A stretch of 64,000 bases of DNA from positions 4,672,001-4,736,000 of the forward strand of contig OZ223209.1 of the NCBI GenBank assembly GCA_965140415.1. Direction: 5' to 3'. Below, one piece after another: positions 1 through 64,000 of the stretch (its first letter is position 1; each line of letters starts with the position of its first letter). The notes beneath the pieces were generated by a model. It ran no database searches. It was given only the letters and a program-made list of their open reading frames with translations, and was not told the DNA's origin. The position numbers and the translations under genes are program-made. The DNA is from Myxococcota bacterium (lineage in GTDB: Bacteria; Myxococcota_A; SURF-8).

Positions 1-306
1 GCGCACTTCATGCGGGCGGCCATTTTCAACGACATGAACAAGTGGGATCTGGCTCGCAACGAATACGAAAACGTCATCAAATTGTGCGACCGCAAAGGTC
101 TGGTATTGAATTCCTATACGAGTTCGCATAGCAGCAACGTCAGTTGCGAGCAGATCAAGAAGCAGGCGCAGGAATTCATCAAGCGCTCGCAAGAAAACCT
201 GGACAAAGGAGCGGTTATCGATCCCGACGCCAAGCCGGTCGAAATTGAGCCGCCCGGAGATATTCGCGTTTCCAAACCACCCAAAGCAGGAGGAAAACGG
301 CGTTGA
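1..306 (+). CDS. C-terminal part of a TPR-like protein (5' end outside window)
   Basis: Frame is open from position 1; helical TPR-like pattern (AHFMRAAIF..WDLARNEYENVIKL); TGA overlaps the TTG start of the next gene. Confidence 0.55.
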   Translation, partial: AHFMRAAIFNDMNKWDLARNEYENVIKLCDRKGLVLNSYTSSHSSNVSCEQIKKQAQEFIKRSQENLDKGAVIDPDAKPVEIEPPGDIRVSKPPKAGGKRR

Positions 307-890
307 GCGACATATTCATCCATCCAACCGCCATTGTAGACGAAGGCGCCAAAATCGGCGCGGGGACGAAGGTCTGGCACTTCTGCCACATCAGTAGCGA
401 TGTCACTATTGGAGAACGTTGCAATTTCGGGCAGAACGTATTCGTGGCCGGATCGGTGATTATCGGTGAAAACTGCAAAATCCAGAATAACGTTTCCGTT
501 TATGCCGGAGTCGAGCTGGAGCGAGATGTCTTCTGTGGTCCGTCGATGGTCTTCACCAATGTGCTCACGCCGCGCGCGCATGTCTCGCGAAAAGACGAAT
601 ACTCCCGCACGCTGGTCAAACAGGGTGCGTCCATCGGAGCCAACGCCACCATCGTTTGCGGGCGCGAGATCGGACGCTACGCCATGATCGGGGCAGGCGC
701 GGTTATTACGAAAAACGTACCGGATCACGCACTGATGACCGGCAACCCTGCACGCCAGAGCGGCTGGGTATGTCGCTGTGCGGAAGTATTGCGGGAAGAA
801 AACGATCAATTTCACTGCCATCGCTGCGGCGATGTCTACGAAGAACGCAACCATCAACTGGTACTCGTTAAAGAAGGAGGCCAACCGTGA
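303..890 (+). CDS. Hexapeptide-repeat sugar N-acetyltransferase, WbpD/WlbB-like
   Basis: [47 protein letters not shown] and a C-terminal CxC..CxxC. Confidence 0.9.
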
Positions 891-2005
891 ACGTTCCTCT
901 GCTGGATCTGAACCGCCAGTATCAAGTCATCGGAACCGCGATGGAAGAAGCCCTGTTGCGGGTCAGCCGCAGCGGTCGCTATATCCTGGGACCGGAAGTC
1001 GAATCGCTGGAAAAGGAAATAGCCGAGATGATCGGCTGCGCCCATGCTGTGGGCGTGACCTCCGGCAGCGACGCCTTGATTATCGCGCTGATGGCCTTGA
1101 ATGTCGGTCCCGGAGATGAAGTCATCACAACGCCTTACACCTTCTTCGCTACGGCGGGAGCCATCGCCCGATTGGGTGCAACCCCGGTTTTCGTGGACAT
1201 CGACCCGGTCAGCTTCAACATCGATCCGGAAGGCGTACGCAAGGCCATCACCCAGCGCACCAAGGCGATCCTTCCCGTTCACCTGTTCGGGCGCACGGCG
1301 GAAATGGATGCACTATTGAGCATCGCGAAGCAGCATGAACTACCGATAGTGGAAGACGCCGCCCAATCGATCGGTTCCACTCTGGCGGATGGGCGCTTCA
1401 GCGGCACCATCGGCACCGTGGGTTGCTTCTCCTTCTTCCCGTCCAAAAACCTGGGCGCGATGGGTGACGGCGGATTGGTGACGACCAACGACAGCGAACT
1501 GTACGAAAAACTTAAAACACTGCGCGCGCACGGCTCCAAGCCCAAATACTTCCATGCCATTATCGGCGGAAATTTCCGGCTCGATCCGATGCAGGCCGCC
1601 GTATTGCGCGTCAAGCTGCCACATCTGGAAAGCTGGCACGAAGCCCGCAAGCAGAACGCCGACCGTTACCGGCAACTTTTCGAACAGCGCACCGACGCAT
1701 TACAGGGAAACGTGCAAAGCCCGGATGAAGGCGCGGGGCGGCACGTGTACAATCAGTTTGTCATTCGTTGTAAGCGGCGAGACGATCTGATGAAACACCT
1801 ACAGGAAAAAGGCATCGGTTCTGCAATTTACTACCCGCTTTCGCTGCACGAGCAGGGCTGCTTTGCGAATCTGGGTTACAAATCCGGCGATTTCCCAGAA
1901 TCGGAACGCGCCGCCAAGGAAACACTGGCACTGCCGATTTACCCGGAACTGACGGAAGCGGAACAGGTTTACGTTGCCGACACGCTGGTGGAATTTTACG
2001 GATAG
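887..2005 (+). CDS. DegT/DnrJ/EryC1/StrS PLP-dependent sugar aminotransferase, WbpE-like
   Basis: [21 protein letters not shown] (PLP lysine), [20 protein letters not shown] overlap with the upstream gene. Confidence 0.92.
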
Positions 2006-2030
2006 AGCAGAGTTGAAGGTTCGAATCAAT

Positions 2031-2069
2031 TACCGCTGGGAGAAACGTTCTTCCGGCGGTATTTTGTTT
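2031..2069 (+). terminator. Rho-independent terminator after the aminotransferase
   Basis: Stem taccgctgggagaa / ttcttccggcggta followed by ttttgttt, between convergent genes. Confidence 0.65.
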
Positions 2070-3201
2070 ATGGATTGTCAATCCTAATGGTCGTGAAAAG
2101 GGGGGTATCCTGACCTTCGTCGAAAATCACGGTCATGCCACCACCCGGCACAAGACAGAGGCATTCAGGTTTGTAACCAGGGAATACGGCTTTACGAGTG
2201 GCAACGATACGCCCTGCGGTAAATTCTCGAATCAGGTTCACACTCCCCTGTTGATATTCCTTGTCCAATGCCGCAACGGTGGAAGCCATCCACAAGCGCC
2301 CCTGCTTGTCGAAAGTCATTGAAGAAATTCCCGCGTGCCGTCCCCGAACGTTTCCAAGATCCACCGTGGCAAACAGTGACAGCTGCCCGCTGGAGAGTTT
2401 GCCTTCCGATAGGAACCGATCCAAATCCGACAAGTGCCAGATCAAGGCACCGGTTTGCGGCACCGGCTCTTTCAGCCCGAAATAGAGGGAGTTCTTGCGA
2501 TAAGCCATTCCTTCGATGTTCAACAGCCAGTCACCCGTTTTCGTTTTGGCCGAAAGTCCCAGCGCCTGCTGCTCTTCCGGTTTCAAATCCCGCTTTAAAA
2601 TGGAGTAGAACGCAGCATGGCGCAGCATTGTAAACTCACGACCTTTGCGCTCCACTTCCCAGATCTGCTGCCGGGTTTCAGGACGCTTGCCTTTTTTGCT
2701 TTCCGATTGCGAGGAAATGAGGATCAGGCGACCATCTTCCCGCTCGGCCATCGCTTCCAAATCGCTGACCTTGGGTGCATTTCGAACGAGGATCGGGGTT
2801 TCCTCCACAACACCGTTTCGGTCCATCAGAAACAACCAGGGAGCATGGTCTTTATGCCTGCGAGTTCCGGTGTCGTCACTGATCAACAAGTAGCGTTGAA
2901 TGTCTTCCAGCCACATCGCCCCACTCGGCTCCAAGCGACTCTTTTTCCGTAAGTTTGTAGGAATGATAAATTTGGTCAGTACGGATTGTGTTTCCTGCGA
3001 ATCGGTTGCCACCGCGTTTTGTATGCGAGCTTCTTTTACCGAAGCTTGCAGAGACGTGTCAGCATTGCCCGATTGTGGGATGACGATTTTCCCCTCCTGG
3101 CTCTCCGCATTCTGACATCCAAAGCATAATGCAAGGGCCACCAAGATCAGAGATAATCGCCCCAGGTAAAACCGCTGTGTTTGGGTAAGTATCGCTTTCA
3201 T
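2068..3201 (-). CDS. Exported (probable lipo)protein, beta-propeller-like, DUF3616-like
   Basis: Signal peptide with LCFGC lipobox; repeated blade-like motifs EPSG, SDLEAM, NIEGMA, KPECL. Confidence 0.55.
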   Translation of the reverse strand: MKAILTQTQRFYLGRLSLILVALALCFGCQNAESQEGKIVIPQSGNADTSLQASVKEARIQNAVATDSQETQSVLTKFIIPTNLRKKSRLEPSGAMWLEDIQRYLLISDDTGTRRHKDHAPWLFLMDRNGVVEETPILVRNAPKVSDLEAMAEREDGRLILISSQSESKKGKRPETRQQIWEVERKGREFTMLRHAAFYSILKRDLKPEEQQALGLSAKTKTGDWLLNIEGMAYRKNSLYFGLKEPVPQTGALIWHLSDLDRFLSEGKLSSGQLSLFATVDLGNVRGRHAGISSMTFDKQGRLWMASTVAALDKEYQQGSVNLIREFTAGRIVATRKAVFPGYKPECLCLVPGGGMTVIFDEGQDTPLFTTIRIDNP

Positions 3202-3412
3202 GTAGACCCCGACTCTCGTGTGCTGGATGGTTGAAAACAGGGAATCAGTTTAGTTTGGCTATAGTCGAGACAATGATGATTTGGCCGCAATCCCAATCGA
3301 TTCCCAACCAACGAGGATATTCTACTCGCACATTGCCGATTTGCCAATCACTTATTTCACAGGAAATTTTCAAAAAAGAAGGTAATGATACATTCCTACA
3401 AAACAGAACCGG

Positions 3413-5053
3413 CTATTTTACAGGTTGTAAAATCTTGAATCCGTGAACACGCAAGGTATTGATGTGCATTCCGGGGCAGTTCTGCCGCAAGCGGCAGCTT
3501 TGGCAGCGCGTGGAATGCGACCGGTAATCCTTCACGATGTAAGCGCCCGTCAAAGCAGGCATATCCAGCTTTCCTTTTGAATTCAAGGTAGACAACCGCA
3601 GGGTGGGCGCTTCCGGCTCGATTGCGGAATGAATACAGGGTGTTACACCACGAGCGAGCAAACCGCTGTCTGCCCAATGTTTAAAGAATTCAACAGGATT
3701 GGGAAGTTCCTGGGCTTCGGTCAGGGTTTCCACGGAAGCAAATGCCAGGATAACCTTTCCATGTTTGGAAAGCTCCTGGCGGCGTAACAACAAGCCCTCG
3801 GCACTATTGCCATCGACAATGACTTCCAATTCCAAAGACAGGCTCATAAGCCGGTCCAGATCGTCGGGATTCTGGACCACAAGGCGCACCAATCCGGGGA
3901 AACGGACAAGCTCGAAGCGATTCCAGTCCTGTAATTGCAGTATCAGCCGTTCGGGTGAGGCGACTGCGGCGGCAATCCATTTCTCGGCCTGTTCGGCGTT
4001 TTTGGCTTTTACTCGCCATTCCGGCACGGATGTTTCACCCAGCGCGAGTTGCACGATCTCCGGCGCAGGCGACATTTCCCCGGTCAGATCGATGTCCAGA
4101 CATTCGAAATCATGGGTACGCAGGCGGCGCTCGGTATCCATGGCCACATCGCAGAGAGGGCGAATAAAGCAATGTTTGCAGCGCTCACCGTAGCACTGCA
4201 AGGGGCGACCGGTTTTCAAGAAATTGGCGAACTCGTCGCGGCGGCCATGGACCTCATCGTAGAGCTTATGCGGATCTTGAATCAACTGCTCCACGCCTTC
4301 TAAGAATTCGACGGGAAAGCGGTTGGTCCAGATGAAGTTCTCCGGCTGCTGGGCGTGCTTGAAACCTTCGTTGATATAAGGAAACGCCTGCTCGACATCG
4401 TAAAAGAGCTTGTCACGGTGCTCGTCCCACCAGGCACGCCCGAAAGGAACGATTTGAAGCAGATCGAACTCGTGGATACCCAACTTCATATAGAAGTCCA
4501 CGATTTCCTTAAGGTATTTATAGTTCAACCCGTTGATGACAATATCCACGTTGAGCACCACACGGCCATCGCGAATCAGATTGAGCATACCGCGCAATGC
4601 CTGTGCGAAAGCCCCTTTGATGCCTGTCAGCGTATCATGTAACTCCGAGTTGTGACCGTGCATGGAAAAGGTGACTTCGTTCAGTCCGGCGTCGGCGGCT
4701 TTCTGGGCGAATTCCTTGTAGGCGAACATGCGGCCATTGCTGATCGTCTGAATCCAGTCGTAGCCGATCTGCTTGCCGTGCGCGACAAAATCGATGAACT
4801 GAGGATGAATGCTGGCTTCACCGCCGGAAACGATCAGGCGCGCACCGGGTTGAAATCCTTTTTCGATCTCCTCAAAGACTTCCTTTGCCGGTCGATGCCC
4901 ACGCGGGGGCACGTCGCCATCCAGGCAGAAAATGCAACGGTTGTTGCAGGCGTAGGTCGTGCGCACCCAGTTGCGATGCTGATGCACCGCCTCCTCTTTG
5001 ACCTGCTGTCGCTCGGTATCTTCGATGTTGTCTTGCTCAGGCTTCGAAGTCAT
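3413..5053 (-). CDS. Radical SAM protein with long C-terminal extension (Hxs-related clade)
   Basis: CNNRCIFC (CxxxCxxC), SGGEAS; extra Cys clusters CYGERCKHC..C and CQSCRLRQNC. Start placed at ATG 5053 (MTSKPEQ); the longer ORF call reads into the upstream gene. Confidence 0.88.
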   Translation of the reverse strand: MTSKPEQDNIEDTERQQVKEEAVHQHRNWVRTTYACNNRCIFCLDGDVPPRGHRPAKEVFEEIEKGFQPGARLIVSGGEASIHPQFIDFVAHGKQIGYDWIQTISNGRMFAYKEFAQKAADAGLNEVTFSMHGHNSELHDTLTGIKGAFAQALRGMLNLIRDGRVVLNVDIVINGLNYKYLKEIVDFYMKLGIHEFDLLQIVPFGRAWWDEHRDKLFYDVEQAFPYINEGFKHAQQPENFIWTNRFPVEFLEGVEQLIQDPHKLYDEVHGRRDEFANFLKTGRPLQCYGERCKHCFIRPLCDVAMDTERRLRTHDFECLDIDLTGEMSPAPEIVQLALGETSVPEWRVKAKNAEQAEKWIAAAVASPERLILQLQDWNRFELVRFPGLVRLVVQNPDDLDRLMSLSLELEVIVDGNSAEGLLLRRQELSKHGKVILAFASVETLTEAQELPNPVEFFKHWADSGLLARGVTPCIHSAIEPEAPTLRLSTLNSKGKLDMPALTGAYIVKDYRSHSTRCQSCRLRQNCPGMHINTLRVHGFKILQPVK

Positions 5054-5951
5054 GGGCTTTTTCACTACAGGGCTTGAACTCGTCCCAGCCAAAAGCTTCC
5101 GGGTATTCGCGCCAGGGGCCTTCGCAGACATCGTTGTACGCGCATTTTTTGCAGGGCGGTCCCTTGAGTTTACCTTCGTTCCAGCGGTAGTCGGTGTAAT
5201 TCTCCACGACGTGCTCGGCGTCGATGATTTTGGTGTGCGGGATGTAACGCTCGGCCACGAATGCTTCATAACCACTCATGAAGCAGTATGGTATCGCTTC
5301 GGTCATCACGCGACATCCGGCTTTAAGACCGACGGACAAGCCCTTCTTTACATAAGGCTCCACCAACGACTTGCGAGGGACGATCATTTCGAAATTCTGC
5401 TCTGCGCTACCTAAAGCATGGACAAAAGCGAACTGGAACTGATCCACCTTCAGTGCGGAAAACAAGCGGGCCATATCGGGAAGATGGCGGTAATTGGGCC
5501 GGGTGATGACGGAATTCATTACGATCGGCTGCCCTAACGCCTTTAAATTCTGAATGCCTTTCACCGTTTGCTTGAATGCACCCTTGGCATTGACCAGAAA
5601 ATCGTGCAGATCGGGACGATGGCCGTGCAGTGCGGGGCTGAATTCATTGGCTCCCGCTTCGATCAAACGCTCGCAAAAGGCTTTGTCCGCAAACAACCGC
5701 CCATTCGTCTGCACCTGAATCAACCGAAATCCCAACGACTTGGCATGGGCAACCAACTCCACGAAATCGCTGCGGATCGTCACCTCTCCACCGGTGAAGA
5801 CGATGCTGTCGGCATCTTTGATACCATCATCCAGAATTTGCTTAACCTGCTCGGTGGTTTTATTGCCGTACTTATGGCGTTTATCGCCCTGTACGCAGAA
5901 ATAGCAGCGATTGTTGCATTGAAATCCGCATTTTACATCGATCCGGTCCAT
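5037..5951 (-). CDS. Radical SAM protein, HxsC-like, with C-terminal auxiliary Cys motif
   Basis: CNNRCYFC, VFTGGE, IQVQTNGR, PYC, C-terminal CKKCAYNDVCEG; AAGGAA RBS before ATG 5951. Confidence 0.9.
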   Translation of the reverse strand: MDRIDVKCGFQCNNRCYFCVQGDKRHKYGNKTTEQVKQILDDGIKDADSIVFTGGEVTIRSDFVELVAHAKSLGFRLIQVQTNGRLFADKAFCERLIEAGANEFSPALHGHRPDLHDFLVNAKGAFKQTVKGIQNLKALGQPIVMNSVITRPNYRHLPDMARLFSALKVDQFQFAFVHALGSAEQNFEMIVPRKSLVEPYVKKGLSVGLKAGCRVMTEAIPYCFMSGYEAFVAERYIPHTKIIDAEHVVENYTDYRWNEGKLKGPPCKKCAYNDVCEGPWREYPEAFGWDEFKPCSEKAHDFEA

Positions 5952-6078
5952 CCGGTTGTATTCCTTTCTAACGACCAAAGGCAGAGGCCCAAGTTGGCGA
6001 AATCCACTATACTCCCGATTAAGGGAAACTTATTATGATCCGAGCGAGAAATCAATGCAAGGATTGAGAGCTTTTTTC

Positions 6079-6107
6079 TTGACAATAAAAAAATCGTTGT
6101 CTATATT
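6079..6107 (+). promoter_or_regulatory. Sigma70 promoter of the tRNA-Arg/tadA unit
   Basis: TTGACA-17 bp-TATATT followed by a GC-rich discriminator (tcggggcc). Confidence 0.7.
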
Positions 6108-6171
6108 TCGGGGCCTTGAAACGACCCGATCTTTACAGCATTAAAACCGCCCCCTTGATCGGGGCAAGTGT

Positions 6172-6248
6172 GCGCCCATAGCCCAACTGGAAAGAGCGCC
6201 GGACTACGAATCCGGAGGTTGGAGGTTCGAGTCCTCCTGGGCGTACCA
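6172..6248 (+). tRNA. tRNA-Arg(ACG)
   Basis: Acceptor GCGCCCA/TGGGCGT, anticodon arm ccgga-ctACGaa-tccgg, GGTTCGAGTCC T-arm, encoded CCA. Confidence 0.95.
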
Positions 6249-6270
6249 TTTATTTTTATGAGATCAGGCC

Positions 6271-6750
6271 ATGGCGACTCACGAAGACTGGATGCGGCTG
6301 GCGCTACAAGAAGCGCAGATCGCAGGCGACGAGGGCGAGGTTCCCGTCGGTGCGGTGCTGGTGAGAAACGACGAACTCATCTGCTGCGCCCACAACCGCC
6401 GGGAAGCGATTCAAAGCCCGCTGTCCCACGCAGAGTTGGAAGTCATCGGAGAAGCGTCCAAACGGTTGCATTCCTGGCGTTTATCGGATTGCACCCTGTA
6501 TGTGACGTTAGAGCCTTGCCTGATGTGTATCGGCGGCGCAATCCAGGCGCGATTAAAGCAAATCGTGTTCGGTTGCCGCGACCCCAAAGCCGGCGCAGTC
6601 TGTTCGTTGTATCAATGTGCTCAAGACGAGCGGCTCAACCATCAGATCGATGTGGTGGAAGGGGTACTGGCCCAACAAGCCAGCACGCTGTTAAGTGACT
6701 TCTTCAAGAAGCTTCGCAGCAAAAAAGAAGACGGCTTCATCGACGAGTAA
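6271..6750 (+). CDS. tadA: tRNA-specific adenosine-34 deaminase
   Basis: EVPVGAV, HAE, LYVTLEPCLMC, DPKAG, FF..LR. Confidence 0.95.
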   Translation: MATHEDWMRLALQEAQIAGDEGEVPVGAVLVRNDELICCAHNRREAIQSPLSHAELEVIGEASKRLHSWRLSDCTLYVTLEPCLMCIGGAIQARLKQIVFGCRDPKAGAVCSLYQCAQDERLNHQIDVVEGVLAQQASTLLSDFFKKLRSKKEDGFIDE

Positions 6751-6829
6751 AATCTCTTTCGAGCCGCTTCTGAACAGTGAATGTTCTTTTCAAGATTGAC
6801 TAGTTGTCGCATCAGTAGCGTACACACGT

Positions 6830-6919
6830 GGAGAGATGGCCGAGCGGTTGAAGGCGCATGATTCGAAATCATGTGTACCTTTACGGGTACCCTGGGTTCG
6901 AATCCCAGTCTCTCCGCCA
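6830..6919 (+). tRNA. tRNA-Ser(CGA)
   Basis: GGAGAGA acceptor, catga-ttCGAaa-tcatg anticodon arm, long variable arm, GCCA end. Confidence 0.95.
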
Positions 6920-6972
6920 TTTTTACGAATTGCCTTTGAGCCTTCAGCCAAAGGTGTGTGCTATGCAAGTGC

Positions 6973-7063
6973 GGAGAGATGGCCGAGCGGTTGAAGGCGC
7001 ACGATTGGAAGTCGTGTGTACCTCAAAAGGGTACCCTGGGTTCGAATCCCAGTCTCTCCGCCA
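6973..7063 (+). tRNA. tRNA-Ser(GGA)
   Basis: GGAGAGA acceptor, cacga-ttGGAag-tcgtg anticodon arm, long variable arm, GCCA end. Confidence 0.95.
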
Positions 7064-7103
7064 TTTTTTTATCATCATGCGGCTCTCTCCCGAGCCGCCG
7101 TTA

Positions 7104-7207
7104 TGGCAGCCGGGTCCCATGCGGCGGAGCCTGTGAACCGCGTCAGGTCCGAAAGGAAGCAGCGCTAAGCAGTTTACTCCGGGTGCCATGGGGTTGCCCG
7201 GTTGCCA
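7104..7207 (+). ncRNA. ffs: Signal recognition particle 4.5S RNA
   Basis: Helix-8 signature tcaggtccgaaaggaagcagc inside a hairpin closed by tggcagccggg/cccggttgcca; usual position upstream of dnaX. Confidence 0.92.
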
Positions 7208-7269
7208 CCTTTTCCCCTCTGTGCTATACTCCGCCAACATTTTGACCCCGGTTATTTCAGGGAGCGATC

Positions 7270-8958
7270 ATGTCTTATCTGGTCTTGGCGAGAAAGTACC
7301 GTCCGAGCAATTTCGAGGAAATCATCGGACAGCAGCACGTCACCCGCACGTTGCAAAACGCAGTCCGTTCCAATAAGGTTCACCACGCTTTTCTTTTTAC
7401 CGGAACGCGCGGCGTCGGTAAAACGACCACGGCCCGTGTGCTGGCCAAAGCGCTTTGCTGCCAGAACAGCGACGGCCCCACTGCCGAGCCTTGCGGCGAA
7501 TGTGCAAGCTGCAAGGGAATTGCGACGGGCAACTGGGTGGATGTCAACGAAATCGATGGTGCCAGCAGCAATAGCGTAAACGACGTGCGCGTGCTGCGCG
7601 ATAACGTGCAATATCGCCCGCAGCAATCCCGCTATAAAATCTACATCATCGATGAAGTGCATATGCTCTCCACGGCGGCCTTCAACGCGTTGTTGAAGAC
7701 CTTGGAAGAGCCGCCCGAACACGTCAAGTTCATGTTCGCCACCACCGAATCTCACAAAATTCCGCAGACGATTCTGTCCCGCTGCCAGCGCTACGATTTC
7801 AAATCGGTCGCAGCGGCGGAACTCGTAGAACTGTCCCGAACGCTGTGCGAACGCGAATCGATTCAGATTTCCGACGGCGGCCTGCGTATCGTGGCCCGTA
7901 TGGCGCGAGGCTCGGTACGCGACAACCTGTCGCTACTGGATAGCGTTATCGCCTACGGCGGAGAAAATGTCACCGACGAAGATGTCCGGCTGGTACTGGG
8001 TTTGGCGGATGCTGCGTTATTCAGCCGCATTACCCGTGCCCTGGTCGCCAGAGATGGCGCGGCGCTATTCGATGCGGTCGCCGATCTGGTTGATTACGGT
8101 CATGATATCCGCCAGTTCGGCTCCGATTTTTTAGAGTATCTGCGTGACATGCTGCTGGTCGCCACCGCACCCGCCTCGGCGAATCAGGTCGGTCGTCCGG
8201 AAGCGGAAGTAGCGGAAATCAAAGAGCTATCCAAGCAAGCAGAAGTCAGTGAATGGGTTGCCTGGTTCGATTTGATGGTGGAAGGCCAGGAGCGCATCGC
8301 CCGCAGCGAACAGGCGCGCTACATGCTGGAACTGACTTTGGCCAAAATGATCCAGGTCGGGAAATTGCGCTCAATCGACGATCTGTTGGCCGGGCTGGGC
8401 AAGCTGTCGCGCTCGATCGGAACGGGAAGCGCCGCCGCTGCGCCGCCGCCTGCAAGCCGTCGCGCACCCCGTCCTCGGAGCCTGGCAAACGATGAAAGCG
8501 GAGCTCCACCAAATAATGTTATTGACCTTCACCAATCGGAGCCGATGGAACAACAAGCCGCGCCGGGCAATTGGAAAGACCTGGTCTCCAGGGTGAAAAC
8601 ACAAAGCCGCACCTTGTGGGCGACGTTGAATAAAGTCGGCGTACTGGAATTTTCCGAAAATACCATCCGGCTGGAATGTCCGCGCGACACCATGGCCTGG
8701 CAGGAAATCGGAGACAAAGACGGGCGCCGCAAATTGGAACAGCTTTTTTCCAACATCTTCGGTCACCCCGTTTCGGTAACGGTGGAAGGCTGTGAAAACA
8801 AGGAAGCGCAGGCGCTAAGCCTGCACGAGGAAGCTCGCCGCCAGAAAAAAGAACACAGACAAGAAGTGACTCGTCATGGCGAGCAAGACCCGCAAGCACG
8901 TATCGTACAGGAAGTATTCGGCGGTGGTAAAATCGCCGTGAATGTCCGTAGAAAATAG
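7270..8958 (+). CDS. dnaX: DNA polymerase III subunit gamma/tau
   Basis: MSYLVLARKYRP, GTRGVGKTT, Zn CxxCxxC, DEVHML, SRC. Confidence 0.97.
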   Translation: MSYLVLARKYRPSNFEEIIGQQHVTRTLQNAVRSNKVHHAFLFTGTRGVGKTTTARVLAKALCCQNSDGPTAEPCGECASCKGIATGNWVDVNEIDGASSNSVNDVRVLRDNVQYRPQQSRYKIYIIDEVHMLSTAAFNALLKTLEEPPEHVKFMFATTESHKIPQTILSRCQRYDFKSVAAAELVELSRTLCERESIQISDGGLRIVARMARGSVRDNLSLLDSVIAYGGENVTDEDVRLVLGLADAALFSRITRALVARDGAALFDAVADLVDYGHDIRQFGSDFLEYLRDMLLVATAPASANQVGRPEAEVAEIKELSKQAEVSEWVAWFDLMVEGQERIARSEQARYMLELTLAKMIQVGKLRSIDDLLAGLGKLSRSIGTGSAAAAPPPASRRAPRPRSLANDESGAPPNNVIDLHQSEPMEQQAAPGNWKDLVSRVKTQSRTLWATLNKVGVLEFSENTIRLECPRDTMAWQEIGDKDGRRKLEQLFSNIFGHPVSVTVEGCENKEAQALSLHEEARRQKKEHRQEVTRHGEQDPQARIVQEVFGGGKIAVNVRRK

Positions 8959-9003
8959 CGCGGAACCGACCGCGTTTTTGACCCTTTTACAAGGAGATGA
9001 CGA

Positions 9004-9318
9004 ATGAAAGGCAACCTGAACCAGTTGATGCGCCAGGCGCAGCAGATGCAAGCCAAAATTGCCAAAATGCAGGAAGATCTGGCAAATGAAACCGCCGAAG
9101 GCCAATCGGGTGGCGGCATGGTGACGGCAGTCGTCAACGGCAAGCAGCAACTGATCAGCATCAAGCTGGAAAAAGACGTGGTGGACCCGGAAGACATCGA
9201 AATGCTGCAAGATCTGATCGTTGCAGCGGTCAATCAGGCCAGCAACAACATCCAGGAAAAAATCAACACCGAAATGAGTAAAGTCACCGGTGGAATGAAA
9301 ATTCCCGGATTGATGTAA
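9004..9318 (+). CDS. ybaB: YbaB/EbfC nucleoid-associated protein
   Basis: QAQQMQ, SGGGMV, DPEDIEMLQDLI; located between dnaX and recR. Confidence 0.95.
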   Translation: MKGNLNQLMRQAQQMQAKIAKMQEDLANETAEGQSGGGMVTAVVNGKQQLISIKLEKDVVDPEDIEMLQDLIVAAVNQASNNIQEKINTEMSKVTGGMKIPGLM

Positions 9319-9324
9319 CCCGGT

Positions 9325-9924
9325 ATGTCGCCAGCCGATCCGATTCGTAAACTGATCCACGAGTTGTCGCGCCTGCCTGGTGTAGGCCGTAAGAGCGCCA
9401 CTCGACTGGCTTATTTTATCCTGCAAGATCCCAATGACTACGCCCTGAAACTGGCAGAGGTGCTGCAACAGGCCAAACAGGAAGTGGCGATCTGTTCGGT
9501 CTGCGGAAATTTGTCTGCCCAGCAACCCTGCCGGATCTGCTCCGATGCCTTGCGCGACGAGCATACACTCTGCGTGGTCGAGCACGTCCCCGACCTGCTG
9601 GCCATCGAAGCCAGCGGAGAATTCAAAGGACAGTATCACGTATTAAACGGCGTGATTTCTCCCTTAAACGGCATCGGCCCGGAACAGCTGCGCATAGGTG
9701 AACTGCTGCAACGTTGCGAACAACAGCCGGTGCGCGAAGTGATCGTCGCAACCAATCCGACTGTCGATGGCGAGGCGACAGCCTTGTATATCCGAAAAGT
9801 GCTGACCGATCGAAACGTGCGTATCACGCGGCTGGCTTCGGGAATTCCGATGGGCAGCGATATCGAGTACCTGGACCGGGTGACGTTGTCCCGCGCGCTT
9901 TTGGGGCGTGTGGAACTGGACTGA
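9325..9924 (+). CDS. recR: Recombination mediator RecR
   Basis: LPGVGRKSA HhH, C4 zinc finger, Toprim ATNPTVDGEATA. Confidence 0.97.
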   Translation: MSPADPIRKLIHELSRLPGVGRKSATRLAYFILQDPNDYALKLAEVLQQAKQEVAICSVCGNLSAQQPCRICSDALRDEHTLCVVEHVPDLLAIEASGEFKGQYHVLNGVISPLNGIGPEQLRIGELLQRCEQQPVREVIVATNPTVDGEATALYIRKVLTDRNVRITRLASGIPMGSDIEYLDRVTLSRALLGRVELD

Positions 9925-9968
9925 AAGTCTCTGAACAACCAGCAAGATCATACGCAAGGGGAAACAGC

Positions 9969-10481
9969 ATGAGCGATGGACAAAAGCCGGAAAATCTTAC
10001 GCTTGCGTTGATTGTCGGTGTGATGGGCGGATCGCAATGCAGCAAGGAACAAGCTGAAGCCGCCTATCGCGTAGGGCAGCAAGTTGCCACACAGAACGCC
10101 GTGCTGCTTTGCGGCGGTGGTAGCGGCGTGATGGAAGCAGCGGCCAAAGGAGCAGCCGAAGCTGGCGGAATTACGGTAGGAGTTTTGTGGGGCGGCGACA
10201 AATCCAGCGCCAATCGATACATCCGAATTCCGATCGTGACCAATCTGGGCGATGCACGAAACCCGATCAACATTCTTTCCAGCGACCTCGTGGTGGCCAT
10301 CGGTGGCAGCGGAGGTACGCTGAGTGAAATCGCGTTGGCTTTGAAGAACGGAAAAGAAGTATTAGGCTATGATACCTGTGAGCCGATTTTCTCCGGTGGA
10401 CACAAACCGAACAATTTCATTAAGTTCAATACTATCGAAGACTTGTGCCTGGATTTGAGCAGGCGCTTGACAAGCCACTGA
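9969..10481 (+). CDS. LOG/SLOG-family Rossmann protein (TIGR00725-like)
   Basis: LCGGGSGVMEAA, GDARN, IGGSGGTLSEIA; start moved to MSDGQ. Confidence 0.85.
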   Translation: MSDGQKPENLTLALIVGVMGGSQCSKEQAEAAYRVGQQVATQNAVLLCGGGSGVMEAAAKGAAEAGGITVGVLWGGDKSSANRYIRIPIVTNLGDARNPINILSSDLVVAIGGSGGTLSEIALALKNGKEVLGYDTCEPIFSGGHKPNNFIKFNTIEDLCLDLSRRLTSH

Positions 10482-10628
10482 ATTCCGCTTATATCTTTCC
10501 TACCAAAAAAGAAGGGAATGTTTGGGGGGCACGACCCGTCATAATGGGGTAAAGCTTTACTGACTCGGCGACCTGCAATTCAGGTCATCTTGCTGACAAG
10601 ATTTCAATAACGACGGAGGAACTCCAAC

Positions 10629-11078
10629 ATGAAGATTCGATTGATGATACTGGCATTATTGTCTGCGGCAGTGTTATTGCTTGCAAGCAGCGCGCTTTTT
10701 GCGGCTGAACTCGCTCCTGGCTCGGAAGAAGGAAAATCCGCCACGACTCAAGCTGAAGATACGACAGGCGGCTGCCCGCACGCCAAAGCGAAAAAGGCAG
10801 CGGCTAAAAGCGATTGCCCCTACGCCAAAGCCAGAGCAGAAAAAGAAGGTTCGGGCTGCGCCAAGGCAAAAAGTGGGGATTGCCCTTACGCCAAGGGCGA
10901 AAAGAGCGATTGTCCTCGTATGAAAGACGGCAAATCCTGTGAAGATTGCCCGAAGTACAAAGACGGCAGTTGCAAGGGATGTCCTTATGCCAAAGAGGGC
11001 AAGTCCTGCGAAGACTGTCCGAAGTACAAGGATGGAAGCTGCAAAGGCTGCAAAAAGAACAAAGCAGAAAAGAAGTAG
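10629..11078 (+). CDS. Secreted Cys/Lys-rich repeat protein (metallothionein-like composition)
   Basis: GGAGG RBS, Sec signal peptide, 13 Cys in CPYAK and KSCEDCPKYKDGSCKGC repeats, own terminator. Confidence 0.75.
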   Translation: MKIRLMILALLSAAVLLLASSALFAAELAPGSEEGKSATTQAEDTTGGCPHAKAKKAAAKSDCPYAKARAEKEGSGCAKAKSGDCPYAKGEKSDCPRMKDGKSCEDCPKYKDGSCKGCPYAKEGKSCEDCPKYKDGSCKGCKKNKAEKK

Positions 11079-11123
11079 AAAGTAATTCTGCGGTATTGCA
11101 AGAAACACACGAAACGACCACAA

Positions 11124-11163
11124 ACGCGCCCCATTCAACACCTGGATGGGGCGTGTGTTTTTT
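11124..11163. terminator. Terminator between convergent genes
   Basis: acgcgccccattca / tggatggggcgtgt stem followed by a T tract. Confidence 0.7.
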
Positions 11164-11180
11164 AGTGAAACTTCATACTG

Positions 11181-12086
11181 TTATTTGGGGGTATCCGCCT
11201 CGATGAAAATCTGTTTGGCTTCCGGCACAACCTGTTGAATATGGTTTTCTATCCGATCCACCAATGCCTCGATGGCATCCGTTTCCAGTCCATCGATAAA
11301 CGCCACATTCAGATTGACAAGCACTTCTTCCGGTCCCAGGTGCATCGTCAACAAGGTCAGTACCTGCTCGACTTCGTCGATGTCGTTTACGGTCTTTAAA
11401 ATACGCTCGTAATTTTCTTTACTTACCGCTTCACCGATCAGCAGACTCTTGATTTCAAAGGCTACGCTGAACGCCACCAGCGCCAATAACACACCGATAC
11501 AAACCGAGGCGATGCCATCGAAAATCAGATAGCCGGAATACGTGGCCAGTACAACACCGAGAAAAGCCAGAAATATTCCGCACATAGCCGCCGCATCTTC
11601 CATGAAGACGACGATCACCGCCGGGCGTTTGGATTCGTTCAAGGTACGCCACAGGGGCTGTTCGGGGTGGCTCTCACGCAAGGTCTTATACGCCAGAAAC
11701 AGCGGATAGCTTTCGAATAAGGCACTTAAGCCCAACACAAGGTAGATCCAGCCGACATGCTCGATTGGCTGCGGTTCGAGAATTTTATGGATGCCGTGAT
11801 ACAAACTCACCACCGCACCGACAACGAACATCGTGACAGCCACCATCAAGGCCCAGAAATAACGTTCTTGACCATAACCGAACGGATGGCGCACGTCGGC
11901 GGGACGCAAAGACAAGCGCATACCGACCAGCAGCAGGATCTGATTTCCGGTGTCGGCGGTGGAATGCACCGCTTCCGCGAAGAGTGCAGTGGAGCCCGAT
12001 AAAAACGCCACCACGAATTTAGACAAGGCTATCAACAGGTTACCGATTAACGCGGCGACCACGACTTTTTTCGATCCCTGGCTCAT
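11181..12086 (-). CDS. Cation diffusion facilitator (CDF) metal transporter
   Basis: EAVHSTADTGNQ, HPFGYG.ERYF, EDAAA, C-terminal dimerisation domain. Confidence 0.92.
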   Translation of the reverse strand: MSQGSKKVVVAALIGNLLIALSKFVVAFLSGSTALFAEAVHSTADTGNQILLLVGMRLSLRPADVRHPFGYGQERYFWALMVAVTMFVVGAVVSLYHGIHKILEPQPIEHVGWIYLVLGLSALFESYPLFLAYKTLRESHPEQPLWRTLNESKRPAVIVVFMEDAAAMCGIFLAFLGVVLATYSGYLIFDGIASVCIGVLLALVAFSVAFEIKSLLIGEAVSKENYERILKTVNDIDEVEQVLTLLTMHLGPEEVLVNLNVAFIDGLETDAIEALVDRIENHIQQVVPEAKQIFIEADTPK

Positions 12087-12136
12087 ATTCTCCCCATCTT
12101 GAAGGGACGAACGTCAAGCAAACGTAAAAAACGGAT

Positions 12137-13525
12137 TTATCTACAGCTAGGCGATTCGATCATCCAGATCTGCGGTTTTTCCGAGCCGTTGCAGAAGAAG
12201 CACTGTGAAGTACCAAGGTACAACTTATCGCGATATACGGCCATCGAAGGGAACCCGTAGTTGCGCTCGTCGCCGAAACCTTCCGGCGCCCAGCGGTCGT
12301 CTTCGCCCACAAGCTGCGAATAATCCAGACCGTTTCCAGACCGATACAGCGCCGCACCCTGTTGATAGGTGCTGAACAATGCCCCTTGATTCATGCAGCC
12401 CATCATCAGCGTATCGTCGAAGATTTCCAAAGCCCAACCGGTGCTCATGCGACCATCGCCGAAACCGTCGTCGCCGATCTTGTTAAAGTTGGCTCCATCC
12501 TTGGTGTAAAACACACCGAAACCGGTCAGTTGATTGCCGGTCGTAAACACTAGATTGCGCTTGAATAGCCGCATGGCTTCGATGCTGGTATGACCCGGAG
12601 GTACCGATTCGACATCCGCCAGGCCGACCAGTTGGGTATAATTCACACCGTCAAAGCGATACAGTTCCGCCGCAACGACGTTCGTGGTACCTGCGAAAAT
12701 ATAGCCCAGAAATTCGGTCATGGAACTGATGGCGGTATTGGAAGGGTTATCGAAGCCGCCTGTGACCCTGGTCATAAAACGACCGCTTTCCCACTTCAGG
12801 ATCTGACCGCCGCCGAAGGGATTTTCCGTTCCGACATAAAGGCTGCCATTGTAGCTCATCATCGAAGCGACGGCCCGATTTTCAGAGGCCCCAAAGCCAT
12901 AGTCGGCCATCAACTGCCAATTGGAACCGTCGGTGGTGTACCAGACTTCCGCACCGGTCACATAGTTCATCGTTCCTGCATACAGGCGACCATCATGAAC
13001 CACAAGCTCGCTAACGGCGAAATTATTCGGACTTTGCAGGCCGTCCGTCACCACGGTTTCCCAGCTTTGCCCGTCGTATACCAGAATCTCTGCGCCATGC
13101 GTACTGTTAGGGCGCTGACTGAAAACGCTGCCGCCTTCCCCGTTTAACGTTCCAACGTACAACTTGTCGTTGAATACGGCCATTGAATAAGCGATACGGT
13201 TCCAGGAATCCCCAACGCTATCATCCGATACCAGTGTTGCACAACGCACCAGCGGTTGTTTTTCGCTATCGATTACATCCAGATCGCCATCCGGCAACGG
13301 GGAATCCTCATCGCCACTGATGCCCTCCCCTTCCTGGTCCATATCGGAAGGAAGCTGGCCATCCCATTCGCTATCGCCATCGGACACTTCCGGTTCGTTG
13401 TATGCGTACATATCCGGCGGCATTTCGTGACAACCCTGCAATACCCACATTGAAAACAGCAGGAAACAACCGACCAGAACCGACGCTTTTGCAAAACTTC
13501 TCATTCCATCCATCCATTTCATCAC
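12137..13525 (-). CDS. Lipoprotein with DGD acidic linker and beta-propeller repeats
   Basis: LQGC lipobox; repeated (F/Y)xxxLYxGT blades and GFG turns. Confidence 0.65.
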   Translation of the reverse strand: MMKWMDGMRSFAKASVLVGCFLLFSMWVLQGCHEMPPDMYAYNEPEVSDGDSEWDGQLPSDMDQEGEGISGDEDSPLPDGDLDVIDSEKQPLVRCATLVSDDSVGDSWNRIAYSMAVFNDKLYVGTLNGEGGSVFSQRPNSTHGAEILVYDGQSWETVVTDGLQSPNNFAVSELVVHDGRLYAGTMNYVTGAEVWYTTDGSNWQLMADYGFGASENRAVASMMSYNGSLYVGTENPFGGGQILKWESGRFMTRVTGGFDNPSNTAISSMTEFLGYIFAGTTNVVAAELYRFDGVNYTQLVGLADVESVPPGHTSIEAMRLFKRNLVFTTGNQLTGFGVFYTKDGANFNKIGDDGFGDGRMSTGWALEIFDDTLMMGCMNQGALFSTYQQGAALYRSGNGLDYSQLVGEDDRWAPEGFGDERNYGFPSMAVYRDKLYLGTSQCFFCNGSEKPQIWMIESPSCR

Positions 13526-13543
13526 GGCGCAAGGACGCCCGTT

Positions 13544-14083
13544 TCAGGATTGTTCTCGTTTCTTTTTGCGTTCCAGTTTATACCGTTGGCGGATTTGCAG
13601 CAATGCCTCATTGTATAAACCGCCCTTGAAATCGGGAAATCCCCATTCAAAGGGATAAAACGCTCCTTTTCGATAATAGAGCGTTGGGTCCGCATAAATA
13701 CCCCGATCCAGATAGATTTTCTGCCAGCCCGACTTGGCCGAGGCCAAGACAACCTTGAAGGTATCCATGTATCCGGGGTCCAAATTGATCGAGCGGCCTC
13801 CCTCGGAAAATAAAAACTCTTCCTCTAGCCGATTGCTTTCCAGTTTGACACTTACAATTTCCGCCGGATCGATCAGACGTTCGAAAGAAACGAACAAACG
13901 TCGGATGCCTGCTCCCATTTCCGGCTGATAGTAGTCGGTGGCATCGAAAACGAACGACTTGGAGGTGTAATCGATCGGACCAAAGCAGTCCCATAACCGC
14001 GCTTGCATGCGTTCCCAGTCGGCCTGTTCGGAAAGCAACACACCGCAGAATAGTTTGACCGGATCGACAGGTTGCGGTTGCAT
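13544..14083 (-). CDS. DUF4416 family protein
   Basis: TDYY..EMG, K..SN.LE, R.INLDPGY, IYL..GIYA. Confidence 0.8.
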   Translation of the reverse strand: MQPQPVDPVKLFCGVLLSEQADWERMQARLWDCFGPIDYTSKSFVFDATDYYQPEMGAGIRRLFVSFERLIDPAEIVSVKLESNRLEEEFLFSEGGRSINLDPGYMDTFKVVLASAKSGWQKIYLDRGIYADPTLYYRKGAFYPFEWGFPDFKGGLYNEALLQIRQRYKLERKKKREQS

Positions 14084-14087
14084 AAAA

Positions 14088-14945
14088 TTAGATCTTTCGC
14101 TTGGGGCGCCGCTGATTCAGCAGATTGCGGGCCTGCTCGATTTTAGTGGCATCGATACCGAAAGCGTTGGATGCCTGCGAAGCCAGATCGACATTCAGAT
14201 TCGACTTGGCCACCCGGTCTCCCTGTATGGCGCGCAGATGCCGATTATGCAAATAGATCTGTCCCTGATCGGTCTGACGCGTAATCAGCAACTGATTCAT
14301 ATTGGGCCAGGAAAACGAGTCGTTCCAGCATTGAATGAACGTCGCCTTATCCGCCGGGCGGGGCTTCAATTCATAACGCAGATTCGGCTTTCCATTCCTC
14401 ATGCCGAACAAATGAAAGCGCCCGGTATCGCGATTATGCCGCAATGTCAAAGGTCCGCTCGGCGTTTGAATGATCGCGTCTCCATCCGGCAGTGTAACCG
14501 GTTCGTTGATCAGAAAACCGGGGTCCAGCAGGTAGGAACCATTGCCATGGTGAACCAGCAAAGCACAGTGACGATTCGGGCCACTTATCATATCCGCCAA
14601 TAACGGCTCGCTATGTACGCCGATTTCGGTCAAGACTTTCTGTAGAAAGTACGTCAACGAGTAGCAGGTGCCACCTAACCCATACGCAGCGTGATCTTCG
14701 ATAACCTCCAGCGGCGAGCGCCGCCAGTCGTCCGGGGTTTGCCCTGCGGTCGTTTTAAGCACCTTGGAAACATTTTCGTATGGTAACTGGCTGAATGCTT
14801 CCGCAATCTTGCCCAATCCAAGCAGGCTGTTCGCACTTGGATGAATACCGGTCAGATCGAAAAACAGATCCACTGCCTTTCGTTCCTGCTTTTGCTCCTC
14901 CACTTCCGAAATGGATCGCTGAAATTGGTTGTGCTTTACTTCCAT
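14088..14945 (-). CDS. Arylamine N-acetyltransferase family protein
   Basis: PYEN, GGTCYS (catalytic Cys), HCALLV, YLLDPGF forming the Cys-His-Asp triad. Confidence 0.8.
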   Translation of the reverse strand: MEVKHNQFQRSISEVEEQKQERKAVDLFFDLTGIHPSANSLLGLGKIAEAFSQLPYENVSKVLKTTAGQTPDDWRRSPLEVIEDHAAYGLGGTCYSLTYFLQKVLTEIGVHSEPLLADMISGPNRHCALLVHHGNGSYLLDPGFLINEPVTLPDGDAIIQTPSGPLTLRHNRDTGRFHLFGMRNGKPNLRYELKPRPADKATFIQCWNDSFSWPNMNQLLITRQTDQGQIYLHNRHLRAIQGDRVAKSNLNVDLASQASNAFGIDATKIEQARNLLNQRRPKRKI

Positions 14946-14966
14946 TCTTCGTAATCCATTTACCCG

Positions 14967-17393
14967 CTACGGCTGCGCCTCGACCAGATACAAGCGCCAG
15001 GTGTTCAATCGTCCAACATCATTGGCCTGCGTATCTTCCACCTGCAAACGCCATTGTCCCTGGGCGCTCATTCCGGCCAGATCGAACAAACTTCCCGGAC
15101 CGCTGGGATCGAGATAAATTCCGTATACCGTAACCAGATTCGCTCCGCTGCCGGTTCCATCGAACAAGCGGACTTTGCGGTTATCCGGGGCAATCAAATC
15201 GATCAGCAGGTTACGCACCTTGGGATGCGTGATCGAAATTCCCACATACAAGGCGCCGATTTCGACATCCTGATCAATCGTGATCGTACTTGACACACCA
15301 CCCGGCTTGTTATCCGGAATCTCTATCGGGAATTCATCTTCGCTAATGAAGATCTCACCCGGCACCGTATCGGAAACCTGCACCGGTACGGCGCTGGCTT
15401 CCACGGTCGGATCCTGTGGCGTAACCACAACGTAAACCTGACGATTCGGAGCATTCTCCGCAGCGCGCACCACGCCAAGACGCGATACGCTCACCACACC
15501 GGGAGCGGTAGAATAGTAGGAACAGCGACTATTCAAGCTCATCGTCACCAAAGGGAACAACGGCTCGAACAGGCCACTCACTGTCAGCAGACGCTGCTGG
15601 GAAGGCAGAAGGTTGACGACAGCCGGGCGCACGTCATAGCCACTTAGCCCACTGATGCGCAACTCGTAGCTACCGGTCTTGTGGGTCAGCAGAGCAGCGG
15701 GAGCGGCAGAAATCTTTACCCGAACGCGGCCATCTACCGGACAGGTAAGCAACAAGCGTTCGCTTTGCTGAGTAAATCCATCATTCGCGCTTGCCAACAC
15801 CGTAGTATCGTCCTGCTCATACACGGTAATCACCGGATCCAGTGAAGAAGCCTCGGCATCGATATCGACACCCAGCAACAGAATACGGTTCTTTTCACAG
15901 GAAAGCCTGTAGTAGTCTTCATCCCCGATTTCGCGCAGACGGCCACTTGTTTGTACAGGCGCTTCCGCGATAGTCTCCGTAACACCTCCACCGGGACGGA
16001 AGGGCAATGGACCCACGACATTATTGCTGCGATCCGGATCGGGAATCGTGTAGTCGGCATCGGCCTCCAGCCATACCGACCACACATCAAGGGGCGGGTT
16101 GGGAAAACGAAAGACTGCCGTCTCTCGTTCTCCCGCAAGCAATTCACTGTATACCGCGCTGCGATAGGCAGGAGCCTGCGGCTGTTCTTCCCCATACAGG
16201 AAGGCATCCAACTGGATATTTCGTGCCGGATCAGGACCGGCATTGTATAACTCGGCTGAAATCACGCTGATATTGCTGTCGGCATCGTGCTCGATCGAAA
16301 CGTTACCGACCTGCACATCCGCAGACTGACTCTGCGCGCCACTGACTTTCAATGTGAACTGACCACCGCGATTCTCCCAGCTATCCACCACCAGGTAATA
16401 GGTAGCGGTTTCTGGTGCAGTGAAGTCCAGACTATCCGACATCGAAGCACAACACTCATCGGAACCGGTCAGGCAGCTATCCGCCGGACGTTCGCAGTCG
16501 GCAAATAAGTAGATGGCTGGATCGAAATGTTGCGTCAATGAAGTTACCGTCGCATGAATCGCCTGCCCTTGCTGCAACTGAATGCGATACACACGATCCG
16601 GGCCAAGCATGGGCACACCGGAAGTTTCCCAGCAACTGGAATCGACTTCAATTGCGTTGATGGTCTCCGTGCTATCACCCGTAACAAGCTCGTTCAATGC
16701 AATTTCGGGAGCATCGCTGCACACGGAAACACAGGCACCATCTTGACAAGTTTGCGGCGGGCGACAGATACTTTGCAGCGTGTACTGCGTACCTTCCGGA
16801 CTACAGGAAAACACATCACCCGACTGACATTGAACCTGTCCCGGCTCACAGATGATGTCGTAGCAGTTATCGATAGCGCAGATTTGTCCAACCGGACAAA
16901 TTTCGCGGGTGTACGAATACCCATCGGCATTGCAGGTCAACAGTTTGTTGGTCAGGCAGATTCTTTCTCCAGGTGTACAACTCTCTATTGGTGGCGGCTC
17001 GAAATCGATCTCGGCAAACACGTCTTCCTGATCCAGATCGCCGTCGGAAAGCTCCTCTCCGTCGTTCTGCTCGAACGCATCCACTTCCAAATCACCGTCT
17101 ACAATGCTGTCCGGCTCTTCATCCGCAAGTTCCGCATCCGGCTCCAATTCGAGCTCACCCTCGATTTCGGAGTCAACCACATCGACTTCTTCATCGCCAT
17201 CCGTAACAGGGATCACGATTTCGTCGCTGTCGGTCGCATCGAAATCGCCGTCAACGTCATCCGTTCCGTCCGAACCACAGCCGGATGCCACCAGAACCAG
17301 TAAGGCTCCTAGCAGCAGCAACCAACAGCGGTTTTGAGCCAGTCCGATTATATTTGAATGCGTTGTCATTATGCTCGTCCCGAAAATTGCCAT
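14967..17393 (-). CDS. Multidomain surface lipoprotein (DGD linker, Cys-rich repeats, PPC-like, CARDB-like, Ig-like, proprotein convertase P-domain)
   Basis: ASGC lipobox; TYYLVVDS PPC-like module; DPDRSNN CARDB end; C-terminal IPDN..G..STI..GQWRLQVED..GRLNTW. Confidence 0.75.
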   Translation of the reverse strand: MAIFGTSIMTTHSNIIGLAQNRCWLLLLGALLVLVASGCGSDGTDDVDGDFDATDSDEIVIPVTDGDEEVDVVDSEIEGELELEPDAELADEEPDSIVDGDLEVDAFEQNDGEELSDGDLDQEDVFAEIDFEPPPIESCTPGERICLTNKLLTCNADGYSYTREICPVGQICAIDNCYDIICEPGQVQCQSGDVFSCSPEGTQYTLQSICRPPQTCQDGACVSVCSDAPEIALNELVTGDSTETINAIEVDSSCWETSGVPMLGPDRVYRIQLQQGQAIHATVTSLTQHFDPAIYLFADCERPADSCLTGSDECCASMSDSLDFTAPETATYYLVVDSWENRGGQFTLKVSGAQSQSADVQVGNVSIEHDADSNISVISAELYNAGPDPARNIQLDAFLYGEEQPQAPAYRSAVYSELLAGERETAVFRFPNPPLDVWSVWLEADADYTIPDPDRSNNVVGPLPFRPGGGVTETIAEAPVQTSGRLREIGDEDYYRLSCEKNRILLLGVDIDAEASSLDPVITVYEQDDTTVLASANDGFTQQSERLLLTCPVDGRVRVKISAAPAALLTHKTGSYELRISGLSGYDVRPAVVNLLPSQQRLLTVSGLFEPLFPLVTMSLNSRCSYYSTAPGVVSVSRLGVVRAAENAPNRQVYVVVTPQDPTVEASAVPVQVSDTVPGEIFISEDEFPIEIPDNKPGGVSSTITIDQDVEIGALYVGISITHPKVRNLLIDLIAPDNRKVRLFDGTGSGANLVTVYGIYLDPSGPGSLFDLAGMSAQGQWRLQVEDTQANDVGRLNTWRLYLVEAQP

Positions 17394-17530
17394 AACCCTA
17401 TATTAATAGCGTAGTTGGCTTCCGGCTGCAAGCAAATGAAAGGATAGAAAGTGAATCGGGTAGGAATGTCGGATCAGATCAACCGTTTTTCAAAACCCGG
17501 ATTCGAGAATACGACCGTATTCTCACCGAC

Positions 17531-19690
17531 CTAGCGCTTCAACAGTGAAGAAAGAACCCCTTTTTTCTTCTTAGCATTCATTTCTTCCTGCTTACGCATT
17601 TTCAATAGTCTAACTTCACTTTGAGCGCGCGAGTGTTTCTTGTCGACCTGCAATGTTTTCAAGAACCATTCCGCAGCTTTATTGGTATCTCCAATCGCTT
17701 TATAAATCGTACCCATATAGAAATAGGCGTTCGACAGTTTCTCGTTTAATTCAATGGCTTTTTCAAGGTAACGAACCGCCTCCTGGCGAGTCACCAAATC
17801 CTGCGTGCTCATGTTGAAATGCACCCAGCCAAGTTCAGCAAAGAACTCACCTTCGTTGGGATTCAGCTTGATTGCCTCCTGCAAGTGGCGCTTGGCGGTA
17901 GTCCAATCTTTTTTCCTTGTAGCATTCTGAGCATCGAAGAAGAACTGTTCAGCGGCCAGGATTTTCGCCACTTCTTCGGTAGCATCTTCGTTTCCGCCTT
18001 CCGACATCTCTTTAATGTACTCTGATTTCTTGGTCGAATTGCTCAATGTTTCAGCAGCTTTGGAATAGGTGGTAAAGATCTGGTCCGCCAATTGCCGAAT
18101 TTCTGTAATGTCGCTATGTGCAATCGCATCCGGATGAAATTCCTTGGCGAGTTGCCGAAATTTTTCTTTAACGATGTCGGGTTTGACTTTCTGATCCACA
18201 TCCAACAGAGTAAAATAATCTTTGCCTGCCATCTCTTCTCGCAATTTATACAATCTGAGATAGTGAGCTTTTTGATCCTCATCCATTTTCTGGACGGCAA
18301 GCATCATTTCCATTTTCTGTAACTGCTCTTTACCCAGTGCTTTCGTTCTGGTCGATGTTTTGGAAACATCCTGCTCGGCTTCCTTATTCTTTTCCAATAG
18401 ATGCTTTGCATGTTGATGCATCGCACTTCGTTGTCGAATTCCTCCAGCCAGTGAATTTTCTTCTTCTTCCTCCAAATTTACTTCTTCCCAACTGGGTTGA
18501 TCGAGCGTCAAGGCCTGAATGACAATCAGATGCATGAGAAACGGCAGCATTTCCTTACGGTTCTTTATCGGGGAATCCAATAGTTCATCCAGCGTTTCGG
18601 AACCGTCCAATTGTTGGATATATCTAATTTCTTTAAGATTATAACCGCAAAGGTTCATACGCTCGGAGGCATCGTCCGCAGCCCGAACGGCAGATGTCGC
18701 ATAAGGACGCATCCATGATAACAAAGTTTCTTCTTTTACTTTGTTCATAATACCGTTGCGCAGCAACACAAATGGATGCGCGTCCAGGCGGGAATGCGGA
18801 GCCGGGACATTGGGTGAATTCTTAAAGCTGAAACTGGCACCGCGCCAATTGAAAACGGAATTCAGTTTCAAATCCAGTTGCTTTTTCAATGCTTCCGAGC
18901 GCTGGTACGGCGTGATCGCACCCAGTTCCACTAACAAATCACCATGCTTGCGCCCCGTTTTTTTGAGCAATTCAAAAGAAGAACGGAACATCTCCTCTCC
19001 GATTTCGTGCTCACGCAACATGATCTGGCCCAGACACTCTGAAATAATATTGGAAGCGATCCCGATTGGCTTGCCCTTTTCGAAGGTAATCACCTTCTTG
19101 GCTTTACCCCAGAGTATCATCAACATACCGCTCAAGCGGCGTTCGTAAAGTTGGTTAACGATAACAGGAAATGGCACTTCGTCCATTTTACCAGCAAGTG
19201 GAATCTGGCTCGGACTATAAAGGTAAAATGAGTTTTCAATAAAAGAACGTCCACGACCGGTATCACCAGGCCCTTGACTCTCTCTTTTCGGATAATCCTT
19301 TCCAAAAATCTTGCGCAACACACGAATGATACGCACCGGCGGAATCGGTTTTTCGATGTAATCAAACAACTTGTATTTGGCAATCGACTCACTGGCGTGT
19401 GTACCGCTGCGAAACACACCAGAAATCATCACGACCGGCACCTTGGAATACCCTTTGATCCATCGAAGTTTCTCGCAAACCTGGAAACCGTCCATGTTCG
19501 GCAATAAGGCATCTACAAACACCGCATCGAACACGCGTTCTTTTAAGGTTTCCACCGCAGCAAGACCGTTATATTCCGCATAGGCTTCAAAGCCTTCTTC
19601 CTGCAACAAAGCAAGAAAACCGCTGACAAGCTCCTTGTCATCATCCACCACCAGAACTTTTAACGCTTTTTGGGGGTCATCGTTGGCCAT
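17531..19690 (-). CDS. Receiver-DUF4388-like-DnaJ-TPR protein
   Basis: VLVVDDD, VD phospho-Asp, KP; J-domain AKEFHPD; C-terminal TPRs. Confidence 0.85.
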   Translation of the reverse strand: MANDDPQKALKVLVVDDDKELVSGFLALLQEEGFEAYAEYNGLAAVETLKERVFDAVFVDALLPNMDGFQVCEKLRWIKGYSKVPVVMISGVFRSGTHASESIAKYKLFDYIEKPIPPVRIIRVLRKIFGKDYPKRESQGPGDTGRGRSFIENSFYLYSPSQIPLAGKMDEVPFPVIVNQLYERRLSGMLMILWGKAKKVITFEKGKPIGIASNIISECLGQIMLREHEIGEEMFRSSFELLKKTGRKHGDLLVELGAITPYQRSEALKKQLDLKLNSVFNWRGASFSFKNSPNVPAPHSRLDAHPFVLLRNGIMNKVKEETLLSWMRPYATSAVRAADDASERMNLCGYNLKEIRYIQQLDGSETLDELLDSPIKNRKEMLPFLMHLIVIQALTLDQPSWEEVNLEEEEENSLAGGIRQRSAMHQHAKHLLEKNKEAEQDVSKTSTRTKALGKEQLQKMEMMLAVQKMDEDQKAHYLRLYKLREEMAGKDYFTLLDVDQKVKPDIVKEKFRQLAKEFHPDAIAHSDITEIRQLADQIFTTYSKAAETLSNSTKKSEYIKEMSEGGNEDATEEVAKILAAEQFFFDAQNATRKKDWTTAKRHLQEAIKLNPNEGEFFAELGWVHFNMSTQDLVTRQEAVRYLEKAIELNEKLSNAYFYMGTIYKAIGDTNKAAEWFLKTLQVDKKHSRAQSEVRLLKMRKQEEMNAKKKKGVLSSLLKR

Positions 19691-19992
19691 TTCAACTTGT
19701 CCTACTTATGATGCACTATTCCTAGCTATCTGAAAATAGTAACGGTTTCATATTCTTAGCGCAAGGAGAATTTCAACTTTGGTAAGAGATGTTCCCCCTT
19801 TTCCTATCGATGATGAAAATGGTTTCCTTAACAAACGTTTCGTATTTTGTTGTTGTAATTTACCTTGCCCGCTTGTTAGCGACTGATTCAGAATCCGACA
19901 TATCACATTTTCTTCCTGCTTCTCCCAAAGAAAGCCCATTTTCACTGCTCTTGTAAACTTGCTTCGCTGCGATTTAATCCTCTGATATTCGC

Positions 19993-20021
19993 TTGATTTT
20001 TCCCCTTCCTTTGCTTAAGAT
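19993..20021 (+). promoter_or_regulatory. Putative sigma70 promoter of the hxsD-like gene
   Basis: TTGATT-17 bp-TAAGAT about 65 bp upstream of ATG 20088. Confidence 0.45.
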
Positions 20022-20087
20022 GATCGCTGACTATGCCCATTGCGCTTTCGGGAAATTCTAATCCACTTGCGGATGAAGGAAAGACAC

Positions 20088-20789
20088 ATGAGTTCGCAGA
20101 CTACGAAAAGTAAAAAGCAATCCACTCCTGCCAAGAAAACGAAGGCAGTTCCTAAAAGCAGCGCGACTAAAAAAACCAGTGCGCCCGCTAAAACCGCGAA
20201 ATCTACAAAAACGACCGCAAAAACCAAAACGGTTAAAAAAGCCGCTGATGGCATTCAAGACGCCACAATCGGCACCAATCAGGTAACATGGTCGATTAAC
20301 CCCAAAATCTATCCACTCGATGTCGTGTACCAGGCCGCTTTTGTGTTCATCGATCGTGCCTACATGCTGTTGGATGTGTCAGCAGACGGAGCCTGGCAGG
20401 TTACACTTAAAGGTAAAACCTCCTTGAAACAAAAAGATTTGACCGCGCTTCAAGGAGAATTTTTCAATGAGTTACTGAACCAAGCCGTTCGCAAGAAGAT
20501 CTCGAAGGACACGAAGAGCTTAAGAGAACTTATTTTAGCCAAGGCACTCTTTGCCGCCGCACGACCTGGTGAGTTGGATCAGATCCGAGAAAACGTCGCC
20601 GCCCCTCCCCGTCAGCAGTCCGAAGAAACCGTTCGGCCTTGGGACGAAGCAACTCAGGAAGAACAGGATGAACTGGACAAGCTGTTGAAAGAAATCGAAG
20701 AAGATTTCGCAGACGATCCGATGGGCATTGCCGTGCCATGGGATGAAAAATATGGCGAAGACGGCGAAAAGAAAAAAGAGGAGGATTAG
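20088..20789 (+). CDS. hxsD: His-Xaa-Ser system HxsD-like protein with basic N-tail and acidic C-tail
   Basis: INPKIYPLDVVYQAAFVFIDRAY..GEFFNELLNQAVR..ISKDT..LRELILAKAL core; AAGGA RBS. Confidence 0.75.
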   Translation: MSSQTTKSKKQSTPAKKTKAVPKSSATKKTSAPAKTAKSTKTTAKTKTVKKAADGIQDATIGTNQVTWSINPKIYPLDVVYQAAFVFIDRAYMLLDVSADGAWQVTLKGKTSLKQKDLTALQGEFFNELLNQAVRKKISKDTKSLRELILAKALFAAARPGELDQIRENVAAPPRQQSEETVRPWDEATQEEQDELDKLLKEIEEDFADDPMGIAVPWDEKYGEDGEKKKEED

Positions 20790-20993
20790 GCAAGCCTTAT
20801 CCTAAAATCTCTTTGTTTTCGTTAATGATTCCCATTGTATCGCAGAACTGAAAAACGCCTCTCCATTGCACAGTCATCAACTTCGTGCTATCATATCGGA
20901 ATAATGAATGGTTAAAATCAGTTGTACTATATAGTATGAAAATAACCTGCGATAAAACACATTGCCAGGTTTTTTTAACGGTGTGAGGATTGA

Positions 20994-22112
20994 ATGAAGA
21001 AAGCATGGATCATTATCGCGATTTTAGCGATTGTGGCGATCATTGATATCGCTGTTCGATATTCCTCCAACCAGCCTAGCAGCGAACTCCAACCGCCTAC
21101 AGAATTTTCCAAAAATAAAAACGCAGATCAAACCAAACCACGCCCCAAGGGGCGTATCACGCGCCAGGAGTTCATGAAAACCCAGGGGAAGAAACAGGTT
21201 GTGCAGGCAAAACCGAAATGGTGCAAGTCTGCCATGCAGAATCTACTCTCTAAAAAAGGATCGGAAATCAACCGTAAGGATCTGGAATTTATCTCTCGCC
21301 TTGCCACTAAAAAAGCACGAGATTCTGCCTGGGTCTACATCAGTAACTATCTTGGTTGTCGGGCATTGGAAAATGATGACATCCGCTATTGCCGCCCGGT
21401 AAGTGGCGTCCACTTTTCAGAAACATTTCATGACTGCACCATCAATTTCAGATCCTGGCGTTTTCTGGATTTATACCTATACCGGAAAGTTGATTTGGCT
21501 GCATTTGAAACTGCCATCAAGGAATACAATGTAGACACCCAAACCTGGATGAAAACGGTGTATCAGGCTGTTCATGAAGATCGGTCTTCGGTTTGCGGCT
21601 CGTTGCCATTTGAAGAACGTTCATCGTGTACGATTTTGGTAGACACGATCAATGGACGGAATATTGAAGACAAAGTTGTGATGAATGACACCGTGAAAAT
21701 CATCCGAGAACTTTTCCAAACCCAAAACCTTAATATAATCAGTGACATCAGAAAATTGGATGGGGGCACTTACCTGGCTGACATTCTTAGCATGATTATG
21801 CTCAAACAAAGCCACTGCGAAAACATTCTGATCCGTGGGTTTGAAAACTCACTGTGTGAACCCCCACCTTTACAGATTAATCTTCCGCCACACCTACAAG
21901 ATCCATCCCAAATCCCGACCAAAAAAAATCAGAAAAATGATGGAATCGATGACTACGTAGCTGATCCAGACGATTTTAAGAATCAAGATAACGGTACACA
22001 AGAGAACCTGAACAACAGCGATCAAGCACAGCCAATGGATCTACCATCAGGACCATATCCATCTGTTCCACCTTCCCCTTCATCTCCATCGGAGAACGGT
22101 TCACCGGAGTAA
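20994..22112 (+). CDS. Hypothetical N-terminally membrane-anchored protein with spaced Cys and Pro/Asp-rich tail
   Basis: 372-aa ORF, GAGG RBS, MKKA plus hydrophobic helix, 7 bp from the downstream rSAM gene. Confidence 0.7.
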   Translation: MKKAWIIIAILAIVAIIDIAVRYSSNQPSSELQPPTEFSKNKNADQTKPRPKGRITRQEFMKTQGKKQVVQAKPKWCKSAMQNLLSKKGSEINRKDLEFISRLATKKARDSAWVYISNYLGCRALENDDIRYCRPVSGVHFSETFHDCTINFRSWRFLDLYLYRKVDLAAFETAIKEYNVDTQTWMKTVYQAVHEDRSSVCGSLPFEERSSCTILVDTINGRNIEDKVVMNDTVKIIRELFQTQNLNIISDIRKLDGGTYLADILSMIMLKQSHCENILIRGFENSLCEPPPLQINLPPHLQDPSQIPTKKNQKNDGIDDYVADPDDFKNQDNGTQENLNNSDQAQPMDLPSGPYPSVPPSPSSPSENGSPE

Positions 22113-22119
22113 AAGCAGT

Positions 22120-23112
22120 ATGGCCAACCTCGGATATATTCAACTTGCCAGGCGATGCAATCAGAAGTGTGTCTTCTGTTCAAACCCTCCCAATGGACGG
22201 ATCATCAGCCTGGATGATGCCAAGCGTTTCGTCGATGACTTTATAGAACGCCAGTATCACGGCATCATCCTCACGGGAGGGGAGCCAACCCTGTTCGGTC
22301 CGATTACGGAACTGCTCAATTACGCCAGAGAGCGCGACATCCCCATGCGCATGGTCAGTAACGGCCAAAAGACTGCCGATTTCGACTATTTGAAATCGTT
22401 GGTCGATGCCGGACTGGTGCAATTGCACTTATCGATTCACAGCGTTCGCGAGAAGGTAGAGGACTACCTGACCCAAATTCCCGGCTCATTCAAGAATCAG
22501 ATGAAAAGCCTGGAAAACGCCGCTAAACTTGGTTTGAACACAGACATCAACTGTGTCATCAACAAGCTGAATGCCGATCATCTGGATGAAAATGTCAAAT
22601 GGCTGACCAATCGGTTTCCCAAGATTCATCATTTCGTGTGGAATAACTTGGACCCTTGCCTGAATGACGAAATGGACCGCTCGGTGATCGCTCGTCTCTC
22701 GGATTTCGAAATCTCGCTTTTCAAGGCCATGTATTACCTGGAACGCACCGGACGCAGTTTCCGTGTCGAGCGAGTACCACTCTGCTACATGGCCGATTAT
22801 GCTGCATTTTCTACGGAAACCCGAAAAATCATCAAAGACGAGGAGCGCATCGTTCATTTCCTGGATCAGAAAGAAACGGTACATCAAGTCAATTTCGCCC
22901 ATGGAAAATTCGATATTTGCAAAACCTGCCGATACGAACCGATCTGCGCTGGCCTGTTCATGCTTGGTAATGGTTATGATCCCAAAGAACTCTCCCCGAT
23001 CTTTTTGGATCCGAACAAGGTTGTGGAAAAAGTACTTCATCGACCCGATCCCGACCGGATTGAGCGTATCAAGCGCAAAAACAGTGACATGACCCATCCG
23101 GATCGGTCATGA
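22120..23112 (+). CDS. Radical SAM protein, HxsC-related
   Basis: MANLGYIQ..RCNQKCVFCSNP, ILTGGEPT, VPLC, C-terminal CKTCRYEPICAG. Confidence 0.9.
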   Translation: MANLGYIQLARRCNQKCVFCSNPPNGRIISLDDAKRFVDDFIERQYHGIILTGGEPTLFGPITELLNYARERDIPMRMVSNGQKTADFDYLKSLVDAGLVQLHLSIHSVREKVEDYLTQIPGSFKNQMKSLENAAKLGLNTDINCVINKLNADHLDENVKWLTNRFPKIHHFVWNNLDPCLNDEMDRSVIARLSDFEISLFKAMYYLERTGRSFRVERVPLCYMADYAAFSTETRKIIKDEERIVHFLDQKETVHQVNFAHGKFDICKTCRYEPICAGLFMLGNGYDPKELSPIFLDPNKVVEKVLHRPDPDRIERIKRKNSDMTHPDRS

Positions 23113-24275
23113 CGGAAGACGTTGCGCCAGGGGGCTGGCTCCATTACTTGATTCTATTCCCAGCTCTTTATCTTGGCATCGTCACTTCTATCGAAGACAC
23201 CCGTTTCGGAAAAATCTACCGCCACCATATTCGGTTCGGCATCGTTATCGGCTTGGTCTGGTTGGCTGCTCTGGTCGTGTTTCATCTTTTCTTTCTAAAA
23301 GATTTCGGTTTCTTGTTGCAGAGCCTACCACACTGCCTTCTTGCCGCACTCATCGCGCTTGTGTTATCCGGCGGTATGTGGTGGTTCAACGTATGGTCGG
23401 CCGCGGACGCCAAGCTGTTTTCCGTTTTTACACTGCTGCTTCCCGTTCCGGTTATCATGGCGCACCATTCACCCACGCTGTTTTCACTGACGCTGATGGT
23501 AAACGTCTATACGGTGGCATTCGTATTGATCTGCGCCGATTTTATTTTACGCTTCACTTCTCGCGGCACGGGGAAGCTAGGCCTGTTCTTTCATGCAGCA
23601 TCTGCCGAAAGGCGAGATATCTTAAAAAGCGGAATTGACTATTTTCGTGAGAATGTACCAGGTTGGATTAAAACTTTCATCGGCATCGCGTTAATTCTAG
23701 TGCTCGTGCGCACACTCAGAAGAGCCGTCAGTGATGAATTGCAGCAGGTCGTAACACTAGACCCTACCCTGCTCTTTCTGGCTCTCTTCCTTGCTTTCCG
23801 TCCCCTGCATATGCTCTTTCAAATCAAAGCCGTCGCAATTGTCGCTCTGCTTGGATTTGTAACTTTCCTCGGCTACGAGTGGTACCTTGATCCTACAGGG
23901 CAACGCCTGCTCGAATCCGCCAGCGTTGGCGGTTGGGCATTGGGACTGATTCTATTCAGGCAGGTATACAGCTATTGGACAAGCCTGGTGGAACAAAGGC
24001 GAATTTCCCTGCAAGACCTGCGGGAACACCTGATTCTTGCTACCAGCACTCGCTCCGAGCTGCAAGCTCAGAATGTATTTTCAGAAGAAGAAATGAAACA
24101 GATCGGAGTTGAAGGACTCAACGCCGAACAAGTCTTACGGATTCAACAACTATACCAAGATCCGGAAGAACAGCAGCAGATTGCCATTGAAAATACAATC
24201 CCCTTTGCCCCCTTTATTTTCGGTGGTTACTTGGCCACCATCTACGTTGGAGATGTACTTTTAAAACTGCATTAG
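23109..24275 (+). CDS. A24 prepilin/preflagellin-peptidase-like polytopic aspartyl protease
   Basis: First Asp in SIEDTRFGKI, second in WSAADAKLF (GxGD-like), C-terminal IPFAPFIFGG; ATGA overlap with the rSAM gene. Confidence 0.7.
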   Translation: MTEDVAPGGWLHYLILFPALYLGIVTSIEDTRFGKIYRHHIRFGIVIGLVWLAALVVFHLFFLKDFGFLLQSLPHCLLAALIALVLSGGMWWFNVWSAADAKLFSVFTLLLPVPVIMAHHSPTLFSLTLMVNVYTVAFVLICADFILRFTSRGTGKLGLFFHAASAERRDILKSGIDYFRENVPGWIKTFIGIALILVLVRTLRRAVSDELQQVVTLDPTLLFLALFLAFRPLHMLFQIKAVAIVALLGFVTFLGYEWYLDPTGQRLLESASVGGWALGLILFRQVYSYWTSLVEQRRISLQDLREHLILATSTRSELQAQNVFSEEEMKQIGVEGLNAEQVLRIQQLYQDPEEQQQIAIENTIPFAPFIFGGYLATIYVGDVLLKLH

Positions 24276-24297
24276 TCTTTAAGACGTTATCCTATTA

Positions 24298-24678
24298 TTA
24301 GTGCCCGCATCCGCCTCCATGCCCATGCCCGGCGCAAGTGTGCTGTGGGGTAAACAACGGCAACTCACCAGCATTGAACGCCTCAACCGCTGCACTGATA
24401 TTCACCATCGGTGCCTTGTAGACTTTAACTCCTCCCGCCAATAACTTGTTCAAAGCCCCCAGGCCGATTCCTCCAACCAAAATACCATCCACACTTTTGC
24501 CATCGATAGCATCCAGTGGACGGCACATACCATGCTCGTGATGCTGATCTTTATTCTGCAACGGTTCACATTGCAGCGTTTCCGTATCTACGATCATAAA
24601 CAGCGGTGCAGAGCCAAAATGGCCGTATACCACACTTTCCAAACCCTTGTTCAATGCTACGGGAATACACAATTTCAT
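24298..24678 (-). CDS. NifB/NifX family metal-cluster-binding protein
   Basis: VYGHFGSAP.F, GGIG.GA, His/Cys-rich tail. Confidence 0.88.
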   Translation of the reverse strand: MKLCIPVALNKGLESVVYGHFGSAPLFMIVDTETLQCEPLQNKDQHHEHGMCRPLDAIDGKSVDGILVGGIGLGALNKLLAGGVKVYKAPMVNISAAVEAFNAGELPLFTPQHTCAGHGHGGGCGH

Positions 24679-24980
24679 CTTTCGTTCTCCTGATGTTTTA
24701 CAGGTTCACCTACAATCAACGCTTTACCGTGAACCAACGCCAAAGCTGTCTTTTTGCGAGCAGCGGTTACGATTCTCTGCACCGTCCCACGCGACACATT
24801 CATCCGTTCCCCAGCCTGCGCTTGTGTCAATCCTTCCAAATCGCAAAGGCGTAGCGCCTCTAATTCGTCAAGCGATAGAAAAAGGTGCTCTAATTGGTGC
24901 ATGGGAGTACCGGTCGGTTTAAAAGCACCTTTCGGATATGGACATTCACAAATACGCGGTTTAACGGGTCGAGCAGACAT
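24675..24980 (-). CDS. DUF134 family predicted DNA-binding protein
   Basis: ARP.KPR, FKP.G, DELEALRL.DLEGL.Q..AG.RM.VSR.T; AGGAGG RBS. Confidence 0.9.
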   Translation of the reverse strand: MSARPVKPRICECPYPKGAFKPTGTPMHQLEHLFLSLDELEALRLCDLEGLTQAQAGERMNVSRGTVQRIVTAARKKTALALVHGKALIVGEPVKHQENER

Positions 24981-24996
24981 GCAACACCTCCTATTG

Positions 24997-25010
24997 TGTG
25001 CATATGCACA
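24997..25010. promoter_or_regulatory. Perfect 14-bp palindrome, candidate operator
   Basis: TGTGCATATGCACA between a TATACT -10 box (25015-25010, minus strand) and the RBS. Confidence 0.65.
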
Positions 25011-25091
25011 GTATAAAACAGAAGTCTTCCCGTCAAGGACTTTTGCCATTCTTTTAAAATCGATTTACTGGAGGTAGCTAATTGCCTACAG

Positions 25092-25126
25092 AAAAACGGG
25101 CCGCCTGATTTCAGGCGACCCGTTTT
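25092..25126 (-). terminator. Terminator of yajC-secDF
   Basis: aaaacggg.cgcctga / tcaggcg.cccgtttt stem with flanking A/T tracts. Confidence 0.75.
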
Positions 25127-25156
25127 ATGACGATGTAAAGCTTTGGTGATTCTAAA

Positions 25157-26302
25157 TCACGCCTTGGCGTTTGCTGCGCGATGCTCAAGGAAACGATACA
25201 GATAGATCATGATCGGGGAGGCAACGAAAACCGAAGAATAGGTACCGACAAACACACCGATCAACAACGCGAAAGCAAAGTCAAGGATAATACCACCACC
25301 GAAAACGATCAGGGCGATCACGACCAGCAACGTCGTAGTAGAAGTCAGCACTGTACGAGACAGAGTCTGGTTTAAACTTTCGTTCACAACTTCTTCCAAC
25401 GGTTTGACTTTGACTTTGGATAGATTCTCACGGATACGATCGTACACGACAATTGTATCATTCAGAGAATAACCGACAATGGTCAGTAGCGCGGCGATAA
25501 TCGGGATGGTGAATTCGACATTCAAAATCGAGAAAATACCCGCAGTGATCGACACGTCGTGAACCAATGCAACCACCGCACCGGGAGCGAAGCGGAAGTC
25601 GAAACGGAACGCGATGTAAATGAGAATACCGATAAGCGCGTAGACAATCGACAAGATACCTTTTTGCTTAAGTTGCTCACCGACCTTGGGACCGACCGAA
25701 TCCAGACGTAGGATTTCAAATGAATCCTTGCCGAATTTCTGCTCCAACACTTTCGCGATCATCGGGGAAAGTCCCTCCAGCACGCAACGATACACGTAGC
25801 GTCCTTCGCTACCGGTCACGTTGATCTCGTTGACAGGAGCATCGGCAGATTTGAAGATTTCACGGATTTTGTCCTCGTCCGCCTTTTGCTTCAACTGGAA
25901 TTCGATTTTATCACCACCGCTGGTGGAATGATGAAACCGTCTGAAGCCTTTATCTCCAAACGCAGCCTGCAAGCCGCTCATGATGGCCGCTTCGCGTTTT
26001 TCGTTGACAAAGGAAATGTTCGCCAGCTTGATCAGGTATTCATTCGTTTCCGTCAAACCGAAGCGTTGTACTTCGGCAGCGATGTCCGTCAAACCACCAA
26101 TCGCCTCGCGTACGTCCGCAGCTTCGGCAGGTTGATTGAATTTCACCTGAACTTCCGTACCACCGGCGAAATCGATGCCGTAATTGAAACCATTGATCGC
26201 GACAATGATCAAACAGGCCAATACGACCACGCCCGAGGCGATCAGGAATTTCTTGGCATTGGGAATAAACTGTATATTGATGTCAGGGCTGATGAGCTGC
26301 AT
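25157..26302 (-). CDS. secF: Protein translocase subunit SecF
   Basis: GIDFAGG, VGPKVG, HDV, GYSLNDTIVVYDRIRE, GTYSS. Confidence 0.97.
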   Translation of the reverse strand: MQLISPDINIQFIPNAKKFLIASGVVVLACLIIVAINGFNYGIDFAGGTEVQVKFNQPAEAADVREAIGGLTDIAAEVQRFGLTETNEYLIKLANISFVNEKREAAIMSGLQAAFGDKGFRRFHHSTSGGDKIEFQLKQKADEDKIREIFKSADAPVNEINVTGSEGRYVYRCVLEGLSPMIAKVLEQKFGKDSFEILRLDSVGPKVGEQLKQKGILSIVYALIGILIYIAFRFDFRFAPGAVVALVHDVSITAGIFSILNVEFTIPIIAALLTIVGYSLNDTIVVYDRIRENLSKVKVKPLEEVVNESLNQTLSRTVLTSTTTLLVVIALIVFGGGIILDFAFALLIGVFVGTYSSVFVASPIMIYLYRFLEHRAANAKA

Positions 26303-26317
26303 CGATTGACTCCTCGA

Positions 26318-28075
26318 CTAAATGCTCAGGGTTTGTTTGTTGCTCTTCTGATTGATGCCATCGAACACGAGACGTGTTACAACGATAGCAGTAAACATTG
26401 AGCAGGCGATACCAACCAACAAGGTCACGGCAAAGCCCTTAACCGGGCCAGTTCCGTAGCTCCACAGAACAAAGCCAGCCAGCGCCGTCGTGATGTTGGC
26501 GTCGAAGATGGTCCAGAAAGCTTTACTGTAGCCACTGTCCACCGCCGCTTTAGGCGTCTTACCAATGCGCAATTCCTCTCGAACGCGCTCGTAGATAATC
26601 ACGTTGGCGTCAACCGCCATACCGATTGTCAACACAATTCCGGCAAGACCAGGTAACGTCAGTGTGGCTCCGAAACCAGCCATCACCGCCATGATGAACA
26701 ACAGGTTCAGGAACAACGCCAGATTGGCGATCAAACCGGACATGTTGTAATAGATAATCATGAAAATCACGACCAGTACGAATCCGATCAGGATCGAAGT
26801 TTTTCCACTCTCAATCGAATCGTGACCGAGGGTCGGACCGACGGTTCGTGTCTCTTCGAATTTAACCGGGGCAGGCAGAGCACCGGCACGCAAAACAACC
26901 GCCAGATCCTGAGCCTCATTAAAGAGTTCATTGTAGCTCTGCAAAGTACCCAATGTGATCTGGGCACGACCGCCACCAATGCGCGCCTGGATGACCGGAG
27001 CAGACTTGATTCGGTTATCCAGCACGATGGCCATGCGCTCTTTTACATGATCGCCGGTCACCTTCTCGAACATCTTTGCACCTTGGCGGTCAAAATTCAT
27101 CGAGACGTATGGGCGATTCTGTCGCTGATCGATGGAGACACGAGCGTCGGTGATATAGTCACCTGTCAGCATGGTTTTACGCAACAGGTTGTAACTGCGC
27201 ATACGCGTTTCCATTTTCTTGGGATCTTCAAAATCCTCGAAGAGAATCTGATGCTGCGCATCCACCTTGTCTTCCAACCAAGCCCGGATAGTTTTGATGT
27301 TCTCGCCGTTTTTGTCTTTAACCGCTTCAAGGTAGGGAGCCCGAAGCAGATTACCGTTTTTATCGCGCAGGCTCTCGTACTTCATTTCCCAGTTTTCAGG
27401 AAGCTGATCTTTGTACTTGTTCAGATCGGTATAAGTATCGTCGACGATTTTGAATTCCAACTGCGCCGTTTGACCGATCATCTTGCGAGCGCGTTCGATA
27501 TCCTTGATACCCGGAATCTGAATCAGAATAGAGGTTTCACCCTGCTTGGCGACCATCGCTTCGCGCACGGCCATTTCATCGATACGATTGCGCAACGTTT
27601 CGATAGCCTGCAAGACCGCATATTGCTTGCGGTGCTTGGAGAATTCCTCCTTGATGCGATATTGAAGCGTGGTTTCCGGTTCGCTATTAGCAGTTTCACG
27701 ACTCATGTTGCCAAGGTACTTATCCAGTTTTTCCTCGGCAGCCTTTCGTTGTTCCGCATCGGCAAAGGTAATATCCATAACCGGCTCGCCTTCCAGCGTG
27801 CTCAGTTCTTTACACTTCAAGCCTTCTTCCTCGCAGAACTGGTCGACTTCTTCAGTAAGACGATCCACGTAATCCACCACGGCTTTGTCCACTTCGACGC
27901 CCAGCACCAAATGGATGCCGCCACGAAGATCCAAGCCGAGATTGATCTGCTTGTCCACAATTCCCCTGTACCAATCGGGGAGGCTCTTACCTAACAGGGT
28001 AGGCAACAGATAAGCAACCGCCAGAATAACCAGCGCTGCTACGCCCGTAAACTTCCACCACCATTTGCGTTCCAT
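26318..28075 (-). CDS. secD: Protein translocase subunit SecD
   Basis: LGLDLRGG, GALPA, TLPGLAG..IGMAVDANV..ERVREE, DANITT; AAGGAG RBS before 28075. Confidence 0.97.
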   Translation of the reverse strand: MERKWWWKFTGVAALVILAVAYLLPTLLGKSLPDWYRGIVDKQINLGLDLRGGIHLVLGVEVDKAVVDYVDRLTEEVDQFCEEEGLKCKELSTLEGEPVMDITFADAEQRKAAEEKLDKYLGNMSRETANSEPETTLQYRIKEEFSKHRKQYAVLQAIETLRNRIDEMAVREAMVAKQGETSILIQIPGIKDIERARKMIGQTAQLEFKIVDDTYTDLNKYKDQLPENWEMKYESLRDKNGNLLRAPYLEAVKDKNGENIKTIRAWLEDKVDAQHQILFEDFEDPKKMETRMRSYNLLRKTMLTGDYITDARVSIDQRQNRPYVSMNFDRQGAKMFEKVTGDHVKERMAIVLDNRIKSAPVIQARIGGGRAQITLGTLQSYNELFNEAQDLAVVLRAGALPAPVKFEETRTVGPTLGHDSIESGKTSILIGFVLVVIFMIIYYNMSGLIANLALFLNLLFIMAVMAGFGATLTLPGLAGIVLTIGMAVDANVIIYERVREELRIGKTPKAAVDSGYSKAFWTIFDANITTALAGFVLWSYGTGPVKGFAVTLLVGIACSMFTAIVVTRLVFDGINQKSNKQTLSI

Positions 28076-28182
28076 CTGGTGTGACTCCTTAGCCCTCACA
28101 ATTCAATATCGTTTTTGCCGATAACAGTCAATCAAGGTCCGACCGGAAATTTTCCGCTTATACCGTGACGACAACCAGAATG

Positions 28183-28524
28183 CTATTTCTTATCTTTAGC
28201 AACCGCTTCGGTTGCCTTCAAACCGGCGATCTGCGAGCGTTGCACCTTAATGCGTACGTTCGGCGCGACTTCAATCGTGACCACCTGATCGGTCAGGTTG
28301 GTAACTTTGCCGTAAATACCGCCCGAAGTCACCACTTCATCATCGTGCTTCAGGTTGTTTAATAACGCCATATGCTCTTTTTGACGCTTCTGTTGAGGAC
28401 GAATCAGCAAGAAATAGAAAATCACCAGAATCAGGCCGATCTGAATGATCAGATCCCACATTCCAGCCCCTTGCGCAGTCGATTCCTGGGTAACGACCAA
28501 TTGCAGCAATTGGGAAATCTGCAC
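28183..28524 (-). CDS. yajC: Preprotein translocase subunit YajC
   Basis: FYFLLIRPQQKRQK, D.VVTSGGIYG. Confidence 0.95.
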   Translation of the reverse strand: MQISQLLQLVVTQESTAQGAGMWDLIIQIGLILVIFYFLLIRPQQKRQKEHMALLNNLKHDDEVVTSGGIYGKVTNLTDQVVTIEVAPNVRIKVQRSQIAGLKATEAVAKDKK

Positions 28525-28833
28525 CGAACACCTCCTAAACCACGAAAACGGTTAACGATTCCAACCAGCATAGCAGTGCTGAAGAATCCGTTGTTTCTAC
28601 CAGATAACCTCCACAGGGTCAACAATTTCTTTTGCCAGTAATATGCTTTCCCACATGGGTTTATCTTTTCAACATTACCTGCTGTAGGCACCTGTATTTA
28701 CAACGTTTTTTAATTATCGAAGATTAAGAAAAAGATTGGCATCCGTTCGAACGGTTCGACTAGGTTCAAGGGAAGTTGCAAAGTGGATGAAGTTACACAT
28801 GTGATAGTAACAGTCACACAGAAACTCGACAGG

Positions 28834-29256
28834 TTAACCCGTTGCGTTACGTCTGCGCTTTGCAATCAACCTTTGAATACGCCACTTTTCCAAGAGATTG
28901 TAGCTGTTCCACTTTTCGATTTCCTCAGGATATCGAAAACAACCTTTACATAGAAATGTGGCAGAATCAATCCGACAATCCAGAGTACAAGGATTGGTGC
29001 GTCTTTTGGGTTGCCTATCCTGATTCCCCTGATTTTTAACTTTGCGGCTTCCTCCAATTGCGGCTCTTCGCTTTTCCAGCGTTTTCACCAGATCCAACTT
29101 TTCTCCATCGCTAAAATTGGACCATAATTTGATTTCGTCCAATGTCCGTAAGCAACCATTGCAACGTTTCAGGTTGGTGTCTATATCGCATTCCCCTCTA
29201 CAGGGAGAAGGCACACCGTATTGTGGTATTGACATCACGAGATTCCTTGTTTTCAA
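28834..29256 (-). CDS. Tandem DUF1289-domain Cys protein
   Basis: Two copies of (S/N)PC...C.ID....C.GC.R...EI..W. Confidence 0.8.
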   Translation of the reverse strand: MKTRNLVMSIPQYGVPSPCRGECDIDTNLKRCNGCLRTLDEIKLWSNFSDGEKLDLVKTLEKRRAAIGGSRKVKNQGNQDRQPKRRTNPCTLDCRIDSATFLCKGCFRYPEEIEKWNSYNLLEKWRIQRLIAKRRRNATG

Positions 29257-29483
29257 ACTACTTGCAGGCTCACGATCTTAGACAAGTCTATCTTTTCCTG
29301 CATACATTATTTATGCTACCAAATTTATGCTACCAAACAAATCCCCCCTATTCGTTGCCACTGTTCGATAGAGAGAAAACAAGAAGGACTTTCTTCCATG
29401 ATTTTTAGGATAGGATGAAAATCGGAAAGGAATGTTTTGGGAAGTGATCGATTTCTAAAACACAGCAAATCGATCATATTTTC

Positions 29484-29741
29484 TTAATGATGATGCGCCC
29501 CTCCACCACAACAAGAGCAGGCACCATGACCAGTATCACCGCCCAAGCCACATTGTGAAGCCTGGCTGCCACAAGGAGGAGCACTGCTTCCTTTGGTTAC
29601 CGTTGCAAATGCAGATAGAATGCGTTTGCCTTCACGAACTCCGCAGATTGGACAGTTCCATTCCACTGTCTCTTGCCCCTGCTTTGCAATTTCTTCGAAA
29701 ATTCGGCCACAACCGGTACAGCGATATTCAAAAATAGGCAT
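29484..29741 (-). CDS. FmdB family zinc-ribbon protein
   Basis: MPIFEYRCTGCG..FE, CPICG, Cys/Gly/His tail. Confidence 0.88.
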   Translation of the reverse strand: MPIFEYRCTGCGRIFEEIAKQGQETVEWNCPICGVREGKRILSAFATVTKGSSAPPCGSQASQCGLGGDTGHGACSCCGGGAHHH

Positions 29742-29756
29742 GCTGGTTTCTCCCAT

Positions 29757-29793
29757 AAAAAAACGTGCCAGGTAAATGAACCTAGCACGCTTT
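29757..29793 (-). terminator. Terminator of the glt operon
   Basis: Minus strand cgtgctaggt-tcattt-acctggcacg followed by a T7 tract. Confidence 0.75.
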
Positions 29794-29816
29794 AAAATTT
29801 CGATCTATGCAGTTGA

Positions 29817-30614
29817 TCAGAAAGTGTACTTCAACATCGGCGCGACATGCATACCGACAGCGGCCAACTGGATGTAGTAATCCACTTCAAGATCCAGACC
29901 GATAGAAAAATGACGCAAGCCGGTGTAATATTCGAAACCTAACCGCAAACCAGCCTGGTAATCCAACTCCGGGAAATCCTCATCGATCAAAGGGTCGCCG
30001 TTTGCATCTTTGGCTACGTTACGCGGGCTATAGGTGATTCCACCTGTAGGGGCCACATACAGTTCCCAGCGCTTGGTTGTGAAGTATTTGATGTTCAATG
30101 CAAGTTGCGTGCGCAGAAGCTGGATATCGCCGGAGATCTTCGCATCGTCGCGAATACCGCCCATGTCATCGCCGATTACATCGGCATTATGAAAAGACGT
30201 CAACACATCCAATTCCAACGACAGCAACCGCTTCATGACATCGTAACCCAGTCCAAAGCCAAACATGAAGCCCAGACCGTTGTTCTTGGTGTCATCGGTG
30301 ATATCACCAGTCAGATAGGTATTCAAGCCAAGACGGCCATTGATAAAGAAGCCTTTTTCAACTTCGTTAAGCTCTTCATCGCCCCAATAAGTTACGACAC
30401 CACGCGAAGCAACAGGAGATTCTTCCGGTTCACTCTCGTCGAATGCATCCAGTTCTTCTTCGGAAATGGCTTCATCACTTAAACTATCGGCACCTTGTCC
30501 GGCGTCTTCTTCCATTTCCTCACCGAAGTCCTCGTCCTCTTCCTGAGCGAACGATGAGAACGGGAAGGTGAACAGAAGGCCCGCCACCAAAATGCATACT
30601 AACCACCGTTTCAT
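29817..30614 (-). CDS. gltH: CglE/GltH-like outer-membrane beta-barrel protein
   Basis: Signal peptide, NEVEKGFF, GFEYYT.LRHFSIG, C-terminal LKYTF; directly after gltG. Confidence 0.75.
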   Translation of the reverse strand: MKRWLVCILVAGLLFTFPFSSFAQEEDEDFGEEMEEDAGQGADSLSDEAISEEELDAFDESEPEESPVASRGVVTYWGDEELNEVEKGFFINGRLGLNTYLTGDITDDTKNNGLGFMFGFGLGYDVMKRLLSLELDVLTSFHNADVIGDDMGGIRDDAKISGDIQLLRTQLALNIKYFTTKRWELYVAPTGGITYSPRNVAKDANGDPLIDEDFPELDYQAGLRLGFEYYTGLRHFSIGLDLEVDYYIQLAAVGMHVAPMLKYTF

Positions 30615-30615
30615 A

Positions 30616-32748
30616 TCAGGTACCCTCTGCTTTGAAGATGAAGGGATAGGTAACGACAACGATACCACCGCCTTTGGGTCTCGGGAAAATGATGCGCTTA
30701 ATGGTTTTCGCTACACATTGTTCAACTTCGAAGTTTTTCATAGTTGAAACTGCGACGATTGAACTAGAAACCGTACCTCTTCCACTGATCGTAAACTTCA
30801 CAGTGATCTTACCGTAGAGTTTCGGGTTCTTGTTCAACTGCTTCTGATAGCAGTAACGAATCTGAGAGTAGTGCTTTTTGATGATCCGAGCGATGATCGA
30901 TTTATCCAGCGCACCGGCGATTGTCGGATTACCCGTTCTGATGTTGATATTTGCACCACGTTTTTTTAAATTACCGGCAGCGCCGATACCGTAGCGACCA
31001 CCTTTGCCGCCCCCACGACCCTTGGTGCCCAGACCACCGATACCCAGGGCAGTACCGCCACCACCAAGACCCGAACCGCGCGATCCCAAACCACCGGCTC
31101 CACGCATATCCAGGCCGCTGATGCCTTCGAGCATACCGAGGTTCTTTTCCAACCCGGCACCCAAGCCACCACCGCCGAACAGACGGTCCATATTTTCCAT
31201 ACCCTGATCCAAGGCTCCGAGAATACCGGAACTGTCCGCAACTTTTTCGTCTTCCAGGCGTTTCTTCTGCGAACCTTCGGTCTTATCGATCTCGGCTTCT
31301 TCCTTACCGACCTTACCTTCTTCACCCAGGGATTTCTCCGGGCTCTGAATTTTTTCTTCCTCCGGCGGAGGAGGCGGTTCTTCCATTTCCACCGGTTCCA
31401 AAACAAGTTTGGCGAAACGTTCAGGCGCGTCCAGAATATCAGCAACCTCCGGAGCCGGAAGCGACTTCAAATAGATGGACATCAGGGTGTAGATCAGGAA
31501 GAACACCACAAACAAGGAAGTGATCGGGTAATCGATTCTTTTTGTAAGTGGTACATGATCAACCTTTTCCAGGTCAACCAGGTGGAAGTAGTACTTCAAT
31601 GGATCGAAGTCATAGGTAATCGCCTGATTCGCTTTCAGCGACATCTGGTAGTGGTTACCTTTACTACTTGCCAAATTTTTGGAAACGGCTTCCTTAAAGG
31701 AGTAGCTGTCTCCGTTTTCCTGCACCGTACCAGTCATTTTGTCGGTGAAGTTTACAGCAAAGCTGCCACTTCCACCCGCCTGCGAAACTGTAAACGTTTC
31801 TTCCGGCAACAGTTCGGTATTGATGAACAGGGTGTTCGCTTTTTTCTCACCAGCAGTGATATTCTGAGGTTTGGCGAACTGATGCACGGTCAGAAGTGTT
31901 GTATCCCAAACAACTTCACGAATCTCTAAAACGGCATCCTTCGATTTCGGGACGACGTGTTTAGCGGGAATGGCTTCCAAATCATAGGCAACGAATTTCT
32001 TCCGGGCTTTTGCCTTTTTAGCTTCAAAAGCGGCCTGCTTTTCCTTCAGCGCTTTCTCTTCTTCTTTGGCAATTGCGCCTTTGGATTTTCCGGATTTTTT
32101 ATCCTTTTTACCACTCTTGGCTTCAACCGCTTTTTCCTCAGCAGGCGCTTCCTCTACAGGAGCGGCTTCTTCCACCGGAGCGGCTTCTTCCACCGGAGCA
32201 GTTTCTTCTGCCGTGGCGGCTTCTTCCACCGGAGCAGCTTCTTCTGCCGGAGCGGCTTCTTCCACCGGAGCAGCTTCTTCTGCCGGAGCGGCTTCTTCTG
32301 CCGGAGCGGCTTCTTCTTCCGGGGCGGCTTCTTCTGCCGGAACGGCTTCTTCTGCCGGAGCAGCTTCTTCCACCGGAGCGGCTTCTTCCGCTGGAGCTTC
32401 AGGCTCAGCGGCTACCGCTGCTTGCTCTTCTTCGGCGTCGTTGATGCCTGTTACATCGATAGTGACATCACCGATGGTGATCCGATCTCCGACTTGCAGC
32501 TTCTGCTTATTGACCTTTTTATCATTGACAAAGGTGCCAGATGAAGATCCAAGGTCCATCACGAAGATATCGTTGCCACGCGATGCATCAATCATCGCAT
32601 GTACATCCGAAACCTTATCTCCCGTGATTTTTAGATCAGCAGTATCGCCGGATCCAACCGTTACACTTTCCTGTGTAAAGGTTTCCTTCCGTCCATCCTG
32701 GCCTTGCTCCTGGATCGACAACGCAAGGTTTAACTTCTTGTCCGCCAT
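30616..32748 (-). CDS. gltG: GltG/PglI-like FHA-TM-TonB-C protein
   Basis: N-terminal FHA (DLGSSSGTFVN), single TM, Gly-rich linker, IRYCYQKQL..P..G..FPRPKGGG.V.V.YPFIF. Confidence 0.85.
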   Translation of the reverse strand: MADKKLNLALSIQEQGQDGRKETFTQESVTVGSGDTADLKITGDKVSDVHAMIDASRGNDIFVMDLGSSSGTFVNDKKVNKQKLQVGDRITIGDVTIDVTGINDAEEEQAAVAAEPEAPAEEAAPVEEAAPAEEAVPAEEAAPEEEAAPAEEAAPAEEAAPVEEAAPAEEAAPVEEAATAEETAPVEEAAPVEEAAPVEEAPAEEKAVEAKSGKKDKKSGKSKGAIAKEEEKALKEKQAAFEAKKAKARKKFVAYDLEAIPAKHVVPKSKDAVLEIREVVWDTTLLTVHQFAKPQNITAGEKKANTLFINTELLPEETFTVSQAGGSGSFAVNFTDKMTGTVQENGDSYSFKEAVSKNLASSKGNHYQMSLKANQAITYDFDPLKYYFHLVDLEKVDHVPLTKRIDYPITSLFVVFFLIYTLMSIYLKSLPAPEVADILDAPERFAKLVLEPVEMEEPPPPPEEEKIQSPEKSLGEEGKVGKEEAEIDKTEGSQKKRLEDEKVADSSGILGALDQGMENMDRLFGGGGLGAGLEKNLGMLEGISGLDMRGAGGLGSRGSGLGGGGTALGIGGLGTKGRGGGKGGRYGIGAAGNLKKRGANINIRTGNPTIAGALDKSIIARIIKKHYSQIRYCYQKQLNKNPKLYGKITVKFTISGRGTVSSSIVAVSTMKNFEVEQCVAKTIKRIIFPRPKGGGIVVVTYPFIFKAEGT
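32136..32392. repeat. 18-bp coding tandem repeat (EEAAP[A/V], about 13-14 units) in gltG
   Basis: agcggcttcttccaccgg-type units in tandem. Confidence 0.85.
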
Positions 32749-32781
32749 GTAAAGCCTCGTTTTCCTTAGCGTTAACCAAGT

Positions 32782-33039
32782 TTATTTCAAAACGTCCACT
32801 GATTTGAACATTTCCTGCTCAAAATTCTTTCGAACCTTGATCAGATTTTTAAAGTTCAGCTCGCGACGCTCTGTGATGTATGCACCAGCAGGCTTTTTCA
32901 GCTCGCCTTCAAGTAAAACATCCTCAAAATCAATCACGGTTTTTTTCCGATAGCGGACATCATCGGCCAGCAAACTACTTGAAAGAAGCAGTTGCATCCC
33001 TGCCAACAGTAACAGTCCTACAGCAATTTTTCTTATCAT
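32782..33039 (-). CDS. gltF: CglF/GltF-like small secreted protein
   Basis: Signal peptide then YRKKTVIDFEDV..EGEL.KP.G.Y..R...F.NLIK.R.NF. Confidence 0.85.
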   Translation of the reverse strand: MIRKIAVGLLLLAGMQLLLSSSLLADDVRYRKKTVIDFEDVLLEGELKKPAGAYITERRELNFKNLIKVRKNFEQEMFKSVDVLK

Positions 33040-33073
33040 GACGACCTCCGGTGTGAACCGAATTAACCATCCG

Positions 33074-33102
33074 TTTATACGTGCCAACTAAACAATTGTC
33101 AA
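33074..33102 (-). promoter_or_regulatory. Internal sigma70 promoter upstream of gltF
   Basis: TTGACA (33102-33097)-17 bp-TATAAA (33079-33074). Confidence 0.65.
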
Positions 33103-33149
33103 GAATACGGTATACACAAAGTTAGGGAACCCGTGCGAATCTTATCGCA

Positions 33150-34772
33150 CTATTCCGCAGGCTTTTCAGCGGCTTGTTCCGCTGGTTGTTCAGCAGCCGG
33201 CTCTGCGGCAGGCTGTTCCGCCGGTTTCTCGACAGCTGGCTCTGCGGCAGGCTTCTCAGCCGGTTTTTCAGCAGCCGGTTCTGCGGCTGGTTGTTCCGCC
33301 GGTTTCTCAGCAGCCGGTTCTGCGGCTGGTTGTTCTGCCGGTTTCTCGGCAGCCGGTTCTGCGGCTGGTTGTTCCACCGGTTTCTCAGCAGCCGGTTCTT
33401 CGGCAGGCTGTTCAGCCGGTTTTTCTTCTGCTTGCTTCTCAGCCGGTTGCTCGGCAGCAGGCTGCTCTGCAGGTTGTTCCGTTTGCTGACCATCAGCAGG
33501 CTGTTCGGCTGGCTGACCTTCTTCAGTCTGAGCCGGAGCATTCGGATCTTCAGGCATTTGCTCTTGTCGTTGCGGCGGCTCTTCCTGCTGCTCAACCATA
33601 ACTTCCAATTGCAGATAAAAACGTGCCTTCTCGTTTTTCTTCTGATCCGGATAATTCAAAGTCAGGAAATGCCTGAAAGCATTATGAGCTTCGGTCTGCA
33701 TCTTCAAGTGATCGAAATAAACAATACCGATGTTGAACGCAGCAACCACGTCATTCGGATCTACTTTCAGCACATCCTGATAGATACGCAATGCTTTTTT
33801 GGCTTTCCCCAAGCCTGTCAAGCACTCTGCCAGACCTAGACGCGCTTCACGATGACTGGGATCCTCTGAAATAACGAATTCGTAATGCGAAATCGCAGAC
33901 TCGAAATCGTTGTATTCCAAAGCAATATGACCCAGGTTCAAATTAGCCGAAACCTGACGAGGATCGATTTCGTGCGCTTTACGGAAGTTAGCCACGGCGC
34001 GATCACGATCACCCATCTTCAAATAGATTAAACCAAGGTTGTTATACAGACCGGCATCCGGTTTTTTTTTCACGTTCTCTTGAGCCTGAATACCGTTGAC
34101 TGTAACCATGCGTGCCAACAGGATTTTATCCTGAGCGAGATAAAGCAGGCCTAGGTTATTGAATGCACCAGGATGCGCAGGATCTTTCACGAAGATTTTA
34201 CGAATCTGCACCATCGCGTCGTCATAACGCTTCTCGCCACGCAGAATCGTTGCCGCATTCGTGCGCATTTCCAGATTATTGGGATGCGCTTCCAGGAATT
34301 TCGTGTATAGAGCAAGCGCTTCCGGTCCACGATTTTTCTGTATCAGTAGCCGTCCCATAGCCAGCACAGGCTTGGCATTTTCCGGATCTTTAGCCATTTC
34401 CGATTCGAAAATCTCCTGTGCTTTCTGCAACTCACCCATTTTCATGTAGGCCAAGCCAATGTTGAATTGCAAACCCGGAATCGGCTCTCCAACTTCTTTT
34501 TGTGCTGCATTATAATACTTAATTACTTCGGCGTAATCCACTTTGGAAGCCGCCAACAGCTTGTTGGCACGATTGATATAGCCTTCCGCCCTTTCCTTCG
34601 GGGTGGTCGCCATCCGCAGGCACTTTCCGGCGCTGCAGTAATAATTCACCTTACAATCGTCATCGATCTGACACTCTGGCGGCGGCTCTTTTACTTTGGG
34701 TTCACACCCTGTGAGTAAACCAAGTCCCATTGCCACCACGACGATCAAAGCGAGCAAATACAGACGCCTCAT
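33150..34772 (-). CDS. gltE: GltE/AglT-like TPR lipoprotein
   Basis: LTGC lipobox, multiple TPRs (NNLG), Pro/Ala/Glu tail; between gltD and gltF. Confidence 0.75.
   Translation of the reverse strand: MRRLYLLALIVVVAMGLGLLTGCEPKVKEPPPECQIDDDCKVNYYCSAGKCLRMATTPKERAEGYINRANKLLAASKVDYAEVIKYYNAAQKEVGEPIPGLQFNIGLAYMKMGELQKAQEIFESEMAKDPENAKPVLAMGRLLIQKNRGPEALALYTKFLEAHPNNLEMRTNAATILRGEKRYDDAMVQIRKIFVKDPAHPGAFNNLGLLYLAQDKILLARMVTVNGIQAQENVKKKPDAGLYNNLGLIYLKMGDRDRAVANFRKAHEIDPRQVSANLNLGHIALEYNDFESAISHYEFVISEDPSHREARLGLAECLTGLGKAKKALRIYQDVLKVDPNDVVAAFNIGIVYFDHLKMQTEAHNAFRHFLTLNYPDQKKNEKARFYLQLEVMVEQQEEPPQRQEQMPEDPNAPAQTEEGQPAEQPADGQQTEQPAEQPAAEQPAEKQAEEKPAEQPAEEPAAEKPVEQPAAEPAAEKPAEQPAAEPAAEKPAEQPAAEPAAEKPAEKPAAEPAVEKPAEQPAAEPAAEQPAEQAAEKPAE
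33175..33420. repeat. 39-bp coding tandem repeat (PAEQPAAEPAAEK, about 6 units) in gltE
   Basis: gccggttctgcggctggttgttc-type units at 39-bp period. Confidence 0.8.
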
Positions 34773-34883
34773 GTCATTCCACCTCTATACGATGTATCGC
34801 AATCATTCGATTCATAGTTACTTCAGGTTAGGTATGCTTCTAATTATAGATGAGAGCACACCATGTTCCAAAATACCATCCGA

Positions 34884-37800
34884 TCACTGAACTGTTGTAG
34901 CCTGCTCACCTGAGTTCGAATCACTTCCTTCAGCATTTTGATCGGTTTGACCTTCGCTGCCAGGTTGCGGCGCGGTTCTGATACGTTTCGGCGCAACATC
35001 CGGAACATCAAGCGCGAGCAGGAAAGTCGCTCCGAATAACGAGTCACTTTCGAAACCGGGCTTAAACTTGATTTCATTAACCGGCTTGTAAATGTCCGGC
35101 ACGTAACCTTCCAGTTCCTGGCGAGCTTTGATGGTATAATCGTTATACACACCCGTTTTATAGGCAGTTTTCAGGCACTTATCGTAACCTTCCAAGGCCT
35201 TTTGCTCAATCGGTTCTGCACGCTGGTACAACTTGTCCTGATAAATCACTTCCTGGTCCATCGTCAACCAATACGGGACTTCAGAATTGAACAGGGCCAA
35301 CGAGTAATACTTGTAGATCTGACCGATCTGATACAACGCAGCAACCGACCACTGTGGAGATTTCAACGCAATGATTTCTTCGTAGGCTTTTTGCAGATCC
35401 AAAACCATCTTCGATTTCTCGTTTAGGATCTCACCCATGCGCTTGTTCCATTTGTCTTTAGACATGCGACGACCCACGCGCAGCCTATAAGCGGCATACT
35501 TCTGGAACGCGGGTTGAATAGCCACAAACGAGGCCTCTGCAACAGCCTCACGTGCAGGCTCTCCGACAGGTTTATCCGTGTCGCATTTGCCGAGCTTCAA
35601 TATCGTCACGTAAGACGCATCGATATCGGACTGTCTTTTCTGGCGCTTGTAAATCTCCAGCAGTTGAATATGTGCCGCATAAATGCGATTGGCGTCACCT
35701 TTGATTTTTCCGCGCTTCAAGAGCTTATCAGTCTTTTTCTCAAAGGTCGGCCACGTGATGTCACCTTTACGACCTTTCAAGTATGCCTTAAATTGTTTCT
35801 CGGCATTTTTGTCATCATCGACATCCAAGTACATGAAAGGAATGGAGAAGGCGATAAAGTCTTTTTCTTCTTCATCCTTGGAAAGCTTTGCATACTTCTG
35901 CTTCAGATCCACAGCTTTTTGCGTATGACCGAGATTTTCATGGAAAATCGCCGCGTTATACATCGCTACGGACAGATCCTTACCCTTCGGATATTTCTTC
36001 TGGTATTCCTCATAGCGATCAGCAGCTTGATCGTAATAAGCTAACGCTTCGTAATTCTTGCCCAATTTGAACAACACATCGCCTGCGAAAGGAGACTTCG
36101 GTTCTTCTTTCAGGAACTTCTTCTGGACTTCGATGGATTTCTCCAACTCACCAGCTGCAACGTAATGCACCGAAGCGTTGTAAAGAGCTTTATCACGCAT
36201 CTTCGATCTCGGAAATTCTTTACAGAATTCCAAGTATTCTTCCGCCGCCACAACCCAGCGTTTTTCTTTTTCGGTCACTTCAACCTTTTTAAAGGAAGAT
36301 TTCTCGAGCAAGGCAACGAGGTCTCGACGGAAGGCCGCACGACGCACCAAACGCTTGTTCTTGAGATACGCACGCACGGTATCATTCAGTTTTCGCCATT
36401 GCTGCGCGATATTCAATGAGTCAAGCACCAAGTTAGCGGCATATTCAGCCAGACGATGCGTGGGATAGTCCTTCACGATCAGCTGGAAACGATCAACCGC
36501 TTCCGGGAAATGGTTGTGTGCATAGTAAATAATGGCCACTTTATAAATGATGTCGACCTTATATTTACTTTTAGGAATGTTATCGATGTAGATATTACAG
36601 GCCTTAACGAAGCCCTGGACGTTCTCTGAAAGCTCTCTTTTTGAGAATTGCTCACGCTGAGCGCTTTCTTTCTCTTCTTCCGCCTTGGTTTGGGCCAGCT
36701 TGTAACTCTTGTCTTTACGTTTCGAACGTTTCTTCGTGTCGCTAATCCAAGACTTGATCTCTTCATGGACAAGTTTTTCATAGGACAAAATAGCAGAGTA
36801 AGACGCTTCCTCGAAGTGCTTACCCTTCGGGTCCATTTCAGCGACCTTGGTATACCACTCACCTGCCATCTTGTAATTATCACGCCGATACAACAATTCT
36901 GCGTAGTTGAAGCAAACGTTGTAGTAGGTCTTGGACTTCTGGAAGTACTGGATATAAATTTCGTACAACTTCTGGGTTTTATCCCAAGTTGCCTGGTTGT
37001 TGATCTTCAAAGATTCCTTGTGATACTCGACAACCGTTTTGATCAACATACGCTCAGCATTTTCCCAGGCTTCTTCAATTCGCTCAGCATCTTTTTCCTG
37101 GTTGGCTTTTACCCATTCCGACTCTTCCGCCGGTTTGGCATAATACACCATATTCAGGATTTCTTTCGTGGTGTTTTCTTTGTCGTTTAGGTTCGAATAG
37201 GCTTCTACGATCTTGAGCTGGAAATCGGCATCATCGCGATGTAACGGATAATCGTTAATCAAGCGCTTGTAAATCGCAATTGAGCCGGGGAATTTACCCT
37301 GGTTGGTATAAATGTCTGCCAAACGGACGAGCATCATGCGGAAATACTTTTTACCGCCGATTTTCATGAAATAACGCTCAGCTTCCTCGACATTGCCTTC
37401 TTCTGCAAAGGCCATGACAAGGTCTTTCAGCGCTTCTTCTTTCAAGGTAATCTGCGATTTTCCACCTTTTGTTTGCTCTTCAGACCAAGCAACAACTTCT
37501 TTGAACGTTTCAATGGCATCAACATACTTGCCAAGGTTGAAATAGCACCAGCCGATTTTGTACTTGGCATAACCGAACACTTTGCTGCTGTCGTACTTAA
37601 GAACTTCTTCGTAAGCCGGCATGGCATCGTAAACATTGTTATGCGAGAAATAGTAATCACCGATGGCCATCCAGGTATCTGCTACGAATGAACTTTGCGG
37701 GAATTCACGCACCAGCTTTTTATAAAAGCGAACAGCGTCTGCATCCCGACCAATCTCATTGAGGTTATATCCCATGAAGAAATAAACCTCATCCATCCCC

Positions 37801-38363
37801 TGATACTGAGGATAACGGTCGATAATAATTTCACAAACTTCAACCGCTTTACGATTATAGCGGAACCAAACCTCATTGTCCGGCTCTGCAGGCGGATCGC
37901 CCTTTTGACCAGCTTCGAACCACTGATCCATCTTTCCTTGATGCTCGCGCATCTTGTCCAAGTTCAACTGGTGCGATTTTTTCCAGTAGAATTCGGCGAG
38001 CCGACGTAACGTGCCCGGCTCCTGGAAGTTTTCAAGGATCGTCATCAGCTTGGCGATAGACTCATCAATCTTGACACCGACAGCAGAAGTCAGCTTTACA
38101 TCGTCTTTCACCTTCAAGGTTTCCAGATCGATCTTGCCTTCTTTCTTGTCTTTTCCAAGTGCCTGATCGAGTTCGTCCTGTTGCTGCTTCTTCTGATCGT
38201 CTTTCTTCTGTTTACTGCGACGACTACGGCGCTTTTTACGCGCCGCCTCGGCGGCACATTGCTCAGGAAAGATCATAACCTCGCCTGCCGCAAAGGAAAG
38301 TGCGACCAACAAAGCAATGCAAACAACGATTACCTGATTTTTCAAAATCGCGGGCATTCTCAT
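34884..38363 (-). CDS. gltD: GltD/AgmU-like large TPR protein
   Basis: 1159 aa, RLAEFYW, YKIGWCYFNLG, LKEEALKDL, A.L.LDSLN, W.VAALYQIG; operon position. Confidence 0.8.
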   Translation of the reverse strand: MRMPAILKNQVIVVCIALLVALSFAAGEVMIFPEQCAAEAARKKRRSRRSKQKKDDQKKQQQDELDQALGKDKKEGKIDLETLKVKDDVKLTSAVGVKIDESIAKLMTILENFQEPGTLRRLAEFYWKKSHQLNLDKMREHQGKMDQWFEAGQKGDPPAEPDNEVWFRYNRKAVEVCEIIIDRYPQYQGMDEVYFFMGYNLNEIGRDADAVRFYKKLVREFPQSSFVADTWMAIGDYYFSHNNVYDAMPAYEEVLKYDSSKVFGYAKYKIGWCYFNLGKYVDAIETFKEVVAWSEEQTKGGKSQITLKEEALKDLVMAFAEEGNVEEAERYFMKIGGKKYFRMMLVRLADIYTNQGKFPGSIAIYKRLINDYPLHRDDADFQLKIVEAYSNLNDKENTTKEILNMVYYAKPAEESEWVKANQEKDAERIEEAWENAERMLIKTVVEYHKESLKINNQATWDKTQKLYEIYIQYFQKSKTYYNVCFNYAELLYRRDNYKMAGEWYTKVAEMDPKGKHFEEASYSAILSYEKLVHEEIKSWISDTKKRSKRKDKSYKLAQTKAEEEKESAQREQFSKRELSENVQGFVKACNIYIDNIPKSKYKVDIIYKVAIIYYAHNHFPEAVDRFQLIVKDYPTHRLAEYAANLVLDSLNIAQQWRKLNDTVRAYLKNKRLVRRAAFRRDLVALLEKSSFKKVEVTEKEKRWVVAAEEYLEFCKEFPRSKMRDKALYNASVHYVAAGELEKSIEVQKKFLKEEPKSPFAGDVLFKLGKNYEALAYYDQAADRYEEYQKKYPKGKDLSVAMYNAAIFHENLGHTQKAVDLKQKYAKLSKDEEEKDFIAFSIPFMYLDVDDDKNAEKQFKAYLKGRKGDITWPTFEKKTDKLLKRGKIKGDANRIYAAHIQLLEIYKRQKRQSDIDASYVTILKLGKCDTDKPVGEPAREAVAEASFVAIQPAFQKYAAYRLRVGRRMSKDKWNKRMGEILNEKSKMVLDLQKAYEEIIALKSPQWSVAALYQIGQIYKYYSLALFNSEVPYWLTMDQEVIYQDKLYQRAEPIEQKALEGYDKCLKTAYKTGVYNDYTIKARQELEGYVPDIYKPVNEIKFKPGFESDSLFGATFLLALDVPDVAPKRIRTAPQPGSEGQTDQNAEGSDSNSGEQATTVQ

Positions 38364-38380
38364 TCGCCTTTAGTTCTTGG

Positions 38381-40018
38381 TTACTGACATTCTTGCTCGA
38401 CGGCCATGATGTAGTATCCCAGCTCGTCTTTCCAATACTCACCCTCGAAAGGCCAGTAATGGTACGAATCGGGCACGGCAGGCGACAACAACAGTTCTTC
38501 CTGTTCCTGAACCTGGGACTGGAATCCCACACCAAACCGGGCCGCTTCTTCCAAGCGACGACGCTCGGCGTCCGTCAACTCGAAATCGATGTTGTGCGCA
38601 TTACCCAACAGTTGGGCAATCATTCTTTCAACGTTCTTCAATTCGTTCAGCGCCCAACGTCCACCCTTTTTCTTGATGTTCTGACGCTGACGGATCATTT
38701 TCTTTTGCGTGGAAGCAAAGAACTCCGTGTTACGGAAATCCGCCGGCATTTCATTCATACGCTGGAATTCACTGTCGATTTCCTGCGCATGCTGGAAGAA
38801 ACCAAGGAAACGCACATCATTTAACACGTGAGTCAACACCTGAATCGGAAGCTCCGTCTCTTCATTATCATAGGCGGCTTCGTACTGATTCAGAAGATCT
38901 TCATACACCATAACCGGATCGGCAGTGGCTTTCTCGCCACCTAAATATGCTTTAAGCCGCTGGTGCATATCACCATAGACGGACAAGAAGCTGTCCAAAG
39001 TTTCACGCGCCTGACCATATTTGCACAGCGTATACCAGGTGATCGCTTCGATCAGATACACTTCAGGCACGAAGCGATCATCGAAGTAAGGACTGGTCAA
39101 AGTCAGGCTGGCACCTAAAGAGATTCCATATCGACCAATCATGGTCGCTGACCAGGTTTTCTCGAACTGCGCTTCAAACCACTGCGGGTTTTCACGGTCG
39201 ACCTGATCGTAAAACTCGATGGCCGCTTTGAAAATGCTTTCCTTCTGATCTGCGGGAGCGTCGTGAGCAGCAGCATAGAACAACTGTCCAACAGCCAACT
39301 TGCTCATTTCCTTGACTTTACGGGATTCGCCGAACTCGGCAGCGACAACCGGCAATCCCTGAATCAGATCGAAGGTTTCCTTGGCCTTTTCATATTCCTT
39401 GCGCTTGACCTCAATGATGCCTTTAAAATAGTTAGCTTTGGCGTAGAACGCGGAACGCTCATCCACCTGGCTGAACTTGATGTAAGCCTCATCATACTGT
39501 CCCTGATAGAAGAACATCTTGCCAACGAGGTAGATCAACTCGTTACGGAACTTCTTCGGGAACTTTTCAAGTGGAATATTCGACAAAACGGCAAAGATGA
39601 CCGTCTCGTCGTGGGTCTCATAAGTGATCGCCAGCAACTTGATCAGCGCAGATGTGAAATAAGCGCTGCCTTCCGGGCCTTTGAACAAAATCTTCGTCAG
39701 TTCGTACTGACAGGCCTGATAAAGATTCAGGCGATAGAGAGACTCGGTAAAGTAGTACTGAGCCGTTTCGTGCAGTGCGCGCCAGTCCTGGTTTTGCAGC
39801 ACGTTGTAAAAGCCTGTCGCCGCCTTGTAATACTGCTCGTCGTTGTAGGCCATGATGGCTTCCTGAACGGCGGTCGGCATTTTGGCGAACTTGCCTTGTG
39901 TGATCGTAATCTTATCGTAGCGAGTCATCAAGCGCTCGCGCGCCGACTGCTCGGCACAAGCCGAGGCCAGCAACACCAACGTCAAGGTGAGGATCAATAC
40001 GGGAAGAACGCGTTTCAT
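38381..40018 (-). CDS. gltC: GltC-like TPR (lipo)protein
   Basis: C-terminal YWPFEGEYWKDELGYY; SPYF....PE. Confidence 0.85.
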   Translation of the reverse strand: MKRVLPVLILTLTLVLLASACAEQSARERLMTRYDKITITQGKFAKMPTAVQEAIMAYNDEQYYKAATGFYNVLQNQDWRALHETAQYYFTESLYRLNLYQACQYELTKILFKGPEGSAYFTSALIKLLAITYETHDETVIFAVLSNIPLEKFPKKFRNELIYLVGKMFFYQGQYDEAYIKFSQVDERSAFYAKANYFKGIIEVKRKEYEKAKETFDLIQGLPVVAAEFGESRKVKEMSKLAVGQLFYAAAHDAPADQKESIFKAAIEFYDQVDRENPQWFEAQFEKTWSATMIGRYGISLGASLTLTSPYFDDRFVPEVYLIEAITWYTLCKYGQARETLDSFLSVYGDMHQRLKAYLGGEKATADPVMVYEDLLNQYEAAYDNEETELPIQVLTHVLNDVRFLGFFQHAQEIDSEFQRMNEMPADFRNTEFFASTQKKMIRQRQNIKKKGGRWALNELKNVERMIAQLLGNAHNIDFELTDAERRRLEEAARFGVGFQSQVQEQEELLLSPAVPDSYHYWPFEGEYWKDELGYYIMAVEQECQ

Positions 40019-40045
40019 CTCGTCCTACTCCTTCAACACCGGAAA

Positions 40046-40849
40046 TTAATTGGGCGGCAGATGGAAACTGATGCCAACGGTAATGAAATAGTTATTGCGA
40101 AGCAGCGTACCACCTCGCTCGTTGCCGCCAACACCCGCATTTCCGAGATTATTGTCCACGTCCGCCTCTTCGCTTCGGCGATCCGTGGCGATCAGCGCGT
40201 AATACATGAAGTCCGCCCGCAGAGACAACCACTTGAGCAGGTAGATGTTCATGAACAGGCCGATGTCCGGGGCCGGTGCGTAATCACCGTTATCCAGAGC
40301 CATCACACCCGCGCCGACCGACAGACCCACGTCATAGTGAGCAATCCAGTTGGACACGAAGGAAAACTTACCGTAGATCGGCTTGAACACCAAATCGAGG
40401 TTGGCGAACCAGTTGATCTCGGCATTTTTCAGGAAGTCCATGTTCACACCGGCTTCTTCCGCGCGATCCGCAGAGTCACGCTGGAAGTTGTCCATGTGCG
40501 CGCCAACCAACTGTAGACCGAACATTTCCGTGATGTGGAAGGTGTAACGACCACCCTCGACAATACTGAAAACGAACGAATCCGCAGGAGCCACGCCGAA
40601 AAAGAGGTTCAGCTCGTGCTTCATGGCGCTGGGATAGAGTTTCTTCTCTACCACCTTGGCTTTCTTCTCAAGCGGGAGATTGATATCCCGTTGAGTTTCT
40701 TCTCCCTGATCGGATTCGCCCTGATCCTCCATGGCCGTATCCTCGTCGAACGGGGATGGCGAATCCATGTCTTGACCAAATGCGCCGAGAGGGAAGACCC
40801 ATGATACGGCTGCCAGCAACACTACCAAAAGAACGGTTTGCTTCTTCAT
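40046..40849 (-). CDS. GltA/GltB-like outer-membrane beta-barrel protein
   Basis: Signal peptide, KVVEKK, PIYGKFSF..IAHYD, alternating beta-strands; precedes gltC. Confidence 0.75.
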   Translation of the reverse strand: MKKQTVLLVVLLAAVSWVFPLGAFGQDMDSPSPFDEDTAMEDQGESDQGEETQRDINLPLEKKAKVVEKKLYPSAMKHELNLFFGVAPADSFVFSIVEGGRYTFHITEMFGLQLVGAHMDNFQRDSADRAEEAGVNMDFLKNAEINWFANLDLVFKPIYGKFSFVSNWIAHYDVGLSVGAGVMALDNGDYAPAPDIGLFMNIYLLKWLSLRADFMYYALIATDRRSEEADVDNNLGNAGVGGNERGGTLLRNNYFITVGISFHLPPN

Positions 40850-41294
40850 TGCCCTTCTCTCACCCTACGAGTTGTCTGTAAATCTACACACGGTTTTACA
40901 GAAAGTCATCAGAAACACGCGAGATTTCGCATTATTGTTGAAACGCGATATGCAAGTCAAGGAATTAATCCCAAGACTTGTTTTCCTTACTCAAGATCCG
41001 CAATTTTTTGCGCCTCTTTTTCAAAGAATGTCTTGCTTCCGACGCGTGGCCCTGGAAGAAAAACTGAACGCAAGAAAATCTGCGAATCCAACTTCGATCC
41101 AGTGCAAAAATTTACCGTAACTACTACTTTATGCACAACCTTTTTCGAATCCACCTAATGGAAAGGTTATGATCTGTTAACACGAAACATATTAATAAGC
41201 AAGCAATTTTTCCGTTTCTCCACCGGGGATTCCTATCGATTTTTTACTAACCGGTTTCCTTCCATTTAAACGGAAATATTCAGCCCAATTTTAC

Positions 41295-42440
41295 CTAGTC
41301 GAACAATTTAACACCGGCCGCAAGTTCGAAAGGTATGATGCCCCGGCCCTGCTCCAACGCCAATAACACCAGTAAATTATCGAAAATATGACATGTTCTG
41401 CCTCCGAAGCACCCGCGCAAGGCATCGGAGGATTGATGCTGAAACCCAGCTAGAATTTCCAACAACGAGTAAATCAGGGGTTCTCGATTATAAAGAACAG
41501 CAAAATGCAGCGCGAGGGCGTATACAGCAACTGAGTCGAAAGCTACAGTCGCATCTCCGGAATTCGAATCGTACCTACCTTTCAGCATGCCCGATTCACC
41601 GATCTCCTTTTCTACAAAGTCGATGACTTTGCTTTTCAAATCCCCGGTTTCCGCTAAATGCACCGCACAGAGCAGTTTATTAATGAGATTGTTTTCCTGG
41701 TCGAAATACGATTCACTCCTCAGATCGTATTTATCGTGAAATAGCCCCTGCTCGGATAACGCTTGTAACAACAGAGAACGCGAACGCTGATGGATATGTG
41801 CCCAGTGTTCACTCTGCCCTTCATGATAGCGAGCCAGCAATTTCATGGCATATAGATCCAGATAACTCAGATCCACGACGTTCGACCGGCTCACACCACC
41901 TTTCCAGGACACAGACTCCACCGGAGTATCCTGCACGATTTCATAATCGAGTATCGCTTTCCCCAATTCGCAGGCTTCACACCAAAGCTCCCGGTCCCCC
42001 CAGGCTTCATACGCTTCCAACAGCGCTCTTGCAATGCGCAGATCGTCTATCGAAGCGGAACTGTCTGCGGCCTGATTCGAGTCGGGCAAATAGCGCCAGG
42101 CAATTAACCCCTGCTCGGAGAGCATATGCTTTTTCACATACGTCCAGACTCGATCGAAACGCTTGCGGTCGTTGACAACAACGAAGTAGCGCATCGCCAG
42201 TCCCATCGACTCAGCCAGAACGACCGGCTGTCCCTGAGAATCATTGGAAACCATTGCTGGCGGGAAATCTTCTGGATACGTGAAAATCCGTCCATCGGAA
42301 GAATACATCTCCTGGATGACGAATTCGGTCAGCATTCCGTTTCGGCTGGTTGCGGAACGATAGGAACAAGATGGGCCGCCTCCCCAAACACAGATCGACA
42401 GAACTCCAAACACAACTAATAACCACATGAATTTTCGCAT
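41295..42440 (-). CDS. Glycoside hydrolase family 8-like exported protein
   Basis: ESMGLAM, FDRVW.YV, LIAW, SASIDDLRIA.AL..A...WG, LSY. Confidence 0.75.
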   Translation of the reverse strand: MRKFMWLLVVFGVLSICVWGGGPSCSYRSATSRNGMLTEFVIQEMYSSDGRIFTYPEDFPPAMVSNDSQGQPVVLAESMGLAMRYFVVVNDRKRFDRVWTYVKKHMLSEQGLIAWRYLPDSNQAADSSASIDDLRIARALLEAYEAWGDRELWCEACELGKAILDYEIVQDTPVESVSWKGGVSRSNVVDLSYLDLYAMKLLARYHEGQSEHWAHIHQRSRSLLLQALSEQGLFHDKYDLRSESYFDQENNLINKLLCAVHLAETGDLKSKVIDFVEKEIGESGMLKGRYDSNSGDATVAFDSVAVYALALHFAVLYNREPLIYSLLEILAGFQHQSSDALRGCFGGRTCHIFDNLLVLLALEQGRGIIPFELAAGVKLFD

Positions 42441-42483
42441 GATGTAACCGTACAACAAGAAATAAATAGACAGGACGTGAACT

Positions 42484-43419
42484 CTATAGCGCGGCTTTTG
42501 CCGTATGATAACCGGAAACCAGATCCTGCATGATCTCGGCAGCCGGTTTGATCTCTTTGACTGTAGCAGATATCTGCCCGATTTCCAACTCGCCTTCGTT
42601 CAAATCGCCTTCAAACATGCCCAGTCGGGAGCGCCCCTGGCCGAGTTCGTTCAGTAAAACCTGATCATTGGCGCCATCGCGCTCTTGTTTCATGACTCTT
42701 CGGCAGAACTCGTTTTCAATCAAGCGCACGGGGATCAATGAACGAAGCACCAAATGCGTATCTGCGGGACCGGTCTGAACCACCGCCTGTTGAAAATTCG
42801 GATGGCAGGAAGCCTCAGAGGCGCAAACAAAACGCGTACCGATTTGTACGCCTTCCGCTCCCAATGCAAAGGTCGCCAGCATCGCTCGCCCGTCTCCGAT
42901 GCCACCGGCAGCAATAACCGGAATCGACACAGAATCGACCACCTGGGGAATCAGTACAAAGGAGGTTAATTCATCCCGGCCATTGTGCCCTCCGGCCTCG
43001 AAACCCTCACAAACGACCGCATCGACACCCGCAGCCTCGCACTTTTCAGCCAATACCGGGTTTGAAACGACATGGGCGACTTTCATCCCGGCAGCTTTGA
43101 AGCGCGGTGTATATTTCTTCGGCGATCCGGCGGAAGTGAATACGATCGGCACCTGTTCTTCCAGAATCACATCGACCATGGTCTCGGAATTATGGTTGAA
43201 TATCGGCAGGTTAACACCGAAAGGCTTGTCCGTCAGGGTTTTTGCATTGCGGATATGCTCGCGCAGCAGTTCAGGAGTCATCGACCCAGATCCGATCAAT
43301 CCCAAGCCGCCAGCCTCAGAAACCGCCGCCGCAAGCTTTGCACCACTGACCCAAATCATGCCTCCCTGAATAATTGGAAACTCGATTCCGAATAATCGAC
43401 TGATTCTGGTATCTTTCAT
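42484..43419 (-). CDS. Nitronate monooxygenase/FabK-like flavin oxidoreductase
   Basis: PIIQGGM, EAGGLG, EGFEAGGH, IAAGGIGDG, GVQIGTRF. Confidence 0.9.
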   Translation of the reverse strand: MKDTRISRLFGIEFPIIQGGMIWVSGAKLAAAVSEAGGLGLIGSGSMTPELLREHIRNAKTLTDKPFGVNLPIFNHNSETMVDVILEEQVPIVFTSAGSPKKYTPRFKAAGMKVAHVVSNPVLAEKCEAAGVDAVVCEGFEAGGHNGRDELTSFVLIPQVVDSVSIPVIAAGGIGDGRAMLATFALGAEGVQIGTRFVCASEASCHPNFQQAVVQTGPADTHLVLRSLIPVRLIENEFCRRVMKQERDGANDQVLLNELGQGRSRLGMFEGDLNEGELEIGQISATVKEIKPAAEIMQDLVSGYHTAKAAL

Positions 43420-43446
43420 AACGGTCCTCGTTCATCCGGATATCGG

Positions 43447-44499
43447 CTAGACATTAAAGCGGAAATGGACAACCTCTCCGTCTTTAGGAAGATATTCCTT
43501 GCCTTCCAGCCTCATTTTGTTGGCTTCGCGACATTTGGAATCGCTTCCCAACTCGGCCATGTCTTCCCATTGCATGACTTCGGCGCGGATAAAACCGCGT
43601 TCAATGTCCGAATGGATCTTACCAGCCGCTTTTTGAGCGCGCGTGCCGTTACGGATGGTCCAGGCGCGAACCTCATCGGGACCGGCGGTAAAGAATGAAA
43701 TCAGGTTGAGCATACCGTAGACTTCGCGGATAAAGCGATCTTTGGCCGCTTCGGTAAGCCCAAGCGCTTCCAGATACTCCTGGCGCTCCTGCTCCTCTTC
43801 CAGATCGTTCAATTCCATTTCCACCTGGCCACTGACAACGATCACCTTCAAACCCTGCTTTTCGCAATAAGCCAGTAATTCCGCAGGAGGTTCCTCCGCA
43901 GCCTGGCTCTCATCGACATTGAGCAGCGCCATGCAGTTTTTGCGAGACAAGAATCCGAATCCTGCCAGTTGCACCCAGGCTTCTTCCGGCATATCCAAGG
44001 TCCGCAACGGCAGTTCCTGTTCCAGATGTTCTTGAATTTTCTCAAGATATTCCCGTTCCCGACCTTTATCGCCCTGTTTTTTCAAGCGTTGCAGACGATT
44101 TTCCACCACCATCAGGTCCGCCAGCGTCAATTCCGACTCGAAAGCGGTGGCATCGCGCAACAAATCAGGTTCGTCCGACAAAGCCGGATTGTCGAAACCG
44201 CGCACCACATGTACCAACGCATCGGACTGTCGCATATCCGCCAGCGTTTGGGCGGCAAAACCTTTGCCGCCATCAGGCGTCGTTCCGGCAAAATCGACGA
44301 ATGCGATTTCCGCATAGGTCAGTTTTTTCGGCGAAATCTTGTCTGCAATCTTTTTCAAACGTGCATCGGGCACTTTGATATTTCCCAGATTCTTGACATC
44401 TCCGCCATGGTATCCGCCCACTTCGGCATGCAGTCCGGTCAAGGCATTGAAAATTGTGGTCTTGCCAGCACCACGAAAACCGATAATTCCTACTTTCAT
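43447..44499 (-). CDS. ychF: YchF-family redox-regulated ATPase
   Basis: GFRGAGKTT, VPDARL, DFAG, FFTAG.DEVRAW, AAGKIHSDIERGFIRAEV, FRFNV. Confidence 0.9.
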   Translation of the reverse strand: MKVGIIGFRGAGKTTIFNALTGLHAEVGGYHGGDVKNLGNIKVPDARLKKIADKISPKKLTYAEIAFVDFAGTTPDGGKGFAAQTLADMRQSDALVHVVRGFDNPALSDEPDLLRDATAFESELTLADLMVVENRLQRLKKQGDKGREREYLEKIQEHLEQELPLRTLDMPEEAWVQLAGFGFLSRKNCMALLNVDESQAAEEPPAELLAYCEKQGLKVIVVSGQVEMELNDLEEEQERQEYLEALGLTEAAKDRFIREVYGMLNLISFFTAGPDEVRAWTIRNGTRAQKAAGKIHSDIERGFIRAEVMQWEDMAELGSDSKCREANKMRLEGKEYLPKDGEVVHFRFNV

Positions 44500-44728
44500 T
44501 TGCTTCTCCTCTTCAAGCATTCCGCTTAAGCGTTGTAGCAGATCCTTTCTTCAGTGGCAAGTTGCAGATACCACACAAATTGTAACTTTCTGATTTTACA
44601 GTTGTGAAGCATCACATCATCTGATACAGTCCCATGCAATTATTTATAAAGTATGATTTTTGCGAGGTTTCTGGGGAACAATCCGCGTAATTCGACGAGA
44701 AAACCCTCGCACAAAGGGGAGTAAAAAG

Positions 44729-46003
44729 ATGACGAAGTACAGAACGTTTCTGGTTTCCGTTTGTATTGTGATTCTGGTTTCGTTCCTTTATTCATGCTCT
44801 GGCGGAACGACAATCGACAATGACGATGAAAACGAGGACTCCTGCTCGTCGGACGATGATTGCTCCAGTGGTAAGGTCTGCGATGACGAAACCAAGCGCT
44901 GCGTAGAAGAACCTTCCGGCTGCCTTAACGACAGCGATTGCTCGGCTAGCCAAAGATGCGAGATCCCATTCGGTGCAGATCGAGGCAGCTGTGTGACCAA
45001 TCAAGTCGTCAATGGTTGCCTGTATCACCACGACTGCGCACTAGGATTCTCCTGCTCGGCCAGTTCCCATATCTGCGTTGCCGATGCCAACGCCATTGCC
45101 TGTGTCTCCTCCAGTAACTGCGTCGCTGGTTATAGCTGCTTGATTTCAGGCAGCTCCGGTAAATGTGTACCGGACTCCTCTACCACAGACGGCGATGGAG
45201 AATCGACCTGCGCCTGTCAACAGGATAGCGACTGCGGCGACGTGACACAGCAACTCTGCTACCAATGCACTTGTCAGCCGCGCTATCCCACATGCACCGC
45301 AGCGGGTGACTGCTGGCCGGGTCAAACCTGCAATACCGAAACCGGCAAATGCGAAGGTGAAGTCATCATTGATGGAGACACGGATACCGATACAACGGAT
45401 GGTGATCTACCTGTTGATGGCGACTTGCCGATAGATGGCGATGATGACAATTCCACGCCTCCCGATGGTGACGACGACCTGCCTCCCGCTGATGCCGACC
45501 CGGACCCAGATCCGATTCAACCCGATGGTGACGACGACCAGAACGTATGCATTCCCTGCGCCTCCAGTAGCGATTGTCCCGGTCTGCTCGTTTGCGGTAC
45601 AGAAAGTTGCTGTATAGAACCTTGTGATGCAGAAAGTTGCCCAGCTCCTACGACCTGCAACACCAGCAATGGCTATTGCGAATTCTGTAGTCCCTCCTGC
45701 ACGGGTGGGCGTTGCTGCAACTACAACGCAGACTACTGGTATTGCGGCACCTGTTGCACACCTCCCTGCGGCGCAGGCAAGGTCTGTCAGGCGGGTAGCT
45801 GTGTTACTCCATACTGCCCGATTTGTTCCGCAGATGAACATTGCGACGGCTTTGCTACCGGTTGGATTTGCGTACCCAATGAAGTGGACGGCGACTCGCG
45901 CTATGCTCCCACGAGTTTGCGTTGTCTTCCCGCCAACTCCGATTGCACGGAGGGTGTGGATCATTGTTGCAGTGGTGTTTGTCTGATGGGTACCTGCTTG
46001 TAA
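44729..46003 (+). CDS. Cys-rich surface lipoprotein with DGD linker
   Basis: GGGGAG RBS, LYSC lipobox, about 58 Cys (hand count) in CxxDxDC modules. Confidence 0.8.
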   Translation: MTKYRTFLVSVCIVILVSFLYSCSGGTTIDNDDENEDSCSSDDDCSSGKVCDDETKRCVEEPSGCLNDSDCSASQRCEIPFGADRGSCVTNQVVNGCLYHHDCALGFSCSASSHICVADANAIACVSSSNCVAGYSCLISGSSGKCVPDSSTTDGDGESTCACQQDSDCGDVTQQLCYQCTCQPRYPTCTAAGDCWPGQTCNTETGKCEGEVIIDGDTDTDTTDGDLPVDGDLPIDGDDDNSTPPDGDDDLPPADADPDPDPIQPDGDDDQNVCIPCASSSDCPGLLVCGTESCCIEPCDAESCPAPTTCNTSNGYCEFCSPSCTGGRCCNYNADYWYCGTCCTPPCGAGKVCQAGSCVTPYCPICSADEHCDGFATGWICVPNEVDGDSRYAPTSLRCLPANSDCTEGVDHCCSGVCLMGTCL

Positions 46004-46071
46004 TTGCACGCTTAATATCAGGACAATACAAAAATTCGAAGAATCAACAAAGCCCACCATCAAGGAAGGGA

Positions 46072-46243
46072 TTTTCCCTTCCTCTTCCGTTCGCCCACTT
46101 GCATCATTGGCGGCTTGTACCGGCGCGCGGAAAGCAGTCAAGGCTATATGAACGTCGCTATCGCTCCGGCCTTGACTGCCTCCCTTGTGCGCCCCGGTTC
46201 TTACGCCTTATGACGCGAAGCGGCTCCGTCGGGGAAGGGAAAA
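46072..46243. other. Long rod-like inverted repeat (candidate ncRNA or MITE-like element)
   Basis: Terminal ttttcccttcc/ggaagggaaaa, inner gcagtcaaggc/gccttgactgc, with intermediate helices. Confidence 0.55.
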
Positions 46244-46308
46244 CAAAGCGCCATCCGTCAATCACCACGTGACCGAGCAGACAATCCCCCTAAGATTCTG
46301 GATGTAGT

Positions 46309-47226
46309 TTATTCAGACAATTCGACGCGGTTCTTGCCGTTGGCCTTGGCAAGATACAGGGCGCTGTCTGCGGCATTGATCAATTCCGCACCATCCTGCG
46401 CCTTGCTGTGGGGATACACGGCCACACCAATCGAAATGGTAATGGCTTTATTGTCCATCTCGCGAATCTTCTGTTTCATTACCTGTTCGCGGATCTTTTC
46501 GGCCACTAACAACGCGCCTTGCGGAGGAGTACTAGGCAGCATCAACACGAACTCCTCGCCGCCGTAACGGGCAAACACGTCATGACTACGAATCTCGCTT
46601 TTGACCAGATCGGCGGTTTTCTTTAGGACTTTGTCGCCGACCAGGTGACCGTACTGATCGTTGGTGTGCTTGAAATTGTCGATATCGAAGATAATCACCG
46701 CCAGGTTGTGGTTATAACGAGTGGCACGCGAGAATTCCATGTCGAAGATTTCCATGAAATGTCGCCGGTTATAGATTTCCGTGAGGTAGTCGGTAATCGA
46801 CAATTCCTTGTAGCGCTGTTTGGCGATACGCAACTCGTCCTGCAAGTGCTTGACCTTCAACTGCACCCGCACACGTGCAATCAGTTCGCCTGGATCGAAA
46901 GGCTTGGTCAGATAATCGGAAGCGCCCAGATCCAGCCCTTTGATTTTCTTGTCCACCGAGACTTGCCCGGTAAGCATAATCACCGGAATATCCCGCCATT
47001 CCATATGGCTTTTCATTTCCTGCAAAAATTCATAGCCATCCATGCCGGGCATAACGATATCGCAGATCACCAGTTCGACATCGTTACGCTTGAGCGCTTC
47101 CAGCCCATCGTGAGCGGTGGAAGCCTCGAAGTAATGATTGAATAACTGAGCCTGTTGCAAGACCAAAAGAATGCCCTGCCTAATCGTGCTGGAATCATCC
47201 ATGATGAGAACATTCTTTTCTCTCAT
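46309..47226 (-). CDS. Receiver-GGDEF diguanylate cyclase
   Basis: REC (DIVMP, KPF) plus GGEEF with RSHD I-site. Confidence 0.93.
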   Translation of the reverse strand: MREKNVLIMDDSSTIRQGILLVLQQAQLFNHYFEASTAHDGLEALKRNDVELVICDIVMPGMDGYEFLQEMKSHMEWRDIPVIMLTGQVSVDKKIKGLDLGASDYLTKPFDPGELIARVRVQLKVKHLQDELRIAKQRYKELSITDYLTEIYNRRHFMEIFDMEFSRATRYNHNLAVIIFDIDNFKHTNDQYGHLVGDKVLKKTADLVKSEIRSHDVFARYGGEEFVLMLPSTPPQGALLVAEKIREQVMKQKIREMDNKAITISIGVAVYPHSKAQDGAELINAADSALYLAKANGKNRVELSE

Positions 47227-47263
47227 GCGCATTCTCTCACCTTTCACTCACTTCAATATCGAT

Positions 47264-47665
47264 TTACTCTCCACGTGCGCGTCGCACCGCCTCACGCACA
47301 TCATCGCGTTCGCGCAGCATCGGTCCACTTTCCTCGACCGTAACCGTCTTCTTGGCACCGCACTTTTTGCAACCTAAATTGACATGCGTCCCAATGCGAT
47401 CAGGCGGGAAACCGGTCACTTCCCAGAAATGACTGCAAGCCCCATTGCCACGCGCTTCACGCTTGCGACGCTTGCGCTGGGCTTTGGTTTCCTCTGCAAC
47501 ATCCGAAACACCATCCGAAGAAGAATCCTGTTCCGAGGCTCCCTCGAAGAGGTCCTCATCGTCGAATCGATCCACCGGACGCGACAAGCGACGCATCACC
47601 AATAGCAGCAGCACTCCTGCTACCAAACCGCCGATCAACAGTAATTGTGTAGTATCCAGGTTCAT
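47264..47665 (-). CDS. Small membrane-anchored protein with zinc-ribbon-like C-terminus
   Basis: N-terminal TM, acidic linker, CSH..CKKC; abuts the asnS stop. Confidence 0.6.
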   Translation of the reverse strand: MNLDTTQLLLIGGLVAGVLLLLVMRRLSRPVDRFDDEDLFEGASEQDSSSDGVSDVAEETKAQRKRRKREARGNGACSHFWEVTGFPPDRIGTHVNLGCKKCGAKKTVTVEESGPMLRERDDVREAVRRARGE

Positions 47666-48961
47666 CTAGGGTAATAACCGTTCCATCATCCGTGGGAAGG
47701 GGATGCATTCACGCACGTGATGCGTACCACAGATCCATCCCACCGTCCGTTCCAATCCCAATCCGAACCCGGCGTGCGGGAACGATCCGTAGCGCCGCAG
47801 ATCCAGATACCAGCTGAAATCTTCTTCGTTCAACTCGTGCTTCTTGATTCCGGCCAGCAGTTCCTCGTAGCTGTCTTCGCGCACGCTGCCACCGATGATC
47901 TCGCCCACGCCTTCCGGTGCCAGCAAATCGAATCCCAGTACCTTGCTGCGATCCTCGGGATCCTTTTTCATATAAAACGCCTTGACCGCCGCCGGATAGC
48001 GATGCACGACCAGCGGTTTTTCGTAGGCATTGGTCAGCATGGTTTCGTCATCCGCGCCGAAGTCCTCGCCGTATTCGATGTCCGATCCCATTTCCTTCAG
48101 TTTCCCCACGGCCTCGTCGTAGCTCATGTGAATGAAGGGACCGGTAATCTTTTTCAGCGGTTCGATATCGCGCTCCAAATCCGCCAGTTCCCGGCTGCGC
48201 TTGTCGAGTACGCGCTGCACGATATAGGAAACCAGATCCTCCGCCAGCTTGATGTCGCCGTCCAGATCCAGATAGGCCACTTCCGGCTCGACCATCCAGA
48301 ATTCGGTCAGATGTCGACGGGTTTTCGATTTTTCCGCCCGGAAGGTCGGACCGAAACAGTATACTTTGCCAAGCGCCGCCGCGCCCGCTTCCATGTACAA
48401 CTGCCCGGACTGCGTCAGGTAGGCTTTATCGTCGAAGTACCCGACTTCAAACAAAGTGCTGGTACCTTCGCAAGCCGAAGACATGAAAATCGGTGCATCC
48501 AGGTTAACGAATCCCCGTGCATTGAAGAATTCGCGAATGGCCGCGATCACTTCGGCCCGGATACGCATGGTGGCCACCTGTTTTTTGGAACGCAGCCACA
48601 AATGCCGATGATCCAACAGGAAACCGACGCCGTGCTCTTTGGGTGTAATCGGGTATTCCTCGACCGGATCGGCCACAACCTGCACCGTAGACACTGCCAG
48701 TTCGTACCCCAATGGCGAGCGCTCGTCGCGTTTGACAAGACCGGTGACGATCAACGACGTTTCCTGCGCCAGATGATCACACAAGTCGTACAGTTCCTCA
48801 CCGGCTTCGGGACGGAAAACAACACCTTGAATGATCCCGGTTCCATCACGTATCTGCAAAAACACCAGTTTCTTGGAAGAACGCTTATTGTAAAGCCAGC
48901 CTTTCAACTGGACGGTTTCGCCTTCGTGCTTGTAAATATCCTCGATATAAACCTGCTCCAT
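47666..48961 (-). CDS. asnS: Asparagine--tRNA ligase
   Basis: [45 protein letters not shown]. Confidence 0.96.
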
Positions 48962-49292
48962 CAACCACAATCCTCCACAACAAATAGAAATGAATCGTTC
49001 CATTGGAATCTGCCACAGTCTATGGAAATCGGCAAGGGATGTCAACGCATTTGATCGTTTCACCTCGCTTCGTTCAGCACTATAAAAACCTATTTGACAG
49101 ATAAGTCAATCCTGCATCCCGAAAACCATCCTGGTCGAGAAAAGAAGCGCTTTGTTCTCGCTGCTGGTGTGATATATTGGGTTCTCCATGGAAATTTTAA
49201 CTTGCTGCCAGACAATGACTTCACTCACCAATACCGTCAATGGCTGGTGATCGACGAGCGTTTCGGATATGCTTGAAATCAGGAGTGATATC

Positions 49293-49694
49293 ATGAACGG
49301 GTTTTATATCAGAATAGCTTTCGTGATGGCAATGGCCTGTAATTTATTTACTGCCTGCGGTGATGACGGCTCTCCCTGCACCGATTCCATCAACTATTGC
49401 CCCTATTGCCGCATCGCCGGCGAGATGTGTGTTGGCAACGTACGGGTACGTATCGATTGTGACATTGAAACCGACGACAAAACCTGCAACATCTGGAGCA
49501 AGTACAACCTCGTGGCAGAACAGGACTGCGAAGATGGATTCCGCTGTATAGACAATGCCTTACCGAACTGCACGGATTTTTCTGAAACCGGAGCCTATTC
49601 CTGCATTAACGTCACACTGAAAGCAAACTGCATCAAAGCGGAAGACATTCCCGCAAGTGAAGAGGAAATCTGCGAGTGGTTCGATTCGATGTAA
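49293..49694 (+). CDS. Small Cys-rich lipoprotein
   Basis: AGGAG RBS, FTAC lipobox, 12 further Cys. Confidence 0.65.
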   Translation: MNGFYIRIAFVMAMACNLFTACGDDGSPCTDSINYCPYCRIAGEMCVGNVRVRIDCDIETDDKTCNIWSKYNLVAEQDCEDGFRCIDNALPNCTDFSETGAYSCINVTLKANCIKAEDIPASEEEICEWFDSM

Positions 49695-49730
49695 ACGGGC
49701 AATAAAATCCACGTTTTCGCGACACTTAGA

Positions 49731-51086
49731 TTACCCCAGATCCATCGTTTCCATATGTTCGGCAATATGCACCGGTAGCCGGAAGTTTTCCTCGATTTTC
49801 AGGCGCAGCGCATCGGATGCCTGCGGGTCGCCATGCACCAGGAAAATACGCTCCGGCTTGTTCTCCATATCTTGAAGCCACTGGATAAATTCGCTCTGGT
49901 CGGCATGAGCCGAAAGGAAATCGATCTGCTTCACATCGGCGTTTACGGGAATGTACTGGCCGTGGATCTTGATGTGATCCGCTCCGGAAGCCAAACTCGC
50001 CCCACGAGTACCGGGAGCCTGGTAACCGGTGAGCAGAATGGTGTTTTTAGGATCGGGGGCCAACGCTTTCAAGTGGTGAAGCACGCGCCCGCCGGTCAAC
50101 ATGCCGCTGGCGCTGATGATGACAGACGATTCCGTCAGTTTATTCAAGGACTTCGATTCCTGCGTGGTGTTGACGTAACGGGCGACACCAAAAGCCGCCT
50201 GACTTTCTTCTTTTGAAAGTAGATGGTAACGCGGGTAACGCTCGTAGATGTCGGTAACGTTGGTTGCCATTGGACTATTGACGTATACCGGCACTTTGGG
50301 TGCCAACCCTTGTTTGAATGCGGCATGCAAGCAGTACAACAGCGACTGCGTTCGGCCCACCGCAAAGGCGGGAATCAACAAGGTACCGCCCTTCTCTGTC
50401 GTTTGCGTCACCAGATCGGCCACGGCCTGAATGGCGTCCACCCTTTCATGTAGGCGATCGCCGTAGGTTGATTCCATCACAAGCACATCCGCCGGACGAT
50501 CGACGTCTTCCAGCGGCGTCAACAGATCGCCGGGACGCCCCAGATCGCCGGTAAAGAGAATCGCCTTTCCACCAGCTTTGATCAACACGCTTGCCGCGCC
50601 GAGTATATGACCACAGGGGAAGAATTGAATTTCGAAATCTCCGATTTTCAATACGTCTTCGTAAGGCACCGCCTTGAAATAACTCAGTGCTTTCTCGGCA
50701 TCGGCCTGTGTATACAGCGGCATGGCGGGAGAATGCTTGGAATACCCATGCTTGTTGGCGTGGTAGGCGTCTTCCTCTTGCAGATATCCGCTGTCGGGCA
50801 GCAGAATTTTACACAGATCTTTCGTGGGCTGCGTGCAATACGCCAATGCCTGAATCCCTTGTTTGACCAGCACCGGAAAATAGCCGCTATGATCCAGGTG
50901 AGCGTGGGTCAGGATTACACCGTCGATTGCCTTAGGTTTGACCGGAAGCGGCTCCCAGTTTCTTCTACGCAAGGCCTTCACCCCTTGAAACAAGCCACAA
51001 TCGACGAGAATGTTGGTTTCGTTGTGGCTGAGCAGGAATTTTGAACCCGTTACGGTTCCAGCGGCACCGGCAAAAGTAATCTGCAT
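49731..51086 (-). CDS. MBL-fold beta-CASP ribonuclease (Ysh1-like)
   Basis: THAHLDH, GHILG, ESTYG, PAFAVGR, SAHAD, VHG. Confidence 0.92.
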   Translation of the reverse strand: MQITFAGAAGTVTGSKFLLSHNETNILVDCGLFQGVKALRRRNWEPLPVKPKAIDGVILTHAHLDHSGYFPVLVKQGIQALAYCTQPTKDLCKILLPDSGYLQEEDAYHANKHGYSKHSPAMPLYTQADAEKALSYFKAVPYEDVLKIGDFEIQFFPCGHILGAASVLIKAGGKAILFTGDLGRPGDLLTPLEDVDRPADVLVMESTYGDRLHERVDAIQAVADLVTQTTEKGGTLLIPAFAVGRTQSLLYCLHAAFKQGLAPKVPVYVNSPMATNVTDIYERYPRYHLLSKEESQAAFGVARYVNTTQESKSLNKLTESSVIISASGMLTGGRVLHHLKALAPDPKNTILLTGYQAPGTRGASLASGADHIKIHGQYIPVNADVKQIDFLSAHADQSEFIQWLQDMENKPERIFLVHGDPQASDALRLKIEENFRLPVHIAEHMETMDLG

Positions 51087-51136
51087 GGACGAGCCTCTCT
51101 GGTTTTCACGCTTTTAAGTGATCTTCGAGTAAGTCT

Positions 51137-51562
51137 CTATTTTTGATCCGCATTTTCTTTCGAAACGGCAGACACATCACTCTTCGTCTCAGGGTCTTGC
51201 TGCTCGGAAAATTCCGACTTGGCTTCTTCCTTTTCGCTTTCAACCTGCCCGACAGGCGGAGCATCCAATTCGGGCGGAGGGGGATCACCATTAGGATCGG
51301 GAGTCAACGCCGGAGCGTAGGTTTCGCTCAACTCCCGCTCGCGTTTGAGTTTCTGTTCCTCTTCCCAACGGCGGGTATCTCGGCTCTGCTGATACTCACG
51401 GTCATCCTGCACATCTACCGATTCGTATTTTTCCATACGCCCGACGTTGGAACTGTCCGGTTCCATACGATTGCCCGCCTTGCCGCCACTGACACAACCG
51501 CCAATCGTTACGGCAAGAAACAAAACGACCGTCGGCAATATGAGTGTAAACTTCCTTAACAT
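51137..51562 (-). CDS. Hypothetical lipoprotein
   Basis: IGGC lipobox, charged low-complexity body; GGAAGG RBS. Confidence 0.6.
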   Translation of the reverse strand: MLRKFTLILPTVVLFLAVTIGGCVSGGKAGNRMEPDSSNVGRMEKYESVDVQDDREYQQSRDTRRWEEEQKLKRERELSETYAPALTPDPNGDPPPPELDAPPVGQVESEKEEAKSEFSEQQDPETKSDVSAVSKENADQK

Positions 51563-51584
51563 GTCGCCACCTTCCCGAATATTC

Positions 51585-52937
51585 CTAGTGGCCGCCTGCA
51601 CCCTTGGGTTTGGCATTCCAGATGCGCAACAACAGCAAAAAGCCCACCACGCCAAAGGGAATCAGGAAGATGGGCCAGTACTGCCAGTTCTGGGTGGTTA
51701 AAAAACCCAACGCCAGCGACTGCACGCCAGTGCCTAAATACACGAAACCATCGATCACTCCCACCGCTGTGGCCGCCGCTTTGCGTCCGCCGAAATCCAT
51801 GGTGGCGGTACCGGAAAGCAAACCGTGCGTGCCGATTACAGCGATAGACATCAACACGGTGATCGCGCCCAGCACCCAGCCGAAATTCAACGTAAAGATC
51901 ATCGCCACAGAAGAGATCGTCAGGATGCCATACAGAAATCCAGCCGAAGGCGCACGCCGCGACTGGAAGAATTTGTCGCTGACAATCCCTGCCGTCAAAC
52001 CGCCGGTGACGCCCGCAAACCACAGCATTGCACCCCAATTGGACAACATGAAGTCCCAGCCGCCCGTCAACCCGGCAGCCAGTTGTTCCTTGGCGTAGAT
52101 CGGGAACCAGTGCATGACACCATTACGTAAGATTCCGGTGCAGAATTCGATTCCCGCAACAGTCAGAATAACCGGATTGGTTAGAATGCGCTTGAACAGT
52201 TCCATGGTGGGAATCTTACGATTCATATCTTCGCCGCTGCTGGCATCACCGGTATCGAAATCGGTGAGACCTGCTTTAGTCGGGGTGTCCTTCAACAAGA
52301 AGATTTCCACAAGGAAAAATCCGTAAAGCAACAGCGCCGGAGTCATAAACGCCCACCAAAGCGCATCGCCGCCGCTGAAACCGCGTCCAACCACCAAAGC
52401 CGAATCAAGAATACGGCTGGTGACATCGAAAGCCAGGAAAATACCGGAACTGATCATGATGCCGAAAATGCCGGAGAACGTTCCTCGCTCGCTGACGTGG
52501 AACCAGTTGGCGTTGACCTTGACAATACTCACCGCGCCGTAGCTTTGGAAATACATATTCCCGGCATACAGGAAGATATACACTCCCAACAAGGGCGCGC
52601 TGGAGGGATCGTCCATTCCCAGCACATGATAGAGGTAGAGCCCCATCAGCAGGTTCATCGTACCCGCACCCAATGCGGCGATCAAAATCCCTTTTTTTCC
52701 GCCAATGCGATCCACCAAAGGACCATTGATCAGGAAAGAGAAGGCGTACACCACCGCGCCGATGCCGAAGATCTCTCCGAAATCGGTCTTCGTCATCAAG
52801 TCGCCCAGAGCGTTTTTACTGACGGTCAGATTATAGCGACCCATGTACAGCAGGGCGTAAGTCAGCCCCATTGGGAACCAGTTGATAAAACGCCGTCGCC
52901 GGTAATCGGATGTGTGTTGAATCGCGGAATTCGCCAT
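51585..52937 (-). CDS. MFS transporter, GlpT/organophosphate:Pi antiporter-like
   Basis: Y..RYN, WF...ERG, G..SDK.F..RR, G.IDG..YLG. Confidence 0.88.
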   Translation of the reverse strand: MANSAIQHTSDYRRRRFINWFPMGLTYALLYMGRYNLTVSKNALGDLMTKTDFGEIFGIGAVVYAFSFLINGPLVDRIGGKKGILIAALGAGTMNLLMGLYLYHVLGMDDPSSAPLLGVYIFLYAGNMYFQSYGAVSIVKVNANWFHVSERGTFSGIFGIMISSGIFLAFDVTSRILDSALVVGRGFSGGDALWWAFMTPALLLYGFFLVEIFLLKDTPTKAGLTDFDTGDASSGEDMNRKIPTMELFKRILTNPVILTVAGIEFCTGILRNGVMHWFPIYAKEQLAAGLTGGWDFMLSNWGAMLWFAGVTGGLTAGIVSDKFFQSRRAPSAGFLYGILTISSVAMIFTLNFGWVLGAITVLMSIAVIGTHGLLSGTATMDFGGRKAAATAVGVIDGFVYLGTGVQSLALGFLTTQNWQYWPIFLIPFGVVGFLLLLRIWNAKPKGAGGH

Positions 52938-53217
52938 GCCGTATCCTTTCTTCGCTCCAGAGGGATCGTCGGAAGTTTTCCGAAAAACGCTGTCAGCATA
53001 CACAAACGGAAAGAAAGGGTAAAGGATTTGTTCATCGCCCATTCATGCTGGATCATTAGAATCCTGTTACCTGTAATGAATATTCACGATAAAAGTTGCT
53101 CCTCATGAAAAAAACGCTTACCCTTTCCGACTAAACAAGTATGATTCTACTGCTCAAGTAATTCGGAAACAAGGATTCGGCCACACCGGTCTCAGCAGGC
53201 ATCGGAGAGGAATAATC

Positions 53218-54099
53218 ATGAACGATCATTCGAAGGAAAGTCTGGCCAAGGCAAAAAGCAGAATCAAACCGTTACGAACGGTAAGAACGTTTGCTAATAA
53301 CAGAGCCTGCTCGGATACCTTGTTTCATGTTCTCTGCCACGCCTTCGAACAACCACTACAGAAAGAAGAACGGGCGAGCCAGGTTTTCGCCGGTGGAATT
53401 CTGCAAAACGGGTATCAATGCGGTATGCTTTGGGGATCGACCTTAGCCGCCGGGGCAGAAGCCTACCGACTGTTCGGTCCGGGTCCGGAAGCTGAAATCC
53501 GAGCCATATTGGCTGCCCAAAAGATAGTCAGCGCATTCCGCTTGGACAGCAAACATATCAACTGCCTCGAAATCACGGATATCGACAAATCCTCTTCCAA
53601 GTTGAAAATGTTCACCTATTTTATCATCAAAGGAGGAACGATCGGATGTTTCCGCCGGGCGGCACGATTCGCCCCTATCGCATTCGATCAGATCGCAACC
53701 TCATTTTCAGAGGAAATCGACTCTATTCCCGATCCACCAGTCAGTTGTGCAACTCTGTTAGCGAAGAGGTTGGAACTCTCGGAACAACAAACCTGCATGG
53801 TAGCGGGGCTGGCTGGCGGCATCGGCTTGTGCGGCGGAGCTTGCGGGGCATTGGGAGTTGCCCTGTGGGTACTTGCACAACGTGTTCTTGGTGATCAGCC
53901 GAAAAGCAACGCATGGAATTCGAAAGACTTCCAACCCAAAGCAGACGCTCTGATCGACCGATTCCTGAAAAGTGCCGGTCACGAATTCACCTGTAGCGCC
54001 ATCGTCGGAAAAACGTTCGAAAACGTCAACGAGCATTCCTGCTATTTGCGGGAAGGCGGCTGCTCGCAACTCATCGAAGAGTTGACTGAGATCCAGTAA
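53218..54099 (+). CDS. Tandem C-GCAxxG-C-C family redox protein
   Basis: Two modules: CS..CGMLWG..NC.EI..C and CA..CGALG..TC..I..C. Confidence 0.8.
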   Translation: MNDHSKESLAKAKSRIKPLRTVRTFANNRACSDTLFHVLCHAFEQPLQKEERASQVFAGGILQNGYQCGMLWGSTLAAGAEAYRLFGPGPEAEIRAILAAQKIVSAFRLDSKHINCLEITDIDKSSSKLKMFTYFIIKGGTIGCFRRAARFAPIAFDQIATSFSEEIDSIPDPPVSCATLLAKRLELSEQQTCMVAGLAGGIGLCGGACGALGVALWVLAQRVLGDQPKSNAWNSKDFQPKADALIDRFLKSAGHEFTCSAIVGKTFENVNEHSCYLREGGCSQLIEELTEIQ

Positions 54100-54123
54100 G
54101 TTTGTTTACCACTCGTCAGACAA

Positions 54124-56067
54124 TCACCCCAGCCACTTCTCGAAGGCGTCGAAGTTGAAGTCACGTCCTAAAAAGTCCTTGATAAGCTCGGAAGCATCGC
54201 GACTACCGCCCGGTTCCAGAATCGCACGTCGATAGGCAAACGTCATCTTGGTATCAGCTAACCCTGCCTGCTTGAACGCATCGTAGAAATCCTTGGCGAT
54301 AACCAATGACCACATGTAGGTGTAGTAATTGGAACTGTAACCCACCAGATGCCCGAAGCCGGTTTCGAAATGAGCGTCTTCGGTTACCGGATACAGCGAG
54401 TAGCGCCGCTGGGTGTCATCGACGAAGCTGCGCAATTCCAGCTTTTCCGGTTCGATCGTGTATAGCCCCAATGCCAACGCGGCATAGAACATCTGCTGAC
54501 GCGCTTGCTGTCCCTTACCGAATTCATTGGCTTCCCGCATACGCTCCACCAATTCCGTCGGGATCGCTTCCCCTTTTTCGTTGACGGCAAAACGTTGCAG
54601 CATTTCGGCGTCCCAGGCCCATTCTTCGAACAACTGGGAAGGCACTTCCACGAAATCCCACTCGGTCGCCACGCCGGAGAAGCGCAGCCAGTTCTGCCGC
54701 CCAGCCAGAATGTGGTGCAGCAAATGTCCGAACTCGTGGAAGAAAGTCGTTACCTGCTGATGTTCCAATAGCGCCGGACCAGCCGTTTTGGCAGGATCCG
54801 GGAAATTGGCTACAATCGCCCCTTCGGCAATGCGGCGATTCGCTAAACCGCCAACCATAGGGAACATGGCGGCATGCTTGTATTTGTTCTCGCGCGGATG
54901 CAGATCCAGGTAGATCCGTCCGATACGTTCCTCTTTTTCGAACACATCCAGCACGTGCACGCTGGGATGCCATACATCCGCACCCTTGACCTGCTCGAAA
55001 CGTAGACCGAACAAGTTCTCACAAATCTCAAGAATTCCCTGAAACACATTGGCCACGTTGAAATAAGGGCGCACCTGCTGCGAATCGAACTGGTACTGCT
55101 CCATCAAGACCTGTCGCATCAGGTAATCTTTTTCCCAGGCATAGACCTTGCTCGCCTGCGGATCGTCTTTCTGCTTGCGCTTCAACAATGTCGCCAGTTC
55201 ATCGCGCCCGCGCGCCAGGCTGCGATCGCTGACCCGCTCGATGAATTCCCGCGCCCGCTCGGGATGTTTGATCATCAATTCTTCGGTGGCGTAATGGCTC
55301 CAGCCCGTGTACCCCAGCGTAGTCGCCAGTTCATGACGCAAGGAGAGCAATTCGACCAGCACGTTTTCATTGGCGGGATAGGCCAGCTTCAACCGCAGGC
55401 GGTACAGTTCCTCACGCAACGCGCCGTCATCGGCATAAGTCATGACTGGAATGAAATCCGTGGTGTCGGTGCTGATGCGGATCACGCCGTTTTCATCGGG
55501 CTGGTGAGCGTCGATAAAATCCTGCGGCAATCCCGATAGCCTGCCAACATCCGCAAACTCGACGTAACGGGTATCCTCGCGAATGTTGCGCTCGAAAGTC
55601 TGACCCACCAGGGTGACCTTGTCGTTCAAGTCGCGAATGCTCGCCCGGGTGGCTTCGTCGCGATCCACACCCGCACGGCGAAAATCGCGCAGTACTTTTT
55701 CGATCAGCCGCAAAGCATCCTGCTGCCAGTCGCCTTTCGTCGTGTCCAGCGATTCGAACACTTCGAACAAATCGCGATCCAGCGAGAATTCCGTAATCAG
55801 CTTCACCAGTTGCTGTTCCGCAAGTTCTCCAGCCAAACGCACGCCCTCATCGGGATGAACGCTCTGGTACAAGCCTGCCAGGCTGTAGCTGTCTTCCACG
55901 AACACCTGCATCTGGTCGTATAGCTCCAGAATTTCCGCATCGGACAACTGCTCCCGCTCCGCCTTGATCCGCTCGCATAACGCACGTGCCTGATCCGCGT
56001 ATCGTTCACACCAGCTTTTAAATACTTTGCCTTTTTCGCTAAGTTGGTCGCTCGTATTTTCCGTCAT
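54124..56067 (-). CDS. M3 family Zn oligopeptidase (thimet-like)
   Basis: HEFGH, DFVEVPSQ..EEW, GY...YY.Y.WS, ILEPGGS. Confidence 0.93.
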   Translation of the reverse strand: MTENTSDQLSEKGKVFKSWCERYADQARALCERIKAEREQLSDAEILELYDQMQVFVEDSYSLAGLYQSVHPDEGVRLAGELAEQQLVKLITEFSLDRDLFEVFESLDTTKGDWQQDALRLIEKVLRDFRRAGVDRDEATRASIRDLNDKVTLVGQTFERNIREDTRYVEFADVGRLSGLPQDFIDAHQPDENGVIRISTDTTDFIPVMTYADDGALREELYRLRLKLAYPANENVLVELLSLRHELATTLGYTGWSHYATEELMIKHPERAREFIERVSDRSLARGRDELATLLKRKQKDDPQASKVYAWEKDYLMRQVLMEQYQFDSQQVRPYFNVANVFQGILEICENLFGLRFEQVKGADVWHPSVHVLDVFEKEERIGRIYLDLHPRENKYKHAAMFPMVGGLANRRIAEGAIVANFPDPAKTAGPALLEHQQVTTFFHEFGHLLHHILAGRQNWLRFSGVATEWDFVEVPSQLFEEWAWDAEMLQRFAVNEKGEAIPTELVERMREANEFGKGQQARQQMFYAALALGLYTIEPEKLELRSFVDDTQRRYSLYPVTEDAHFETGFGHLVGYSSNYYTYMWSLVIAKDFYDAFKQAGLADTKMTFAYRRAILEPGGSRDASELIKDFLGRDFNFDAFEKWLG

Positions 56068-56148
56068 AACCATAAACTCCGTTATGAGAGTGGATTCATC
56101 AACAGACCCACCTGGATCATCGATTCGTTATTGCCAAACTGAATTCAA

Positions 56149-57723
56149 TCAGGAACCGGGCTGCGCATTCGGATCGATCGCACCGATCACGACGTCGCTG
56201 CCCCCTGCGCCGACCAAAGGAGATCCGGGCATGGGAGTGAAATCAAGTCGGGCAGGGTCGGTGAACATTGGATTCTTGGAGATATCGAAACCCGGAATTT
56301 CCAAAAAACCCTCATATTCCCTCTGGGTGTTTCCCCAAACACAGTTTCCCCGAATGCGGGGCTTGACTTCGAGATTCTTGCGAATCGACAGACCAATGGC
56401 GGAACCGACCACAACGTTGGCCACGAATGCACCTTCGCTGTTCTCCAAAAACCATGCGCCAATCTTGGCGTTACGGTAAAAAGTATTGTTGGCGACAACC
56501 GGCTTACTCGTCTGCGCCGCCAGAATACCGTGCCAGCCATTCTCCACTAACAGATTGTAGCGCAGTCTAGGCTTACTGGCGCGCATGATCACCACTCCGA
56601 CTTTCTCGTTCCGAAGAATCCAGTTGCGCTCGATCACCGGACGTCCGCTGTCGAGCACTTCGATACCGTTTTCCTTGTTTTCCCGAATGCGGTTGCCGGT
56701 AGCGGTGGCTTCCGCGCCCTGCTTGAACTGCATCCCCGTACCGTTTTTAGCGATATCGTTTCCGCTGATTGTGGGTTGGGAACTGCCTTCGACCAGAATA
56801 CCAAGCTTCAGGTTATCGCTAATCAGATTGCTAAGAACCTGCCCGCCACCACTTGTTAAAAACAGGATTCCGTTTTCATTTCCTGTTATGGTGTTTTTTT
56901 CCATTGTCACCGTAGAGCGATTGTCCACGATCACACCTGCCTGTCCACCCATCGCGTCTCTTGGCAGAACAACTTTTTCCTTCAAAAGTCCGTTGTTTTT
57001 AATGGTATTTTCGATTAGTTGGATGTCCGAACCCATCTGAATGCCAACACCGAAGAAACTGTTGTCCTCGATTGTCGCACGCTGCACCTTGATGCTTGCG
57101 CCTTCTTCATCGCGGTAGATCGTCTGGTTCTGCGGGATACCATCCGGGTACTTGCGCACTTCGATTCCACGACCGTTTTTGCTTATGCTCACATCTTTTA
57201 TATCCGCACGGGCTTCGTGATGAAAGAACAACCCGGCATATCCGTTGTTCTGAATCACACAATTCTTCATGTCCAGATTGCCGTATCGCAACATCTCGAT
57301 ACCGGAAGTCTTGCTTCCTGAAATCGAACTGTTCGTCAACGACAAATCCGTTGAGTTGAGCAATACTACCGGATGATTGGAACCTCCGGCTTTTTGCAGT
57401 GCCAGGTTTTTGACCTTGACGTTACTTGCATCGCGCCCGACCATAGCCGGCCCTTCACCACTAAAACGCACCGTGACGCCCTGCGTTCCGTGCAGGTTCA
57501 TATTGGTCTGCAAAATAATCTGTTCGTCGTACACACCAGGTTTGACAATCAGATCCTGACCTTCTTTCCAATCATTCAATGCTTCCCGAATGCTGGTATA
57601 GTCACCTGCGCCCGATTGATCGATCACGAGCACTTTCTTGGCGGCACAGCCGTTTACAAACATCAGAGCCATTGTGGCAAGCAGAATCAGAAAAAGCGGC
57701 CAGTTACGGTGAAATAGTTTCAT
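56149..57723 (-). CDS. Right-handed parallel beta-helix lipoprotein
   Basis: VNGC lipobox, DY.SI.EA..VKPGVY.E, repeated N.I..N...GI coils, DP...DF...SP..GAG tail. Confidence 0.8.
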   Translation of the reverse strand: MKLFHRNWPLFLILLATMALMFVNGCAAKKVLVIDQSGAGDYTSIREALNDWKEGQDLIVKPGVYDEQIILQTNMNLHGTQGVTVRFSGEGPAMVGRDASNVKVKNLALQKAGGSNHPVVLLNSTDLSLTNSSISGSKTSGIEMLRYGNLDMKNCVIQNNGYAGLFFHHEARADIKDVSISKNGRGIEVRKYPDGIPQNQTIYRDEEGASIKVQRATIEDNSFFGVGIQMGSDIQLIENTIKNNGLLKEKVVLPRDAMGGQAGVIVDNRSTVTMEKNTITGNENGILFLTSGGGQVLSNLISDNLKLGILVEGSSQPTISGNDIAKNGTGMQFKQGAEATATGNRIRENKENGIEVLDSGRPVIERNWILRNEKVGVVIMRASKPRLRYNLLVENGWHGILAAQTSKPVVANNTFYRNAKIGAWFLENSEGAFVANVVVGSAIGLSIRKNLEVKPRIRGNCVWGNTQREYEGFLEIPGFDISKNPMFTDPARLDFTPMPGSPLVGAGGSDVVIGAIDPNAQPGS

Positions 57724-57846
57724 TCCGTTCGTCTCCCTCGGCGTTATCAACGGTTTCATACCTCACCCCCTACCTACCTTATTTCCGTTCGAAAATCAAG
57801 ACAGCAAAGTGGATATGAACATCAAACAAACCGATATTCGGTGCCG

Positions 57847-59301
57847 TCACTTCTTCCAGAATTCGGGGATCAGCAGCAATAGAATCGTGTAAATTTCCAG
57901 ACGCCCAAGCAGCATGCAGAAAATCAGAATCCATTTGACCACCGGTTGCAGGTGCGCAAAATTGTCCACCGGACCGACGCTGCCCAGGCCGGGACCGATG
58001 TTGCCGATACAAGCCGCTACAGATGAAAAAGAGGTAACGAAGTCATGCCCGAAGGAAGCCACTACCAAGGAGGCCAGTACGAACAGGAAGATGTACAGAA
58101 CGAAAAAGCCGATAACGGCGTCCAGCACCGGCTCAGGAATAACCTTGCCACCGACCTTGACGTGCTTGACTGCGCGGGGATGAATGAGCCGGAACAATTC
58201 CCGGTAGCCATGCTTTAGCAGCAACCAGACTCGAATGACCTTCATGCCGCCGCCGGTAGACCCGGCGCTTCCACCAACAAACATCAGCAGAAACAATAGA
58301 AGCGGAGCCAGAGCCACCGTCGCCCCCCAGGCTTCGAAGTCCGCCGAATTGTACCCGGTGGTGGTCACGATCGAAACCACTTGGAAAACGCTGTAGCGCA
58401 GTGATTGCCAAACGGAGGAATACTCCCCGGACAGCCGAAGCATCGACGTCAAGATCACAGTACTGACCGCAACGATAATCAAATAGGCTCGGAATTCGGA
58501 GTCGCGAAAATAGCTGCGCGGACTTCCCTTAAGCGCCAGGTAATGCAAGGTAAAGTTGACTCCCGCCAACAGCATGAACAGCGTAATAACCATTTCCTGA
58601 AACGGCGTAGAGGACATCAGGGAATCCGGGCGCGTGCCGAAACCGCCGGTGGCTAAGGTCGTAAACGAATGGCAGATCGCTTCGAAAGCTGTCATTCCAC
58701 CGATCGTCAGCAACACCATTTCCAAGGCAGTCAGCAACACATACACTTTCCACAGCAATTTGGCCGTGTCGCGAATGCGCGGTTGCAACTTGTCCGTTGT
58801 GGGACCGGGCACTTCGGCTTTGAACAATTGCATGCCACCCACACCCAACAAGGGTAGAATCGCCAACGACAGCACGATGATCCCCATGCCGCCGAACCAT
58901 TGAATGATGCTGCGCCAGAAAAGAATACCGCGCGGCATTGAGCCGATGTCGGTGAGAATAGTGGAGCCGGTTGTGGTGAAACCACTTACGGATTCGAAGT
59001 AAGCGTTGGTAAAACCACCAAAACTGCCATAAAGCCAGAAGGGCAAAGATCCGAAGAAACAAGCGCTTATCCAGGCCAGCGCCACCACCAGAAAACCGTC
59101 TCGGTGGCTCAATTCATCTTCCGCCTTGCGTGTAAACAGTACCGCCAGGCCACTGAGTAGTAGCGTTGTAGGCAATGCAACGGAAAAAGCGCGCAAATCC
59201 GGTCCGTCGTCGTATAAGGCGATCAGAAGAGGAAAAATCATGGTCGCGCCAAGTACAAAATTCAGCGCACCCAAAAGCTTGATAATTAATTTCCAGCGCA
59301 T
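57847..59301 (-). CDS. trkH: Trk potassium uptake membrane protein
   Basis: ESVSGFTTTG, W.GGMGI, TTTGY, GGSAGSTGGG, GN.GPG, GRLE. Confidence 0.96.
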   Translation of the reverse strand: MRWKLIIKLLGALNFVLGATMIFPLLIALYDDGPDLRAFSVALPTTLLLSGLAVLFTRKAEDELSHRDGFLVVALAWISACFFGSLPFWLYGSFGGFTNAYFESVSGFTTTGSTILTDIGSMPRGILFWRSIIQWFGGMGIIVLSLAILPLLGVGGMQLFKAEVPGPTTDKLQPRIRDTAKLLWKVYVLLTALEMVLLTIGGMTAFEAICHSFTTLATGGFGTRPDSLMSSTPFQEMVITLFMLLAGVNFTLHYLALKGSPRSYFRDSEFRAYLIIVAVSTVILTSMLRLSGEYSSVWQSLRYSVFQVVSIVTTTGYNSADFEAWGATVALAPLLLFLLMFVGGSAGSTGGGMKVIRVWLLLKHGYRELFRLIHPRAVKHVKVGGKVIPEPVLDAVIGFFVLYIFLFVLASLVVASFGHDFVTSFSSVAACIGNIGPGLGSVGPVDNFAHLQPVVKWILIFCMLLGRLEIYTILLLLIPEFWKK

Positions 59302-59316
59302 GATTCCGGCGACCGT

Positions 59317-60675
59317 CTAGAAGTATTCGAGTTTGACGGAAAAGATTTTTTCGACCTTCCGAATCGCGCCGCGCTCGGCGAAGATGATCACCCGGTCGTT
59401 GGGTTCGATTTTCGTATCGCCGCGTGGAATGATCACTTGCTCATCGCGCACCACAGCCATCACTAACGCACCGCGCGGGAACTTGAGTTTGCTAAGCGGT
59501 TTACCCACCACATCCGACGTTTCCAGCGCAACGAACTCGATGCTTTCGGCGTTCTTCTCCCGAATGGCCTCCACTGCGATCACGTTTCCCTTGCGCAAGA
59601 ACTGCATAATGCGGCTGACAGCCGCCAGTTGCGGACTGATAGTGGCGTCCACGCCCAAATTCGACAACAAACTGGTGTAGTCCACGCGATTGGAAACCGT
59701 AATCGCGTTGGGTACTCCCAGGGATTTGGCCAGTAGCGCCGAAAGAATATTTTCCTCCGTATCCTTGCTACAGGAGACGAAGACATCCATGGAGGCGATG
59801 TTTTCCTGCTCCAACAAATCGCCGTCCATACCCTCGCCGTGAAGAATCGTGGTGCGAGACAAACGGTCGGCAAGCCAGGTACAACGAGCATCGTCGTTTT
59901 CGATCAGCTTGATGACCAGACCGCGCTCCTCCAGTAGCCGCGCCAGATACAGACCGGTATTGCTCCCGCCGTAAATGATGACGTGCTCGGTCTTACCCGC
60001 TTTCTTGCCCACCAGTTTGAGCATCTTGGGCATGTCTTCAGGTGTCACGGTGAAATACACGATGTCGTTGACCCGCAGACTGTCGGAACCCATGGGAACG
60101 ATCACGTCCTTACCGCGATAGATGGCCGCAACGAGCGGCGTATAATTGGGCACCAGATCGCCCAAGGCAAACATCTTGCGATTGGCCAACAGGGAAGCGG
60201 CCTCGATGCGAAAACCGGCCAGCAGCACACGCCCATTTGCGAAAGGAATCAGATCCAGGGCTTGCGGCACTTGCAATAAACGTGCAATTTTCTGTGCGGC
60301 TTCGTATTCCGGATTGATGAACAGATCGAAATTCTGCTGCGAAAAGACTTCCGGGTTCTTGATGAAACTAGGTTCGCGCACACGCGCGATCTTGATGCAG
60401 TTGGGAGCGTAGTGCTGCGCGACCATGCAGGCCACGATGTTGACTTCGTCCTGGTTGCTTACGGCAATCAGCATACCAGCCTTGGCAATACCCGCCCGTT
60501 GCAAAATTTCGGGTGACGATCCCGAACCGGGAATGAACTGGGCGTCGAGTTGTTCCTCGATCTGCTGTAAGCGCTCGGAATCCTGGTCGATCAGTACGAC
60601 ATCCTTGCTTTCGCCGCACAGCTTCTCGGCGATATGGAAGCCGACTTCGCCCGCTCCAATAATGATGACTTTCAT
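59317..60675 (-). CDS. trkA: Trk potassium uptake NAD-binding subunit
   Basis: IIGAGEVG and two RCK_N/RCK_C pairs. Confidence 0.96.
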   Translation of the reverse strand: MKVIIIGAGEVGFHIAEKLCGESKDVVLIDQDSERLQQIEEQLDAQFIPGSGSSPEILQRAGIAKAGMLIAVSNQDEVNIVACMVAQHYAPNCIKIARVREPSFIKNPEVFSQQNFDLFINPEYEAAQKIARLLQVPQALDLIPFANGRVLLAGFRIEAASLLANRKMFALGDLVPNYTPLVAAIYRGKDVIVPMGSDSLRVNDIVYFTVTPEDMPKMLKLVGKKAGKTEHVIIYGGSNTGLYLARLLEERGLVIKLIENDDARCTWLADRLSRTTILHGEGMDGDLLEQENIASMDVFVSCSKDTEENILSALLAKSLGVPNAITVSNRVDYTSLLSNLGVDATISPQLAAVSRIMQFLRKGNVIAVEAIREKNAESIEFVALETSDVVGKPLSKLKFPRGALVMAVVRDEQVIIPRGDTKIEPNDRVIIFAERGAIRKVEKIFSVKLEYF

Positions 60676-60687
60676 GGTTGGTGTGCC

Positions 60688-62172
60688 TTACCTGGTAAAG
60701 GCTTCGAGATATACGACAGAACGCTGTGTTCCGCTGGTCGCCCAGAAATTGCCGCGAAGGGGGTTGGCGGCTATACCGGTGAGCTTCACGCCCAAGACCC
60801 GATGCAGCATCAGCAGTTTTCCCGTGGCCGGATCGATTTCGTAAATATCCGAATCGTCTTCGTCCTGGTTGAGAACGTACAAGGTTCCGTTTTGGGCGGT
60901 TATTCCAACCAAGTTACTGAATTCCGGGTATTCGAAATAGGATGAGGTCCACTGTCCGGTGTCCTCTACGAAACGGTAAATGCGGTTGTAACCGCTGTCG
61001 GTCACCCAGTAATCACCGTTCAATTCGGTCAAGGCGGTCGGCTCGGCCAGATCCACCGGCAGAGAAATATCACCCTGCGGCAAGGGGGTCACCTTCCGAC
61101 TGTCAGCATCCAGGAAAATCGGCTGCGACTCGTTGTTGCCGTTTGGAATCACGCCACGATACAAGCTGTCCGAAGCACTGAATACAGCGGTTCCAAGGCT
61201 CCCCGATGCTTCGTTATCGTATGGCATGGTGGCGTAACCATCGTCGTTGACGATGTACAGATCGTAAGCATCACCATTACGAACCCACCCCAGATCTGTA
61301 AATATACCCGGCACGGAAGTACTCGCCGCCACCGAATAATTCCTCGCCAAGTTCGGATAGTCCATGGGCAGTTCTCCATCGATATCACCGTCGGGAGGAA
61401 AAACCGTGTCGCCGTCTACTTGATCGCCATCAATGGAATCGCCATCAACCGCGTCACCATCAGTTGCATCACCATCAACCGTGTCGCCGTCTACTTGTGC
61501 AACACTGGTGAAAAAGCGGTAGCTGTAGGAATAGCTGCTGCCCGCCTGTTTGGTATCCATCACTAAGTAATACGTGCCATCGGCCTGAGAAATGAACTCG
61601 AGTTCCTCACCCAGTCCCGTTCCAAGAGCATCAACCTGGGCGACACACGTGGCCCCCTGCGAACAATCCGACAATACATACATCACGTCGTCATTTTCGC
61701 TGCTGGTAAAGGTCGCCGTCAACTGTTCACCCTGGAACAGATACACCGCAGCCACCAATTCCGGTCCGACTCCTGGACCACCGCCGTCACCATCTACAGC
61801 GCTCAATCCCCAGTCACAGTTGACACCGTCCAATGCACTGTCTTCCCGCACCAGGCTTCCGCTGTCGTCCTTCGGTCCCTGTCGGCGGTCTTCCACGGCA
61901 TAAGCGATCGGATCGCTACAGGTGGCGTCGGAAGAAACGTTTTCTGTGTCATCACCGTCGATCACGACATCGCTACCGTCGCCGTCCGGAATGTAAACGC
62001 TGCTGTCACCGTCGGTACTGGGTGGATTGTTACTGGTGCTATCGGGAATGCAAACACCGTCGCGCATGTGCTGTCCCTCGGGACAGCCGCTTTCCTCGTT
62101 GCAATTCAGGCAAAACAAGGCGATTAAGGCGATCATGCAAAACATGAAACCACGTTTTCCAGTAAGTGCCAT
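60688..62172 (-). CDS. Surface lipoprotein with DGD repeats, PPC-like and propeller-like domains
   Basis: Hydrophobic signal ending CLNC; TYYLVMDT module; tandem xxDGD repeats. Confidence 0.7.
   Translation of the reverse strand: MALTGKRGFMFCMIALIALFCLNCNEESGCPEGQHMRDGVCIPDSTSNNPPSTDGDSSVYIPDGDGSDVVIDGDDTENVSSDATCSDPIAYAVEDRRQGPKDDSGSLVREDSALDGVNCDWGLSAVDGDGGGPGVGPELVAAVYLFQGEQLTATFTSSENDDVMYVLSDCSQGATCVAQVDALGTGLGEELEFISQADGTYYLVMDTKQAGSSYSYSYRFFTSVAQVDGDTVDGDATDGDAVDGDSIDGDQVDGDTVFPPDGDIDGELPMDYPNLARNYSVAASTSVPGIFTDLGWVRNGDAYDLYIVNDDGYATMPYDNEASGSLGTAVFSASDSLYRGVIPNGNNESQPIFLDADSRKVTPLPQGDISLPVDLAEPTALTELNGDYWVTDSGYNRIYRFVEDTGQWTSSYFEYPEFSNLVGITAQNGTLYVLNQDEDDSDIYEIDPATGKLLMLHRVLGVKLTGIAANPLRGNFWATSGTQRSVVYLEAFTR
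61403..61497. repeat. 15-bp coding tandem repeat (xxDGD, 6 units)
   Basis: QVDGD-TVDGD-ATDGD-AVDGD-SIDGD-QVDGD; accgtgtcgccgtctacttg occurs twice. Confidence 0.8.
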
Positions 62173-62192
62173 CATACATCCTTTCCGATCGA

Positions 62193-62648
62193 TCAGCTTA
62201 CCGAATGGTCGCTCGAAAGCTTTTCGATCGTATCTTTGGCGCGATGAACCAGAACGCGGACAAGCAACTCTTTGACTTTGGGGTAACGATCCAGAATACC
62301 GGACACGCCGGGTTCTAAAAACACGACCAAGGTGCAAGGTTCTACGGTTTTTACCGTAGCCGTGCGCGGCTCGCCGGTCAATAGTGACACTTCACCCAGT
62401 ACGGCGCCACGCGATAGATTGGCAAGTACGACGTTGCGCTCCCCCTTTTTGGAAGAAACCTCAACCTGCCCATTGAGCAGAACGTAAAAGGCATCGCCTT
62501 CGCTGCCTTCCTCGATCAACACCTCGCCCGGCTGGGTGGTGATCAACTTGCCCATGGCCTGCAATTCCTCGCGGCCCGTGGCATCCAGCGATTTGAACAG
62601 ATGAGATCGCTCCAGAAGAGTCCGGATGACTTGCTTTTCGTCTACCAT
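62193..62648 (-). CDS. Stand-alone cyclic nucleotide-binding domain protein
   Basis: EG..GD.FY....G.VEV, GEVSLLTGEPRTATV; GGAGG RBS. Confidence 0.88.
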   Translation of the reverse strand: MVDEKQVIRTLLERSHLFKSLDATGREELQAMGKLITTQPGEVLIEEGSEGDAFYVLLNGQVEVSSKKGERNVVLANLSRGAVLGEVSLLTGEPRTATVKTVEPCTLVVFLEPGVSGILDRYPKVKELLVRVLVHRAKDTIEKLSSDHSVS

Positions 62649-62668
62649 TGAACGTCCTCCCGTTCGTG

Positions 62669-63862
62669 TTACCCCAGCCGAGACAGCGCCGTTTGCAGGC
62701 GCGCAATACCCTTCTCGATCACGTCGCTGCTGGTGGCGAAACTGAGCCGTAAAAAGCCTGGCGCACCAAACGCCGATCCCGGCACACAAGCCACCTGCAC
62801 GCTCTCTAGCAGGTAGTCGGCCAGTTCCATATCATCCTGGATGACACGACCGTCCGCCTGCTTCCCCAACACCCCGCGGAAATCCGCAAAGGCGTAAAAC
62901 GCACCTTGCGGCGTATCGCACTGAACGCCGTCCATCGCGTTCAATCCGGCCACCATAATATCGCGCCGCTTCTGATAGCGGGCAAGCCAGTCTTTCAGTT
63001 CAACGCCTTCACCCGCAATCGCCTCGACCGCCGCAAACTGCGCAATCGACGTCGGATGGCTGGTCATCTGACCCTGCAAGCGAGCCACCGCTTTTGCAAA
63101 CGCGGGCTCTGCCACCAGATAGCCGATGCGCCAGCCGGTCATCGCCGAGCATTTGGACACGCCGTTGATGACCACGGTACGAGCCCGGGCGTCATCGGAG
63201 ACCTGCGAAAAGGCCGCAAACGTTTGTCCATCATACAACAGTTTTTGGTAAATATCATCAGAAATCACGGTGATTCCGGTGTCGCGCAAGACTTCGGCCA
63301 GTGCCGCCAGTTCCTGCTTGGAATACACCTGCCCGGTCGGATTGCTGGGACTGTTCAGAATCAACACGCGGCTACGCGGAGTAATGGCCTGACGCAGTTC
63401 TTCAGGGGTCATGCGGAAGCCGTTTTCGGCCTTGGTTTCCACAATCACCGACACGCCACCATTCAACTCTACCTGCGGCGGGTAACTCACCCAGTAGGGC
63501 GCGGGAATCAGGACTTCATCGCCCGGATCGATCAACGCGGCCAGCGCCAAATAGATACTGTGCTTGGCACCACAGGAAACGATCACCATTTCCGGAGTGA
63601 TTTCATAACCATATTCCTTGTGGAACTTGTCCACAATGGCTTGCCGCAACGGCAGAATGCCGGGCGTGGGCGTATATTTGGTCTGCCCTTGCTGCATGGC
63701 CATGATGGCCGCATTCTGGATGCGTTCCGGGGTATTGAAATCCGGCTCTCCGGCAGAAAATGAAAGCACGTCGATTCCCTGGGCTTTCATCTGCTTCGCT
63801 TTGCCATCCACCGCCAAAGTCGCCGACGGCTTGACATTCGCCGCGCGTTGACTGATCTGCAT
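62669..63862 (-). CDS. Class I PLP-dependent (aspartate) aminotransferase
   Basis: GEPDF, NSPSNPTG, SDDIY, SK..AMTGWRIG, RLSFA. Confidence 0.93.
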   Translation of the reverse strand: MQISQRAANVKPSATLAVDGKAKQMKAQGIDVLSFSAGEPDFNTPERIQNAAIMAMQQGQTKYTPTPGILPLRQAIVDKFHKEYGYEITPEMVIVSCGAKHSIYLALAALIDPGDEVLIPAPYWVSYPPQVELNGGVSVIVETKAENGFRMTPEELRQAITPRSRVLILNSPSNPTGQVYSKQELAALAEVLRDTGITVISDDIYQKLLYDGQTFAAFSQVSDDARARTVVINGVSKCSAMTGWRIGYLVAEPAFAKAVARLQGQMTSHPTSIAQFAAVEAIAGEGVELKDWLARYQKRRDIMVAGLNAMDGVQCDTPQGAFYAFADFRGVLGKQADGRVIQDDMELADYLLESVQVACVPGSAFGAPGFLRLSFATSSDVIEKGIARLQTALSRLG

Positions 63863-64000
63863 GATCCGATCCTTTTCTGTTAAGTTGCGGCCCGCCCTCT
63901 ACTGCTTGTATTTGTTAATCAGGCGAACCGGTTTAGCTGGTTTTGAATTTTTGAAAGAGTTCCTCGCGTACCAGCGGGGGAACCAATCCTTTAATGCAAC

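Follow-up and report, generated by a model that had tools for sequence, protein, structure and literature searches.

A Myxococcota radical SAM locus with a FlaK-like membrane protease is probably part of an expanded HXS-type maturation system scattered over three loci

The DNA analysed here (the window) is a 64,000 nt stretch of the genome of a Myxococcota bacterium (GCA_965140415.1, contig OZ223209.1, positions 4,672,001-4,736,000 of the forward strand). It contains four co-oriented genes, which encode an HxsD homologue, a Cys-rich membrane-anchored protein (CysMem), a radical SAM (rSAM) enzyme (R1) and a divergent A24-like membrane protease, and two HxsC4-like rSAM genes, R0a and R0b, lie 15 kb upstream of them (Table 1). 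The first two genes of the four are separated by 204 bp, the next two by 7 bp, and the last two share a 4-bp ATGA overlap, which agrees with the first-pass annotation of the locus as four co-oriented genes with the last three tightly linked. The gene identities given there also hold (an HxsD, a membrane Cys protein, an rSAM enzyme with a CxxC-x5-C motif and an A24-type protein with both of its Asp residues), and, in the profile searches that it proposed, HxsD exceeds its TIGR03976 cut-off, R1 falls below that of HxsC and the window A24-like protein has no Pfam match at E≤0.1. Its observation that the window is without partner genes of the expected kinds is likewise correct, in that no HxsA or HxsB was found anywhere in the window and none of the 55 window open reading frames scanned belongs to a type IV pilus or T2SS family.

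Table 1. Coordinates (window numbering) of the four-gene locus and of the two upstream rSAM genes.
Feature	Position	Strand	Basis
HxsD homologue, 233 aa from ATG	20088..20789	+	TIGR03976 above cut-off
Cys-rich membrane-anchored protein CysMem, 372 aa	20994..22112	+	family via exhaustive profile search
Radical SAM enzyme R1, 330 aa, HxsC-like	22120..23112	+	PF04055 2.4e-25
Divergent A24/GxGD aspartyl membrane protease, FlaK/EppA-like, 388 aa	23109..24275	+	invariant Asp pair, FlaK structural match
HxsC4-like radical SAM enzyme R0a, 313 aa	5037..5978	-	NF038332 HxsC4 165.5 bits, TIGR03977 111.2 bits
Long HxsC4-like radical SAM enzyme R0b, ORF 620 aa	3413..5275	-	NF038332 104.5 bits, PF04055 1.7e-17

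The HxsD homologue matches TIGR03976 over residues 71-155 (64.8 bits; cut-off 50) and is the only protein in the whole genome to do so; it has an N-terminal tail rich in Lys, Thr and Ala and an acidic C-terminal extension, and a GAAGGA ribosome-binding site lies upstream of its ATG. R1 carries a CxxxCxxC motif and a four-Cys auxiliary site, and none of 17 orthologues departs from these residues (C13/C17/C20 and C222/C267/C270/C276, the latter group including the CxxC-x5-C). Its top NCBIfam match is HxsC (98.1 bits against a cut-off of 267.9), and it lies below the model cut-offs of both HxsC and HxsC4. R1 orthologues adjoin HxsD and HxsB in relatives, and HxsD is the probable partner of R1; in the published HXS system HxsD is bound by HxsC (PMC13128918).

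What kind of enzyme does the fourth gene encode? The protein has no Pfam match at E≤0.1 and lies below the PF01478 threshold, no NCBIfam model covers it, and it matches the C-terminus of EppA weakly (E=0.0063); among 13 members of its family, 7 match PF01478 (best 4.3e-5) and 6 match Arc_PepC_II. Residues D30 and D100, the second in an A-A/G-D-A-K-L motif, are invariant in alignments of 13 and of 45 family sequences, and F366-A367-P368 does not vary in the smaller of the two. An AlphaFold2 model (pLDDT 88.1) matches FlaK (3s0x_B) with a Z of 12.7 and an rmsd of 3.4 Å over 162 aligned residues, the next match having a Z of 6.1. Archaeal-type A24 enzymes (FlaK, EppA and PibD) and bacterial TadV/CpaA belong to the GxGD aspartyl proteases and cleave class III signal peptides, and the window protein resembles them in its FlaK fold, in its two invariant Asp residues with the second in G/A-D-A-K-L, in an F-A-P motif near the C-terminus as in EppA, and in being without the PilD-type N-terminal domain. 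It differs in a ~170-residue helical insertion between its two halves, in its genomic partners, which are rSAM and Hxs genes and not pilus or archaellum genes, and in a presumed substrate without the classical pilin motif. The genome encodes a canonical PilD (A24_N_bact plus Peptidase_A24) at a distance of 0.85 Mb, where a sigma-54 activator and a histidine kinase flank it, and, with this and the conserved rSAM linkage described below, the A24-like gene is that of a dedicated enzyme, as had been proposed, and not the housekeeping PilD.

A search of the genome collection gave 208 relatives of the A24-like protein, from which 80 loci were kept; 74 of these have at least 1.2 kb of upstream DNA and were used for rSAM-proximity counts. 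A same-strand rSAM gene ends ≤700 bp upstream of the A24-like gene in 51 of the 74, any rSAM gene is present in 64 and three or more in 45, and the association, which the first-pass annotation had suggested checking, holds across phyla (Myxococcota, candidate-phyla-radiation groups, Planctomycetota, Omnitrophota, Spirochaetota and archaea). Because the gene pair is kept across genomes, its juxtaposition is not due to chance. Hxs-specific markers lie within 8 kb of the A24-like gene at only 15 of the 80 loci. The gene order at L087 is HxsD-HxsB-HxsA-rSAM-A24. HxsB is present somewhere in 41 of 48 genomes with an A24-like locus, against 0 of 14 control genomes. In a sample of 251 genomes of the window's own phylum, HxsB occurs in 93 and the A24-like gene in 31, and all 31 A24-positive genomes have HxsB as compared with 62 of the 220 A24-negative ones. 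R1 orthologues are found in 89 of the 251, and 88 of these 89 also have HxsB. An R1 orthologue adjoins the A24-like gene in 23 of the 31 holders and is not adjacent in the other 8; the two genes are megabases apart in G060 and on separate contigs in G066 and G096. Hxs chemistry does not depend on the protease, since HxsB occurs in so many A24-negative genomes and the HXS system of E. coli functions with no A24 gene of its own.

The missing partners lie elsewhere in the same genome. At C1:3.575-3.578 Mb, 1.12 Mb from the window locus, are genes for HxsD_rel (70.5 bits; cut-off 41), HxsB (559; 370), HxsA4 (63.8; 55) and a further rSAM enzyme, and a second, orphan HxsA4 is also present. R0a has the top HxsC-model score in the genome, and its homologues sit within the Hxs clusters of relatives. 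The true start of R0b is uncertain, as the called start overlaps the upstream gene; at L110, L111, L115 and L117 a homologue (32-41% identity) immediately precedes the R1 orthologue. Relatives carry the whole gene set in a single cluster, which at L115 reads R0b-R1-HxsD-HxsB-HxsA-rSAM-R0a. Judged by these neighbourhoods and by the co-occurrence of R1 with HxsB, R1 and HxsD of the window belong to the same system as the distant HxsB/HxsA4 locus, and the window locus probably forms, with two other loci, a dispersed and expanded HXS-type rSAM maturation system, whose protease would remove the HxsA4 leader. The first-pass annotation had instead proposed an undescribed, stand-alone system without HxsA and HxsB, and that proposal is not supported, given the finding of both in this genome, the company that R1 keeps with HxsB and the single clusters of relatives, although their absence from the window stands. 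The A24 gene is neither the sole PilD nor unlinked to rSAM genes, and a hxsA/hxsB locus elsewhere, which that annotation had named as speaking against it, was found in part (as HxsB and HxsA4).

If R1 and HxsD belong with HxsB and HxsA4, then the substrate is most likely an HxS-repeat peptide with a hydrophobic segment, here an HxsA4 precursor of about 134 aa with a long His-Gly-Ser run. An earlier expectation of a membrane-anchored or pilin-like substrate that is not an HxS peptide is thus retained in its first half, in that the substrate is likely membrane-inserted, and not in its second. Leader-type HxsA is present in 30 of the 31 A24-positive genomes (51-92 bits), and scores in A24-negative genomes are ≤47 bits with one exception. 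In HxsA from genomes or loci with the A24-like gene, the uncharged stretch behind the leader is 12-23 residues long (median 18; 21 proteins), and in HxsA from A24-negative genomes it is 7-15 residues long (median 10; 14 proteins). The A24-negative rows of an HxsB tree fall into two clades with good support (100/100 and 98/95), which nest among the A24-positive rows, and from this we infer that these two clades without the protease have probably lost the hydrophobic HxsA stretch; the co-variation amounts to about two such losses on a midpoint-rooted gene tree, and genomes that are related do not count as independent. In 12 of 12 aligned leaders the hydrophobic stretch comes right after a small residue, and the classical pilin motif is absent from them (no G-F-T-L-I-E, no Glu at +5).

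We propose the following model. In the cytoplasm, HxsD and R1 would act with HxsB and the remaining rSAM enzymes to modify the HxsA4 precursor, whose conserved basic leader they would recognise, and the uncharged hydrophobic stretch behind the leader would insert into the inner membrane. The A24-like protease, its active site presumably facing the cytoplasm like that of prepilin and preflagellin peptidases, would then cut off the leader beside the small residue (G/A/S) where the hydrophobic stretch starts, and the mature His-Gly-Ser repeat peptide would be released or anchored on the outer side of the membrane.

Could the protease act differently, or on something else? Because the HxsA hydrophobic stretch is short and has Ala-x-Ala-like residues behind it, signal peptidase I could be what cuts it, as in an ordinary Sec signal peptide. 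In that case the A24-like enzyme would be an SPP/presenilin-type GxGD intramembrane protease that cuts or clears the leader-plus-anchor remnant after the repeat peptide has been freed, or mainly an export or scaffold partner. The co-occurrence data fit this equally well, and the insertion in the GxGD fold adds helices beyond those of FlaK, but in structure and in sequence the enzyme is closest to FlaK/EppA-type peptidases, and family A24 peptidases of this type cleave at the boundary of the n-region and h-region. A purely structural role is disfavoured because both Asp residues are invariant, and overall we think this unlikely. It is also quite improbable, in our estimate, that the protein is a second prepilin-type peptidase for pilin-like or pseudopilin substrates, with the rSAM proximity reflecting modification of these or inherited gene order. 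Seven candidate-phyla-radiation loci (L055, L059, L062, L065, L069, L073 and L094) do have, after the A24-like gene, an Ig/PKD protein and 3-4 small proteins, three of which carry the pilin-like N_methyl motif, and T2SSE and T2SSF genes lie downstream at L056, L076 and L083; however, the window is without pilin, T2SS or type IV pilus genes in the scan above, a canonical enzyme is present both in this genome and in 4 of 5 of the small genomes with pilin-like genes downstream, every phylum-sample holder has HxsB, and the rSAM association extends over many phyla and archaea.

The tight linkage of the last three genes would agree with another idea, that of the first-pass annotation, in which the four genes are self-contained without HxsA and HxsB and the protease processes rSAM-modified CysMem. 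CysMem begins with MKK and a single N-terminal helix, a conserved start that would suit this role, followed by a disordered linker, an all-alpha domain with 8 conserved Cys positions and a Pro/Ser-rich tail. It has no match in Pfam or NCBIfam, and an exhaustive profile search gave 35 representatives at E≤1e-3 (26 at E≤1e-10). In 8 of 9 holder genomes the gene immediately precedes the R1 orthologue, but these nine are its only holders among the 251 and all come from one order, whereas the protease is in 31 as well as in other phyla and archaea; in G060, G066 and G096 CysMem keeps with the rSAM gene and the protease gene is elsewhere. No conserved small residue follows the MKK, the 8 paired Cys in an all-helical domain (the predicted model, pLDDT 78, has an all-helical core) suggest disulfides outside the cytoplasm, and the rSAM enzyme tracks HxsB. 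We therefore find this idea very unlikely; CysMem is probably not the protease's substrate, and its predicted structure and distribution make it most likely an order-specific, extracytoplasmic, disulfide-bonded accessory tied to R1.

The preferred reading, cleavage of the HxsA4 leader within a dispersed Hxs system, makes this an enlarged relative of the known HXS anti-phage system with an added pilin-peptidase-like protease, a new HXS form. The HXS report (Li et al., Nat Commun 2026, PMC13128918) describes HxsD-HxsB-HxsC-HxsA (TIGR03976-03979) from E. coli, Klebsiella and relatives and assigns 99.7% of HXS to Pseudomonadota. Both systems have HxsD and HxsB (over the model cut-offs here), an HxsC-like rSAM enzyme with a second Cys cluster, and a precursor with His-x-Ser repeats whose N-terminal export signal has to be cleaved. 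The present one differs in its Myxococcota host, in three scattered loci instead of one hxsD-B-C-A operon, in at least five rSAM genes instead of two, in the extra genes for HxsD_rel, CysMem and the dedicated A24-type protease, and in a small HxsA4-type precursor that has no TIGR03979 match and in which no peptidoglycan-binding domain was noticed. By analogy only, its product may be an envelope barrier to phage DNA entry, as in E. coli HXS, and its role anti-phage.

NCBIfam holds variant families (HxsA3 NF038309, HxsA4 NF038313, HxsC4 NF038332 and HxsD_rel NF038315), on which our literature search found no paper. The distant locus exceeds the HxsA4 and HxsD_rel cut-offs, and HxsC4 or HxsC is the best or near-best match for all three window rSAM enzymes, but their HxsC4 scores (67.5, 104.5 and 165.5 bits) fall far short of the cut-off of 500, and there is no model for the A24-like or the Cys-rich protein. 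Some RiPP leader peptidases couple leader removal to export, for example those of peptidase-containing ABC transporters. The proposed model resembles these in that a leader that guides the enzymes would be cut at the membrane during the product's exit from the cytoplasm; it differs in a GxGD aspartyl enzyme in place of a C39 cysteine protease and in having no ABC transporter, the substrate instead being proposed to insert through its own hydrophobic segment.

The first-pass annotation had described four co-oriented genes, the last three tightly linked, and the open reading frame coordinates agree with this: the successive spacings are 204 bp, 7 bp and then a 4 bp ATGA overlap, and the gene 3' of the locus is convergent. 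Promoter and terminator scans gave no more than shuffled sequences did. The HxsD protein scores 64.8 bits against TIGR03976, above the HxsD cut-off of 50, and its gene is the sole TIGR03976 gene in the genome. R1, the third gene, encodes a radical SAM (rSAM) enzyme (PF04055, 2.4e-25) whose top NCBIfam match is HxsC at a score far under the cut-off (TIGR03977, 98.1 vs. 267.9 bits); none of the 40 TIGR03977 matches in the genome passes that cut-off. The cysteines of its CxxxCxxC motif (C13, C17 and C20) are invariant in 17 of 17 R1 orthologues, as are C222, C267, C270 and C276, and because of this invariance the previously noted CxxC-x5-C motif can be taken as real; it is probably an auxiliary cluster site.

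Locations of the features discussed in the text (C1 is the organism's own chromosome and L numbers are the loci compared; plain coordinates are those of the window)
Feature	Location	Strand	Description
Fusion protein gene	17531-19690	-	response-regulator, DUF4388, DnaJ and TPR fusion protein; divergent from hxsD
HxsD gene	20088..20789	+	233 aa from ATG; GAAGGA ribosome-binding site upstream
Cys-rich membrane protein gene	20994..22112	+	372 aa
R1 radical SAM gene	22120..23112	+	330 aa
A24-like protease gene	23109..24275	+	388 aa
R0a and R0b, two adjacent HxsC4-like rSAM genes	3413-5978	-	15 kb upstream of the four-gene locus
HxsD_rel, HxsB, HxsA4 and a fourth rSAM	L099:8099-11175 = C1:3.575-3.578 Mb	-	compact operon; HxsB at C1:3576526-3577926
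Second HxsA4-like precursor	L129:245-649 (and L140), C1:0.964 Mb	-	134 aa
R1 paralogue (46% identity) near another HxsC4-like rSAM	L141:8431-9351 and 12403-13299, C1:2.93 Mb	- and +	
Canonical PilD	C1:5.548 Mb		A24_N_bact + Peptidase_A24; between sigma-54 activator and histidine kinase

The first-pass annotation found neither HxsA nor HxsB in the window, and this holds for the window but not for the genome, where a genome-wide search for both recovered HxsB and HxsA4 in a compact operon 1.12 Mb away. There HxsD_rel scores 70.5 bits (cut-off 41), HxsB about 559 bits (558.8-559, TIGR03978 cut-off 370), and a 134 aa His-Gly-Ser repeat precursor passes the HxsA4 model (63.8 bits vs. 55); the operon contains neither a TIGR03976 HxsD nor an A24 gene, and canonical HxsA (TIGR03979) has no match anywhere in the genome. 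The second HxsA4-like precursor, whose leader and hydrophobic stretch are the same as in HxsA4, is an orphan with no Hxs gene found by tblastn within 7 kb, and the R1 paralogue and its neighboring HxsC4-like gene could represent another incomplete copy of the Hxs system. R0a and R0b, on the strand opposite to that of the four-gene locus, belong to the same dispersed system; the true start of R0b is uncertain because the ORF as called extends 239 bp into the upstream gene. Protease-free relatives carry this gene set as a single cluster (in locus L115 the order is R0b-R1-HxsD-HxsB-HxsA-rSAM-R0a), and R1 adjoins HxsD and HxsB in L110, L111, L112 and L117. The genes are together in the relatives and spread over three chromosomal loci here, which makes the window locus one part of an expanded Hxs system that is dispersed in three. 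Like the known HXS system, this genome has an HxsD above the TIGR03976 and an HxsB above the TIGR03978 cut-off; it differs in having no HxsC that passes TIGR03977 and no TIGR03979 HxsA, with HxsA4 instead. The variant parts HxsA3, HxsA4, HxsC4 and HxsD_rel have names in NCBIfam; neither the protease nor the Cys-rich protein is covered by a model there. PADLOC 2023, which is without an HXS model, returned nothing for HxsD, the Cys-rich protein, the protease or HxsA4, and the rSAM cores drew only weak viperin-model matches.

Both Asp motifs that had been read in the protease survive alignment: neither D30 nor D100 (the latter in A-A-D-A-K-L; family consensus A-G-D-A-K-L) varies in a set of 13 sequences or in one of 45 with identities down to 18%. 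The window protein has no Pfam match at E≤0.1 and only weakly matches EppA, an archaeal prepilin peptidase, at its C-terminus (E=0.0063). Seven of the 13 family members match PF01478 at E≤1 (best 4.3e-5), six match Arc_PepC_II, and distant A24-like relatives from five candidate-phyla-radiation genomes score 23.9-28.8 bits against the PF01478 cut-off of 26.5. By its sequence motifs and matches the family is clearly of the A24/GxGD type. The AlphaFold2 model of the window protease (pLDDT 88.1, pTM 0.82) has a predicted FlaK-like fold: VIA-align placed it on FlaK (3s0x_B) with Z 12.7, rmsd 3.4 Å and 162 of 186 residues aligned, and the second-best structure reached only Z 6.1. FlaK surfaced only in this wide search; Foldseek against the PDB found nothing for the model at E≤0.001, and nothing relevant came up at E≤1 when the sequences of solved structures were searched with the profile built from 13 sequences. 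Compared with FlaK, the window protease adds a helical insertion of ~170 residues (roughly residues 122-294). Unlike PilD-type bifunctional prepilin peptidases it has no match to the A24_N_bact domain and no pilus-gene surroundings, none being found among the scanned ORFs of the window. The genome's canonical PilD matches A24_N_bact at 126 bits and Peptidase_A24 at 80 bits, and its presence rules out the possibility, raised in the first-pass annotation as one that would undo its proposal, that the window protease is the sole housekeeping PilD.

Is the association of the protease with rSAM and Hxs genes conserved? One genome of each species was scanned for relatives of the protease by pattern plus tblastn, which gave 208; the 80 loci retained come from Myxococcota, candidate-phyla-radiation groups, Planctomycetota, Omnitrophota, Spirochaetota, Margulisiibacteriota and archaea. 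ORF calling was crude in those loci that are GC-rich. Upstream DNA extends for 1.2 kb or more in 74 loci, and in 51 of these an rSAM gene on the same strand ends no more than 700 bp upstream of the protease gene; 64 of the 74 have any rSAM gene and 45 have three or more (maximum seven). Only 15 of the 80 loci have an Hxs-specific marker (HxsD, HxsD_rel, HxsB or an HxS-repeat ORF) within 8 kb, and one of these, L087, has the canonical order plus the protease (HxsD-HxsB-HxsA-rSAM-A24). At the genome level, HxsB was sought in the 48 genomes behind the first 50 of the 80 loci and is present in 41 (40 above the cut-off), the seven that lack it being mostly very small assemblies, and it is present in none of 14 control genomes. 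Across 251 genomes sampled from the organism's own phylum, HxsB is present in 93, R1 orthologues (at least 44% identity) in 89 and the A24-like protease in 31. All 31 protease holders have HxsB, as do 62 of the 220 protease-free genomes; the raw Fisher p-value of 1e-15 for this association is too strong because related genomes are not independent. R1 and HxsB occur together in 88 genomes, R1 alone in one and HxsB alone in five, and R1 and the protease are no more than 600 bp apart in 23 of the 31 (coordinates compared by hand). Conservation of neighborhood and co-occurrence rules out chance juxtaposition of the genes of the locus.

The protease also tracks a feature of the HxsA precursors. In an alignment of 12 HxsA proteins the leader is basic, with P, L and E-E invariant, and is followed in 12 of 12 by a small residue (G, A or S; a candidate cleavage site) and then by an uncharged hydrophobic stretch. 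A profile of the leader region matches 57 of the 251 genomes, every one HxsB-positive; it matches 30 of the 31 protease holders with 51-92 bits, and scores in protease-free genomes are at most 47 bits with the exception of G271 (an 82%-complete assembly). The longest uncharged run has a median of 18 residues (12-23) in 21 HxsA from protease-positive genomes or loci vs. 10 (7-15) in 14 HxsA from protease-negative genomes, and the median 13-residue hydropathy maximum is 1.53 vs. 0.73, respectively; some fetched HxsA ORFs have masked runs in which repeat numbers cannot be read. The protease-negative rows of a 29-row HxsB tree form two well-supported clades (100/100 and 98/95), both nested among protease-positive rows of the organism's own and other phyla. 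This fits a history in which the protease was lost twice and the hydrophobic stretch was lost with it each time, and since the tree is a midpoint-rooted gene tree the co-variation amounts to two contrasts and not to proof. A protease-negative HxsA from genome G051 (L131:113-568, minus strand) has a twin-arginine-like signal (R-R-N-F-L) in place of both the leader and the hydrophobic stretch, and its sequence suggests that HxS peptides have a third route of export.

The above comparisons establish the gene identities, the dispersed cluster, the conserved neighborhood and the nested co-occurrence, and how might these parts act together? The reading we favor, and think probable on the sequence evidence, is that HxsD and R1, together with the remaining rSAM enzymes, would modify HxsA4 in the cytoplasm, that HxsA4 would insert into the membrane through its hydrophobic stretch, and that the A24-like protease would then remove the leader at the cytoplasmic face. 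More generally, and with slightly less than even confidence, we propose that the FlaK-like GxGD family could be the dedicated leader peptidase of rSAM-modified HxS peptides, which would cut the leader at the cytoplasmic face, by a class-III-signal-like route, once the leader has guided the modifying enzymes; in the organism's own order a new disulfide-rich membrane protein would take part as well. To our knowledge such a route has so far been known only for pilins and archaellins. It is unlikely that the protease instead cuts within the membrane, as signal peptide peptidases do, after the action of signal peptidase I. A pilin-type substrate is a little more doubtful still. It would account for the pilin-like genes found 3' of the protease gene in seven small-genome loci (L055, L059, L062, L065, L069, L073 and L094), where a run of genes for an Ig/PKD-domain protein, three small proteins with N-terminal methylation (pilin) motifs, a fourth small protein and a trypsin-like peptidase is kept, and T2SSE and T2SSF genes are also present at L056, L076 and L083; however, four of five such small genomes have a canonical A24 gene as well. 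In three of them (G036:C8, G040:C2 and G045:C32, the genomes of L055, L059 and L065) a canonical-type A24 peptidase of ~260 aa is encoded 1.2-1.5 kb upstream of HxsB, besides the 400 aa A24-like gene, so that two kinds of A24 peptidase are present in or near those Hxs clusters.

The first-pass annotation's own idea, that the Cys-rich membrane protein is the substrate of a stand-alone system, we regard as quite improbable. Its gene is present in nine of the 251 genomes, all of the organism's own order and all protease holders. It has neither a Pfam nor an NCBIfam match, a word-based homologue search recovered only the protein itself, and tblastn found none in the 80 protease loci; an exhaustive profile search raised this to 35 representatives (26 with E≤1e-10), and the family shares MKK, a single N-terminal helix in which an Asp is conserved, and eight conserved Cys. 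The core of its predicted model is all-helical (pLDDT 78), a fold search with that model gave nothing informative (best Z 5.9, noise level), and a single ESM Atlas match at 0.83 is a lead only. The Cys-rich gene lies directly 5' of R1 in eight of its nine holders and keeps this place even when the protease gene lies apart, as in G060, G066 and G096; by gene order it is thus tied more to the rSAM enzyme than to the protease.

HXS has been shown to be an anti-phage system that blocks phage DNA entry (Li et al. 2026, PMC13128918). As far as the accessible portions of that paper go, HxsC binds HxsD, HxsA requires a non-canonical N-terminal cleavage for which the cleaving activity is not named, the text uses neither "peptidase" nor "prepilin", and 99.7% of HXS systems are placed in Pseudomonadota; the accessible portion of PMC9062424 names HxsB and HxsC only and cites Haft and Basu 2011. 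No paper linking Hxs with an A24 peptidase came up in our literature searches on Hxs or on prepilin peptidases together with radical SAM. Expanded relatives of HXS are present in 93 of the 251 sampled genomes of the phylum, and in candidate-phyla-radiation bacteria and archaea too. A dedicated protease gene that tracks HxsB and the hydrophobic segment of the precursor opens the HxsA cleavage step to direct test, and if the favored reading is true the protease would be an enzyme of the kind that the anti-phage work left unnamed, modified peptides would join the substrates of prepilin-type peptidases, and leader removal would be coupled with export in a new way.

Two further proteins without family matches recur in the protease loci. 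One, a conserved protein of 62-99 aa, is encoded just upstream of the last rSAM gene before the protease in ten loci (L032, L035, L043, L054, L056, L067, L076, L083, L086 and L091), and the other, of ~330 aa with a G-Y-P-x-C-C motif, is present in 13 loci that overlap, but are not identical to, those ten.
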